Shown here: piece after piece, positions 1-64,000 of the stretch
Position numbering within the stretch: position 1 is the stretch's first letter
Layout: each line of letters begins with the position of its first letter
NCBI GenBank assembly: GCA_946965045.2
Contig: OX337240.1
Location: 3,038,001-3,102,000, forward strand
Origin: Epithemia pelagica
Taxonomy: Eukaryota > Protista > Bacillariophyta
Direction of reading: 5' to 3'
Length of the DNA: 64,000 nt
The notes under the pieces: generated by a model
What the model was told of the DNA's origin: nothing
The model's database searches: none
What the model saw: the letters and a program-made list of their open reading frames with translations, nothing else
Position numbers and translations under genes: made by a program

Positions 1-528
1 AACGGGCGGCGACGATTGTGCCGCGCTGGCGGCTGCTTCGGGTCCCACCACTCTGGAGGAGGAGGAGGAGGAGGAATTGGAACACTGTGAGAAATGATGG
101 CCTGTAGCAGCACCGCAGTGCGTGGAGCCATGCGGTTCCTCTTGTTGCGGTTCTGGTTGTCGACAGTGTTGGGACAAGAGCATCAATTTCTTATTTTGTG
201 CCTTGAGGCGTCGCTGCTTCTTTTTGGTGTATGCCACGGCTCGCTTCCACTCGGCCATTCGTTTCAGGTACATGGCCTTTTCCTGATTCGCCAGTTCTTG
301 TAGTTCCGCCTTGGATTCGGGATCAATCACATTCCATTTGGCTGCAATCGTTTTGGCCATTTCGGCAAACCCAAGGGAAGCGGGGGATGACGAGGTCGTC
401 GCGTGGACATTGGTTTGTGGACCATGACTGCCGTGTTCCTCTTGTGCCACCAGTAGTCGTTGCCGTTCTTGTTGAAAAAACAAATTGTAGGCGGACAAGG
501 GGCGCTTGGGTTTCTCCAAAACGACCAT
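1..528 (-). CDS. HMG-box protein, 5' part (ORF runs off the left edge of the window)
   Basis: Manual translation from ATG 528 gives MVVLEKPKRPLSAYNLFFQQER...LGFAEMAKTIAAKWNVIDPESKAELQELANQEKAMYLKRMAEWK, a canonical HMG-box pattern. No stop before position 1, so it is absent from the ORF track. An alternative in-frame ATG lies at 729. Confidence 0.9.
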   Translation of the reverse strand, partial: MVVLEKPKRPLSAYNLFFQQERQRLLVAQEEHGSHGPQTNVHATTSSSPASLGFAEMAKTIAAKWNVIDPESKAELQELANQEKAMYLKRMAEWKRAVAYTKKKQRRLKAQNKKLMLLSQHCRQPEPQQEEPHGSTHCGAATGHHFSQCSNSSSSSSSRVVGPEAAASAAQSSPPV

Positions 529-946
529 GCTGTTGCTACCGTGATATTCTTCGTAATTCGGCTGCAAACGGGGAGGCAAAGGACCACAAAGATGGATTGA
601 GAATGACCATGTTGAGATAACATTCGTACCAACGACAACAACAAGCAACAACAACGACAACGACAGCAGCAACGACAACAACAACGGCGCCAAACCGTCC
701 CTCCCATGACTTACAGTGTTGGTAACCATCGACTGTCGTAACTGTGGCACTGCTCTTCCCAAAGCCCAAAGCCCTTTGTCCTTTGTATTCTCTTTTGCGT
801 GTAGATCTACTCTCTTGTTTCCGTTCCACGCCGAAGGGCAACCGCAGATTATGCTCAAAAAATATGAGAACCGTCGTTCGCATAACGACTCGCTCTTCAC
901 TTGCTCCTTGCTCCCGCAAACCGCAAACCCTCAGCCAATAATTTAA

Positions 947-1651
947 CCCTTTCAGCCCGGCACTTTTTTTGGCCCGGTCACTGACAAATTTGTCACCAAA
1001 AATACATAACAAAATTGCAATCCAGTTAACAAAATGCCACGTGAGTTATGACCAACAACTCGTGATTCAAAAAATGATGACAATATCGTCATTTTCCAAA
1101 CTTGGTATCACAAGATCAATGATCACTTTCAAACGAAGAGGAGGTGAGTCCTGGGCGAACACTCCCTATAGATTAGGCATACGTGGAGTGACGTGGATTG
1201 ATATACCCAAAGAGTATTTTGACTTTTTTGTTAGGTAGTTTGTGCGGTCACTCAAAAAGTGAAATGACTGACATATTTGTCAAAAATAAGACTGGTCTGT
1301 TCAAAGGGAAGGATCAAATTGTATGTGTCGGATTCGAGATAAGCCCATAGATCGAATCGTCTTTCAGCGCTCTTTCGATTGAGCCTGTATATGTCTTGCG
1401 AAATTTAGATATACATCGTTGAATATTTGGTTAAAGTTTGCCCAACGAAACTCTAGTACTGAAAACCCTAATGGGGTTTGTGTGGCACAGGTGTAAGAAG
1501 ACTACGTGAGTCTCGCGTGTGAATGACCTTAGGGGTACGAGCCGCGCGCAACCATAAAACTTTGGAGCGCGATATCTCGAGAGAAGGATTTTTGAAAAAT
1601 CCTTCCGTTTGAACAGACCAGTCTTAAATTTGACTTGCCGGGCTGAAAGGG
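947..1651. mobile_element. piggyBac-type non-autonomous element (MITE), 705 bp
   Basis: Perfect 16-bp TIR CCCTTTCAGCCCGGCA (947-962) / TGCCGGGCTGAAAGGG (1636-1651), flanked on both sides by TTAA (943-946, 1652-1655). CCC...GGG termini with a TTAA TSD are the piggyBac signature. No transposase ORF inside. Confidence 0.85.
1279..1634. repeat. Internal 36-bp inverted repeat pair inside the piggyBac-type MITE
   Basis: GTCAAAAATAAGACTGGTCTGTTCAAAGGGAAGGAT (1279-1314) vs ATCCTTCCGTTTGAACAGACCAGTCTTAAATTTGAC (1599-1634), 3 mismatches. Also an 11-bp-arm palindrome GAAGGATTTTT-G-AAAAATCCTTC at 1583-1605. Confidence 0.8.
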
Positions 1652-2950
1652 TTAAGCTGCGTGATTGGTCTGCGTGTTCCTTGGACTGTTCTTTTCATTC
1701 TTGGCTGGTCTGACGTTGCAGTTTCGCTTGTTCCATCGGAGCAGTTCCAGTCACAGATGGATACCGAATATGATTGATATAGAGATCTTTCTTTGCGACC
1801 GTCTGCGACCACTTTAGGTAGAGCAATCGCACAAGATCCGCCGACATCTATCTATTTAGCTACCTAAACTCGGGGATTGACTCCTCCTCTAGAGGAGTAG
1901 TAGAGTCAATACTCCTACGAGTAGGGCTAGTAGTGATTTCGTCCAGCAGTTCCATGGGATGCTGCGTCACGTAATCCGATGAAAGAATGAAACCAAGGAA
2001 CATCCAACGAGTAGAGAAACATCAAACAGGCGTTCGATCTATATAAAAATTTAAATTTGTCTGTGCCTTGGAAGCAAGGATGAACATGTTTGGTTCGGTA
2101 CTGCGAATATGAGGGATCCACGAAGGAACAAGTTTTGGGGGGTACCAACCCAGCGAGAAAGAGGTAGTACCCTCTCGGGAACTTTGTTGCAACACGATTC
2201 AATCGCGCGTTCGAACCAACAGGCCCTCTTGATGAGAGGGATAGTTCTCCTTTTCATAGCCGTGCTACAATGGTGGAACCCCGGTGGTTCTCGACACAAA
2301 ATACAAGAGTCCGAACCAAATGGATTGTTGGTCCTCGTGGAGCGACAAGAACAATGGTCTGGAGGAGATGGATATTCTTGGGTTGGGAGTTCCCAATAAT
2401 CGTACTAGAGGAGTACTTTGTTCAAGCCGAGAGGGAATGGTGATTTCGATTCCATAGATTCCTTCCCATACATGGCATTTTTTGCAAGGTCTCTTCCGAT
2501 GATGGGTCGCGCATTCGACGCTCACCGTTTGGCATTTGGCACGACTCAAACGACCTACATCCCATCGATATGATTCCTATTGTTTAAAAAAGAAAGTGAA
2601 AAGTATAATAGTCTGTCGACAGGTTGTACGAGATGGGGTCGCGCGACCGTCCAAGAATCAAACGACAACACAACCAAAAGACAAAACAAACGAGGACAAA
2701 AGGGTCCGTGAAAGATAGCGAGAAAAAGAAGATTGATTCATCCTCCATTGATGAGGAGTCGGTGACAGCGTCGGAGGCTCTGTTTCTGTTTTGAGTTCGT
2801 GTGGTGTGGATTCCAATCGCTTTTCCAGTGAGGAGAGAGATTCTCCAGATTCCTCTCCTCCTTCCTGATAATTGAAAAGGATCGAGTCTCTTGCACACTC
2901 TCTCTTTCAGGCTCTTTTTGTCGTCCAGTCCAACTAGAATTGTCCACAGA

Positions 2951-5900
2951 ATGGCAGTGCCATCCCAGATGCAAGTTCCACCGCAACCAGTATCCTCCTC
3001 CTCCTTATCGGAACAACCACACGATGAAGCACTTCACCACCAACATCATCATCATCAACAACAACAACAACCAGTCCTTGCTGCTGCCGCCGCTTCCTTG
3101 TCTTCTTCTTCTTCTGCGATACTGGATCCACCGACGGCATTGGTGGCGGATACGGTCGCCGTCGCCGTACCAGAACAAGAGGACGAGGAGGAGCCAGCCA
3201 CAGTCGTGCCGCCTCATCACGAGCAGGAGGAACAACAGGCAGCTGAAGTGCGGGCCGTGATTGTGGCGCAATCGGGCTATCATCTCTACCATCCGCCAGT
3301 GGTAGAACCATGGATATCACCTCCCACCGTGCCAGCCGCACCTCCACCCTCCTCGGCGCAACAGTGGCTCCAGTCTCCTCACGACGACGAAGAAGAGGAA
3401 GCCAAGGAAGAAATTGTACACACCGAAGACGATGCTCAATCTCATCATCATCGACAACAGCAGCAGCAGCAAGTGTCGCCATCATGGTTGTCTCCAGTGG
3501 TATCCAATACGACAGCCATTGCGGTCGTGGAGGAGGAACAGGAAACTACTGCTCCAGCACCACCCTTGGTGGTCGAATCCACAGGGGCACCACCCTCTTT
3601 GGCGGGCATGCCAACCTATCATACTGATACTTCGTCTTCTGTGGTGGAACCCGTTGTGGCTGTGTTGGAAGAACCGAATCATCCAGGTGGTTCCACCACA
3701 GTACCATCAGCCGTTGCCGCCGCCGTTGTAGCACCTTCTTCTGTTTTGTCGTCGTCCTCCGCATCCTTTCATGCCTTGGACGATCACGGGGATCCCGACC
3801 ACGATTCCGAATTGGCCGCCTTGAAACGAGCCGCACTCTTTGGTCGCACCACCCTGCGCGAAACAACGACACTGGCTGGATCCTCTTTTGACAACAGCAA
3901 CAGCAATCCTCCCAACCACCACACGACTTTCTCCGGCACGCTGGTGGGCGGCTGTGTGCCACCTCAACCCCATTTCCCGGACGAAGATTTGGATTTGTAC
4001 TTTGCCCGCACCTGTGAATTTTGGAATGCCGTGGCCCTCGATCAGTACAGTCATTGCTCGTCGAATGGCAGTATTCGATTGGATGGAATCATGGAAGATT
4101 CCATGCGATTGGCCCGACATCATTATCAAGCCTTTTCTAATTCTACTACTTCCTCTCCATGGATATCCTCATCTTACGAAAAGAATCCTTGCGAGGAATC
4201 GGCCACTGTGGTGGAAATTACTCACGAACCTGTCCATCCATCCGATTTGTCGGCTGTGCGAGCCGAATGGGTGGGACCCGCGGATCCAGTATCCACAACC
4301 ACCACAACGACAACCATGCACACTCCCGAGGGACCGCCACCCGTGGCAGCCGCAGCAACTGCTGCGGCGTCCATGTACTTTGATGAGACTGCCGAAGCCA
4401 CTGTGATTGATAGTGTCCCAGCCAGCAAGGCTGAAGGACAAGTCTTGTGGCAACAACATGAACAACAGCACCTGCCACCACACCAGTCCGCCTCGGAAGA
4501 AGCATTGTACCATCATCACCACGCGCACGTCTTGTCGTCCAATCCAGACACGGTCGAGACCGAGGACATGTCGTTTCAGGAATCCTGTTCCTCGCTGGAT
4601 CGCAAACCACCCGCCGTGGACCGGCCCGTTGCTCTTCCAACTACAAGCAGTAATCCGTCCGTCGTTTTGGAACCTAACGAGGATGGTGCGTCTGTCTATC
4701 ATCCCTTGGCCGTCTCGTCCTCGGTGGCGGCCGCGGCAGGCGTGGCCACGCCCGTTGTTTCGTCGAATAGCACCCAATTGGCAGTACCAACCGCTGCTGC
4801 GGCAGTGGCGGATCCCGAAGCCGAAGTGGTGTGTATTGAAGAGGACGACGAGGATCCTCGGTATTGGCGGCATCCCTTGGAACAACCATCACAACAAGAC
4901 CGACACGATGAACCACATGCGACGGCACAAGCCGAACCGGTGGGAACCGATTATACCTATTCTGCGGAATCCGACACAACCGTATCTCGTCGTGTGGGTC
5001 ATGAGCACAATGCCACTGTTCCAAATGACAATGACTACAGCCATGTAGAAGTCAGTGAAGCAGTCGTAGATACGACGAATGTAAACTATTCCAACAGCCA
5101 CAATGCCGCCGATACAGAAGCAGAGGTGGTGTGCATTGAAGAAGATGACGAATATCATCATCCCACCGAGCATTTGGAAGACGCCCAAGCCCAACCGGTA
5201 GGGACCAGTAGCTACAATTATGCCTCGGCCACGGCTGTAACAGACGAACACGACGACATGCCGGACACGTCATCATCTCTTCCAGTCGAGTCTACGACCG
5301 CCATTGTGGTAGAGGAAACAGAGGTTGTGTCGCAATCTCCTGCGACCATTCCATCGGCACAGGCCACCATGTATTCCCCGGAACAACCTTCTGTGGTCGT
5401 CTCGACGCCTGTCACGACAGAAAATGACATTGTGGTGGCTACCCCCACCGAACTGGATTCATCGTCGACGAACGGCGTCATTTATGGCATGACAACACCG
5501 CCACCAGCATCGTCCAGGCCCACGGCCGTGTTGCAAGAAACGTGGGAAACTCCAGTCACGGCCACGGCAACACCATCCACCACACCGCTCACGGCAGAAT
5601 CGACAGTCGATGCCAGGAATGTCCATGCCGTCCTCCTCGTTAATGAAGAAGAAACACCAGTGGTCCAAGGTCAACGGGTCGATCCGGACATGACCAATTC
5701 CGTCGAACCACATCCCGTGGAAGCTGCCGTCATGACCACTCCGATTGGTGATGATGAGAATGACGAAGCTACTCGTTCGCATCGAGCACTGGACAAATTG
5801 TCGTGGAACGACGAGAATGACGACCAGGACCAACCGCATCGCCCAGAATCCACAAGCGATTCACAAAATGACAACCTTTCGACTGCTGTACGCTCCGGCG

Positions 5901-7816
5901 CAACCGCTATGACTCATGAAGCAGGAACTTCTTCTTCCTCCTCGCAGGGGTTGCCTCCACGTGTTCCACCGCCATCTTCTGCTTCTTCTTCGGCGTCGGC
6001 TTCCCATGGACGATCTCACGGGGACACGGTTCCAGAATGGCTCCGAGAAACACCGCCGCCACCCGCAAGAGCCACAATTGGTGATTCCGATCGCCAAGAA
6101 ACGACTCAGTCCACAACGAGTAGCAATGCTTCTCAACGAAGTCAATTGCAATTGGTACGTAACACGGCGCTCGAGCCAGGGCATGTATTCGGTTGGATGG
6201 AGCTCCCACACTAATATAAACTGTCTATGCTTTCGACAGGTATCGGAACGGGCGTCCCAAATGACGGCGCATTTGGCGAGGAGTACTGGAAATGTCATGG
6301 AAAGTCTCTTTGGGGAAGCCAAGCCTCCTCTGTTGGGTCGACGTGGGAGAGCAACGACCAATGACGTGGCACAGTCCATCACACCTCGGACCTTGTTGCC
6401 CTGGTCCGTAATTCAAAATTCCAGCAACCGAACGGTACGCTACATCGAAATGTGTGGATAGGTTTTGAATTCAAGTCCCATTCTCACCCATGATGTTTTT
6501 CTCAGTGGGTTGCGACGTTGCAAACCAATCAAAAGGCGTTGGATAGCAAGAATGTAAAAGAAGCATCCAAGTCATTGAAAGCCTTTAGCTTACCATCCGA
6601 GAAACAGGCAATATGTCTGGCCAAATCGTGGACACCACCGCGAATGGTACAATTCAAAGAAAGTCCTTCTTGTCACATTTGTCGTGTTCGTTTTGCGATC
6701 TTACGACGCCCCTGTCACTGTCGAAATTGCGGCGTATGTATTTGCAAAGACTGTGCTGCTCCATGGCCGTCCAAGATGATCCCCGAAACGTACAATATAA
6801 AGAAAGAAAGCATGGTCCATTCCTGCAAAGCATGTGATTGGCTGTGTAATTCGTTTCGCCTTGCATTGTTGGAAGGCAAGATGGACGAGGCAGTCGCATT
6901 GCATGCCACAGGGAACGTCAACCTCACCACGCCATTTGCTAATGTAAAGGGAGAAGAATTCTACCCAGTTCACTGTGCCGTTCTTGGCGGTAACCTCATG
7001 CTTCTGAAATGGCTCGTGGACGATAACTGTTGTCCTATCAAATCTGTTCGCGTGAGTGGAAAAGCCAAGGAATTGTCCAATCGGTATACACCCATTGTCA
7101 CATCGAAAGGACGATCTCTTCTTGGAATCGCCATGGAGAATGAAGTCGTGGACATTGTTCGTTACCTTGTCGTTAACAAAGGTATATCGATTGCTGGAGA
7201 AAAGGATGTCACTCCAGGAATGCTCATGAGAAATCTGGACAAGGTACTCCGACTCATGCCGGACGCGACCCGAGGAAACAGCCAGCAGGGCCGACGCTCT
7301 CCCCATGCTCCAGCCGTGGAAACGGAACCCCCACCAGAAGAATCACCGTCGTACAATGCAGCAGAGGAACGGGCCTTGTATGAGTCCATGGTGGCCCAAC
7401 AATCGCTTCCTCCGCCTAGTGCCCCCGCCTACGATCCAGACGAACATGCCTATGGTCTTCGAGACGATGCTGTGCATTCTTTCGGCAGTCCATGGGTTCC
7501 TCAGCAGTCGGCTCATCGGAGAGCTCCCACGAGCAGTAGTACGGGAACATCGACTGGAATGATGGACAGTCAGTGGGAACAGGATCTAGCGGGTACCTCT
7601 GTGGACGACAACCCTTCTGTACAAGAGGGGAAAAGCGGTGAAAGCAAGGAAGATGAGGATGATGATGAAGAATGCATCATTTGCTATGACAATAAGATTG
7701 ACTGTGTCGCCACTCCTTGTGGACATCAAATGTGCTGTTTGAAATGTTCCAAGAACATTTCCAGGTGTCCAGTATGTGCGCAAGATTGCGGCTTCCTTCG
7801 AGTCTTTCGACCATGA
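2951..7816 (+). CDS. FYVE-finger + C-terminal RING (C3HC4) protein with a long acidic disordered N-terminus; predicted join(2951..6154,6240..6434,6506..7816), about 1569 aa
   Basis: Two phase-0 GT-AG introns (6155-6239, 6435-6505) join three ORF-track frames in register. FYVE-like CHICRVRFAILRRPCHCRNCGVCICKDC...CKAC; ankyrin-like PVHCAVLGGNLMLLKWLV and LLGIAMENEVVDIVRYLV; RING CIICYDNKIDCVATPCGHQMCCLKCSKNISRCPVC. Confidence 0.85.
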
Positions 7817-8127
7817 GCCGACGTTGGTGCTTGCTTGGATATAGGATTGGTCCTACTCAGATTCGGCACCACACGGCTCTCATTTCTTTGCGGTCTGTTC
7901 TTGCTCGGTTAGTATGCTAGGATACCTTCATGTATGGTGTCTCGCAGAGGTACCAAAAGCTGTTGAACATGCTTTGGGTTTTGAACCTTGCGTTACAAAA
8001 CAGATGGCTGGCGAAGGAAAAAAAATGGCGGACTGTTCAAATTGATACATTTAATGATATTATAGGTTCAGTTTCGTTTTTGCATCGTGTGTCGATTTCT
8101 GTGACAGTACCAACGTTGTTCGCACAC

Positions 8128-9057
8128 TCAAGCGGCCACTGCCGCAATTTCCCTTGGTGCATACAACTGTCCAAAGTACTGTTGGTCATCCATGTGTTGT
8201 TGGAGGAAGAGTGTCATTTGTTGCACCCGTTCGGCTTCCACGGCATAGACGTCACGATGGGACCAGCAGACGGATTTGAGTGCATTTAATGCCAAGGCGG
8301 CGAGAAACACCAGCGATTCCTTGTCGGTGGTCCCACAGCAGACTTTGGTACACCGTTGCACCAGCAACCGTAGATAGGTTTCCGAGGCCAACTTGAGGGA
8401 TTTGAGCGCCGTGTGCAATCTTGTTTTGGACCCCCATTGCAAGTAGACCAGGTATTCCAGAATGCCATGATTGTAAAAGATGATACTCGATTGTCGGGCC
8501 ACCAATAGACTGGTTTCCTCCAAGCCCTGCTCCATTGTTGGTGAGATGCGCATATAAATTGGAAACAACAAGGCCATTTGCATCGAGGGACAATCAGACT
8601 GAACGACTGCTGTCGCAAGTGACACTGCGTCATTTTCCTCGACTGGATGAATGGAATAAAAGGTGTTTGCATCGTCGGATGAAGGACAAACTGCATGATT
8701 CGGCAGTCGTGTGTCCATCCACGGCGCCTCTGGATGGATTGGATGCAAAGTGTTGTGACGGAAATAATGCATCATGGGAAATTGTTGTACCATTTGCTTT
8801 GTAGTGTGCTGGGGACCTTGGAGAGGTTTGGCAAAGGACTCTTGTAGCGTCGTCAAGGCGTCTCGTTGCAGTTTCAAGGCTTTACCGGAATTGCCATGCT
8901 TAAAGAGAGACACGGCCGCATTGTTCATTGCCAAGGCTTCTCGGTAGGTTTCTAGAGAGGCTTGAATCACCAATGGTTTGGCTGTCGTGCAAGGAGTGGT
9001 GCTATCGGCTTCTCCGACCGATGCGAAAACGGGGGACTGACTGTATTCCATTGACAT
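8128..9057 (-). CDS. Hypothetical helical (TPR-like) protein, about 309 aa
   Basis: Uninterrupted ORF with ALAMNNAAVSLFKHGNSGKALKLQRDALTTL and IIFYNHGILEYL, resembling TPR-like helices. First ATG is at 9057. Function not recognised. Confidence 0.6.
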   Translation of the reverse strand: MSMEYSQSPVFASVGEADSTTPCTTAKPLVIQASLETYREALAMNNAAVSLFKHGNSGKALKLQRDALTTLQESFAKPLQGPQHTTKQMVQQFPMMHYFRHNTLHPIHPEAPWMDTRLPNHAVCPSSDDANTFYSIHPVEENDAVSLATAVVQSDCPSMQMALLFPIYMRISPTMEQGLEETSLLVARQSSIIFYNHGILEYLVYLQWGSKTRLHTALKSLKLASETYLRLLVQRCTKVCCGTTDKESLVFLAALALNALKSVCWSHRDVYAVEAERVQQMTLFLQQHMDDQQYFGQLYAPREIAAVAA

Positions 9058-9949
9058 GCTCCAGGGCCTTGGTTTGGTAGGCAATGATTAACGAATGTGA
9101 TGAGTGGATCAAAAAAGTCTAATCGTGATCTATTCTTTCTTGAAACACACTCTTCTCGTTCCAATCCAACGATATGCCAATCTGTCGGTGAGAAATGTCA
9201 TGAGATTCCAGTGGCATGACTTTATATGTGAGAATTCGAAAATTCTAAATTGTAGTACCGCTACGCCCACCGAGCTACAAGCATTCATAGTATTGTATGT
9301 TTTGGACAGATTCAGCTTCACCCCATTCGCATTTTGCATTTTGCCGTCTGGTTGGGGCGAGATGAGAGACACTGCATGGAGCATGGAGCGTTCGTAGCAC
9401 GAAATAACCCTGAATTCGATGACCTTGGATGACCCTCTTTTTACAGTCCCAACTCATATCTCCTATCTATAGAAATCCGGGAAGGCTTGTTCGCCATCCG
9501 ATTCGTCTAAGAGTACGAGTACTCGGCAAACACTCTCTGCAAAATAATAATACTCATCAGGTCAAATGTCTCTACTATCGATGACTCTCGATGACCCTCT
9601 ATCTACAGTCCCAACCCATATCTATAAAAATCCGGAAAGCTACGTAAGCCTTTTAAATTTTTGTAGATTGTGTACATGTATACTGTATACTCGTATTCTA
9701 GAATTTCCGATCAGGTCTTTTTCTCTCAAAATGCGAAGCTGGCATTGCCAGCCAAACAGCTTGTGGTTTCAAGCTCAATGGAAAGAACGAGACATTAACG
9801 ACCAAACGGCATTGAGACGATGCTCGTTTTTGTCAGTTGTTGAATGGTATCATAAATTTTTGGCGGGTGACCAAACCAGGCCACAACTCACGGTTGTTTG
9901 CAGTGCTCATTTTCTGTCTCCCTCGCTATCTCGATACAAACCAACGATC

Positions 9950-11221
9950 ATGGACTCGTCTTCGACTTCGTTCCTTCCGCGCAGTTGCCTCAAGAACACA
10001 GCTCACGGCAAAAAGAATCCAGTCTTTGTGATGAATCTCCCAAAATCCGATGAAATGGACAAGAAGAATAGCAGCAATCACAAGACGATTCCTCGTTCGT
10101 CCCTGCGATCCTCTTCTCGTCCTCGCCGTCGTGGATTGGGCTTTGGTTTTTTCCAAGGCAACAACGACAAGAATAATGCTGCGGTACTCATGATTAACAA
10201 GGATCCCTCCATGCGCAGTTTGTCGAGTGAAACCTTGGCCACTGCCGATTCCTACAGCAGTGCCAGTGCTGGTGTGAACCGCTATTCGGAAGATTCAGAA
10301 GACGACGACAATCAAAGTTTGAGTGGCGATTCCTTGCTTACCACAAGTGGCCATGGTTCCAATGCCAGTTTTTATACCTCTCTTTCCTCTTCGTCACTCA
10401 TGTCGACAAACAGCAAAAAGACGGTACACTTTTGGTTCCACGACACTCCAGACGATGACAACAGCAAACACCACAGCAAATAGGATGACTTTTTGTTGGC
10501 GGATGGCAATGATTTCTGTTCCTCCTTTGCCTGTTGCGCCGATGACTTACTCCTCCCAGAACAAGACGAACCGGAACAAGAAGCCTCTTCCCTTTCCTAC
10601 AATAACAAGACCGAGGCTGGGCCGTTGTGGTCTTCTTCCAGTGCGGCTCCGGCTTCCGCAAACTCGGCCTCCTCTTCCTCGTCCAAGAATCACCAGCCAA
10701 CACACGAGGCATTCCTTCCACCACCCCAAGAATCCTTGTCGGAACAAGAGTATTGTGCCGCCTTTTGGAGCAAGGCGGAATTGACAGCCATTCAACAACA
10801 GGCCCGCAAAGAAGCGATTCGAGCCACACGCAAGGACGCCAAATTGGTTCCCTATTTGCTCTATTGTGCCGGTCAAGACGACAACCACGAGACACATTCG
10901 ACGGATGCAACCGCAAGTTTGGCACCCAAATCCCGAGGAAACCGATTGAGACGACAAACATCTTCGTCGTCCTCGTCTTCCTCGGGTGCTGCCTCGTCTT
11001 CCATGGCCGCCAATGAAGGTTTGACCTTTCAAAAGGCACTCAAGTATATTTATCTTTACGAAAGCCGACAAAGCAAAGATTCTTTGGACAATTTAGCGGA
11101 GCTCCTGCATGACACACCAGTCGCAAGCAGAAGTTGTCTATCTACGGTAGTAGGAGAGGCGTTCTTGCAAAGAGAGAGACGGCTTGTTGTTCTTTCTCCA
11201 AGGCTAAAAGATCACCGATAA
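9950..11221 (+). pseudogene. Ser-rich hypothetical protein split by one in-frame TAG (10481-10483)
   Basis: ORFs 9566..10483 and 10493..11221 are in the same frame, and composition continues across the stop (KKTVHF...HHSK*DDFLL...AFWSKAELTAI). Confidence 0.5.
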
Positions 11222-11319
11222 GAGCTCAAAATAGTCGGCTTAGAGAGAATATACATATGTATGTACTGTGGTAAAATAATGCCATGCAAGAGGGATTCAT
11301 TGAGACGTTTGTATGATGT

Positions 11320-12245
11320 TCATGGAATTACAACGGGATTACGGGCTTCTACGTTAATGGATACCGTATACTCTTCATCGTCCACGACTGCTTTCATGTA
11401 AATGGTGTAGGTTCCTTGTGCGGATGGATCGGCGTACACGAGACAGCTACCAGGATTATTGAAAAATCCGAAATTCCAAGAATTCTGCGCCACATTCTTA
11501 GTTTCAAGAAACTCCCAAAGTTCATCCAGGTCTTCAGGTTCTAGTCCATCACCTTCCTGAGTACCATTGTCACCGAACGAGTGGTCGGGGAAAATGGGAG
11601 GATCTTGTTGCTTGGTGTTCTCAGGGAGATCTGCAATATACTTCGGAACATCAAAAGGATTGACAACGGTAAAGGTAGCGTCACAAGATGGATCGCAATC
11701 CATACCAATCTCAAAGTGGGTCACATCCAGCAGCTTGAATTCAGTAGATCCATCAAAGTTAGTGTTGATAGACCACTCAAAGTTCCATTTGAAGGTTTTA
11801 AGATTCAGCACTTCGGTGAGGGTTTCAATTGGTAGCGAAACGGGAGCAGGAGTGCCTGTATTCATATTGTAGGTTCCATCGCCGTTACTTTCCGCTGCAG
11901 TGGGATTCAATGCAACAGGATATCTTATCTTGGCCCTCAAACACAATTCAATACCATCTTCGCGAGTACAGGTGTAGAATCCATTCGTGTTTCCGTCTCC
12001 AAAGATTGCATTGGGTGTGGCATCTTGGTCAAACAAAACCTCGTCCTTCTTGACTCGACGCCGGCCATTTTGACGTCTTGAGCTCTTTTTTTCCCACCGC
12101 ATTGCAAGTCTGAGGGCGACACAAGCTCGTAAGGACAGTCTAGTTCGCCATTCGCGAGAATAGCATCGAGGGGGTAGGCTCCCTGTGCCACACAGGTCTT
12201 GACTGTGTTCAGAAGAACGACTAGCAGCAAAGGTGCAATCTTCAT
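11320..12245 (-). CDS. Secreted protein resembling bacterial extracellular (PEP-CTERM-associated type) beta-rich domains; frameshifted at a 7-nt A run (T7 at 12086-12092 on +)
   Basis: Signal peptide MKIAPLLLVVLLNTVKTCVAQG (ORF 11937..12245) is one frame off the conserved-looking body (ORF 11320..12303: GDGNTNGFYT, DGIELCLRAK, SNGDGTY, WNFEWSINT, PDHSFGDNGT, NVAQNSWNFGF, DPSAQGTYTIYM). Adding one A gives a 308-aa ORF. Confidence 0.65.
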
Positions 12246-13230
12246 GATACGATTGTTTCCCTCTTGCCAGACGGTGACTGATTGTGAGAAGAGGAGTTCT
12301 CAAGTTTCAAACCTGGGTTTTCTGAACCACCAAACCTCATTACGCCACCCAAATTTTTGGAGCGCGAATGAGCACAACAGACAAAAGCATCCGTCTCAAT
12401 TTTTCAGCTTCCGCAGCTGCCAAGCCAGTCCTGAGTCCTGACTCCTGACGTTGGCCGCACCATTTTTATTTCTTCGAGATTCGCGATTCGCGAGGCCATT
12501 TGCGTGACAAGAAGTCCACTTTTATTGTTACGAGTATAGATTAGAGACCGCATTGCTTTTGGTTGGGAATCCTGAATTTGGGGGTTTTCAAGAATTTGAA
12601 TGGGTCCATTGGAACAGAGAAGATCACTTCTTGGAGTTACTGGCTTTCTCGCTTCTCAACCTGTTCGCTTTTCGTTGCCATGTACGGAAGTGGAAGCCTT
12701 TTCACTAATAATCACAAGTCCATTCAGGGCAATTGTATCTTCTATCATCACAGAAAATACCATTATTGAAGGATCATTCCGTCCATGTCTCATCTCGAGG
12801 TGAAGATTTTTGTGTGAAACGTCGGTCGCACGAAAACTCACAATTCAATGATCACTCTAGGAGTATCTAGGATCAAAACCTCCAAAGAAATCGACACAAG
12901 CTTCAAAGGCAAACAACCACCAAGATGGTACCATGCGGTCTCTCCTCGTCTTGATGATACCGAAAATTTGGAAAACATGGATGAAATGGATCACACGCAA
13001 CACAGACGATAGTCAGTTTGGTGTTTTGGTTCCGTGCCATTGGATGGAATTGTACCCAGTGTTCCAGCAACGGTTCTCTCATTCTATTCGTATTATGATT
13101 ATGACGATATGCGTGAGCTGCTATCCTCACCCTTCTCTAGTAGCAAAAGGGTATCGAGACGGCAACGAGGGCACACGTGTTCCGCATCATCCTTTTCGGA
13201 TTACTCTCTACCCCATCACTCCACGATTCC

Positions 13231-15969
13231 TTAGCTGGGCGTCGTCCAGACTTGAAGTTTTTCGTACAAGGCCGGTCGAATCGACAAGGTTTTCCATCCC
13301 GATTGATTCGTGACCCGTTCTTGCAAGACCGTCTTGGTACAACTTGTTGTTGTAGTATCGGTCGAAGGAGTACTCGTCGTACTTGTTGTTGTGGGTGGAC
13401 TGGTTGGTTCGTCGTCGGGCGCTCGCACTTGTTGCAACGCAATCACTTCCGTGGTGGTGGTATGCAATTGAATCAAGGGTTCACACCCGGCATCGGCAAT
13501 GGAATAGGGATCATAGTCTGTCAGTGTTGTCGTGTTGCTGCCATGCTTCTGCTGTTGCTGCGTTGGTTTGGGATACACATCAAAAGAGGTGTGACAGTGA
13601 ATGGTCAAGCTTGTCAATTGAATCCACAATTCCAAGGTTCGATGATGATTGGTGCGACTGCTGGGCAAATCGGGACTGGCCAAGACTTGCACATCCTTGC
13701 CGCCAAACAAGTCGCGGACAATAAAGTAGGCATCGCCACCCGTTCCGGTTCGACTGGCGGCCAACAATAAGCGTTTGGTCAACCGATCCAAGGTGGACAT
13801 GTCCAAACAAGACGACGTCGATGCCGCCGAAGTTTGAGTGTCCAGAGTGGCAATCGAGGGAGATTCGTCCGGACCCCCCAAGGAGGAGGAGGACGATTGA
13901 TCACCCCACAAGTACAAATCGTCGTCTGGATCGTCATTGTCATGGTCGTCATTTTTGTGGCGTTCGGTAACCGTCACGGACCGCGTCGGAGCACTGCCCT
14001 TGGAGGAGGCCAATGACGACGAGGCAAACAAGGTGGGTGCCGATTCGGATCGTCGCATTCGATTCGGGTCATGGCGCGACCGGCCACGCTGCTGTTTTCG
14101 AGGACTACTACCCACAGGCGGCTGTTGATGAATGGATTGATTCAAGGTTTGCGACAAGATGCGAATCAATTCGGACCGACTCGTCACGGGGGGCAACAAC
14201 GTACCATTAATGGTAATGCGTTCGCGTTGCAAATCATTCAAGGCTTGTCGCAACGCCTTGGGATTGTCCTCCGTCGACGTGTCGTCGTCATTGTCATGCC
14301 CAAAGGGACGGTGCGGAGGAACGGAAATGTGTTGCAGCAAGGGTCGATATTGCGCACACGTTTCCAACAAGTGTCCAATGCTGCGAAATTCGACGTGTTT
14401 GAAAAAGCGGCGCATATCGGCATCCAACACGGTTTGCAAGACATGTTCCATCAAACAGTCGTGAACAGAGGCGCGCCAATCGTCTTGGAGGGTTTGAAAA
14501 TACGACTGTAGCAAGGGCACCAATTTGCCGTGGGCGGCATCGTCGGGCGAACTCAAAAAGGCCAAACTGGCAAAACTTGTGGCATGTTCGTATTCCATCA
14601 CGACGCGTCGAATGGCCGTTTGACAGGTTTCACTCAAACAGGGCACGGCCAAGACTTCGAGCGTCATGCTCGTCAACAGTTGCGTCAAGACGGGACCTTG
14701 TTGTCGGACCGTCCCCACTGTTTCGGAAAAGGCTGTCGCAATGGCTTGACACCGAGCCTTGAGAGCGCGGGGTGGTTCGGCGGCCAAGACACAATAGCCA
14801 TCATTGTTGTTGTTATTGCTGTGGCGACTGGTTCCATGCTTGGTCACTGTAGTACTAGTCGTATTAGGTGTGGGATGAGTACTGGCCTTGACGACTCGAA
14901 ACAGGGTGCGCAAATACAATTCCAATCGAATTTGCAAATCCCAGGACCGAATTTGCACTTGTTGGGGTGCAAAGGATAGAGAAGCAGCAGAAGAAATGGA
15001 ACCTTCTCGACTGCTATTCGTGCCACCACTGCGAGGGACACCCCCGGCACTGACGGAACGAAACAAAAAGGACGACGACGACGACGAAGTAGGATTGGAT
15101 GCCGAAAACCCCGCCAGACCATCCAGCAAGGAAAATGTCGAAGGAGTAGCTGTGGACTGGGCCCGTTGCAAGGGTGCCTGCTTCTTTGGGAGTGGTTTGG
15201 GGAAGCGTTGCGGTGCTGGTGGAGCTGCTCGGGAGGCTTGGTCATGGGAAGAAGACAATGGAACCGCCAAGACAATGCCCGTCAAAAAGGCCTCCATGCG
15301 TGCGACTTGACGTGCCGGAAGAACGGGCAAGGATGGGGATAGTGTTGTGGTGGTGGAAGAGGATGGAGTGGCTGCCGAGTGAAATGGACTCTTGTCCAAC
15401 GAAGAAGAAGTGGTCACCGTCCCGAATGGCGTCTTTTCTAGAGTCCCAGATACGGGTGAGGGCAAAGAAGAAGGAGAAGAACCGGATGGTCCTTGCCCTT
15501 GACGGAGTGCAATGGGCAAAAAATCGGTCCAATCCATAGAATGGCTTGCTCCTCCATTTGTTTCTGCAGTGGTTTCGTCGTCGTTGTTCGAAGAAGTTTG
15601 TTGTTGTTGTTGCAAAATAAAGTGGGTCAAACTGAGGACGACGGGTCGAAACAAAGACGTGACATTGGTCTGGTGCGTTTCGGTGGGATCCAATTCGTCT
15701 CGATACCATTGAACGGCTTGTTGGGCCAAGACACGAGGACTCGTAGTAGGAGTTGTTGGAGTCGTTGTGGTTGTTTGGGGACTTGTCGTAGTACTTGTGG
15801 TTGTCGTTGTGGAACGGACTGGATTGGTCGTATTCAAGGGTCGGTTCGTATGCATGGTGGAAGAACCGTTTGTGGTGGTCGTTGTGGTGGTTGTCGTTGC
15901 CGTCGTTGTTGTGTTGCTTCCTCCACCCACCAAAGTAGTGTGAGGAAGGACGGTCGTCGTCGTCGTCAT
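13231..15969 (-). CDS. Hypothetical protein, 912 aa, Thr/Ser-rich with ordered central and C-terminal blocks
   Basis: Long uninterrupted ORF with globular-looking blocks (LQRERITINGTLLP; LLLAASRTGTGGDAYFIVRDLFGG). Family not recognised. Confidence 0.75.
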   Translation of the reverse strand: MTTTTTVLPHTTLVGGGSNTTTTATTTTTTTTTNGSSTMHTNRPLNTTNPVRSTTTTTSTTTSPQTTTTTPTTPTTSPRVLAQQAVQWYRDELDPTETHQTNVTSLFRPVVLSLTHFILQQQQQTSSNNDDETTAETNGGASHSMDWTDFLPIALRQGQGPSGSSPSSLPSPVSGTLEKTPFGTVTTSSSLDKSPFHSAATPSSSTTTTLSPSLPVLPARQVARMEAFLTGIVLAVPLSSSHDQASRAAPPAPQRFPKPLPKKQAPLQRAQSTATPSTFSLLDGLAGFSASNPTSSSSSSFLFRSVSAGGVPRSGGTNSSREGSISSAASLSFAPQQVQIRSWDLQIRLELYLRTLFRVVKASTHPTPNTTSTTVTKHGTSRHSNNNNNDGYCVLAAEPPRALKARCQAIATAFSETVGTVRQQGPVLTQLLTSMTLEVLAVPCLSETCQTAIRRVVMEYEHATSFASLAFLSSPDDAAHGKLVPLLQSYFQTLQDDWRASVHDCLMEHVLQTVLDADMRRFFKHVEFRSIGHLLETCAQYRPLLQHISVPPHRPFGHDNDDDTSTEDNPKALRQALNDLQRERITINGTLLPPVTSRSELIRILSQTLNQSIHQQPPVGSSPRKQQRGRSRHDPNRMRRSESAPTLFASSSLASSKGSAPTRSVTVTERHKNDDHDNDDPDDDLYLWGDQSSSSSLGGPDESPSIATLDTQTSAASTSSCLDMSTLDRLTKRLLLAASRTGTGGDAYFIVRDLFGGKDVQVLASPDLPSSRTNHHRTLELWIQLTSLTIHCHTSFDVYPKPTQQQQKHGSNTTTLTDYDPYSIADAGCEPLIQLHTTTTEVIALQQVRAPDDEPTSPPTTTSTTSTPSTDTTTTSCTKTVLQERVTNQSGWKTLSIRPALYEKLQVWTTPS

Positions 15970-15999
15970 GATTCTTGTTTGGTTATTCGCTGGGGAACG

Positions 16000-16215
16000 G
16001 ATGGAACTGGACCGACCAGAGTGTGTCCAACAAACTGGCAGTCCGAATCAATCAATCAATCACAAGAAGAGAGAGAGAGGAGAATGGATATCGTAGGTAG
16101 TAGTATTGGTTGGTTGGAAGGTGCACGGGGAATGGAAGGAACTCGACCGACCAGAGTGTGTCCCACTGGCAGTCCGAATCAGAATCAATCAATCAATCAC
16201 AAGAAGAGAGGGGAA
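16000..16215. repeat. Imperfect tandem duplication (about 135-bp period) with (AATC)n
   Basis: GGAACT(G/C)GACCGACCAGAGTGTGTCC...ACTGGCAGTCCGAATCA...ATCAATCAATCACAAGAAGAGAG occurs twice. Confidence 0.7.
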
Positions 16216-16469
16216 TGGAACGACGATGGTGCGAAGCAACAAGAGAGGAATCATTCATTCTGCTCATCCTGCAAAAAAAGAAACGGTCATCAAAAGACTG
16301 AAACCACCGAAAAGTGACAGTGACCCGCACGCCGAGCCGCCCGAGGAATGCGTGCGCGACGACCGTTGGGTCCGTTTCGGGCCGGAACGTTGGGCCTGTC
16401 GTATTCTCGGCTAGCTAGGTACTCCTAGAAAATTCTCTACTAGAGAGGATAGCCCAATGTATGTGATCA

Positions 16470-17730
16470 ATCTTGAACCATGGCCTCGTTGGGTTTCTAT
16501 TCTGGTTGCTAATGTTCCCCTAGATTATGCGAATTTGTATAGTATCTACAAGTATCTCTCGTTTACCCCCAGCCTCTTATTTCTAGATTTCTGGATGTGG
16601 ACCTGGTTTTGGTTGTTTGTTGGATCAGGTGGGACGCGACCGCAAGAACCACCTCCCTTTTCTTGGACGGACACGAGGCGAGGATGAGCATGTTCGGTGA
16701 AAGGTGGAGGAGGCGGCAGGGCGGCGTTTGGATCGTCGTTCCCAGTCGTTCGGGGCCTCGTGGCAAAACAAAAAGACCAGGGTCGGCACGGCACTCCAGC
16801 ACAAACCGGCGGACCGAAAACAATAAAATGGCCCCAATTATTGGCACCGGATCTAGATCCAAAACCGTGATCCAACTGTCACTGGCGGCCAATCGGGCAT
16901 GGAAAATGGCGACAACCAACCAAGGCAAGGGAGGCAGCGACATTCCAACCACACTTGTGTTCTTTTGACAGCACCAGCAGACCACTTGCAAGAAAACTAT
17001 GGCAGTCATATCAGGCCATCCAAAACCAACGGCAGGGATGCTACCAAGAGAACACAAAAAAGGCCAAGACCGACAAGGCTTGAGCCGTCTTGAGCATGCA
17101 ATCTTTGTTCCTGAACAAGCAATCTTGGGTCCTGAGAAAGCAATCTTGGGAAACACTGTGTGATGAGAAACAGTCGGTACGGTGGTGAGTGGTGTGAAGG
17201 GAGCATACAGGGCAATGGTATATAGTAGTCGGTACTACACCCGGTATTCTTCTCGTACCAGCAAGGCATACTGACAATCGTTGCAGAACAAAAGTGTGGT
17301 ATATCGAAATGAAAGCCAGGCAAAAAATGCGAGGTTGACTGAAAATATGGGGATGGAAAAGATATACCATTGCGAACGCGACTGGATTGGAACGCGACTG
17401 GGAGGTGCGGGACTTCATTCTTCATTCCACAGTTTTGGATCAATCTTGAACTATTCTATGGCGTTTGGGTTTCTATTCTGGTTGCTTGTGTTCCCTACTA
17501 TATGGTGATTGTATATATTATCTACAAGTATCTCTCGTTTACCCCGGCCTCTCTTCTATAGATCCGGATAGGTGGTCCTGGTTTTCTTGGTTGTATGCTT
17601 GTTGGATATGGTATGACGCGAACTTAAGAAGCACCTCTCTTCTTACTAGACGGACACGAGGCGATGAGCATGGTCGGTGGAAGGCGATAGGACGGCGTCT
17701 CGATCGTCGTTCTCAGTCGTTCGTGTCGTG
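16470..17730. repeat. Diverged direct repeat of about 290 bp (about 16470-16760 and 17445-17730)
   Basis: Shared blocks GGGTTTCTATTCTGGTTGCT, TATCTACAAGTATCTCTCGTTTACCCC, GACGGACACGAGGCGA and GATCGTCGTT. The second copy covers the stop and 3' flank of the 17646 gene. Confidence 0.75.
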
Positions 17731-19817
17731 GCCTCCACGGTGGGACCCTGCTCTTCCGGGTCTGAACGGAACCCTTGGTTCGTTTTGTGGGTGTCCTCTG
17801 GTTCTGCTTCTTCTTGTTCGGGACGCTCCATACTAGTATTGCTGCCATTGCTACTGCTACTGCTTGTCGTCGTCAATTGCATCAAGGGACCAATGCCGGA
17901 CGAGGAGGAGGAAGTGTCGGAACCACCACCGGGCGAGCCGGGCAGTTTCGGGGTTGGGTGGGACAAGGACGACGACGAAAAGGCGGCGTCATTGTCCTGG
18001 CCATTCAGTGCCTCGGAGACGACCGAGTCCAAAACGTCCCGAACCGAATCGGACCACACCAACGTCGAAGAAGGAGAAGAAGAGGCTGCTGCTGTGGTAG
18101 TCGGCGGTAGTAATGGGTCTGTTACCGCCATGGTCATGGTTTCTGGCGTATGGGCATCCAATTCCGTACCATCCACTGTGGAACACGAAGAATGGTGTGG
18201 AGTTTCGTCCAGGACACTATCGTCTTCTTCATCCTCGTGTGGTGGTTCGGGTGATAATAGTAAGGAACGCTGTATCTCGTCCTCCTCGTTTGGCTGGTCG
18301 GCTGGCTGGGTTTCGTCCGGGTGGACGTGGACGTGAGGTGGTGCACCCGTGTCGTCCTCCTCCTCCTCCTTGTCCTTCTTGGGAGTAGTAGTAGTCGTAG
18401 CTGGATCGAGTGCGACGGTACTCGAGTGTGTCGCATGGGGAGTGCGAGCACAGAAGGGTGGTTCTTTGTGTTCCAATGATGGTTCGGCAGTAGCAGTAGC
18501 ATCGGCCTTCTCCGAGCCACGAATACCAGTACAATGGCTCCAGGACGACGACGATGATTGTGTTTGGAATAATTTGGGACCGGCTGCCAAGGGATTGGCA
18601 AAGGCTTGTTGTCGTTGCAGGCGCTTGTTATTGTTGGTATTGTTGTTGTTGTTGCTTGTGTGGGATGCCTTGTAATGGCTGACCGGCAACAAGGACGACG
18701 ACAAACAAGTCGTGGCCAAAGATCGACGACCACCAGCGGCTTGTTGCGCTTGTTCTTGTCGTGCTTGTTGTTGTTGTTGCTTTTCGTGTTGCACCGCCTG
18801 GTGGTGTTGGGCCAATTCCATGGTTTCGAGCATTAATTCGTGCCACTGATTCAGGGATTCCATCGAGTCTTCCGGGTGGTTGTTGTTGGTGTTGTTGGTG
18901 GTAGGAGTCGTTGTGGTTGTGGGATTGGCCAGTGTGGCAGTGTGCAATGGTGGCGATTGAATCGAGACGGGGTGGGAACGGCGCGTTGCTGTGTCCATTG
19001 GTGGTGTGGAACTGGCAAGGGCTTTTGTGGTGGTGGCCGGAGAGGCCTGGATGGAAGACGAGGAAGGTTGTTGTGGTTGCGGTGAGGAAGCAGCCGCCGC
19101 TGCAAAGGCGGACAAGGACAAGGGTTGAAAGGGTTTTTTCCCAGCCGCATGTTTGAGTTTGAATTGATTCTTGCCCAATTTCTTGTTGTGGTTTTGTTTT
19201 TTGGCATGTTTGGAATGGACTGGAGATGCATGTTGATGTTGGTGGTGTCGCAACGATTCGACAATGGCCTCTTGTTGGTGGGCCTGTTCTTGTTGTTGCA
19301 ACACGCGCAATTTCAAGAGTCGAATGACCAGTTTGGCTTCCAGCAATTCATCCCGCAAGGCTTGATTTTCTTGCCACAATTTTTGGCGGGCAATGGTCAA
19401 GTCTTGCCAAATCATGTCTTGCTGGGTCCGATCCAATCCTACGGGCCACACTGGAACGGGCAAGTCGTTTGGGGTGTGGTCATCGTTCCGTGTGGGTGTG
19501 GTGGTCCTGGCGCCACGGTCCGGGAGGTTTGTCCCACTGGAGGTGCGGATCGCAGACTCTTTCTCTGGCACGTTGCTGTTGTGGTTGTCGTTGTGGCTGC
19601 TCCGTTTCGGAACCATGCTATTACTGCTACTACTGGAACGACTCCGTCCAAGTCTCAACGAACGACGATGAGAAGGACCGACGCTGCTCGGATGAGGTGG
19701 TTGGTCCTTGGAGTTTGCCTTGTTGGGAGTCGGATTGGCGACGAATGGTGGCACCAAGAACGCGTCGTCCCGACCGCCATCTGGGCCATTGCTACTGGAC
19801 TTGGGAGATGGTGTCAT
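17646..19817 (-). CDS. Low-complexity coiled-coil hypothetical protein, about 723 aa
   Basis: Long ORF with a heptad-like segment (WQDLTIARQKLWQENQALRDELLEAKLVIRLLKLRV). Otherwise S/T/Q/E-rich. Confidence 0.65.
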   Translation of the reverse strand: MTPSPKSSSNGPDGGRDDAFLVPPFVANPTPNKANSKDQPPHPSSVGPSHRRSLRLGRSRSSSSSNSMVPKRSSHNDNHNSNVPEKESAIRTSSGTNLPDRGARTTTPTRNDDHTPNDLPVPVWPVGLDRTQQDMIWQDLTIARQKLWQENQALRDELLEAKLVIRLLKLRVLQQQEQAHQQEAIVESLRHHQHQHASPVHSKHAKKQNHNKKLGKNQFKLKHAAGKKPFQPLSLSAFAAAAASSPQPQQPSSSSIQASPATTTKALASSTPPMDTATRRSHPVSIQSPPLHTATLANPTTTTTPTTNNTNNNHPEDSMESLNQWHELMLETMELAQHHQAVQHEKQQQQQARQEQAQQAAGGRRSLATTCLSSSLLPVSHYKASHTSNNNNNTNNNKRLQRQQAFANPLAAGPKLFQTQSSSSSWSHCTGIRGSEKADATATAEPSLEHKEPPFCARTPHATHSSTVALDPATTTTTPKKDKEEEEDDTGAPPHVHVHPDETQPADQPNEEDEIQRSLLLSPEPPHEDEEDDSVLDETPHHSSCSTVDGTELDAHTPETMTMAVTDPLLPPTTTAAASSSPSSTLVWSDSVRDVLDSVVSEALNGQDNDAAFSSSSLSHPTPKLPGSPGGGSDTSSSSSGIGPLMQLTTTSSSSSNGSNTSMERPEQEEAEPEDTHKTNQGFRSDPEEQGPTVEATTRTTENDDRDAVLSPSTDHAHRLVSV

Positions 19818-20319
19818 TGTGGTTGTGGTTGCAATCAATCTCGTTTCTTTAAACCACCAGGAAATGGAGACAACCACCACACAGCTTCTTCCACAAGCCG
19901 GATAGAGCACAGGGTTTGTGGTTCCAGAGGTTCCCGACGAGAGGGAGAGTGAGTGAGGCGATCAATGAAAGTGTGTATGTGGGTGGGTCTTCTCGCGTTC
20001 GGAACCGAATGGCACGGCCGGCGCGAAACCGTAGGACCGACTGGCTGCAGTTACTTAGCATTCACGACACGAGTATACGCGCCGGACCACGGTTCCACTC
20101 CGGTGGATGGGACATTGGCGAGCCCTGCGACCACAAACTCTCAAGTCCACAGAGTCTCGGATGCGGTCCCCCCCCCGAAAGTTTGTGTGGAGGCGACCAA
20201 CCGCGAACCAAACAAGGTCCGCGTGTCTCTCTGTCTCACTCTCTCCTGTCCTTTGTCGGTTGTTGTTCCAAATCATAATAAGAATCATCCATCGGTCCAC
20301 CAGAGATTCGTGGCTACCA

Positions 20320-20920
20320 GGTCCATTTGTTCCACACGCTCTCCACCAAAAGCGCTCATCATGAGTAGTCAATCCTGTTGGGGAGTTGGGTTCCATTGCA
20401 CAAACACACACAAGACAACGACAGGTTCCAGCCAGCCACAAGGCGGCGGGGACGGCGGCGAATGGCGTGGATCTGCCACGCAGTACCACCACCAGGTCGA
20501 TTGCAGTTTTCGGTCGAGTCGAATGGGCGATCCGCAACTCCTATCTTGACCAATCCATCCTGTTGGGGAGTTGGGTTCCATTGCACAAACACACACAAGA
20601 CAACGACAGGTTCCAGCCAGCCACACAAGACGGCGGCGAATGGCGTGGATCTGCCACGCAGTACCACCACCAGGTCGATTGGAGTGTTCGGTCGAGTCGA
20701 AGGGGCGATCCGCCGTGGTACAACTCCTATCTTGACCAATGTCTGTATGTCACATCTATATGGGAATGATCGCTGCAGGAGATTACTCCAAAGCTAGCTA
20801 GTATCCAAAGAGGATGGACACCGACTCGATGACCCACAGCCGACATGGCCGGCGCAATCACGTTTTTTTTGGAACGTTTCCCATGTCCAAGGCTTGCACC
20901 ACAATTTGTACCAAACAAAA
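20320..20920 (+). pseudogene. Heavily decayed GT61 paralog containing a 185-bp tandem duplication (about 20372-20556 and 20557-20739)
   Basis: Fragments align by eye with the intact GT61 genes: GTCCATTT..TTCCACAC..AGTCAA..TGTTGG (VHFPHTLQALSQCW region), GAATGGCGTG (DWRA region) and TTTTTGGAAC...CCCATGTCCAAGGCTTGCACCACAATTTGTACCAAAC (FFWNYSHVQALHENLYQT region). Confidence 0.7.
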
Positions 20921-21673
20921 GAAGAAGAAGAAGAAGAAGAAGCCGTACTACCACTGGAACCAATCCTCCAACCGCGTTCGCCGTTGAAGCAGCACCACGG
21001 AATGTGGACGAGTCGACCATTGTCGCACTCTGCCGCATTGGAGGAATCGACTACGGTTCCTCTTCTTCTTCTTTTTGTGGAGACACACACACACACACAG
21101 TTGCAACCAGTTCCATTCGGGTCATCCGTAGGAGTGTGTCGTGCCTCTCTCACGACGACGACAACGACAGTGAACGACCGGCACCCCATATCGACCACCC
21201 AACAACCACACACACAAAAGACATCACAACCAAAGACTCCCAGCAATACTTGTGCGATTCCCCTTTTTTCGTTCGAGACCCACCAGTCGTTGAAAGTGCC
21301 TGTCCTTCTAGGTAGCAATAACCCATATAGGACCAGAACAGCCATGGACCATCCAATCGAGAGAGACACACACACACTCTCTTGCGCGATACAAGGGACG
21401 CGCTACTCGTTCTCTACCTAGCTAGGTAGCTAGCTAATACCTAGTTACCGACAAGCTACTACTAGACAGGCACCCAAAAGTCTCGCCTCGTTGTTTGGTT
21501 GTTTGGTTATGGTCGTCACCGATTGTATTCTCTCTTTGGAATGGATGCCATGGAAAGTTATGCCACTCTCGTTCCAGGAAGTACACCATAGACGCGTACT
21601 CCCATTAGTCTTTAGAGGAGTACAAGGTGATTCGGGTCATGAGAATGAGATACATACTCGTTCTCGTAGTAGA

Positions 21674-21714
21674 TCTACTCTACTCTACTCTACTCTACTC
21701 TACTCTACTCTACT
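21674..21714. repeat. (CTACT)n microsatellite
   Basis: About 8 tandem CTACT units. Confidence 0.9.
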
Positions 21715-21930
21715 ATGAGGACGGGTACAGAAGAGAGTAGGTACAATAAATGACTCTGACTATGAATCTGGAAGGGAAAGCCACGTACTCCAAATCTCCA
21801 AAGTCTACTACCATAGTATTTTTGACTTTTCGAAAGCATTTTATTACAGGTGGAGAGAGCACTGAAATGCGCACCATTCCTTCCTTCCTCTTATTCTTCT
21901 TCTTCTTCCTCCTCCTTCCTGCTACTTAGC

Positions 21931-23631
21931 ATGGCATCTTCTTCTTCTTCCTCCTCCTCCTCCATCATGGCATCTTCTTCTTCTTTGTCGTCTTCCAAAA
22001 GATTCCGAACCACAACAAAAACAACCACAACAAGATTCCGCCCCAAACAGTTGTGGCTCTTGCTCATTCTGTTGGTCTGTGTAGGAAACGTATTGCTTTC
22101 CGTTCGCCAAATCCTTGGCTTGTTTCCACAAGAACAACAACAACAAGTGATGACCGTGGTGGGAGTTGTCTTGGAGGAGAAGGACAACCACCACCAAACC
22201 TCCAACCACAGTTGGATCCGCCAGAAACAAGACGAGGAGAATGGAACACTACCACCGCCCGCCCTCCAACAGTTCCCACTCCAAACCAGTCGTCCTCCTT
22301 TGGTTTCCAGTACCACTACAACAACAACAACTACTACTTCCACAACAAGGAAAACCATTGCCTTGCACTGTTTGCTGAATTCGCGCAATACCTTTTGCTA
22401 TGTCCATTTTCCACACACGTTGCAAGCCCTCAGTCAATGTTGGAGCTATTTTCAATCGCAAACACACGAAATTCTCCACGAGTTGGACCACCACCCACAA
22501 CAGCAGGATGGTGATGCTGTTGTTGTGGTTCCACGAATTACCACGGCGATTCATACCCATGGAATTCGGGGACGATTCCATTCCCTTAACACGGATTGGC
22601 GCGCCTCCTTGATGCAACTCATCATGACCCATGTCCGTTATGTCAATCATGCCAAACCCTCTACACTGCCCCGCCAACACCAGAGCAATCGCACCCATGA
22701 GACGCGCATCTTTCGTCCCAAGGCCGGAATCGAGGACCTCCAATTCTTTTGGAACTATTCTCATGTCCAAGCCTTGCACGAGAATTTGTACCAAACCGAA
22801 TTGTATCGCAACCAGACATTGGGTGGAACAGTAGTATCATCCAATACTACGGACGACCACAGCAACCAATCGGCAGATCCCCTTTGCATTGGATTGATAA
22901 ATCGCAAAACGGCACGACGAATTGTCAATATGGACCAATTGGAACGAGCCATTCGACAGGAATATCCTCAAGCCCTGGTCCAAGTCGTGACCATGGAAGG
23001 CATGACACCTTTACAACAATATATTTGGTGGAATCAACAATCCATTGTTGTCACGCCTCATGGGGCTGCCACAACCAATCTCATTTTTATGAAACCCGGA
23101 TCGGCCGTCTTGGAACTCTATCAACCACATTATTATTGGTGGGGATTTTGGAAATTGGCCCAAACGGCGCAGGTGCGCTATTATGCCCAGTTTCCCATTC
23201 TCCTTCCCAACGCCACCGCCCGCCATCACAGCAGCAATCACAGCCACACCCATCACACGACAACCACCACCTCCCAGCAGCAGGCGGCCGAAGTGGCACT
23301 TTTTCAAGACTTTGTCGAAACTTGCAGCGATTGGCCATGGCAACGACAACAACAAAAACTTGCAGTCTTGGAACCCTCCATTCCTCATGTGATGGTCTTG
23401 TTGCGACGGGCCGTGACGGACTGGCAACAACAACAAACACAGACAACGAGCAGTACAAGTGCCCCTCCACAACCACAAATTGTGCGCATGGAAACCAGTT
23501 GTCAGCGAGCACAGTCCTTTTACCAGCAACACAAAAATGACAACCATCTTCCGGAACAGATTCAGACACGGGTCCAACTAAGCCTTGAGGAGGATCCCCC
23601 GCAAACCCTCCTGGACCAGTATGGTGGATGA
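21931..23631 (+). CDS. Glycosyltransferase family 61 (DUF563-type), type II membrane protein, copy A, about 566 aa
   Basis: N-terminal TM LWLLLILLVCVGNVLLSV; GT61 core LINRKTARRIVN...VVTMEGMTPLQQ...IVVTPHGAATTNLIFMKPGSAVLELY (HGAxxTN-x-FM-x-PGS-x-V-x-E pattern). Confidence 0.85.
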   Translation: MASSSSSSSSSIMASSSSLSSSKRFRTTTKTTTTRFRPKQLWLLLILLVCVGNVLLSVRQILGLFPQEQQQQVMTVVGVVLEEKDNHHQTSNHSWIRQKQDEENGTLPPPALQQFPLQTSRPPLVSSTTTTTTTTTSTTRKTIALHCLLNSRNTFCYVHFPHTLQALSQCWSYFQSQTHEILHELDHHPQQQDGDAVVVVPRITTAIHTHGIRGRFHSLNTDWRASLMQLIMTHVRYVNHAKPSTLPRQHQSNRTHETRIFRPKAGIEDLQFFWNYSHVQALHENLYQTELYRNQTLGGTVVSSNTTDDHSNQSADPLCIGLINRKTARRIVNMDQLERAIRQEYPQALVQVVTMEGMTPLQQYIWWNQQSIVVTPHGAATTNLIFMKPGSAVLELYQPHYYWWGFWKLAQTAQVRYYAQFPILLPNATARHHSSNHSHTHHTTTTTSQQQAAEVALFQDFVETCSDWPWQRQQQKLAVLEPSIPHVMVLLRRAVTDWQQQQTQTTSSTSAPPQPQIVRMETSCQRAQSFYQQHKNDNHLPEQIQTRVQLSLEEDPPQTLLDQYGG

Positions 23632-23671
23632 CGGATGGAGAGGCCCACTGGGAAAGGACAAGGATGCTCCC

Positions 23672-23706
<35 letters not shown>

Positions 23707-24329
23707 ACTCGAAAGAAGGGATCCTGGTATCCATTCCGCTTCGAGTAGCACGAAACAATATAGGAAGGAACGAAGCGAAAACCGCTTTCGTGGCACAGAA
23801 CGCGAAAACCTCTCCCTGTTGCACAGAACGCGAAAACCTCTTCCTGTGGCACAGGACTATAAAGTACCTACTAGATAGTCTCGCCTCTCTGTTTTTGTTT
23901 GTTTCTTTGTTTCTGGTGGTCGCCACGGATCGTCCCTGGAATGGAGTGACCTGTAGGTCGAGTCGCTATATGCCATTGACGTCTGAGCTAACATACTCGC
24001 AGGAATAGTAGGTAGGTAGTTGGATCATGAGACTCTTCCTGGCGAGAGAACGGGGTACGTTTGGCTCTACTAGCTAGAGAGGGCATGCGGTATACCAGAA
24101 GACGACGGATAGCCATGATCGCAAAGGTACAGCTGAAACCCAAAAATTTTGCAAGTTTTGTTCCAAGTTCCGTTCAAATTTCGGAGGCAAGAACCATGTG
24201 AAGGATGAGTGTTCCCCTTTTGGTGGTATGAATCTGTTTATACTATAGAGGAGAATCAATCACCGCAGAACACCACCCGACAAACAACCACAGAGTCTCT
24301 GGGGATCATCCTGCAACCACCACCCGTGA

Positions 24330-24480
24330 CCTTGGCAGCCGTGTGGCTGATGGTCCTTGTCACGGACACTTGCAAATGCCTCGGTCCTCGGTCCAAATCC
24401 ATTGCCGACCATGTGGCCGAACATGACATATGTCCATGTGGTGCACGGTGTGGGACCCGTCCAAGAAACGGGTATCCGTC
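24330..24480 (+). pseudogene. TIMP-like gene, 5' remnant with a large internal deletion (copy A)
   Basis: VLVTDTCKC...SIADHVAE matches the intact copy at 42526-43275. After GAAACGGGTA (about 24474) the sequence jumps to DNA equivalent to about 36295 of copy B, about 0.7 kb missing. Confidence 0.75.
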
Positions 24481-25437
24481 GGGGAACAACAAGACATACC
24501 AAACTATTTATGGGTAGTAGAGTATCATAAACCATTGGTTGAATTTTGTGGTCCAGCACCACCACCCATTGCCAACAACATCTTGGAGTCGTCCGCCCAA
24601 GAATCATCCACATTCGATGCTCGAACTGTCGGCACACGAGTACAAACACTCTCTCTCTATTTATACGAGTACATGGTGGATGGTCCTTTCCTCCTGGCTG
24701 GGCATGCCATAACCAATCGAGGTCGGTCCTGCGGTTCGCGGTCACGCATTTCCAGCAGAGATTTTCGGTTGCGCTACCTTTGGTAGTCTGGGATGGGACT
24801 CTCTTTTCTCTGCACGGATCACTGATCACTAGGAGTACTTTTATCCTTTCTCATTTGTTTGTTTCATATTATTGGTCACGCCCAGTGTCATTCATTATTT
24901 TTTGCTCCACACATACAGCAGCCTTGCAAACTGTCGGATGGCAATGACAATAATGACGACTCTGGAACGGTGCGAAAGAGTGCAATGCTATTATTAGTAT
25001 CGATGACCCCAATCCGAAGCACACCCCAAAACGGAAGGTTCGCGCTGTCAGAGGACACCTATATCCGTGTAGTAGTCTGGAACAAAAAGGAGAGACCATG
25101 GCAACAAGATCGGTGCTCGACCTAGTTACTACTCCTAGCCACAATAGGCATTTTCATCATGGTAGCACAGGTAGGCTTTTCTCCAACGGATGCGCATACC
25201 TCTTGTAGCTCCTGCAGAGACCTCTCCAGCGCATACCTACTCTAGCTCTAGAGAGCTCCATACCCCCAAGCGCCGGGTGAGTTTGAATCCCGCCTGAGTC
25301 GGAGAAAATATGCATTCGTGTTCTCACCCCCATGGCGCGTCCTCCAAATTTGGCGATTTCTCGATGTTGATACAAAATCATTTGCACCTCAACGCTTTCA
25401 CCGCGGACCCAAACTTGTGATACCAAGTGCATCCACC

Positions 25438-27627
25438 ATGGACCCTTCCAACCCATTCCAACGCTTTACACAGGAAACCAACACAATCGAAGAGTTATCT
25501 ACGGCGTCGCTGGTGCCTACACCGAACCACTTGGTGTCCACAGCCAACGTTCTATCTGCCCTCCGTCACCACAGCAACGAGGCCAGTGATGACCATGCAA
25601 CAAACTCCCAAGACACTTCTATTCGACCCGTCCGACCCGATTTCCCTTCCCCTCCCAATACCCCTTATGCATTACCCCTACTCGAGCAGGCCATCTTGCT
25701 GTCCTTTACTGACTGGCATGACAAAACTGCAAGACCATGGCAAGTGAACGCTTGCGGAGAAGTGATTAAGCGCCACACCATGCAACCTACGTCCTTTCCC
25801 ATCCTACGTCCTGTCCTTCTTGTCCGCTCCACCGGCGGTGGCAAGTCGGCCGTGAGAGATGTATCCGGATTTCTTTGTGGAGGGATTTCCATAACCATTG
25901 TCCCTTTATTGAGTTTGGCGGCGGACCAGACTACGAAGCTGACCGACCTTGCTTCGTCCCAAGGCCTCAATCATCGCCTGCAAGTGTTCAACCTCGACGT
26001 AATCCGTTCTCCGAAATTGAACGATACTCTTCGGAACCATCTCGAGCAGTTCACAAGCGCAGATGCGTCAAAAAAACGCGTCTTTTTGTTCACTTCCCCA
26101 CAAAAAATTACCACCAATCCACCATGGCAGGAAACTATATCGCGATGTTGTCACAATGGCACACTACGATTGATTGGGATAGATGAATGCCATCTCTATG
26201 CTTCTCACGGCATGGAATTCAGAGCCGAATTCGGGGCGTTGCGAAAGTGTCTATTCAAGATCGTTACACGACAATCAAAGATCCCCATACCAGTGCTATT
26301 TATGACGGCTACTGCATCGTCTGCAATGGTTGAGGACTTACAAACGCTGACTGGGTTGAGGTTCGATGTCACCCAAGACCTTCTTTGGCCCCATCGTCAC
26401 TCAGGCGTCCATCGCCGCAATATTTATCTTGAATTGTCCTTCAAGGATACTGCACTTCGACGGATCAAGGCAGAACTTGTAAAAACATGCCGGTCTACAA
26501 CAGGCCAGAAGATGATTGTGTATTCAAACTCAAGGAAGGCAATCCTGAATCTGCACAAGAACTGTCGTGCGGAACTCAACCGCCTCGGGATTCAAAAGGA
26601 CTTACTGTTGGTCCACGGAACAATGTTCAGAGAACAAAAGTTCCACCACACAGACCTTTTCGTGGGGAAACCACTGTCGGACGAATGTCCCACAACGGGA
26701 CGTACCTTGCGATTTGACCCTGTAGCCCTGTTTGCCACAGCAGGAACCGCGAGTTCTGGAATTGACTGTGCCGATGTGCATAAAGTCATTTTCCATGGTA
26801 TCCCTACAAGCCTACAAGACCTACTGCAATGTTCCGGTCGTTGTGGCCGGAGTCCCACAGCGACTCCGGACAATTCATCCTTCACTATTGTATTTTCCTT
26901 CAACAGTCTCGTTTCCCTCATGACGAGAATTTTCATTATCCCTAAGTATGAAGAATCGCAAAAGAAGAGCAAATCTCAGACAAGCACAACAAACAATTCC
27001 GAAGACAGTGACAAGAACAGTCTCGACTCCAAGCCTTCCGCCACAATCTCTCTGTCAGCCGACACACTTGCCATGCGCCACTGGAACAACCTTTTGCCTG
27101 TCCTTTCTGTGCTGTGTTTGAATCATGGCGGTTGCATTCATTACCAGCTCGAACAGGCCATGCTTCATCCCTTTCATGAAAAGAAATGCGACATGGCCTT
27201 TTGCTGCGATGGTGCTTGTTGGCGATGCAGCAGTGACAATCGTCGTGTTTCAACTCCACTTGATGGCCGAGTGGACAAAGGTGCTTTACAGGATTACTTC
27301 GTGCAGATTTTTATCACCAGGAAACTTTCACCAGCAAAGCTTTCCTTGCATAAGGAGTGCTTCCTAAACGAAATGCTACAATTCGCAACAGTTGGATCTG
27401 ATGGTAAAGAATCCAAACTCTTTGCGAAAAGGGTTTTCCGTTTGAAGGACAAGCGAGCGGCACGACAGCGTGCCAAAGCATTACTCTTGAAATGTTTTGC
27501 ATCTCAGATCCTTGAGCCTGAGATTGACGGCTTACAACTACGAGCTAAGCTTGGATACTATGAGAATGGAAACCCGAGGATGAACTGTGACGAGGCTTGG
27601 GCCGGCTTCAATTTATTCTCTTTCTAA
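25438..27627 (+). CDS. RecQ-like superfamily 2 helicase of the transposon, about 729 aa
   Basis: RPWQ; Walker A STGGGKS; Ia VPLLSLAADQ; FTSPQKI; motif II IDECHL; RecQ aromatic-loop-like GMEFRAEFGAL; III MTATA; IV IVYSNSR; V ATAGTASSGIDCADV; VI QCSGRCGR; C-terminal Cys cluster CIHY...CDMAFCCDGACWRC. The ORF-track start at 25318 overlaps the TIR, so ATG 25438 is preferred. Confidence 0.9.
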   Translation: MDPSNPFQRFTQETNTIEELSTASLVPTPNHLVSTANVLSALRHHSNEASDDHATNSQDTSIRPVRPDFPSPPNTPYALPLLEQAILLSFTDWHDKTARPWQVNACGEVIKRHTMQPTSFPILRPVLLVRSTGGGKSAVRDVSGFLCGGISITIVPLLSLAADQTTKLTDLASSQGLNHRLQVFNLDVIRSPKLNDTLRNHLEQFTSADASKKRVFLFTSPQKITTNPPWQETISRCCHNGTLRLIGIDECHLYASHGMEFRAEFGALRKCLFKIVTRQSKIPIPVLFMTATASSAMVEDLQTLTGLRFDVTQDLLWPHRHSGVHRRNIYLELSFKDTALRRIKAELVKTCRSTTGQKMIVYSNSRKAILNLHKNCRAELNRLGIQKDLLLVHGTMFREQKFHHTDLFVGKPLSDECPTTGRTLRFDPVALFATAGTASSGIDCADVHKVIFHGIPTSLQDLLQCSGRCGRSPTATPDNSSFTIVFSFNSLVSLMTRIFIIPKYEESQKKSKSQTSTTNNSEDSDKNSLDSKPSATISLSADTLAMRHWNNLLPVLSVLCLNHGGCIHYQLEQAMLHPFHEKKCDMAFCCDGACWRCSSDNRRVSTPLDGRVDKGALQDYFVQIFITRKLSPAKLSLHKECFLNEMLQFATVGSDGKESKLFAKRVFRLKDKRAARQRAKALLLKCFASQILEPEIDGLQLRAKLGYYENGNPRMNCDEAWAGFNLFSF

Positions 27628-27654
27628 TGTTATTCCATATTGATAAACCTACTT

Positions 27655-30600
27655 TTATTCATTTCGGAAGCGTTCGAATGCAGCTAACGATCGCTCTAAC
27701 AAAGTATCCTGTTCGTTGTTGTCAGACGTAGTATCCAACCATCCCAAAGTCTCTCCATCATCCTCCATTTCTTCTAATCGTACGTAGAGCTTGTATCTCA
27801 GAAAGTGCTCCTCTCTCTCTTTTCGTTCAACATCTTTTCCTCGCGCCGTTATGACATTCTTTTCGGCAATTTCCTCTAGTGCTACGGCAACGACATCTTT
27901 GGAGGCGATCACATTCATGGGGACTACCTTCATGCCTTTCACTGCTGACTTCTCTATCAGTCCGTCGTCTTGGTCCTTTTCCACACTGTCAGCTCCTTCT
28001 TCATTGTCCTCCTCTTCTTGAGAGGCACTAGCATCCTCGGCATCCTCATCAACTTCATCACATCGGTTATCATCAACATCCTCTGTCTCATCCGTAGTTT
28101 CCGCCGCCTCCTCCTCAATGGCATCTTCAAGTTGCGTTTCCGGAATCTGTTCTTCGTCTTCTTCGAAGACAGTATCTTCTTGGCTATTACCCCATTCTTC
28201 ATCGTTGTCGTCCTCTTTGTCTGAAAAGACCTCCACACTTGGTTGAGTGCCGTAGCCCGATGTATCCTCCATCACTTCCACAACGGCAACTGTTTCGCCA
28301 ATGCTAAAGTAGGACCGGTCTCCCACGGACTCTTCTCCGTCTTGGTCTTTCATTGCGTTTTCCAGTTCTTCATCTTGGTCATTCATGGCCTTTTCCAGGT
28401 CAATCTCTTCGTCGTCCTCAGTCTCATCCACATCCATTTGGTCCCCCTCACGATTGTCGCCCGTTTCTTCCCCCACCCTAGCATTCTTGGCTTTCGAAAG
28501 GGGCCCCATCATGGCCTGAGCCTGGCATAACACATACTGGTGTGTGGTGTCTGCCTCAACCTTACCGTCGCCACCACACCGTCGAAGCTTTTTCTGAACC
28601 TTGAGCGTAGTCAAATCCAATGCTCTCCAAAAATGGTCTCGATCTATCACACTGGAACTGTCACGAGGAACCTCGTAACATTTTGCAAGGACCAGTAATT
28701 CGGTGACCAAAACCCTGTTCAGCTCACTCTTGGGATACGTTGTCCGCTTGTTCCGCTGGCCAGGATCTGCCAGCGCCTCTTCATTGTACTTCGCTATCTC
28801 GGCAGGGTCTCCTTCTTCCTTCACCCGTTCCGCAAGTTCCGACATCCCGTCGGCTCGACCACGAGTATAAAACTCGACAAAATGCTTAGCCCGCTGACAG
28901 GCAGTAAGCATTTGAGACACCTTAATAAACGAGGCTTCGGTTCCGAGATGGTTCATGCCCTTGAAAAAGGGCATGAGCCTCTCCATAATCTGGTCAAGGG
29001 CACTTTCCTTCTGGAAGGCGGATGCGACGCTGGCGGGTTTCTGTCGTTTAGTTCTGTTCAGTCTGAGTTGTTGTAGAACCAAAATAGGAATGCCGTGATA
29101 GTATAACTCCATGAGCCGGAGCTGCGTATTAAAGGAATTCCGTTTGTTTGTTGCGTAAAAGTAGGGCAAATACTCCACGACCATGGCCTCCATTGATATT
29201 GCATCTCCGTGCTGTTCTGCTTCGAGAAATCTCATGTACTTCTTCGTTATCAATAGGAAGTTACAGAGGTAACGTCGTAACCAATGGGGACTCTCGCGAA
29301 CCTCCCGGTTCAAGAAAGCGAGATAAGTCTTTGCAAGATACACGGCCAGATCCTCTCCGCCATTGCTGCCCTTCAGCAAGTCTTCAATCTTTACCTTCTT
29401 GACTGCATTACAAACGAATACGTCGAACATAAGTCGCTCAGTCTCTTCATAAACCAGTGCAACAAGACGGTGACATAGTCTGTAACTATTCGACACGTCG
29501 ATTGGGTCGAGACGCTTCCATTTCAACCTGTGTTGGAAGCACTGCAAGAACCCCCCATAGAATAGTCTGTATATAGATTCCAACATGTGAAATCGAACAT
29601 GGAGGTCTCCCGTAATAGGCACAACACGGTGGATCACTCGGCTTATTGCCATGGCTTGGCGATATGCCTGCCTGAAGGACACTGTTTTGGAATCAGTGAT
29701 CGCCATAACATCATCGAAAAATTGAAAGATTCGGTCAATCGACAAACCGTCACCAACAATAAAGAGCCATTTGTCGTTCCACGAAGCAGCAGGTTTGTAG
29801 ATCTTGTTGTGATCATCCCATTCGAGCAGACCATGGAGTGTCATAAAATCAAGGACAACACCGGACGCCCCGACCTTTGTGGTTTCGTCTAGCACAGATA
29901 CTGGTAGCATCAAAAGTTCAGCAACTGGGGGAAGGTGCCGCCATGTCCGAACAACTCTAGAGGCGAATTGCCGAGCCATGGTGAAAACGTTCGTATCACG
30001 CTTCTTTCTGAGCCGGTTCATAGAATAATTGATCATTTCCCGCTTAGGACATGCTGCAAATTGAATTGGCTGTAGTGTGTAGTCTAGTTCTTGTCCTTTC
30101 CGCCGTCGGATGGAAAGGTAACGTTTAATCGCACGCAATTCCGCACACCATGATACCATTTGCACGTAGCAACGGACTCGCGTTCCAGAAAAATCGAAGG
30201 GGTTTCCATCACGTTCAAGATCGGACTTGTAGGTGCCACGAAATAAGGAAGCAATAGTATCCACCAGAGATGCATGCCGATCGCTCCGATCACACTCGAA
30301 AGCCGGCATTTGATACGGAGCTGGAATATCCTGTTGGATGTAAGTTAGTGCAGGTCGAGAAAGACAGGAATAGACCCATGAAGGTAGCTTCTCAAGATAC
30401 ATAGCCATGACGAACCTGGCTGTCACTCTCGTGTAGATTGCACTCTGTCCACTTTGGAACTGTAGGCGACGGCCGTCTTGTAGGTTATCAAATACGGCAA
30501 GAAGATTTGTTACGTTTCTCAATGACCTTTGGACCTTCTGGTCATAGGTCTTGAGGCATTCTGCAACACGGCGCTCCATCGTTCGCTTTGATACGGAAAT

Positions 30601-32919
30601 TCCAAACCAGATTGGAATCTGAAGGGCCAGCATTCCATGCCCACAAGCATATTGGGCCAAGGCAAAGAGCATGCCGAAGGGGACCAGTAGATGATTGTTG
30701 TGCTTTCTAGCCCGGACGATAAATTGGAAGAAAGCATCAAGGGAGTAGCGTTTGCGAAGAAAGCGTTTATCTGTTGCTGGGGCATCGTCTATCTTCTTCA
30801 GGTATCCACTCATCCCCATTATGGCGTTGAATTGTTGTGGAAGCTGGTGTTCAAATTGTGTCGTCAGTGCGCGCAACTCGTACTCCGAAAGAAATTTATC
30901 GAAAATATTGTTGAATCGGCCAAAGCATTCGTCGAGTCTTTCGTTCAATCTCTCATCTAATTTTTCGCAGAACTTGGCAACAACAGCAGCATCAATGATA
31001 GGAGGAGGCACCAATGCTTGCGACAAGGCTTGTTTCTGAACAGCAGCTATCTTGTTTTCGAATTGGGCTTTTGTCTCTGACGCATCCTGTTGGGCTTGGC
31101 AGCGTTCCCACACACTCTTCAATTCAGCCATCATGTACCTGTCCCCTGTGCTTTCCTGGATGAGGCGATGAAACAGTGTAACGCGATCATCGCCTTGTGC
31201 TTTCAACTGCTTGAACAAGGGCAACCAAGTCCGCTCTGGATGATAGTCTGCCTGTAAAAATACACCTTGGGGATAGGTGTACAACTCGAACCATGAGATA
31301 AGCTGTTGGATACACGCTTGGGGCGGAAAGGAAATATTGCAGTCTATTGCTGAGAAAATAGGAAAGCGTAGGTAGAGTCCATTGTGATTGAACTCGGACA
31401 AGGCTTCCATAACTTGGTCGTAGGTTTTCACACCCTCCTCTGTGATTTTCTTCTTAGTTGCTTGATTACTCTGGACCCACCCAGACAATTGTTTGTAAGA
31501 GCGGCCTTGACAAGAAACAGTCGGAAGGAATTGAGACTGTTCCGTTTCTCGCCAAAGAGTCAACAACCGTTTCCCGTAACGTGGTGGGAGGAGCGCTTCG
31601 TCAAAGAACAGAACGATCGCGGTTTCCTCTTCTATGAACCAGATATCCTCAAGTAATAGAGTCCGCAATGCAAAAGACGTCACAACATGTATTTGATTGT
31701 TTTGTTGGTTGGAATCTGGCGAATTGGTTTCGGACGGTGCAACTGAATCGCTTCGTTTCCGTTTGGTGGAGGATAAACGGTTATAGCGACGCTGTTTCTT
31801 GGTTCCAGTGGTTGACCGAGATACGCCGGCGGTGAAGTTTTTGGCTTTTCGCATCAATTGGGAACAATGGTTGGAGGATAGGGAAAGAGCCTGAGGATTT
31901 TCGGCTTCTGGAGCAACTATAACCAAAGGCGGATGGAGCTTGCTGGATTGCCCGGGGTTTTGACAATGGAGCGGGGGTTGTCGACGCAGAGGAAGCAAGT
32001 ACGTCCCTTCGACAATCTGTTTAACTGGGACTTTCAGATTTGGGTATTTGGCTTGTTGTGGTTGTGGACGACGGACACGTCCTTGCAACAAAGGTGCAGA
32101 GGTTCCGGTAGGCGGTTGGTTGTTGTTGAGCGGAGATTCGGCAGGAGGAGCAACGGCCGTAGGAACGGTGTACTCAGATGCAATCTCGTGGTTGTTGTTT
32201 GTTGTGGTATGATCGTCGTTGTCGTTGTAGTTGTTCGTTGCTGTAGGATCACTGTTGTTGTTGTTGCTCGTGGTAGGATTGATGTTGTTGGTTTCTTGCT
32301 GCTGGTTTGGTGTCTCAACCACTCGCGACATATTCAGAGGCTTCGGTGGTGAAGATTGAGTGCCAAACTCGACGTGTCCAAAGGAATGACGACGGTGAAC
32401 CAGATCGAAGGACTGTGAAGAGGCACCTCTGTTGTTTGGTAGAACAGTAACAGTCCGACGAACGTCAGGGGAAGACCCAGCACTGGGAGTACCTTGGGAC
32501 GATATAGGAAAAGAGGTAAAAGGAAGGCGATGAGGCGCTGGTTGGGTGCGCTCCGATGGGATCGTCGAGAGCGAACTTGCAGCGGCACTGTCAAGGAAGC
32601 CTGAGGGTTCGGACTTTTCTTCGTTTGCTTCGACCTGTCTTGCTGCATTACCATTTGTCGCGAGAGGAGTTTCGTAGGGAGGAAGGGACGAGGTGGTAAC
32701 ATGGACAGATGAAGGAAAAGGGAACGGGTTGGAAGGAGAAGTGGCTGGAGGATGCTGCACTTGAATCTGTTCTTGTGAAGCGTTTCGACTTTCGGCGATA
32801 GTCCTTGTTCTACCCTCTTGTGTCGACGCTTGTGATGCTCCCGATACATCTTGCGCTGCAAAAGCCTTCCTGGCTTGCTTCTGAGAGAGGCGGTGCTTTC
32901 GGTGGGAAGATGTAGACAT
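27655..32919 (-). CDS. Academ-type (DUF6589-like) putative transposase, 1754 aa
   Basis: Motifs AVFDNLQ, FIVGDGLSIDR, PITGDLHVRFHMLESIYRLFYGG and SALDQIMERL match my recollection of the Academ/DUF6589 DN...GD...GxFH...DxxxE pattern. Disordered N-terminus and a very acidic tail. Lies inside the TIR/TSD-bounded unit. Confidence 0.75.
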   Translation of the reverse strand: MSTSSHRKHRLSQKQARKAFAAQDVSGASQASTQEGRTRTIAESRNASQEQIQVQHPPATSPSNPFPFPSSVHVTTSSLPPYETPLATNGNAARQVEANEEKSEPSGFLDSAAASSLSTIPSERTQPAPHRLPFTSFPISSQGTPSAGSSPDVRRTVTVLPNNRGASSQSFDLVHRRHSFGHVEFGTQSSPPKPLNMSRVVETPNQQQETNNINPTTSNNNNSDPTATNNYNDNDDHTTTNNNHEIASEYTVPTAVAPPAESPLNNNQPPTGTSAPLLQGRVRRPQPQQAKYPNLKVPVKQIVEGTYLLPLRRQPPLHCQNPGQSSKLHPPLVIVAPEAENPQALSLSSNHCSQLMRKAKNFTAGVSRSTTGTKKQRRYNRLSSTKRKRSDSVAPSETNSPDSNQQNNQIHVVTSFALRTLLLEDIWFIEEETAIVLFFDEALLPPRYGKRLLTLWRETEQSQFLPTVSCQGRSYKQLSGWVQSNQATKKKITEEGVKTYDQVMEALSEFNHNGLYLRFPIFSAIDCNISFPPQACIQQLISWFELYTYPQGVFLQADYHPERTWLPLFKQLKAQGDDRVTLFHRLIQESTGDRYMMAELKSVWERCQAQQDASETKAQFENKIAAVQKQALSQALVPPPIIDAAVVAKFCEKLDERLNERLDECFGRFNNIFDKFLSEYELRALTTQFEHQLPQQFNAIMGMSGYLKKIDDAPATDKRFLRKRYSLDAFFQFIVRARKHNNHLLVPFGMLFALAQYACGHGMLALQIPIWFGISVSKRTMERRVAECLKTYDQKVQRSLRNVTNLLAVFDNLQDGRRLQFQSGQSAIYTRVTARFVMAMYLEKLPSWVYSCLSRPALTYIQQDIPAPYQMPAFECDRSDRHASLVDTIASLFRGTYKSDLERDGNPFDFSGTRVRCYVQMVSWCAELRAIKRYLSIRRRKGQELDYTLQPIQFAACPKREMINYSMNRLRKKRDTNVFTMARQFASRVVRTWRHLPPVAELLMLPVSVLDETTKVGASGVVLDFMTLHGLLEWDDHNKIYKPAASWNDKWLFIVGDGLSIDRIFQFFDDVMAITDSKTVSFRQAYRQAMAISRVIHRVVPITGDLHVRFHMLESIYRLFYGGFLQCFQHRLKWKRLDPIDVSNSYRLCHRLVALVYEETERLMFDVFVCNAVKKVKIEDLLKGSNGGEDLAVYLAKTYLAFLNREVRESPHWLRRYLCNFLLITKKYMRFLEAEQHGDAISMEAMVVEYLPYFYATNKRNSFNTQLRLMELYYHGIPILVLQQLRLNRTKRQKPASVASAFQKESALDQIMERLMPFFKGMNHLGTEASFIKVSQMLTACQRAKHFVEFYTRGRADGMSELAERVKEEGDPAEIAKYNEEALADPGQRNKRTTYPKSELNRVLVTELLVLAKCYEVPRDSSSVIDRDHFWRALDLTTLKVQKKLRRCGGDGKVEADTTHQYVLCQAQAMMGPLSKAKNARVGEETGDNREGDQMDVDETEDDEEIDLEKAMNDQDEELENAMKDQDGEESVGDRSYFSIGETVAVVEVMEDTSGYGTQPSVEVFSDKEDDNDEEWGNSQEDTVFEEDEEQIPETQLEDAIEEEAAETTDETEDVDDNRCDEVDEDAEDASASQEEEDNEEGADSVEKDQDDGLIEKSAVKGMKVVPMNVIASKDVVAVALEEIAEKNVITARGKDVERKEREEHFLRYKLYVRLEEMEDDGETLGWLDTTSDNNEQDTLLERSLAAFERFRNE

Positions 32920-33406
32920 GGATAAGGTCTTTCACAGACACCGTACCTCTGCCACCGTAATGAATGTGTGGAGATAATATGTGTGTTTTGGGATTTTGTA
33001 TCAACATCGAGAGCTCCAGGACGCGCCATGGGGGTGAGTATACGAAAGCCCTTTTTAAGTGCGACTCAATACTCGCCCGGCGCTTGGGGGTAGAGAGCTC
33101 CAGCCGAGATGAGCTGTTGCGGGACCGAGACTACAATAAGAGCACAGATCAAAGAAACGGGGACACACGTAATTGAATTGGCGGAGGATGAAACAATAAT
33201 GACAGGCGCGGAACTACACTACAATCTACAATCCATCGGCTCGAGGGACGTGATTGAATTATTTGGCGCAACCGCACTCTCTAGCCACGCTCGCATTTCG
33301 TAGTCTGTTTTCGTAAAAAATGAGACGCCACGAACTCGCGCGCTCCAAAGAGGCAACAAACCATTGGACATCTCTCTCTCTCTCGCTCTCTCACTCATCC
33401 TCCATC

Positions 33407-35110
33407 ATGGCATCTTCTTCTTCCTCCTCTTCTTCTTCTTTCAGCAGCAGATTCAGGAGTACCAAAATGACGACTCCGACAACAACCACAACAACCACAA
33501 CAACAACAACAACCACAAGATTCCTCCGCCCCCGCACTCCCTGGCTCTATGCAGTGGGTGCTCTCGCCATCAATTCCGTTCGCCTCATGTTTGGCGTGTT
33601 GGCTCAGCAGCAACGACAAGAACAAGAACAAGAACAAGAACAAGAACAACGAGTTACTTTGGCATTCATGGACGACCACCCAACCAACAGCAACCACTAC
33701 AGTTGGATCCGCCCGAAACAAGAAGAGGAGAATGGAACACTACCACCACCACCGCCCGGCCTCCCACAATCCACCAAGGATGGAACCAACCCTTGGGTTC
33801 CGAGTACCATCCACAATACAACAACTACAACCACATCATCTACCACAAGGAACAACACCATTGCCTTGCACTGCTTGTTGGATTCACGCAATACCTTTTG
33901 TTATGTGCATTTTCCACACACGCTGCAAGCTCTGAGTCAATGTTGGAGCTACTTTCAATCGCAAACACGACAAATTCTCGAGCAGCACTCCAAGGATGCG
34001 GCGATTCTTCCACGAATTACCACCACGATTCACAGTCATGGCATTCGAGGTCGATTCCAGTCCCCCCAGTCGGATTGGCGTGCCGCCTTTGTGCAGTTCC
34101 TACTCGCCAATGTCACGACCTTGCATCATGCCCGACGGTCCACCCTGCCCCACCCCAACAACAACGACAATCGCACGCATTCCACGCGCATCTTTCGACC
34201 CACGCCCGACGATTCCGGACTGGATGGGTTGCGATTCTTTTGGAATTACTCCCATGTCCAAGCCTTGCACGACAATCTGTATCAAACCGAATTGTATCGT
34301 CGCCACCAGACAACCACCTCCTTGGGCGAAACAGTCGGACGATCCGACAAGCAGTCTGTTTCCCAACCGCCACGACTCCGCATTGCAGTGATTAACCGGA
34401 ACGCGACACGACGGATTGTCAATATAAATCAATTGGAACGAGCCATTCGACAGGAATATCCTCAGGCCCTGGTCCAAGTCGTGACCATGGAAGGCATGAC
34501 GCCACTGCAACAATATATTTGGTGGAATCAACAATCGATTGTGGTGACACCTCATGGGGCTGCCACGACCAATCTGATTTTCATGAAACCCGGATCGGCC
34601 GTCTTGGAACTCTATCAACCGCATTATTATTGGTGGGGATTTTGGAAATTGGCCCAAACCGCCCGCGTTCGGTATTATGCCCAGTTTCCAATCCTCCTTC
34701 CCAACGCCACCCCCCGCAATCACAGCAGCCACCATCACACTCACCACACGACAACGACCAAGCAGCAGGCGGCCGAACTGGCGCTCTTTCAAGACTTTTG
34801 CGAAACTTGTAGCGATTGGCCATGGCAACGACACCAACAAAAACTTGCAGTCTTGGAACCCTCCATTCCTCATGTGATGGTCTTGTTGCGACGGGCCGTG
34901 ACGGACTGGCAAGAACAAGGACGGACAAGGAGCAGTACGACGACTGTCACTCCACAAATTGTGCGCATGGAAACCAATTGTCAGCGAGCACAGTCCTTTT
35001 ACCAGCAGCACCACAATGACAACAATCTTCCGGAACAGATTCAGACACGGGTCCAACTAAGCCTCGACGACGATCCCCCGCAATCCCTCCTGGACCAGTA
35101 CGGTGAATGA
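33407..35110 (+). CDS. Glycosyltransferase family 61, copy B, about 567 aa
   Basis: Near-identical catalytic half to copy A (VVTMEGMTPLQQYIWWNQQSIVVTPHGAATTNLIFMKPGSAVLELYQPHYYWWGFWKLAQTA); N-terminal hydrophobic segment WLYAVGALAINSVRLMFGVLA. Confidence 0.85.
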   Translation: MASSSSSSSSSFSSRFRSTKMTTPTTTTTTTTTTTTTRFLRPRTPWLYAVGALAINSVRLMFGVLAQQQRQEQEQEQEQEQRVTLAFMDDHPTNSNHYSWIRPKQEEENGTLPPPPPGLPQSTKDGTNPWVPSTIHNTTTTTTSSTTRNNTIALHCLLDSRNTFCYVHFPHTLQALSQCWSYFQSQTRQILEQHSKDAAILPRITTTIHSHGIRGRFQSPQSDWRAAFVQFLLANVTTLHHARRSTLPHPNNNDNRTHSTRIFRPTPDDSGLDGLRFFWNYSHVQALHDNLYQTELYRRHQTTTSLGETVGRSDKQSVSQPPRLRIAVINRNATRRIVNINQLERAIRQEYPQALVQVVTMEGMTPLQQYIWWNQQSIVVTPHGAATTNLIFMKPGSAVLELYQPHYYWWGFWKLAQTARVRYYAQFPILLPNATPRNHSSHHHTHHTTTTKQQAAELALFQDFCETCSDWPWQRHQQKLAVLEPSIPHVMVLLRRAVTDWQEQGRTRSSTTTVTPQIVRMETNCQRAQSFYQQHHNDNNLPEQIQTRVQLSLDDDPPQSLLDQYGE

Positions 35111-35439
35111 CGGAACATCTTCTGGGAAACGTACGATGCGTTGAACGGAGAGGCCAACTGGGAAAGGACACGGATGCTCCCATCGAACAAGAAGAAAATG
35201 AAGGGATCCTGGTATCCATTCCGTTTCGAGTAGCACGAAACAGTAGAGGAAGGATGGCTGAAATCCCCCAAAATTTGCAAGTTTTGTTCCAGGTTCCATC
35301 CAAATTTTGGAGGCAAGAGTCATGTCAAGGATGAGTGTTCCCCTCCTTTTGGTGTGAATCTGAGAATGAATCACCGCAGAAGAACACAACCCGACAAAAA
35401 ACCACGAGTCTCTGGGGATCATCCTGCAACGACAGGTAA

Positions 35440-36215
35440 TGTGGTTGTGTGGAGCATGCACTGCGTCATCCGGATGGTCCTGGTCACGGACGCTTGCAAA
35501 TGCCGGTCCCAATCCATTGCCGACCATGTGGCCATATGGTGCACGTTGTGGGACCCGTCCATATCCAAGAAACGGGGTACAGGTGGTTCACTATGTTGAA
35601 TTGCGACTTGTGCCATCATCATCATCATCATCACCCCAAAACGACGACCAAGGAGCCCCACCGTTTCACATTCCGGTTCGACCGTCCACAAATGGCCAAG
35701 ACCCACAAAACAGTACTATCCGAAACTTTGACAATGACAGATTGTATCTAGTGCAGGTTCGTCAGACGTTCCAGGCACCCTGCTGTCCGTCATCTTCCTT
35801 CTTTTGCGAATACGACAACCGAACTCACTGTTCCACCGCCCATGGCGTACGTTTGGAAACGGGACACAAGACTATACCTGTGGTGGGATGGTCGTACCAA
35901 GACCAAGCCAAAGTCCATCCCTCGAATGATTCTGGTACCACCAGTCTCATGCCCCACCAGAACGAACGAACGAACGAACGACGAGGGTAGTAGGATGATT
36001 GCGGTCCTGATTCCCAATCACAACCGCAGCCAACCCCGTACAATGACACGGTCGTTGCCAACGTGGACCATGTGTCCCGCTTGTGTGGTTGTGGAACCAT
36101 AGTGTGTCTCGTGTTTGCTTCCTGTCGTGTGGTCCGACGACGTGTCTCTCCAGGATTTGGCCTTTCGCTCCAACCCTGCAAGGACCAGGATTACTACCGA
36201 GGTAGTTCGAACAGA
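35440..36215 (+). pseudogene. TIMP-like gene, copy B, frameshifted with a shortened signal region
   Basis: VLVTDACKCRSQSIADHVA (ORF 35354 frame), then DRLYLVQVRQTFQAPC...AHGVRLETG (ORF 35439 frame) and a C-terminal CCTGTCGTGTGGTCCGACG block near 36120 in a further segment. The hydrophobic signal core of the intact copy is missing. Confidence 0.75.
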
Positions 36216-36962
36216 ACCCGCAGTGATAAACAGACAACGAAGCATGATAAAACCATCTTGAACGGACAAGGCTCTCCCCGTAGCCATGGAATATCCGTTG
36301 GGGAACAACAAGACATACCACAAACTATGTATGGGTAGTATAGTATACTATAGAAACCAGTTGTAGTAGTGTGGCCACACGGAACGAGAGATGGAGCGAG
36401 AGCTGGTGGCAGCGCCGTACCACCCATGGGTGGCACTTTTGCCAAACGTCCTAGAGTCGTCCGCCCAAGAATCATTCACATTCGATGCTCGAACGGTCGC
36501 CACACGGGTACGGACACTCTTTCTCTATATATATATAATATACGAGTACATGGTGGATGGTCCTTGCCTCATTGTTGGCTGCGAGCCTCTACTCCCAGGA
36601 GTATGAATCGCTGGTGCCATTATCTATACTAGGACTAGCATGGCGTGCATACTAGAGGCATTGGCGAGGATCGTAGCGCTCTAATAGTGTACTCCTACCA
36701 CGGATAGTTTATGCGTCCCTTGGGATCTGACGGCATAGAGGAGGTAGCTCCTGCACGCCAGTCCCGCTTCGATCTGGCGCGCGCGCATGCGCTCAACACA
36801 CCGAACGCTTTTACTCTTCTGTGGTTCTGGCGCAGAAGCAACCAAGCAGCTGCTCACATTTTCTTCGCCCTTTGGTGTCGCGACGACCATTCGAATGTAG
36901 AAGAGTCTTGTGTGGTGGTTGGAGACACAATCATCATACTCATTATCATTATCATCATCATC

Positions 36963-37856
36963 ATGATGCGTTCCATTCGTAGTAGTAGTAGTCTGGTGGC
37001 GACGCTCTGGAAGACCAACAAGGGTGGTACAGCTGTGGGTGGATCCATGGTGCGGTCCTCCTTCTTGTCCACGCAAGCTGCTGCCGCCGCAACGACAAAC
37101 CCCGAACGCATTCAATATTTCAAAGTCTATCGCTGGGATCCGGAACGTCCCCATCAACAACCGTATTTGAGTACGTATCCGGTCGATTTGAATGACTGTG
37201 GTCCCATGGTATTGGATGCCTTGCTCAAGATTAAAAATGAACAAGATCCCACGCTGACCTTTCGACGCAGTTGTCGCGAAGGCATTTGTGGATCCTGTGC
37301 CATGAATATCAATGGCACCAATACCTTGGCCTGTCTCTGTTATATCAACAATCCCAAGGACAGCAGCAAAAAGGACACTTCCGCCAGTGCCGCCGCCACG
37401 AGCAGTACCAAAATTTATCCCTTGCCGCACATGTACGTGCTCAAAGATTTGGTACCGGACATGTCCAATTTTTACGAACAATACAAATCGATTGAACCGT
37501 GGTTGCAACCGACCGTGACCAAAACACCCGGTCAAGCCGAATATTTGCAATCCCGCGAGGACCGATCCAAACTCGATGGCATGTACGAATGCATCTTGTG
37601 TGCCTGTTGCAGTACGGCCTGTCCGTCCTATTGGTGGAATGCCAATACCTACTTGGGACCGGCCGTCTTGATGCAAGCCTATCGATGGATGCAAGATTCC
37701 CGCGATGGACAAACGGCCAAACGTTTGCAAGCCGTCGACGATCCCCTCAAACTCTATCGCTGTCATACCATCATGAATTGTACCAATGTCTGTCCCAAAC
37801 ATTTGAATCCGGCCAAGGCCATTGCCAGTATCAAACAGAAATTGGCGGCGCATTAA
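36963..37856 (+). CDS. SDHB: Succinate dehydrogenase iron-sulfur subunit, mitochondrial, about 297 aa
   Basis: [75 protein letters not shown]-rich presequence from ATG 36963. Confidence 0.97.
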
Positions 37857-38169
37857 ACAGGAACGAAAGCAAGGCTAGAGCACAAGAATGCGTCCCAGAA
37901 ATCGAGTTGCCATTTTTGGATGGTGCAGGCCAGACCCATGTGGAACACGGTAGCTCTATAATAATGATGTAGAGAAAAAGTTAGGAATAGAACGAAAACA
38001 CATTGACTATATATGAGTGGTACGGGTCTTTCTAGTTGCTACCTATAGACAGACCATGGAAGAATACTCCAACGGTTTCTATACTATCCAAGAGCTGAAC
38101 TACGGCCAAATTGTTATTGTGTTGGTCCCTCACGCGCCACTTGGAACCTCTCTCCACTCCTGTTTCGTA

Positions 38170-39486
38170 TTATTCACTCGCCGCCGCCTTGTCTTCATCG
38201 TCGTCCTTGTACAAACAGGCCATTAATCCCTTGGTCAATTCGGGTCGATTCAAATTCTTGCCAATAAAGACAAACTTGTTGATGCGCGGTTCATCGTCCT
38301 TCCAGGTCTCTTGGGCCGGTCCAAATTGAATTTGTTCGTGCACGCCTTGAAAGACAAACTTGACATTGCCTTGACCATGAAAACTCAGGAGACCCTTGGT
38401 TCGATACAAATCGGCCGCTCGTTCTCGCAACAAATCCATCATGAACAAATTGAACCATTGGGCATGCAAATTGCCTTCAAAGGTAATACCAACCGAACTC
38501 ACCAGGTCCAAATTGTGCTTGGCATCTTCTTGATCTTCAAAAAAGTCGGGATGATGATTCAAAATACTTTCCATGGAAAAGGATTGCAAGCCCAAAATTT
38601 GATCGAGGGGTGCCCGACTTCGTTCCGTTTCAAAGACGACGGCAAATTTATTAATATGACTCAAGCGATCTTTCAGGGCTTTCTTTTCCTTGTCCGTGAC
38701 CAAATCAATCTTGTTGAGCAAAATCTTGTCGGCAAAGGCCACTTGTTGCTGGGCTTCATTGGCCGATCCATCCGGTTTGACCTCGTCCAAATGTTGCTGC
38801 AAATGTTTGCAATCGGCCAAACAGACAATGGAATCAATGCAATAATTGTCCGACAATTTCGAATTGGTTTGCACCGTATACACAATGGGGGCCGGATCGG
38901 CCAAGCCCGTCGTTTCCAACAAAATGGCATCAAAATGCTTGCGTCGCTTGGCCAATTGACCCAAGGTTCGGACCAAATCGCCACGGACACTGCAACACAC
39001 ACAGCCATTGTCCATGGTAATCAAATCTTCGGGAGAATCCATCGATTCCGCCACTGTAGTTGTTGTCATCATGAGAATGAAGAGGAGGGGGAGGATACAC
39101 CGAGAAACAGGACGAATGGCAACGTAAGAATGAATGAATCCACCACCCAACAGGACGAAACGAACCACCAGGCAATATACACAAAGACGGTGAGAAACGA
39201 ATGAATCCTCGCATCCCCAACCAAAACCACTCCACTCCACTCCACAACCATATCAAATCAAATCAAATCATCTCATTTATCATATATATCATACAACAGG
39301 ACATGACGTACCTAATCCATCGTCAATGGAGACTTCTCCAAATTCATTTTCCAAGACACAAATTTTCCATTTGCTTTGTTCCTTGAGAATAAAATTGACC
39401 AAGGTGGTCTTGCCCGCTCCCAAAAATCCGGTAATGACGGAAATAGGGGTCAAGTCAGTCGCATCGGATACCGCAACCGAATTCAT
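38170..39486 (-). CDS. CobW/COG0523 family zinc-metallochaperone GTPase; predicted join(complement 39312..39486, 38170..39053), about 352 aa
   Basis: GFLGAGKTT (Walker A), ENEFGE, CVCC (CxCC), [14 protein letters not shown], and C-terminal LYRTKG...FQGVH...FVFIG (CobW_C). A phase-1 GTACGT...CAG intron (39311-39054) joins the frames. Confidence 0.92.
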
Positions 39487-40530
39487 ACTGATACGATACC
39501 AATGACTACAACCAGGAGAGAACTACTCGAACTTGGGTTCGTTCGTTGGTTCTATCGTCGTGGTCCAAACGGTCTTATTGCTGTTGCTGTTGTTGCGGAT
39601 GCTGGGGGTGTGTCCGAACGTTGCTGGGGGTGTGTCCGAACGTTGCGCAATTCCCTGTGATTGGGATCTGGTCGGATTGTGTATTCTTTTTTTCTTGTCC
39701 TTGGTTTGTGGGCCACACAAAAAAAGGCCTTTTCTGTCGTCTGGTTCGTTCTGCTTTTGGTGGCGTTCGGTTGTTTTGTACCTCCCATCGGGGGTGAGAA
39801 TTTTGCAGTCTGTTCGTCAATCATTTTCGTCATTTTTTTGTGCGACCAGATTCTCGCCTCTGCTTGGGGGTAGGTTGTTTTGTTGCGACAAAGAAAAGAG
39901 ACGATGGTCTTCGATCGATTTCCCGTTGCTGTGCCGCGAACCGCGACTCACCATGGAAACGGCGACCAACTTTTTGACGATTCAAGAGCGACTCCAGAAA
40001 GAATGATTCGCTGGTCCACGTCAGCCCTCTTGGAACGACCCGCGGAAGCCACAGAGAATACTGGTGTCTCGATACTGGAGTACGAAACAGTGTACCGGTG
40101 TCACGACTTGCCAAAGATGGCGGCGCGCGGGGGAGACACGAAATGAAAAATGAAGAACACTCCATCCTTTTTCGGTGTTTTGTTGTGTCGCTGCAACGCG
40201 GTTGACACTGACTTGACACCTCTTCTTTCCTGGCAACTCGCCCTTCTCTCTTTGTGCTGAAGAGAGAGCGTATTGGATTCTGTGTGTTCCTTACAACCAC
40301 CACACCACTCTTCAAGACAAGGAACTTGGCTTTGGCTTCGGGTTTTTGGTGTGATTGCTGTCACACAATCGCAAAAAATTGACGACGCTGCCTCGTGACA
40401 ACCAAACCGAGCAACGTGGTCCACAATCTTCCTCTCTCTCCCTCCATAAAAGTCATTTACTTTTTGTTGTTGACAAGGATTCCTTCACTATTTCTTCTCT
40501 CTCCATCTTGAAGTACAGTTTCCATTCATC

Positions 40531-41197
40531 ATGATCATGTATTCCGTTCGTTGTTGTTTCAATCTCGCCTTGGTTGGGGCAACCCTGCTTGGGTCGACGC
40601 AGGCCTTTACCTCTCGATTGGTACCTTCCCCCGTGAGAGGGACACGGACAATGGCCCTCGTCTCGTTTCAGCAGCAACAACAACAAGAACAGCCGCATTC
40701 CATGGAGGAAATTGCCAGTTGTGCCTTGACTGGATTGTGTTCGGTCCAAGACATGGAAGATATGATGCAAGGTACGTCGTCCCAAAAACTGGTGGGTTGG
40801 TGCACCGACGTTTGGAGGAAAAAAAGAATCATGACTCACAAGTATTCTCTTGTTCTTGTTGTCGTCACCCGCAGAATTGCAACATGCCACTACCACTACT
40901 ACAACCAGCAGCAGGAGAGGGACGACTCCGGAAGAAGTGGTGGTGCAAAGTTATGTCAATCATCATCATCCTTCGGGCAATACGGAACAACAACGGGACC
41001 GGTTGAAGGAGGCCTTGAAATTGCGTCTGGAATTGCATGCCTTGGGACAAGAATTGCAAGGCACCCATGACGAAAATGACGAGGACAACAACGACGACGA
41101 CGATACCTACCTCTATTCGTCCTATCGGGGGAATTCCAATCATGCCTTTGATCATTTTGTCGATTACCGACAAATGGCACAATACGAAAGCCATTGA
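40531..41197 (+). CDS. Small, probably plastid-targeted hypothetical protein; predicted join(40531..40771,40875..41197), about 187 aa
   Basis: Signal peptide ending TQA|FTS (ASAFAP-type), motif EIASCALTGLCSVQDMEDMMQE, and a phase-1 GTACGT...CAG intron restoring the frame. Confidence 0.7.
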
Positions 41198-41696
41198 GAC
41201 GAGAGCATGTATATATACTATGTGTGCATGCATCTACCTCTCTATCGATGCGCAAGGCCCACCCACCATTACACTTTACTATACACGGAACACGCTCCTC
41301 TTGCTCGACCATATCTGCTACACTCTTATGCCACACATCCAAAACTCAACAACAACAACAAGATAGAAACAAATTGACACTCACCATTGAAACCATGATG
41401 TATCCTGTATACAACGACGATTCCCACAAGAGCCAAAAATTTTAATTTGTAATGCACACACACTTGTTTTGCTACGCCACCGTCCCTTCACTCACTTGCT
41501 ATACTCCTATTTGCAAAGGCCGCAAAAACACTTCTCTCTCTCTCTCTTGTAGTAGTAAGAGAGTACAGATGAGTATAGGTATATGGTATTGTGGAACTAG
41601 GTACGACATGCCACAGGGACAGGTTTTGGATTCGTTCCTTCTTTCCCAGTTGGCCTCTCCATTCACCGCACAGCACGTTTCCCATAAGATGGTCCG

Positions 41697-42215
41697 TCAT
41701 TTCTCGTACTGGTCCAGAAGGGATTGCGGTGGATCCTTATCAAGGCTTTGTTGGACCCGTGTCTGAATCTGTTCCGGTAGATTGCTGTCATTTTGGTGCT
41801 GCTGGTAGAAGGACTGTGCTCGCTGACAACTGGTTTCCATGCGCACAAGTTGTGGTTGTGGAGTGGCAGTCGTTGTCGTACGGCTCCTTGTCTGTGCTGG
41901 TTGTTGCCAGTCCCTCACGGCCCGTCGCAACAAGACCAAGACATGAGGAATGGAGGGTGTTCCAAAACAATGCAAGTTTTTGTTCTTGTCGTTGCCATGG
42001 CCAATCGCTGCAAGTTTCGATAAAGTGTCTGGAACGAGTGCCAGTTTGGCCGCCTGCTGCTTGGTGGTAGTGGTGGTGGTTGTCGTGTGGTGGGTGTGAT
42101 TGCTCCTGTGAGAACGGGGGGTGGCGTTTGGAAGTAGGATTGGTACTACCGAACCTGTGCCGTTGGGGCCAATTTACCAAACCCCACCAATCATAAGAAC
42201 ATTGGAGTAGAGAAT
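41697..42215 (-). pseudogene. GT61 3' fragment, inverted and frameshifted
   Basis: YDWWGLVNWP, FIETCSDWPWQRQEQKLA and SIPHVLVLLRRAVRDWQQ...QIQTRVQQSLDKDPPQSLLDQYEK* occur in different frames. The downstream flank matches 35110-35170. Confidence 0.85.
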
Positions 42216-42525
42216 CCCACTCCAGCCTCCTACTAGTAGGAGTACCAAGGAATGCCAATCGCCATGATCCATGGCCCATGATGGCAGCCGCTATTCTGAC
42301 TCCTAGTTCGCAGCAACCAATGATGAAGAGGAGGGCAGGATCATTCATCCACAGTGGTTTGTAGAATACTGTATTCTACCTATAGATAGAGTGTCTGGTG
42401 TGTGTATTCCCCGACGGACATTCCATGGCTGCTGCTGCTGCTGTGGGGAACAGAGAGCATCCAACTGGTGTGGCTCTCTTGTGCGGTCCAAACCAACCAC
42501 CACAACCACACCTGGTTCGGTTCTT

Positions 42526-43275
42526 CTACGAGTCGTGGTCCTGATTGTTGTTGTCGTCGTCGGAGCATGGGGGGAGCGACTGCCAAACGGCCAACTCCTG
42601 GCAAGACACGTCGGACCACACGACAGGAAGCAAACACGAGGCACTGCGGTTCCACACCATTGCATTGGCCACGACCGTGTCCTGGCACGGTTGGAAACCC
42701 TCGTCGTTCTGGTTGGGCAGGAGGATGATGGTGGGAACAGAATCCGAATCGGGAGGATGGACTTGGTCTTGTTGTTGGTAGGACACTCCCACCAAGTAGT
42801 CTTGTCCGGTTTGCAACCGTACGCCACAGGCGGCTGTACTTGTGGGAGTGACCAAAAGTTGAACCTGGTTCTCGGGTGTCATTGTCGTAGAATTGGACGG
42901 GCAGGGTGTCTGGAACGTCTGACGAACCTGCACGAGATACAACCGGTCCTGTGCCACGTTCCGGAGAGTACTAGCAATGGACGGACCGCTTGTAATGGGT
43001 CGAATTGGAATGTGCAGAGGTGGCGATTCGTCGTCGTCGTTCTTGGGTGTTGACGATGGAACAAGTCGCAATTCCAGTGGACCACCGGTACCCGTTTCTT
43101 GTTGGACAACATGGACTTGTCCCACAATGTGCACCACAGGAACATGGTCACTTTCGGCCACGTGAGTCGCTATGGATTGGGACCGGCATTTGCAAGCGTC
43201 CGTAACAAGGACCACCGGCAGAAGGAATAGCAGCCAAACGAGCCACCCCCCGGCTGCCCGGATTGTCACGGGCAT
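42526..43275 (-). CDS. Secreted TIMP-like (NTR/N-TIMP fold) protein, about 249 aa, intact copy
   Basis: Signal peptide MPVTIRAAGGWLVWLLFLLPVVLVTDA then mature N-terminal CKC (TIMP CxC); LYLVQVRQTF; LLVTPTSTAACGVRLQTGQDYLVGV (cf. TIMP consensus IYTxxSSAxCGVxL...YLIxG); CLLPVVWSDVSCQEL. Confidence 0.75.
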   Translation of the reverse strand: MPVTIRAAGGWLVWLLFLLPVVLVTDACKCRSQSIATHVAESDHVPVVHIVGQVHVVQQETGTGGPLELRLVPSSTPKNDDDESPPLHIPIRPITSGPSIASTLRNVAQDRLYLVQVRQTFQTPCPSNSTTMTPENQVQLLVTPTSTAACGVRLQTGQDYLVGVSYQQQDQVHPPDSDSVPTIILLPNQNDEGFQPCQDTVVANAMVWNRSASCLLPVVWSDVSCQELAVWQSLPPCSDDDNNNQDHDS

Positions 43276-44586
43276 GCTCCACACAGCCACACTACCGCCC
43301 TTGGTGTCGTTGCAGAATGAATGATCCAGAGACTCTTGTGGTTTGTTTTGTCGGGTGCTTCTGATACGTGATGATTGGTTCTCTCCTCTATTATTAGAAC
43401 AGATTCACACCAAAAGGGGGAACACTCCCGATCCAGACAACTCCTTCATATAATATTTCTCCCGCCTCCAACCTTTGACGGAACTTGGAACAAATAATTT
43501 GGGGGTTTCAGCTACCTTTGCGATCATCTATAGCTACCATAGGAGTGGATGTCTATCATTGAATGAGGAAGCGTCATACTCCAAAACTCGTACTCCGTAC
43601 TCCTCTAGTAGCAACAAAAAGAGATTTTTGCGGGTGATGCGAGAGTTTCCTGGAATCGCCACTCTCGTTGGTCTCTCTCTCTCTCTCTCTCCATACCAAG
43701 GAAACAGGCGACGGACCTCTACTGCTATTAGGTAGTCTAGCTCTAGGTAGAGCAGTAGAGAGTCCTCCTTTGGAATGCAATGGAAGCAACGGGCGTCTAC
43801 GTATAGTATGATACGACACTTGCGTGGAAAGAAAAAAGACTCTTATACACCTCGATGGATCGAACCAAAAAATGGGCTGTGCGCAGAGTCTGCTGCGGTT
43901 CAACGACAGCAACAAGGAAGCCACACAAAGGCGTCCGGAAACACCACTACTTTCCCTAGTAGAGAGAGCGTCCATCGCCGGATCAATGATGATGGTGAGG
44001 ATGATTCCAGAGACGTGTTGGAAGCAATGGTTGCATCGGGCCGTTGTGGCGACTCAGTCGTCATTTCGTCTCCAACCGTGACAAAGCCCAACAAGAATCT
44101 TGTTTTTTCACTGGTTGGGAGGGGGCTATTGGTTTTACGCCATTTCCCCCTGACACAATGAGGCGATATCATTCTATTAAGTCTTTTCTTCTATTGCCTT
44201 TTGAATTGCCCTTTGTTTGGCGTGACGTTTGTGCTCCTTGCGAACCAGCGGCCGCGGTGTTCTCCAAGATGTTTTGGAAACAGCCCCAGCGAGGGGTGAC
44301 AGGTGGCTATAGTAAGATTGAGTCATTGAGGTCAATCGCAAGTTCTGAACTATAAGCCCCTGGCATCCAATGAGAGCTTATCAGATTCCATCGGTCTTTC
44401 TAGTCTTGATCGGTCCTTTTCGAACTCTGGCATGGGGAGTGTCGTGTTTCAGTACGCGTAGTTTCGCCCAACGAGCTTTCCACGCGAAAAAAACAGTCAT
44501 AGGATCCTTCCCAACAAGTGGTCCATTCATTGTTTGTGCTTGGCGTTCCGCACCGAACCAGAGCACCGCAGCAAACAACAACGACG

Positions 44587-47500
44587 ATGAAGATGCAGTT
44601 GGACCGCAAGGGCCTCATGGCCGCTTGTAGTGTCATGTTCTTGGGAGTCCTTTCCTTTCGTGGTGTATCCGCAGATGGCAACGGTGGCAGTACGTTCCCT
44701 TGTGTTGCGATAGGATTGGATTCAGAGCTTTGATTGGAGAGAAATGTTCCTTTGTTCTCATTTCTTACTTTTGATTGTTTCAATTCTCTTTCTTTCTTTC
44801 TCTCGATCTCTCTCGATTGTTTGCGGATTGATGTTGATGAACTGTCCTGGTGTCTTGTGTGCTCGCGAAACCTCCATTTCGGTGTTGGTTCCCCGAAACG
44901 AACGAATCATGATCCTTTTCCTCATTTTCGCGCAAACCAACAGTCTATACCGGCGGTGGTGGCTTCGGCGCTTCGGGGTGGGGATACGTGGTCGAAACGG
45001 ATAAGCCCACGGGTGCGCCCACTGGCTCGCCGACGGGTTCGCCCACAGGTTCTCCTACTGGTTCTCCCACCGGCTCTCCGACCGGTTCTCCGACCGGTTC
45101 TCCGACCGGTTCTCCGACTGGCTCTCCCACTGGCTCTCCGACTGGCTCTCCGACTGGCTCTCCTACTGGTGCTCCTACTGGCTCGCCGACTGGTTCTCCC
45201 ACTGGTGCTCCCACTGGTGCTCCCACTGGCTCACCGACTGGTTCTCCGACTGGTTCTCCCACTGGCTTGCCGACTGGTGCTCCCACTGGTGCTCCGACTG
45301 GTTCTCCCACTGGTGCTCCCACTGGTGCTCCAACCGGCTCTCCCACCGGTTCACCGACTGGATCTCCCGTAGTGTCTCCCACTGGCTCTCCTACTGGCAC
45401 TCCCACTGGCTCTCCCACTGGTGCTCCGACTGGTGCCCCGACTGGCTCTCCCACCGGTTCTCCGACTGGTTCTCCCACTGGCTCACCGACTGGTTCTCCG
45501 ACTGGTTCTTCCACTGGCTCGCCGACTGGTGCTCCAACTGGTGCTCCGACTGGATCTCCCACTGGTGCTCCCACTGGTGCTCCAACCGGCTCTCCCACCG
45601 GTTCACCGACTGGATCTCCCGTAGTGTCTCCCACTGGCTCTCCCACTGGTGCTCCCACCGGCTCTCCCACCGGTTCACCGACTGGATCTCCCGTAGTGTC
45701 TCCCACTGGCTCTCCCACTGGTGCTCCAACCGGATCTCCCACCGGTTCACCGACTGGATCTCCGGTAGTGTCTCCCACTGGCTCTCCTACTGGCACTCCC
45801 ACTGGCTCTCCCACTGGTGCTCCGACTGGTGCCCCGACTGGCTCTCCCATTGTTTCTCCCACTGGTGCTCCGACTGGCGCCCCGACTGGCTCTCCCGTTG
45901 TTTCTCCCACTGGTGCTCCTACTGGCGGGCCGACTGGTTCTCCCGTTGTTTCTCCCACTGGTGCTCCTACTGGCGCGCCGACTGGCTCTCCCGTTGTTTC
46001 TCCCACTGGTGCTCCGACTGACGCCCCGACTGGCTCTCCCGTTGTTTCTCCCACGGGTGCTCCGACTGGCGCGCCGACTGTCCCTATCGATACCTCGTCC
46101 GTTACTGCCTCGCCTACTGGCTCCCCCACTACTCCTACCACCAGTAAACCATCATCCGAACATAGTACGTTTCCGTTGCGCTGCCACTGAAACAGACCTC
46201 ACCAATCGTTTCGATTGTGGTGGTTGTCGCAATCGTGAAAGATTGTCTGGATTCTCACATCATAAACTTTTTTTGTTCTTGACAGTGTGCCCCGACGATG
46301 TCTGCGGTGAATGTTGTTATGGAGCAAAATTCTGCAAACCGGAACCTGTTGGAGACCCTCCCACCGATCCGGAACCCTTGGAAGTAAGCCCCACGGCGGT
46401 ACCCACGAATAGTCCCACCTCCGGCCCCACCTCGGCTCCCACCAGTCCACCTACCTCTGGACCCACGGCGGGTCCCACCGCCGGACCCACGGCTGGACCA
46501 ACCTCTGCACCCACCGGTGGACCCACCAGTGGACCTACGGCTGGACCCACTAGTGGACCTACAGGATCGCCCATTGTGGCGCCCACAAGTGGACCGACCT
46601 CGGCACCTACGGCTGGACCCACAGCTGGACCGACCTCTGCTCCCACCAGTGGACCTACGGCTGGACCCACCAGTGGACCCACAGGATCTCCGATCACGGC
46701 TCCTACCGGTGGACCGACCTCTGCACCCACGGCCAGACCAACAGCTGGACCCACCAGTGGACCCACAGGATCTCCGATCGCGGCTCCGACCGGTGGACCG
46801 ACCTTTGCACCCACGGCGGGACCAACGGCTGGACCCACGGCTGGACCGACCTCTGCACCCACCAGTGGACCCACAGGATCTCCGATCACGGCTCCTACCG
46901 GTGGACCGACCTCTGCACCCACGGCTGGACCAACGTCCGGACCCACGGCTGGACCGACCTCTGCACCCACCAGTGGACCCACGGCTGGACCTACGGCCGG
47001 TCCCACCAGTGGACCCACAGGATCACCCGTTGCGGCGCCCACGAGTGGACCGACCTCTGCACCTACGGCTGGACCCACCTCTGGACCCACAGCTGGACCC
47101 ACAGCTGGACCCACAGCTGGACCCACAGCTGGACCAACGTCGGGTCCCACTGCCGGACCAACATCGGGCCCTACGTCTGCCCCGACCAGTGGCCCGACCG
47201 CTGGACCTACGACCAATGCGCCCACGGCCGGACCGACCTCGACTCCAACCAGTGTCCCCACCGGCTCTCCCTCAATGTCGCCCTCCAGTATTCCTTCCAT
47301 GTCTCCGACGGAACCCTGCGTGGACCGACGCTTGGATGTCTGTATTGCGATTGATATGTCAGGTTCCGTCTGTTCTCCCCATGAACCCCTCGAGTGCTTC
47401 AATTGTACCTGTGCGGAAACACACCCTCCCCCTCTCGGCTACGACATTTGCTGTGAGAACTTCGAAAACGAAATTCTTTTCACGAAAAAGATTATTGAGA

Positions 47501-48585
47501 GATTGGATGCTAGCACGCCGGATTATGATCAACAGTTTTCTCTTGTGTCGTTCTCTACCGAGAGTATCAAGGTGAACGGTCTTGCGAATGCTAATATTGC
47601 TGCATCTAACGTCCAAAATTTCACATACATGGGAGGGTGGACCAACACGGGAGACGCCATCAGGCATTGTTATGAGACATTAAAGTTTTCCAATAACAAA
47701 CGGGCCATCATCATTGTTACCGACGGGACACCTACAGCTGGTAACGACCTTGTCAACATTACTGGGAAATTGGAAGACAACCAGGAACATCAGGAGTACG
47801 CGGTGGCGCAATCTGATTTGGTCAAAGGTGCGCACATTGAAGTGATCCCCGTCGCGATCAAGGGCTCCGTTTCGTTTAACGAGAAGTGGCTCAAGGCACT
47901 CGCTTCCAGCCAAAACATGTACCTCAGCGTTGAAGACTTTGACGAGCTCACGAAAACAGACGCAGTGATTAACGAACTCTTGGAAAAAGTCAAATGCGGT
48001 ACCAGTCAAGGTTACATTGATGGCCATTGGGAACCTTATGGAGACGTGGAAACTTTCACTGACCATACCAACGACAACAGTTTCTGGAACTTCGTCGGAG
48101 GAGCAACCCCAAATGCTCCTGCCCATGCGTTTAATCACAACTATTCGCAACATTGTCCCTTCGAGGACGATAACGTTACGAACCATTGCGCCATCTTGCT
48201 TGGAGATACAATCAACAACACTGAAAACATTGTCGAAAACGATGGTTACCTCATCTCCGATGTAATGACCATTAGCGCCAATGCTCATTGGGTTCGCATC
48301 CGATTTGATTACCACGTTCAATTTTGGATATCTCAACTTAATCACATCCATCTTGAGTATTCTATCGATGGCGGAACTAACTGGGTGTCGATTCAGTACA
48401 CTCTTGGAGATCATTTGAACAACTACGTTGACGGTCATATTGAGCGATGGATTTATGTTGTTGATATCACGACACTCGTATTCCGTTTCCATCAGGACAA
48501 CTTTCAGAATCTCACGAAATCAGGTTACCCGGTGGCGTCCTTGGACAACATTTCATTGGAACAATTCATCGAAGAAACTCCGTAA
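44587..48585 (+). CDS. Secreted mucin-like protein: PTGS/PTGA and PTSG/PTAG repeats + vWA domain + C-terminal beta-sandwich; predicted join(44587..44689,44944..46164,46286..48585), about 1207 aa
   Basis: Signal peptide MKMQLDRKGLMAACSVMFLGVLSFRGVSA; two phase-1 GT-AG introns give an in-frame join; MIDAS IAIDMSGSVC, GGWTNTGDAI, IIIVTDG; LEYSIDGGTNW in the C-terminal domain. Exon boundaries are inferred. Confidence 0.8.
44997..47270 (+). repeat. Coding 12-bp-unit minisatellites (Pro-Thr-Gly-Ser/Ala; Pro-Thr-Ala/Ser-Gly)
   Basis: Dozens of CCCACTGGCTCT / CCGACTGGTGCT units (about 44997-46130) and CCCACGGCTGGA / CCCACCAGTGGA units (about 46400-47270). Confidence 0.95.
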
Positions 48586-49010
48586 GATACCTAAAACTAT
48601 GCATAATTTTCTATAATAGTCATGCCTGATTTTCTCCAAGACAAACGTAATTGAATCACGTATAAACTCATCGTGGATACTTTTAGAATTGTGGAGATGA
48701 TGACTCGATGGCGACACTTTAGCGAACGATAGATGAATCATAATATAGCAGCAAAGGTAGGTGAAATGGGAACAAGCGAAGTGAGCGAACACAATCAACA
48801 AACAATGCAGTGTCATGTTTCAGCAGGGTGGGAGTGCGAAGATCTCAATCCCATAGAAATGAAGATATGCTGGATTGATAGAAAGAAACATTTGATTGGT
48901 GTCTAATGAAATGAATTTGATGCAACGTGAACTAAGGATGAGTGCTTCCCTGCCGACTGCTTTCTTTGTCTTGACGTCGCATGGAACAAGTCTGTCTTGG
49001 GTACTGCTCT

Positions 49011-52000
49011 CTACGAGAGAGTATGAACCGTTATCGTGTCGATATACATTTGCTTTCCAGTGTTGTTCCCTTCGTCGTAGGCCAAGAGCTTCAAGTATAG
49101 TTTCATGTTGCGGGCACCTGATGGAACTGTGACCAGTTGATTGATATCCCCTGAATCCACTCCCTCCTCAAAATCGGAACCACATACCCATGCAGTCTCT
49201 AGGGTCCACGAATATCCATCATTGTCCATGTCCCGTGAGTATAGTTCCAATTTCATTCCACGTCCAAGACCATTTGATTGAAAATGAAAGCTAAGCCTGA
49301 CTTCACTCTTGCCTGTCACACTGAATTCGTCACACCACATTTTTGAATAGACGTTGCGCTGGTCGCCACTCAAACGGACACAACTTCCATTAGAACCATC
49401 GCAATTGCTGTTCTGGTGGACATGATTGCAGTAACTGGCCGAGTTACTGTAGCAGTTCCAGCTTCCCATGCCGTAGGTAAACTCGTCGCTGTAGACAACC
49501 GCTGGCGTTGCTGCAGTCGTGACTGCATGTGGAGTTTTCGTGAACAGCCGAACATTATCTATCCACAACTTGTCCCAGTTGTTCCAACCAGTACATTCAA
49601 ACACTATCTTCACTCGTTTACAACCGTTCAGATCAAACTCGACCTCCCAATCGTCGTAGAGACGGTCGTTCTGGAACTCACTTGCTCCGTTGCCACAACA
49701 CTGTAGATCCGCGCGTTCAATGAAACTAGTGGATCCACTGAACCCAGGATGATACTCAGTGCAGCGGGTGATGACTCGCATTCCTTGATTCCTTGAAGGG
49801 GAAAACCCAGTCGCTTTGAAATCGAACACTACTTTGCCCTTCGTTTCAGAGCCAGTGAAATCATCAAAATACTTGTACATCTTGGATGTCCAGCCATCGC
49901 TGTGATCTCGTAGGCGCCAGCAATAAGATCCTCCCGGACAGTTGGAAAGATCGTAGACCCTTTTAGAATCATACGCACAATCACCGGAAGAGCAGTAAAC
50001 ACCATCCCATCCCGCCTTGTCACTCTCATAGGTTGCGACTTCTCCCGATATAACCCAATCAATGGGAGTTGATATACTTGGGGCAGACGTCGGAGACTGT
50101 GTGACCGGTGACGTTACAGGTGACAAAGACCCTGAAGCAACTGGCATGGAAGAGATGAAAGGTGTGCCTGGCTCGCACTTGACCATTTGAACAAGCTCGT
50201 TTACTTTTTCCACGTTGAGGTTTGTGAAGTCCACCACTTCCACGATGAAATTGTCAGACGATGCCAGCTGTCGAATCTTGTCCATGTCGGTGTGCGGCGT
50301 GTCCACGGTTACAGCCATGACGGTGATTCCTGCCAACTTTGCCGACGTGGCTTCCTGTCTGGCGTATCCCATATGGTCTTCATTGCCTTCGTAGCTTGCT
50401 GTGGGCTTTCCATCGGTCAAGATGATCATCGCCTTGTTTGGAGCGTGCCCATTAGACAAAAAGTCGTGACAATTTTTAATTGCCTCACCGGTGTTTGTCT
50501 TTCCGCCAGTGTACACAAGTCTATCAATGTCGTAGTTCGCCAAGTCCGCCGTTTGGAGACTCATGACTTGGTGTCCATCATCAGCAAAGGTCACCAAGGA
50601 AAAGCGCTGAGTGCCTCCGTAGCTGTCCATCGTGCTGATAAATTTTGTAGCAAACTCTCGCTCCATTTCGTGATTGTAGCAGCACAACTCTCGCGAGAAG
50701 CCTGACTGCTGACATGCTGCGACGCAAGAATAAGACGGATAGCGACACGTCTGAGCGTGATTCTCAGGGGAGCAAATGGATCCGGACATGTCAATCGCAA
50801 TACAAATATCAAAATCCTTCTCCCCACAGTCTGACAGGTCGGGTAAAGGAGAACCAGTGGGGAGGGGCATAGTTGGGGAAAGGGTTGGAGATTCCTCTTG
50901 CCCTTCCGCAACATCTCCGCATTTCACCAAGGCCGCTAGCTTGTCGACGACATCCATGTCCAAGCTGTCAAAGCTACTCACTCCAATCACGTAGTCCTCG
51001 CCTGACGACAACGACTTGAGAGTATCCATTTTCAGATGTCCCGTGTTAATCGCGACAGTGGCAAGTCTCATGCCGGCATCCTTGGCGTTGTTGGCTTGAA
51101 TTTGAGCATAAAACAAATGACCTGCCGAATCATAACCCGGCACGCTTTTCGTAGGCGTTCCATCTGTCATGAGAACAATCACATTTTCTTCGTCGGTTTC
51201 ATCTTTCAACGTCTCAAAGCAGTTTTTGATTGCACCACCAGTATTCGTTCCGCCTCCCCCATACACCAGAGTTTCCAGTTCCGCAATGGTATCACTGGTG
51301 CTCTCCGTCAAATTCTGAACAATGAACGAATCGGTACCAAATGTCACAAGAGAAAACTGCCGCTCCGAATTGTGAATCTGACCACTGCTGAACCGGTTGA
51401 TAAAATCGACCGCAAACTCATGCTCCTTTTTGTAGTTTCCACAACAGGTGGTCTTGTCCAGTGACAAGTCTCGACATTTGCTAATGCACGGATTGCCAGT
51501 TAGCTGTTGGCGACAAGATCCAACGTCGTCTGGAGGGGAACAAATGGATCCGGACATGTCAATGGCAATACAAATGTTGATTGGACGATCATCGCAGCCT
51601 GTTCCGGGGACAGGATCCACCGGTTGCAGTGTGGGCGTTAGCGTGGGGTCTTTGGTCGGTGATTTGGAGGGTGAACCGGTCGGTGCATTGGTGGGACGCC
51701 CTGTCGGAGGGTTGGAGGGACCCAGCGTTGGATTCGTGGTCGGCGACGTCGTGGGGTTGTTCGTTGGGGACCTGGTAGGCGATGTCGTGGGGTTGTTCGT
51801 TGGGGACCTGGTAGGCGATGTCGTGGGCAACTCTGTCGGGGGATTGGTGGGTGTCATGGTGGGAAGTTCCGTGGGGTTGCTGGTTGGATGCTTGGACGGC
51901 GACTTGGTAGGAGGTTCGGTCGGAGTGTTGGTCGGAGACACGGTCGGGTGGTCGGTGGGCGAGACGGTAGGACCTTCCATCGGAGCACGGGTGGGTGGGG

Positions 52001-52665
52001 AGGTGGGATCCAAACTGGGAGGGGCTGTCGGGTTGGTCGTCGGACTTTTGGAGGGAGGCTGGGTTGGCACACTGGTAGGATGCGTCGTCGTCGGGCCACG
52101 GGTCGGAGACACGGTCGGGAGTTCGGTAGGTGCCTGGGTCGGAGGCTCGGTGGTAGGGACCAACGTGGGAGGGTTGGTCTCGGACAAGGGTTCCACCAGG
52201 TTGGCTGTCGGACTGGACGTTTTGGCGGGTGGGACAGGAGCCTGGGTATGAGACGTCGGACGGTACAGGATTTTACGTTTCGAAACGCCACACGTGTCTT
52301 GTCTTGTCGCTGCGGATCACAACCGAAACGAAAGCGTGAGTTGCTATACATTTTGTGGTAACCACTCGAAGAACTGCGTTGCGTTCGGGATGAGAAACTT
52401 ACGGGGACTTGCTGATAGATACGAAGGACCAACCGAGAGTCGTTGTGGAACAACCAAAACAGAGACAAGAAGTGCTGTGTGAGTGTTTCCTCCAGTCAGT
52501 CATTTCGAAACGCCCTCTCAGGACCGTGGTATACGTACAAGGAAACGGTTCCGCAAGGACTGCTTGTCGACCATCGAACGGTACTCCGACTCCCAGAGTC
52601 CAAAGAATCAGAAACCAGCAAAGGGACGGAGAAGAAGAAGAGGATTTGATTCGTGTTGTCGTCAT
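49011..52665 (-). CDS. Secreted PT-rich protein with two vWA domains and two C-terminal beta-sandwich domains, at least about 1141 aa; main exon 49011..52309, probable first exon 52539..52665
   Basis: Two MIDAS blocks (ICIAIDMSGSICSP...GGGTNTGGAI...VLMTDG; ICIAIDMSGSICSP...GGKTNTGEAI...IILTDG). Signal-like MTTTRIKSSSSSPSLCWFLILWTLGVGVP before a GTACGT donor. A possible extra small exon at about 52400-52470 is unresolved. Confidence 0.8.
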
Positions 52666-54760
52666 TTGGAAATGGCTTGGCAGACCCAGAAAAAACGGCA
52701 CGGAGATTGGTTGGGCAGCGAGAGAGGACAATTCTTGGAGAATGTGGAGTGTTTTCCGGGACGAAGAATTATGAGACACACACATACAAACAACTCTCAT
52801 CATCTCGAGACGAGGGCATCACACAAGAGGGGACACAAACGTATGGTGAAATGACTGTTTCGAGCATACAATTTGCCAGAATATGTAGAGAGAAGACATT
52901 TGGAGGGGGCAAGACTCCAATGAGAGTTATCAAGGAACAAATGGCTTTCCGTCAAGGGAAAACGTGCTGGGACCATCCGACGGTGGGGAACCTTTAGTCC
53001 GACACCGTCCCATGCGGATCACACCAAACACCAAAACACACGTGTCGGTACGAACGTGTATTCCTCCTTGTTGTGATAGTGGTGGTGGTGTGGGGTGTGT
53101 CAGGACTTCGAAGGAGCACCTCTCGTTGGTTGGACCGAAGGCGATCTCGAGAATAAAATTTCTCCCCCCGAGAATAACACCCCCAGAACGTTTCGTTGTG
53201 TTGCGAATAAACCAAACAGGAGAATCCAACTTTTATTGGAATAAATCTCTATTCGAGAGAAAGGAACTCAACTCTCGTGCTTGACACGGCCGAGTCGTGT
53301 AGTTCACTGACTGGATGCCTGGGACGTTTGCAAGCCCCAAGATGCCATAAGTTCGATTCGCATCTAATGCCCAGCCCGTGTCACACAAGCTCCAAGGGAA
53401 ACAGCGGTTGCCACAAATGACCGTCTTCTCCAAGAACGCACCACCATTGGAACGGTCGCATCTCTCTCGGATGCCCTGCTCACTTCTCGCGGCTCTACAT
53501 GGTAATGTAGGGGACTCTGCTGGGGAAACTGCGCTGCCACCGCTGTGCGTGGATGGGAAGGGAGCTTGTAAACCCATCGGGAAACTCTTTTCGATATACA
53601 CAAAACACACCCAAACAAGAAACAATCCCCCGTGGGTCATTGAGATTTACCAGTGTAACGCTAGGACCCTCTCTCGTGTTCTCATCCAACGGACTGTCAT
53701 GGTCCTGCGACTCGCTCGGCCAACATGATAGTCCCCACCAAGATTCCTTCCCCACGGCACGGTTCCTTTTCTTCTCATCCAACATTCCCGCGGTGACATG
53801 GACACGTCACCAACCATACAGGAATCACATCCTCCTCCTCCTCGTTTCCAGTGCTACTGGGAGGATCCGCTGGTTGCTTGTTTGCTGGCTTCGGAGAGAT
53901 TCGCGGTTCATCCGCATACCACACTTCTTGAAAGGACGAGGTCCATTGAGAACGTTTGGGTGTTTGTGGTTTGTGCGGGGCCCACCACCACACCACCACT
54001 ACGACCGATTACAGAGTACGGCCCCTCATTGCAGGCACTTGTGTGTATACACTACCCGAGTTGGATCGAATCCACTCTTCCAGGAGAGTCGTCGGTTCCA
54101 CCATTCGGTTCCTGTGTCGTTCCAAGCCGATTCCGCCAACAAATCCTCACACTAACACACCAAAGAGAACTTGCTAGTGTTGGTTGGGCGGTGCAGTTCC
54201 AACCACCAACCACCACCACAAAACAAGTACGGCGCCCCTCCGTGTAAGCACTCCTACATGCAATACTCGAGAGAGAGTTTGTCTTGCGCGCGGGTCCAAT
54301 GTCATTGGACTACCCCATTCGTTTCCTGTTTTGTTCAAACACAATTCCGCCAACAACCCGCAAACGAATCGTCGTCGTCCATCATGGTGGTGGTGATGGT
54401 TGTGTGGGGGGAGATGGTCTGGCGCGCGCATCCACAGCAGAGTGTATTCGAAATTCGAACTCCATGATGTAGTATTCAAGAGTCGGATGCAAGTATAGGT
54501 GGTGGTGGGACATGTGTGTCATGTCAGTCATGGTGTGTGTTGGTCGATCGAGTCATGCTTGGGTTCCGCGGCAAGGAGTCGTCCATGGTGGAACACTCGA
54601 ACGCAGTCCATTGTCATGTGTGTGTGTTGGAGGAGCCTCGTTGGACCATCCGTTGTGTCGAAGGTGTACTACTTGAGGAAAATAGATGTCTACTATATTA
54701 AACCAAAAGAAATTCTATAGATTATACAAACCGCTAGAAAATACAATTTCCATCGGTTCA

Positions 54761-55538
54761 GGCCCTGTGTCCAGGGAATGTGTTTTCGAGGTCTGAAATC
54801 GAGTTTCGAGTTTTGAGGTGGGGCTCTGTCCCTACCTTGAAACAACGATCTGGATGTACGTGTCCAGGTAAAAACTGTATTTTCGAGTTTCGAGTTTCGA
54901 GTTTTATTTTTCAATTCCCATGCTTCCCCCCTACCGGCGCATGAACGAGCACAACGGCAATTGACAATGACGACAAACAAATGTCGCTTGAGTACTCCTA
55001 ATTCCTAATATCACATTGCATAACGGGAGAAGGCAGAATATTTGTAGAGCCCGTCCATGGAGCAGGATGCGGGCTTTGTTCCGTAACCATGTCATCTATG
55101 GAGAGATGAGAACTATTTGCTTTTGACCATTGACAGTGGTTGTGACCATTACTTCCATGGCAGCGACAGGTTAATAATACTTGCTTATTTTCTAGAGAAG
55201 CTCCTACTTATATCACATCAATCATTGTGCTAGGAGTACTATTGTCTATGATGGACAAGAGAGATTGCCTCGTTGTTGTTGTCGGAGAGATCGAAATGAG
55301 AGACAGAGAGCCCGGCGGCTGAAAGGTGGGTTTTGTAGGAGCGCGTGGGGCTCTTTGCAAACCTCGAAACTCGAAACTCGATTTCAGAATCTTGGCAAGG
55401 TCGTTGGGGGATTGCCAAGATTTGGGGGATTCGAGGTTGTGTTTTCGAGTTTTCAAGGGGACCATAACCTATTGGCTCAACCTCGAAACTCGAAACTCGA
55501 TTTCAGAACTCAAAAACACATTCCCTGGACACAGGCCC
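54761..55538. mobile_element. PIF/Harbinger-type MITE, 778 bp
   Basis: 58-bp TIRs (54761-54818 / 55481-55538, 4 mismatches) with GG...CC termini; 3-bp TSD TCA (54758-54760, 55539-55541); subterminal TCGAGTT/AACTCGA repeats; no transposase ORF. Confidence 0.8.
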
Positions 55539-56238
55539 TCATGGCTGCGCTGTTCGGTGATTTCAAATTCGCGTCTCGGGAATGAAGCGGGGGCGTGATC
55601 CCGGCGAGTCCCGGGGGAATCCGACAGTGCTCCGCCCTTGTGTCATCCCAGCAAAATCCGAAATGAGACGGACGACACGAACCCCAACGACGACGAGGAA
55701 GATACTCCATACACTCTCCACAAACGGCCATTTCTGGACCGAGCCTACATACCATACAGTTCCTGTCCTGGGAGAAATCCTTCTTGCAAAGCCGTTGGAG
55801 CGGACCAACCAAAGAGGCCAATCCAAAGAGAGGACTCGAGGCACAACCTCCTCCTTCTTTCTGCGGAGTCCAAAGTCGACTCATTCGGAACGGAGTCTAT
55901 GTTCTTTCACAAAACTTGCTATGGTGTGAGAGTGAGAGTGACAGGTTAGCTACCATAGTATGCCCGGCATGGGATTTGGTCCTGATCCCGATCTCACAGG
56001 AACCACTATAGACTTACACTGTAGATTGTGACGTGATGAGAACCAATCGAGGCCTCCCACACCCACGCGCGCTCCACATGACAAATCCAAAACAAATTTA
56101 AAGCTTTCGAGAATTCGTAGTCTAGGTATTCAAAAATCACAGCAGCAGCGCTGTGATCGCCATTGTCATCTCTCCTCTCTCTCGCCTGTTGGTGTTGTTT
56201 GTTGCCAAACAAACATTACATTGAACCTCACAACAACC

Positions 56239-57011
56239 ATGGTCCGCGTCTTTTACGAACCACCTCCGTACGGTCCTCGTACCAGTTTGAATCGTACGCC
56301 CTATGGATTGGGGGGCGGCGGCTTGTTTGGTCGCAACTTGGAATACTGGTCCAAACAACGTCCCTCCGTGGCCATTGGCGTTCCGGTCGCTGTCGGCATG
56401 GTCCTTGCCTATGCCATTACCAGTACGTACTCAAAGTGCACTGCAATTCGTGCGTGTGGTAGTTGCGAATTTTTTGTCGAAAGGAATGAATGAATGGGAG
56501 ATTGTTGTCATGTGGCGGTGTTGGTGAATGCCTTTTGTGGTGATGGATGGGTGCATCAAAGGCGGATGGTTTCGCATCCCCATCCAATGGAGTACCACTG
56601 CATCGACTGTTACAGTGTTGCATGGTCCGTTGGAATCTTGTGATGATTATTACATTATTTCTCACGCAATTTTGTTGTTTTGTTTTCAAAATTTCCATCC
56701 ATCCGTCCGAACGAACTGTTCTTGTGGATTCTTTCAATCGTTACGCAACGTGTTGTTTCAATGGAAATGAAAATCAAATTGAATGGAATTCGAATGGAAC
56801 CCTTTGGACAAATATCCTGGAATGACGGTATTCTCTATTTTGCGGTCCTTTTCCTCCTCTATTCGACGGATTAGGCCAGCATCCTCCTCTGCCCTTTACC
56901 ATGGAACCGGAATATTTGGCGGCGCAACGAGCGTACATGCGATACCACAATATGAATCCCATTTTTGGAGAAAGCAGTAAAAAAGCACGTGCCATGGAAC
57001 CGGATCCGTAA
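56239..57011 (+). CDS. Small single-TM protein resembling cytochrome c oxidase subunit IV (COX4/fungal Cox5); predicted join(56239..56422,56875..57011), 106 aa
   Basis: TM VAIGVPVAVGMVLAYAIT followed, after a phase-1 GTACGT...TAG intron, by PPLPFTMEPEYLAAQRAYMRYHNMNPIFGESSK. This resembles the COX4 post-TM pattern PxT...EW...Q...M...NPIxGxS. The intron is long (452 nt) and the exon join is inferred. Confidence 0.55.
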
Positions 57012-58653
57012 CTCAAAAAACAAGAAACGAAGCGTCGTTGTCGTGGTTGCGCCCCACGACCCACACGAATGGTACATGATAGGGTGCAATTCTCCTAGAC
57101 GCCGACTTGGACTAAACTAGTAACAAATAATATGGAATGGATGACTATGGAAATTTCAAAACACACAAGGTCATTGGAATCCAAAACTTTGTGAAAACGA
57201 ACAGCATAGTCGAGCTCTTGGATGCAGAGGGGTGGTCGCATCATCATCATCCTCTACTTGTTAAACCTCCTGCCAGGACAAGTCCGTAGCCACACTCTTT
57301 GTGGAACACATTTTCTCATAAGTCGAATCGAATAGGACTTTTTGTGGTGGCTTTTCCAAGGTGGCTTTGTCGTCCAAAAAGAGAGGGAACGAGGAGAGAG
57401 GAGGAGAACTTGCACGCTCTACTACTACAAGGTACACCATGGCTGCTTTTGAGGATGCTACATGAGATGTTGGTAGGAAAGCGACAGCACAGTCCAGTGG
57501 GCCGTGCGGAACAACGTCGGATCTCGCTGTGCGTTGTTGTGGAGTTGCGGCGGGGAGGGATCCGTTCCCTTGTAGTTGTTTCACACGTTCCTCTGGACTG
57601 TTGCAGGGTGGTTTGCAACGCCTGTTTTTGGAGAGCTGTGGCCGGAACTGTCTTTTTTCTGCTTTGGTCATTTTGTATTGAGGCTGGAACGCAAATGAAT
57701 CAATTATCCATATGGCTTGGGTACTTCAAATGAGGGATCCACTGAAGACTGAACCAAAGGCATGGCATCTGCAACACAATCCGCAACACAGTAGCCAGTC
57801 ACATGGTCGGTACCATCGTTGGCGGTGCCGTTCTGTGCAAGACGGCAGAGACCTCTCCACGCACACACACGGTTCATTGAAACCTCTGCGCAAGTTCGGA
57901 TGGGCCATACTACAATGCTGCCTGGTTCACAACAGTTTTCCGAACCAACGTGGCTGGCTCAAGTAAACGATCGGCATCACTGATTGGCCGCAATGTCGTG
58001 TTCAAACCTTCCGGTTCGAGTGAGTGAAGATCCATGATATCCGTTCGTTTTGTCTTGCCAATATGGAAGAAGCCATTTTGCTCCAGACCTGTGTGGTTGC
58101 AGTGTTTCGGTCGACCGTACTAGTGCGGAATACCAAGGTCATTTTAATAATACTAGAGCGTAGTTAATATAGAGAAAGCCAGTCGTGGTGCTTTTTTATT
58201 CGAATAGTCGTTGTATTCGTTGGTTGTGATTCTTGTGCTCTGTCTCTATCGAATGCGTGGTGTGGTGTGGACTCGTTGACGACGACACGGACGATTTGAG
58301 AACGGTTCGATCGAACACCACCAGCTGCTCTGCTACTATTGTCCAGAGAAGCAATGTATCGTACCAGAAAAGGATCAAAAGTCGCCGTTGCCGCCGTCCT
58401 CTTCTTCTTGAGTCAAGCCCATTTGTTCTCCCGCGTTCTCCCCGTAGGACTTTTACGTCAACCAAGGCTGTTCGGCCGCCGTCTGCTTCTTGAGCCAAGC
58501 GACAGCCCCATCATTCAATATATAAACTCCTCGGAGTCGCGCCTTTCTTGGCATCAATTAATCCTTGAATTTCAGCCTTCTTCTTTTGGTTGTTTGTGTC
58601 GAAACAACCAAAAGAAGAAGGCTGAAATTCAAGGATTAAATATTTCGTTTCTA

Positions 58654-58770
58654 ACCTGTAAGCTATCCTGTAATATTTCGTTTCTAACCTGTAAGCTTTC
58701 GTAAGACGCTTGCTGCATTTAACGAAAGCTTACAAGTCAGAAACGAAAGCTTACAGGATAGCTTACAGGT
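58654..58770. repeat. Foldback hairpin, 49-bp arms with a 19-nt loop
   Basis: 58654-58702 vs 58722-58770, 4 mismatches. A 33-bp-period tandem duplication extends the left arm to 58640. Confidence 0.85.
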
Positions 58771-58889
58771 CCTTGTCGGAAGCAGCAAAAGCAATCACTG
58801 ATGGCACGACGACAGCAATGGCGTTTGCTGCGTCTGCTGTTTCCATGGCAATGGTGTTAGACTTTTGGGGTACCTCGACATTGGCGACT

Positions 58890-58991
58890 TGGAGTTCTTT
58901 ATTATTCATGTTGGACGGCTTTTTAAAAAGCCGTCTTTTTAAAAAGCCGTCTTTTTAAAAAACCGTCCGACATGAACAATAAAGAACTCCA
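58890..58991. repeat. Inverted repeat (29-bp arms) enclosing three 16-bp TTTTTAAAAAGCCGTC units
   Basis: 58890-58918 vs 58963-58991, 2 mismatches. Perfect 22-bp palindrome GACGGCTTTTTAAAAAGCCGTC at 58914-58935. Confidence 0.85.
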
Positions 58992-59094
58992 TGTCAGGTC
59001 GGTATATGAAAGGACGGGTCGGCAGGAACGCCACCGTCGCCTTTGCAGAAAAAAGGACGGCCAACAGTGAGCTTCCGCCAGTTGCTTGTCATCT

Positions 59095-59312
59095 TGTTAA
59101 AGAGGGGACACAAACAATAGAAACTCTTCCGGAATTTGCACGGCTATTCTTGGCAACAAACGTTAATCTCAAGTAATGGCGACAACGAAGGTGGGGGTTG
59201 GTGTTTCGTTCCCTTCGTAACAAGAAGATTAGTAATTATACCTAACGTAACGTGTATCATGCAAAAGTAGTAAACCAGTAAACGGTAATTCCCCCAAAGA
59301 TTCTCTTCAACA
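59095..59312 (-). repeat. Putative 3' LTR of the Copia element (218 bp)
   Basis: TG...CA bounded with a 10-bp terminal inverted match (TGTTGAAGAG / TGTTAAAGAG), starting 50 bp after the pol stop. The partner LTR lies outside the window, so this cannot be confirmed. Confidence 0.6.
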
Positions 59313-59362
59313 TCCGGGTATCCCCACCGACCCGAATGAAACAGTCCCCGCAAAGTGTATAA

Positions 59363-62300
59363 TCACCCCTGTTGTTCGCTTTGTTCCCCCGTATCTGGAT
59401 GGGTGGTGGGGGGCCCCGCATTTCCGAAGGCTGAAGAGTATGTAAATTGCGATATCAAGTCATTGCGCCGAGAACGCGGCAACAACTTGGTGAATAAGTC
59501 GGCGAGATTAGTTTCGGTGTCTTCCTTCCCGACTCGAATAATACCAGCAGCAGCCGCTTCCCGCACAGCGTGGTAATTTATTGCGTTGTGTTTCTTGTTC
59601 AATACAGAAGATGGGACGCTAGTGTTCTTCACCACACCGCGGTTGTCACAAAGAACGTTCGAGGCCCCGACAATTGGTACGCCAAACATCCGAAGCTTGT
59701 ACCTCATCCCAACAATCAACTCTTTGGCAATGCGCATTGCCACAAATTCACTGCCGAAGCTCGAAGTTTCCACCGTGTTCTGACGTTTGGAGAACCACAG
59801 GATCGGTGCATTTTGCATCATGATCAAGATTCCCGAGTGGGACCGCCTGGTGACGACGTTGCCAGCATGGTCAGCGTCCACGAAACACGTGATCGTAGCC
59901 GGATTCCCCAGTGGCTCGGGCATGTCCGTTGGAATCTGTTCCGCTACGTCCCCGTAGAACTCCTTCCATTCATCCATCGGTGCCTGCGAAAAACATGCCT
60001 CGTCCAGTATCACCTCCTTCGGATCGAACACGAGTTTGAGTTTGGCATGCTTCTTGAGGAACGCAAAGATCGAGTATACCACCTCGAGGTGACCCTTGCG
60101 GGGATTTGCCAGATATTGAGACATGATAGCTACCTCGAGGTATACATCGACGCGTCCGAGCTCCACAGCCCACCGTAATATGCCAATCAGCTGCTGATAC
60201 CTTGCCCTCAGTGTTTCTCCCAACTCCTCTGTCGCATCCAATTCCGGTTTGTACGATGTCTCGATTGGCACTCGGGCGGTCGTCTTGAGGTGCCGGCCGT
60301 CCCCGTCTTCCTTGAGCAATTGTTCGACTATCTTTATTGCATTGTTCACGTACTTTTCGCTCGACATACCCCAGGCACTACTACCGTCTGGTAGGTTGTG
60401 ACGATAAACCTGCGCGCCCAAGTATGTTGATGGTGGACCAATGCTTCCCTTCTTGATCTTATAAAGCTTGTCTATCTCCTCGAATAACGGCTCTGGTTTG
60501 TCGCTGACCAATAGTAGGTCATCCACGTAGACCAAGATAAGCTCGTAGTAAGGCTCACCACTTGCCCGTTGCTTCTTTCTCCTTAATACGCAAGGGTCTG
60601 CCCTGGTATCGACAAATCCCATGTCATATAGCGTATTCAATAGTGTTGCGCGCCAACTCGCTCCGGACGATTTCAGTCCATATAATGCCCGGACCATACC
60701 ACATACTTTGCCCTGAAACTCTGCACCGACTTCTGCTCCCCCCAAAAACCAAATCTTTTCCCGACATGGTGCGTTTAAGTACGCATTCCCGATGTCACAA
60801 GCCAACACATCTAGGTCATTCAACGCTGCGATCAGAAACGCCACACGGATTGAGTCCCGGCTTACGACGCTGGAGTATGTTAAACTTGCCGGTGCATCCG
60901 TCATGTGCCCACCGGCAACTAGTCTAGCTTTCCGTGTCAAGTCCATCTTGACGTCGAACACCATGTGGCATTTGATCTCGGTGTAGCCTATCAACTGTCG
61001 CCCCGCTCGCACCTCCGCGAGCACGAGGTCGTCCCGTGCCTCCCACGCAATCTTGACGACGCCTAGCTCCTTTGCGATCGCGTCACGCCAGAATGTCGTA
61101 CCCGTTTCCTTGTCCAGTTGCAGAGCCTCTTCGACGGAATGGGGCAGTCGCACCCCGTATTTGTGCGTTAACTTCCAGTATTTTTTCTGTTTCTTCTTTT
61201 TCCCGACCACTTTATTTATTATCCGTCTTTTGTGGTTCATAACCTGTGGCACCCACGAATGAAACGCTGGCTCTTGCTCCAACCCTTGTGCTATTATATA
61301 CTCCGCAACCTCTATCGGGTAGCCATCCTTTGCTTCTCGCAGCGGTATCCAGGACTGTGATCCGTCCTTCCATTCGATTGCCAGTTCCCAACCTTTCGTC
61401 GTCCTTTTTGGTACTTGGTTTCCATTCTTGGACACAACGAACCCGTCTTCTCTATCCACGGCGTCCCCGTTTTTCCTGTGTCCCACGATCTCTTTCATGA
61501 TGGCAAACTGTCTCCCTTGGTCATCTATCTGCGAGTACAGAGACTCGGCTATTACGTTCGCCGTGTACTCGTGCACCACACCGCCTGGGAAGCTCACCTC
61601 GTAAGCTCTGTCGTCGAATATTGGATTTTTGTGCTTCGTACCAATCGGTTTTCCGTCTAACCCTTTCTTCCTTTTTACCACGGTTCCAAGAAGCTTCTCC
61701 CCTCCCACGTCCAATTGAATTTGAGCTCCCAGGTAGTTGTCATACTCTTCCTCCAGGTCTTCCACGTCAGGTTTTTCCTCTTGAATCATCTTTCCATATT
61801 CCTCGTCCGTTGGAACGACACCCTTTTGAACATGATCTTCGGGCAATGGCTGCAAATCTTCGAGGAACCCTGGCCCCATGCTTTCCCAATCCGTAAAATT
61901 TCGATCGTCCAGTCTATCCTCAACAATCATCCTAAATTCCCGAATTCTTTCTGCCATCCGCGGCTCGGCCTGTTCCTCTGCCGTTACATGTTGCACAGAA
62001 GTTCTGGCCAAGACCTTGCCAGACTTGGTAAGCACCCAATAAGTCGCTCCCGATCCTGTGCGCGATTCCCAACCAAAAGCCCAGGTGCCTCTGTACCTCC
62101 GCCGTATCCGCTTTGGAGTTGTCGTGGTACCAAACGAGGTCGAAAAAGGAGAAGTCGAGCCACTCCGATATATCTGGTGTGTCACCAGTGAGTCGCTCCA
62201 AACCGGAACGGTTGTCCTGTCCCCGTGCGACGCGACTGAGAATGCCAGATTCATGGGCGAGACCGTAGTGCCAAAGACGGCGTGGAACCCGACAATCAAC

Positions 62301-63503
62301 CATGCGACGATGCCATCGCTGTTTCAAAACGCCGATCTCACGCTCCGCGCGGTGGTTTTGTTTGCTAGTACCCTTCTCGGCCCATTTGAGATCGATACGG
62401 TGAAACCGTGCCAGTTTCGTGAACTGTGTCTTGGGACCAGTCTGCTCACCAGCAAGGTCCGCAGTAAGACCATCAGGTACACCAACCTCATCAATGAACT
62501 TGGCAAGACTCTGCCCGACGTCAGCTTTCGATGTTAACGGGTATACAGCCGTAAATTGGCCATCCGTGAACACCTGCGCGCACTTGTTTCCAGCCAAGGA
62601 GGTGGTTCGAGAAAATAGTGTGTCCGTATAAAACCGAGTGTTCAATCGGTGTCTGTGTAAAGCCAAGTTATCCACCCGATACCGTCTCGTAATAGGGTTG
62701 ATAGCAGTGCGGATACCTTGTTGGGTGGTCACTCGGAGCGTTCGTCGTGCGGATTCCAGTCCAATCATCCATTTCTTACTGAGATTTTCTGGGGAAACTG
62801 ACGAATGACGGTCAGTCGTAATATTTCTCACATGGCGCTCATCGGCGAGTCTCTGAGCCATAAGTCGCGGGTCGCACGCACTGGACACCAGTCCAATTTC
62901 TAACGCGATGTCTTCATGCGCGTCATCGTAGGGGTCACGACTTGGCATAGCAAGATCGACCGAACGCGGGTCCCATACTTCCTGGCGTGTCAACGTAATG
63001 GCTGGTAACGTCTCGATCTCATGACTGGTGGGCGCACGTTACTCGAAAAAGATCGTGGTTCCCCGCATTTCAAACGGAATGTGCAATCCTTCTGCCTCAA
63101 TACCGAATCCTTCATCTTCCTGACGAGTTGGATCATCGCGAACCGAATGACCAGCGTACCGGATTTGATTCTGGTTTAACAAAGTTTTCCTTAAAGAACT
63201 ACCAAACCAGAGCATTTGACGCCCAATCAGTATATATTCCGCCCCCGATACCTTGTCTCTGATGCATGTTGCACATGTGGCAATCGGTACGTGTCGAGAT
63301 GCTGCCTGCTTTCCCATGAAGTCACTAACCTTGCACTCCATTCCCGTGGTTTCGACCAAAGTCCAGTTTATTCCAGCACACGAAGTGTCTGCCATAGTAT
63401 CCATTTCATTGTTCCCGATTGTGCCAACATGACAATCCACCGTATATTCCACTTGCCCAATGGCCACTTGCCTCGGGCCGCATATGACCATGGACGCCTG
63501 GCG
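59363..63503 (-). pseudogene. Copia pol with one nonsense codon (TAA 63039-63041) and one frameshift (about 62040)
   Basis: The frame continues across TAA (FFE*RAPTSHEIETLPAITLTRQEVWDP). The integrase frame GIAHRIGSDL switches to the RT frame at TYWVLTKSGKVLAR. Confidence 0.85.
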
Positions 63504-64000
63504 TCATTCGGAATAAGCACCAGGTCCGAACCGGCGTCCATTTGTGCTACCTCGGTCAGTGCCACCTGTGCCTCCGCCTGTTCCTGCGTCGTTTGCACCT
63601 GCCACGGACGGATCCGTTAGCACCGAGGGATCAACACCCCCCGTGTCTGCCGTATCGATGTCCACATTCCCAATTTCCCGACCACGTCCACGCCCGTCGC
63701 CACGTCCATCGTTACCACCGCGACCCCAATGTCCCCGTCCGGCATGACGACCACCACGGCCACGACCACGGCCGCCAGAATGTCCGTATTGCCGGAGGCG
63801 GGCGCGTTCCTGATGAACGTAAGCTTGTCCCGATGGCCCGAGGGTTTCCATCTCTTGAGAAGAAAATCGCCGATTAACATCGGTGACATCCACACCGTAG
63901 AACGTAAAGATGCCGTTGTTCTGCTGTAACCCCAGAAAAGAACGTGCACGGGTCGGGGAATGTTCAAACGTGTTGGTTTCGGAGATAAAACGATGACGGG
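63504..64000 (-). CDS. Copia gag C-terminal part (open to the window edge)
   Basis: The frame is open from 63998 to TGA 63504-63506. RGG-rich GGRGRGRGGRHAGRGHWGRGG tail directly upstream of the protease. Confidence 0.75.
   Translation of the reverse strand, partial: RHRFISETNTFEHSPTRARSFLGLQQNNGIFTFYGVDVTDVNRRFSSQEMETLGPSGQAYVHQERARLRQYGHSGGRGRGRGGRHAGRGHWGRGGNDGRGDGRGRGREIGNVDIDTADTGGVDPSVLTDPSVAGANDAGTGGGTGGTDRGSTNGRRFGPGAYSE

Follow-up and report, generated by a model that had tools for sequence, protein, structure and literature searches.

The window analysed here, a 64-kb stretch of diatom DNA, contains two long, uninterrupted and convergent open reading frames (ORFs; 25318-27627 on the forward and 27655-32919 on the reverse strand) that encode a RecQ-like superfamily II (SF2) helicase and a putative transposase. 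Both genes lie inside terminal inverted repeats (TIRs) delimiting an element of 7,832 bp (7.8 kb) at window positions 25261-33092, and this element is flanked by a target site duplication (TSD). Its features are as follows:

25251-25260, no strand: left TSD copy, 10 bp, GAGAGCTCCA, exact flank
25261-25282, forward strand: left TIR on the helicase side, TACCCCCAAGCGCCGGGTGAGT, matching the right end at 17/17 and then 21/22 positions
25305-25379, forward strand: left subterminal conserved blocks, including TCTCACCCCCATGGCGCGTCC and TCTCGATGTTGATACAAAATC, mirrored at the right end
25438-27627, forward strand: RecQ-like SF2 helicase gene with a product of 729 aa counted from the first ATG at 25438 (the ORF is open from 25318)
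27628-27654, no strand: 27-bp spacer between the convergent stops, from the ORF positions
27655-32919, reverse strand: transposase gene, 1,754 aa, from Pfam DUF6589 and the paralog alignment
28840-30522, reverse strand: predicted RNase H-like DDE core with an all-alpha insertion domain (AF2 model, VIA-align)
32992-33056, reverse strand: right subterminal conserved blocks, lying upstream of the transposase ATG and mirroring those at 25305-25379
33071-33092, reverse strand: right TIR on the transposase side, whose reverse complement pairs with the left end
33093-33102, no strand: right TSD copy, 10 bp, GAGAGCTCCA, exact flank

Termini and target site

The left end reads TACCCCCAAGCGCCGGG-T-GAGT (25261-25282) and agrees with the reverse-complemented right end in 17 of 17 and, overall, in 21 of 22 positions. 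A preliminary description of this locus had claimed perfect 17-bp TIRs, a perfect 10-bp TSD and two intact convergent ORFs with stops 27 bp apart; the coordinates above bear out all of this, with the TIRs extending beyond the claimed length. The terminal 17-mer is found at only two sites in the 64 kb, which are the two ends of the element, while 0.14 sites would be expected at up to 3 mismatches. The 10-bp length of the TSD assumes symmetric TIRs, and an alternative reading is a 12-bp direct repeat, since the right TIR ends in TA (the element termini being TA..TA).

Further inside, two inverted block pairs (I1 and I5; 25305-25343 with 33018-33056, and 25359-25379 with 32992-33012) are kept at both ends of four subfamilies of the element, and the genes start around 175 bp inside each terminus. 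The left blocks, located upstream of the helicase ATG, are candidate transposase-binding and/or promoter sequences. An extra copy of the target 10-mer lies within the right subterminal blocks (33009-33018); such likeness of target site to element ends is seen at the window site only and at none of the 6 other sites. Among the element's neighbours, a GT61 gene indicates a host in Bacillariophyta, and a CobW gene is uninformative about the host.

The two encoded proteins

The helicase displays a Walker A motif (GGGKS, 25834-25848), a DECH box of DEAH type (26182-26193) and 4 invariant cysteines (566, 590, 594 and 597). Pfam detects DEAD and Helicase_C domains and gives no match to HRDC or RQC, the score against TIGR00614 (recQ_fam) is 81.7 bits and thus far under the cut-off of 219.8, and by sequence the protein matches RecQ1 in the PDB (E 2.6e-11). 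For the AF2 model (pLDDT 82.8), the best 42 Foldseek matches in the PDB are all RecQ-family cores, so that the earlier naming as a RecQ-like SF2 helicase is backed by sequence (Pfam, RecQ1) as well as by predicted fold. Identity to cellular RecQ helicases is about 25% (E ~1e-9), and the element helicases form a clade well separated from true RecQ/BLM.

The transposase comprises a conserved N-terminal region (around aa 250-780), a DDE core (around aa 800-1360), an acidic tail (36% D+E in aa 1471-1700) and a conserved C-terminal motif that is also kept in metagenome contig L005. The DN, GD, GxxH and DxxxE motifs previously described as Academ/DUF6589-like are all present with verified codons, as D811-N812 (VFDNLQ), G1056-D1057 (VGDGLS), G1104-D-L-H1107 and D1309..E1313 (ALDQIMERL). 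The candidate triad consists of D811 (codon 30487-30489), D1057 (29749-29751) and E1313 (28981-28983), which the core model places on strand 26-36, at the end of strand 272-277 and on helix 529-541, respectively. Among the aligned relatives, GDLH at aa 1104-1107 and D1057 are invariant, E1313 is nearly so, and D811 is conserved in the consensus.

The Pfam DUF6589 model is built mostly from fungal and animal proteins. In the profile search of both proteins that the preliminary description had suggested, which gave DEAD and Helicase_C for the helicase, the transposase matched DUF6589 (PF20231) above the cut-off of 27 with 30.9 bits for the whole protein and 34 bits for the core; the same family, and no other in Pfam, was matched by 22 of 26 transposase relatives. 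We take DUF6589 to be the Academ transposase, which also fits by taxon range, architecture and TSD length. Neither XPG nor any other domain besides DUF6589 was found in the transposase with Pfam, BED and THAP domains were not detected, and a search of NCBIfam gave no match.

The AF2 model of the core (pLDDT 85.1, pTM 0.84) was aligned by VIA-align to Hermes (Z 8.8) and P element (Z 8.8) transposases over 283-294 residues, followed by retroviral integrases (Z ~7) and then ISCth4, Tn5 and RAG1. These top rows are all RNase H-fold enzymes, and the assignment of a DDE fold rests on their Z of 7-9, a range termed middling by the makers of the tool; Foldseek of the core against the PDB gave no significant match. 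DUF6589 proteins in AFDB matched the core model with E 1e-11 at 10-14% identity in structural alignments, and the Atlas clusters closest to the transposase consist of DUF6589 proteins from Basidiomycota, Cnidaria and Mucoromycota. Judging from the model, the core is predicted to be an RNase H-like DDE domain with an alpha-helical insertion, its closest counterparts being the transposases of Hermes and the P element. The preliminary description would have counted a lack of profile or structural similarity of the large ORF to Academ/DDE transposases as a refutation; the ORF shows both, to DUF6589 and to RNase H-fold enzymes.

Other copies and recent mobility

At least 11 transposase and at least 18 helicase paralogs, which fall into 4 or more diverged subfamilies, are present in the same assembly (individual loci here and elsewhere are numbered L001, L002, etc.). 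Six further full copies share architecture and termini and have TSDs of 10, 10, 9, 9, and 9+9 bp, so that gene pair, termini and 9-10-bp TSDs recur at 6 other loci with unrelated flanks. Of all 7 insertion sites, the 3 of the window's subfamily have a TSD of 10 bp and the 4 of the other subfamilies one of 9 bp; the survey of further copies and their TSD lengths proposed earlier thus returned 9 or 10 bp throughout. The terminal 11 nucleotides TACCCCCAAGC are invariant in 4 copies, with 1 or 2 changes in L018 and L019, and perfect TIRs span 17-25 bp in intact copies (the window copy, L002/L003 and L004), with shorter perfect runs in older ones. Stop-to-stop gaps measure 19-33 bp in L001, L004, L005, L014, L018 and L019 and 62 bp in L002/L003. 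Every full copy, and distant relatives as well, has the helicase gene.

Within the assembly, the window copy is alone in its 90%-identity cluster, and the nearest full copies are L001 (~75% DNA identity) and L018 (81-84% amino acid identity). Compared with L018, dN/dS is 0.096 for the helicase and 0.067 for the transposase, and between subfamilies synonymous sites are saturated, yet ORFs of 1,700 codons remain open. By these sequence comparisons, both genes are under strong purifying selection that persisted through subfamily splitting, and this selection is as strong on the helicase as on the transposase. Rather than being a lone arrival, the window element belongs to a stramenopile lineage that is old and diversified.

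Public sequencing runs of the same organism (X1-X3) contain contigs with the empty site, TAGAGAGCTCCA-GCCGAG with a single GAGAGCTCCA, as the preliminary description had proposed to look for; this junction is unique within the window and was read from Logan contigs, which record the presence and not the absence of sequence. Another allele, or another sample, of this organism lacks the insertion. Runs X1-X3 also hold element sequence with ~3-11 differences per kb from the window copy while the window site is empty, so near-identical copies lie elsewhere in other samples. In another subfamily, L002 and L003 show 0 differences over 7,809 bp in unrelated flanks; they are on different contigs, and their 9-bp target duplications are exchanged between the two. 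The window element is complete, recently inserted and possibly live. The earlier claim of a young, possibly active stramenopile member is supported; current activity is what we infer from the insertion polymorphism and the identical copies.

Relatives in other organisms

We collected 391 representative transposase relatives. The same gene pair is found in Skeletonema marinoi and in marine metagenomes, and a transposase relative is found in a Pedinella transcriptome; all close relatives come from the same genome, Skeletonema, Pedinella or marine metagenomes, and the only host names among 30 distant relatives in cluster look-ups were Skeletonema marinoi and Pedinella. A profile search with alignment A3 for fungal or animal relatives recovered paralogs of the same assembly only. 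The partner helicases of the distant lineages L011, L014, L016 (Skeletonema) and L005 show full-length homology (E 1e-35 to 1e-44) and are far closer than host RecQ/BLM (E ~1e-9). One TARA lineage has the gene pair in tandem instead of convergent, and the TSD of the distant metagenomic relative L014/L015 is 8 bp, which shows that the group is diverse. A search for TIRs and TSDs in the Skeletonema loci and L011/L012 gave no clean boundaries, these copies being degenerate or cut by contig ends. In databases, the relatives go by the labels "superfamily II DNA helicase RecQ" (JGI) and, in Skeletonema marinoi, "hypothetical protein", just as had been predicted for annotation pipelines.

Discussion

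Very probably, the diatom locus at window positions 25261-33092 is a class II (TIR) DNA transposon of AcademH type that is both intact and autonomous. This assignment rests on the DUF6589 proxy, the helicase, TSD length, architecture and taxon range. Within the Academ superfamily, AcademH is the lineage whose elements encode a helicase (Kojima 2020, Mob DNA 11:15, cited in PMC10045372 and PMC10799480). According to these papers, AcademH has TSDs of 9-10 bp and AcademX of 3-4 bp, and the AcademX protein bears an XPG nuclease (PMC10045372), while AcademH has been reported in Basidiomycota, Cnidaria and Mucoromycota (PMC10799480, citing Kojima 2020). The TSD contrast drawn in the preliminary description agrees with PMC10045372, and the 7 sites of our element, with 9-10 bp, fall on the AcademH side. 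The literature that we searched yielded no report of Academ in diatoms or stramenopiles and only passing mentions of DUF6589/PF20231.

An element that is intact but immobile, i.e., an old segregating insertion with ORFs kept for a host function (domestication), is an improbable explanation of the locus. The window copy is indeed the sole member of its 90%-identity cluster, and L001 and L018 are far diverged from it, but a perfect TSD, TIRs matching at 21/22 positions and intact subterminal blocks speak against immobility, as do the near-identical element sequence in runs X1-X3 with an empty window site and the two 100% identical copies of a sister subfamily. Domesticated transposon genes lose their TIRs and turn single-copy and syntenic, the very pattern that the preliminary description had named as contrary to its reading; instead, TIRs and TSDs are kept at 7 or more loci. 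Far less credible still is a host RecQ paralog next to an unrelated host gene between chance inverted repeats. Pipelines do label the relatives "RecQ" and "hypothetical protein", but the terminal 17-mer is found twice where 0.14 sites are expected, identical termini with the gene pair and 9-10-bp TSDs are found at 6 other loci in unrelated flanks, and the helicase clade stands well apart from true RecQ/BLM. The recurrent TSD-flanked copies and the empty site refute this explanation.

The question of kinship is a different one. It is conceivable, though unlikely, that these elements form a separate, stramenopile-centred lineage of helicase-carrying DDE transposons that is sister to AcademH and either acquired its helicase independently or is older than the AcademH/AcademX split. 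The match to DUF6589 is weak (30.9-34 bits, and an identity of 10-14% with the AFDB proteins of this family), and this weak similarity to fungal and animal proteins makes a deep sister lineage possible; the confinement of close relatives to the same genome, Skeletonema, Pedinella and marine metagenomes, the tandem genes of one TARA lineage and the 8-bp TSD of L014/L015 point the same way. However, the window element combines a transposase of Academ type with a RecQ-like SF2 helicase and TSDs of 9-10 bp and has no XPG domain, and common descent is the simpler explanation of the shared helicase partner. We retain the assignment to AcademH as the more probable one.

To our knowledge, the mechanism of AcademH transposition is untouched, and its DDE transposase is always accompanied by a RecQ-like helicase. 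We propose that the transposase would bind the terminal and subterminal blocks and cleave the element ends with D811, D1057 and E1313, that the ends would be joined to target DNA cut with a stagger of 9-10 nucleotides, and that gap repair at the target would then create the TSD. The helicase would be an obligatory partner whose most likely task is to unwind or remodel DNA, either at the ends of the transposon or at the target, while cleavage, strand transfer or repair takes place. The convergent layout may allow the two extended termini to act as promoters, each for one of the genes. As a long shot, AcademH may sometimes move by replicative copy-in requiring its own RecQ-like helicase; L002 and L003 would then represent a cointegrate that was never resolved and by which two chromosome arms became fused at one stroke, and not the result of later homologous recombination or assembly error.

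AcademH is known from animals and fungi, and the diatom element therefore widens its host range to stramenopiles, as represented by this diatom, Skeletonema marinoi, Pedinella and marine metagenomes. Such widening of the host range is common among transposon superfamilies. The polymorphic insertion and the identical copy pair are candidate live copies for transposition assays on the role of the helicase. For genome annotation, AcademH genes labelled as RecQ or hypothetical protein inflate the counts of host repair genes.

Comparison with known systems

Cellular RecQ helicases (RecQ1, BLM, WRN and bacterial RecQ) share with the element helicase the fold of the catalytic core, the four-Cys site, the C-terminal part and the GGGKS/DECH motifs, but the element helicase is multi-copy, lies inside TIRs and co-diverges with a transposase. 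Identity as a cellular RecQ gene was rejected on the TIGR00614 score under cut-off and on the at least 18 paralogs, each within an element.

Like hAT (Hermes) and P element transposases, the window transposase is predicted to have an RNase H-like DDE core with a large all-alpha insertion before the catalytic E, and its GDLH just past beta5 parallels the C/DxxH motif described for them in PMC9587614. Unlike our element, these transposons have TSDs of 8 bp and no helicase gene, and sequence similarity is not detectable. Element-encoded helicases are also known from KolobokH and Helitron (PMC10799480 and PMC9587614), whereas the window element has a RecQ-like SF2 helicase separate from its DDE transposase. 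KolobokH has a TTAA-specific 4-bp TSD and 5'-RR..YY-3' termini (PMC9587614) and was rejected given TSDs of 9-10 bp without TTAA and termini of TA..TA. Helitron, in which an HUH nuclease is fused to an SF1 helicase of PIF1 type and which has neither TIRs nor TSDs, was rejected given TIRs and TSDs and no match to Helitron_like_N or PIF1 in Pfam.

AcademX has a transposase of the same superfamily, but the window element has no XPG (Pfam), a helicase gene, and TSDs of 9-10 instead of 3-4 bp, and an AcademX identity was rejected on the XPG result and TSD length. With AcademH, it shares a DUF6589-type DDE transposase and a separate SF2 RecQ-like helicase inside TIRs, a TSD of 9 or 10 bp and a low to moderate copy number. 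It differs in its stramenopile host, in the 1,754-aa transposase with an acidic tail, in its termini (TACCCCCAAGC) and in the very low sequence similarity to fungal and animal DUF6589 proteins (31-34 bits). What is new is therefore AcademH in a new host group, the kind itself having already been described, and nothing that we observed contradicts what is known of AcademH.

Structure and insertion site of the element

The element had been described preliminarily as an intact transposon with perfect terminal inverted repeats (TIRs), a 10-bp target site duplication (TSD) and 2 convergent open reading frames (ORFs), and all of this, including the 27 bp that separate the 2 stop codons, was found as claimed:

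21850-23631, forward strand: GT61 glycosyltransferase gene on one side of the element
25251-25260 and 33093-33102: 10-bp target duplication GAGAGCTCCA, exact on both sides
25261-33092: whole element, 7,832 bp
25305-25343 and 33018-33056: inverted subterminal block pair directly inside the TIRs
25359-25379 and 32992-33012: second inverted subterminal block pair inside the TIRs
25318-27627, forward strand: helicase ORF, uninterrupted; first ATG at 25438, 729 aa
27655-32919, reverse strand: transposase ORF, uninterrupted, 1,754 aa
33320-35110, forward strand: GT61 glycosyltransferase gene on the other side, paralogous to the first

Both strands' ends read TACCCCCAAGCGCCGGG, with 17 of 17 positions identical and then 21 of 22, and the 17-mer terminus is absent elsewhere in the 64-kb window (0.14 matches expected with up to 3 mismatches). 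Given the 2 inner inverted blocks, each gene starts about 175 bp in from an element end that has an extended mirror-image terminus of about 120 bp.

The target 10-mer GAGAGCTCCA is also found inside the element (33009-33018; 75-84 bp from the transposase-side end), where it overlaps a conserved subterminal block. It occupies the same place in the related copy L001 (6104-6113) and is therefore ancestral to the subfamily. No resemblance of the target to the element ends was seen at the 6 other insertion sites compared; the resemblance here is either a coincidence of about 1 in 1,000 or a sign that targets similar to the ends are occasionally preferred.

The ATG of the second GT61 gene follows the insertion by 218 bp, so that gene's promoter may be affected. 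The closest Atlas cluster of the flanking GT61 gene is mostly from Bacillariophyta. Those transposase relatives that carry names come from a diatom and from another ochrophyte, and the host is probably a diatom. Near the window end, a 978-aa ORF (59363-62299, reverse strand) encodes a copia-type reverse transcriptase (RVT_2) as part of a retrotransposon.

A DUF6589 transposase and a divergent RecQ-like helicase

The sole Pfam match of the transposase is DUF6589, above the gathering score, as it is for 22 of 26 relatives, in agreement with the Academ/DUF6589-like identity proposed beforehand. The motifs noted at that stage are present as D811-N812 (DN), G1056-D1057 (GD), G1104..H1107 (GxxH) and D1309..E1313 (DxxxE). 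When the core (aa 780-1400) was modelled (pLDDT 85.1, pTM 0.84), the predicted order of strand-strand-strand-helix-strand-helix-strand is that of an RNase H-like fold, with D811 on strand 1, D1057 ending strand 4, and an all-alpha insertion domain before E1313 on the next helix. A Foldseek search with this core matched no solved structure. When VIA-align was run across 48,161 chains, the transposases of Hermes (hAT) and the P element came first, both at Z 8.8 (283-294 residues aligned), followed by retroviral integrase cores at Z about 7 and then ISCth4, Tn5, IstA, Sleeping Beauty, and RAG1; every one of the leading rows is an RNase H-fold enzyme. DUF6589 proteins among the AFDB clusters match the core at E 1e-11, and the closest Atlas clusters to the transposase are DUF6589 proteins from Basidiomycota, Cnidaria, and Mucoromycota. 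Its extreme C-terminus is kept in a JGI metagenome contig (L005).

Several results identify the partner protein as a RecQ-like SF2 helicase, as had been claimed; it is a divergent one, and its motifs include GGGKS and DECH. Its Pfam matches are DEAD and Helicase_C, it scores 81.7 bits against the RecQ family model TIGR00614 (far under the cut-off of 219.8), and RecQ1 is the PDB entry closest to it in sequence (E 2.6e-11). With an AlphaFold model built from 22 relatives (pLDDT 82.8), the top 42 Foldseek matches in the PDB are RecQ-family catalytic cores (E down to 2e-18; about 640 alignment columns), and 4 invariant cysteines (566/590/594/597) lie at the position of the RecQ zinc site. The partner helicases of distant lineages are homologous over their full length (E 1e-35 to 1e-44), whereas true RecQ/BLM proteins match the element's helicase more weakly, at E about 1e-9.

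A family of copies under purifying selection

One contig of an ENA assembly carries the proteins of the window itself. This assembly encodes no fewer than 11 transposase paralogs, the one in the window among them (43-81% identity to the latter), and no fewer than 18 helicase paralogs (53-83% identity). We compared 6 further full copies, all of which carry the gene pair and both subterminal blocks at each end. They share the terminus TACCCCCAAGC, with 1 or 2 changes in L018 and L019, and their duplications, which the preliminary description had proposed to check, are 9 or 10 bp long.

Full copies and their target duplications
Window copy: 7,832 bp; 10 bp, GAGAGCTCCA
L001: 7,757 bp; 10 bp, CCGAGAAATT
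L018: 7,771 bp; 10 bp, ATCCACCACG
L004: 7,805 bp; 9 bp, TTGGTTGCT
L019: 7,526 bp; 9 bp, TGAGTCCAT
L002:7829-15637 (ERZ21939226 contig ctg1227l): 7,809 bp; 9 bp, AATGGAGCG left, AGTGACCGG right
L003:7829-15637 (ERZ21939226 contig ctg1351l): 7,809 bp; 9 bp, AGTGACCGG left, AATGGAGCG right

Duplications are 10 bp in the window's subfamily (3 copies: window, L001, and L018) and 9 bp in the other subfamilies. Despite DNA identity of just 65-75% between subfamilies, the ORFs are still open (about 590-770 and 1,340-1,750 codons). In the comparison of the window copy with L018, the helicase has a dN/dS of 0.096 and the transposase one of 0.067; synonymous sites are saturated in between-subfamily comparisons. 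Both genes were therefore needed all through the history of the family.

Recent mobility

Logan contigs from 4 public runs of the same organism were compared with window 24261-30260. In 3 of these runs (X1, X2, and X3), a contig continues from the left flank into TACTCTACTAGCTAGAGAGCTCCAGCCGAG, where a single GAGAGCTCCA is followed directly by the flank on the right (from window position 33103). This contig represents a variant haplotype (T>G at 25070, C>T at 25140, +AG at 25197) with a depth of 113-133, equal to adjacent single-copy contigs. Since the junction 18-mer occurs once in the window and no duplication of the insertion-site flanks was found, these contigs demonstrate that the predicted empty site exists. 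Contigs from inside the element in the same runs depart from the window copy at about 3-11 positions per kb, which implies near-identical copies elsewhere in these samples.

Terminal depth was also raised. In X2 and X3, the outermost 200 bp on the helicase side have about 8 times the internal depth (contigs over 25261-26260), which suggests extra terminus copies in the form of short derivatives or solo ends; for X1, depth is 10-40 times higher across the first 1 kb. A contig in X2 and X3 links 26038 to 27785, with a shorter side of just 30 nt, and is possibly an internal-deletion derivative.

The elements of L002 and L003, from a sister subfamily to the window element, differ at 0 of 7,809 positions in unrelated flanks, and their duplications are exchanged between the 2 loci. 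Homologous (ectopic) recombination between the 2 copies would give this pattern, as would an unresolved replicative cointegrate or an assembly misjoin. Beside the L003 element is a transposon-rich patch (L003:1-7498), where retroelements of the Ty1/copia (RVT_2) and Ty3 (RVT_1-rve) types lie together with a DDE_Tnp_1_7 gene that is piggyBac-like.

Relatives in other lineages

An exhaustive profile-free search with the transposase core retrieved 391 representative relatives, 171 of them at E <1e-10. Skeletonema marinoi encodes KAK1743298.1 and KAK1733536.1, both annotated as "hypothetical protein", and MMETSP transcripts from Pedinella sp. CCMP2098 and within the Skeletonema cluster show that relatives of the transposase are transcribed. 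The transposase-helicase pair also occurs in Skeletonema locus L016 (convergent), on L005 and L014/L015 (JGI metagenome contigs), and on Logan contig L011. In the TARA contigs L012/L013, the pair is in tandem on one strand with the helicase downstream of the transposase; these marine metagenome scaffolds (ERZ17100596, TARA_SAMEA2620583) carry a 110-aa ORF between the 2 genes. L014/L015 have a 25-bp TIR and an 8-bp TSD (ACTTACTC). The termini of L014:9636-16998 (CACACTGTAGTACTTCGGTT..) are similar to those of a degenerate S. marinoi copy, L017:7618-13095 (CACGCTGTAGTCCTCGGTTT..), and by this likeness L014/L015 may derive from a related diatom.

Mechanism and classification

Features of the mechanism that the data establish are a DDE enzyme with, by its model, an RNase H fold, conserved sequences at and just inside the termini, duplications of 9-10 bp, and purifying selection on the helicase. 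We infer that terminal and subterminal sites are where the transposase binds and that D811, D1057, and E1313 perform cleavage and strand transfer with a 9-10-nt stagger. The helicase probably acts at the element ends or at the target, and each terminus may double as the promoter of one gene. A clean empty site looks like an uninserted allele and is thus equally compatible with cut-and-paste and copy-in.

The AcademH lineage is reportedly confined to animals and fungi, as the title of Kojima 2020 has it. Our literature search for Academ elements in diatoms or other stramenopile hosts found no mention of any. According to PMC10045372, TSDs are 9 or 10 bp for AcademH and 3 or 4 bp for AcademX, a difference tied to the helicase versus the nuclease; PMC10799480 lists DEAD and Helicase_C as the domains of the AcademH helicase and names Basidiomycota, Ascomycota, and Mucoromycota among fungi as its hosts. 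The window element has none of the tested features of AcademX, KolobokH, or Helitron and every tested feature of AcademH. The AcademH-like identity claimed at the outset was correct, and the element is very probably a new member of AcademH, a kind already known, in a new host group.
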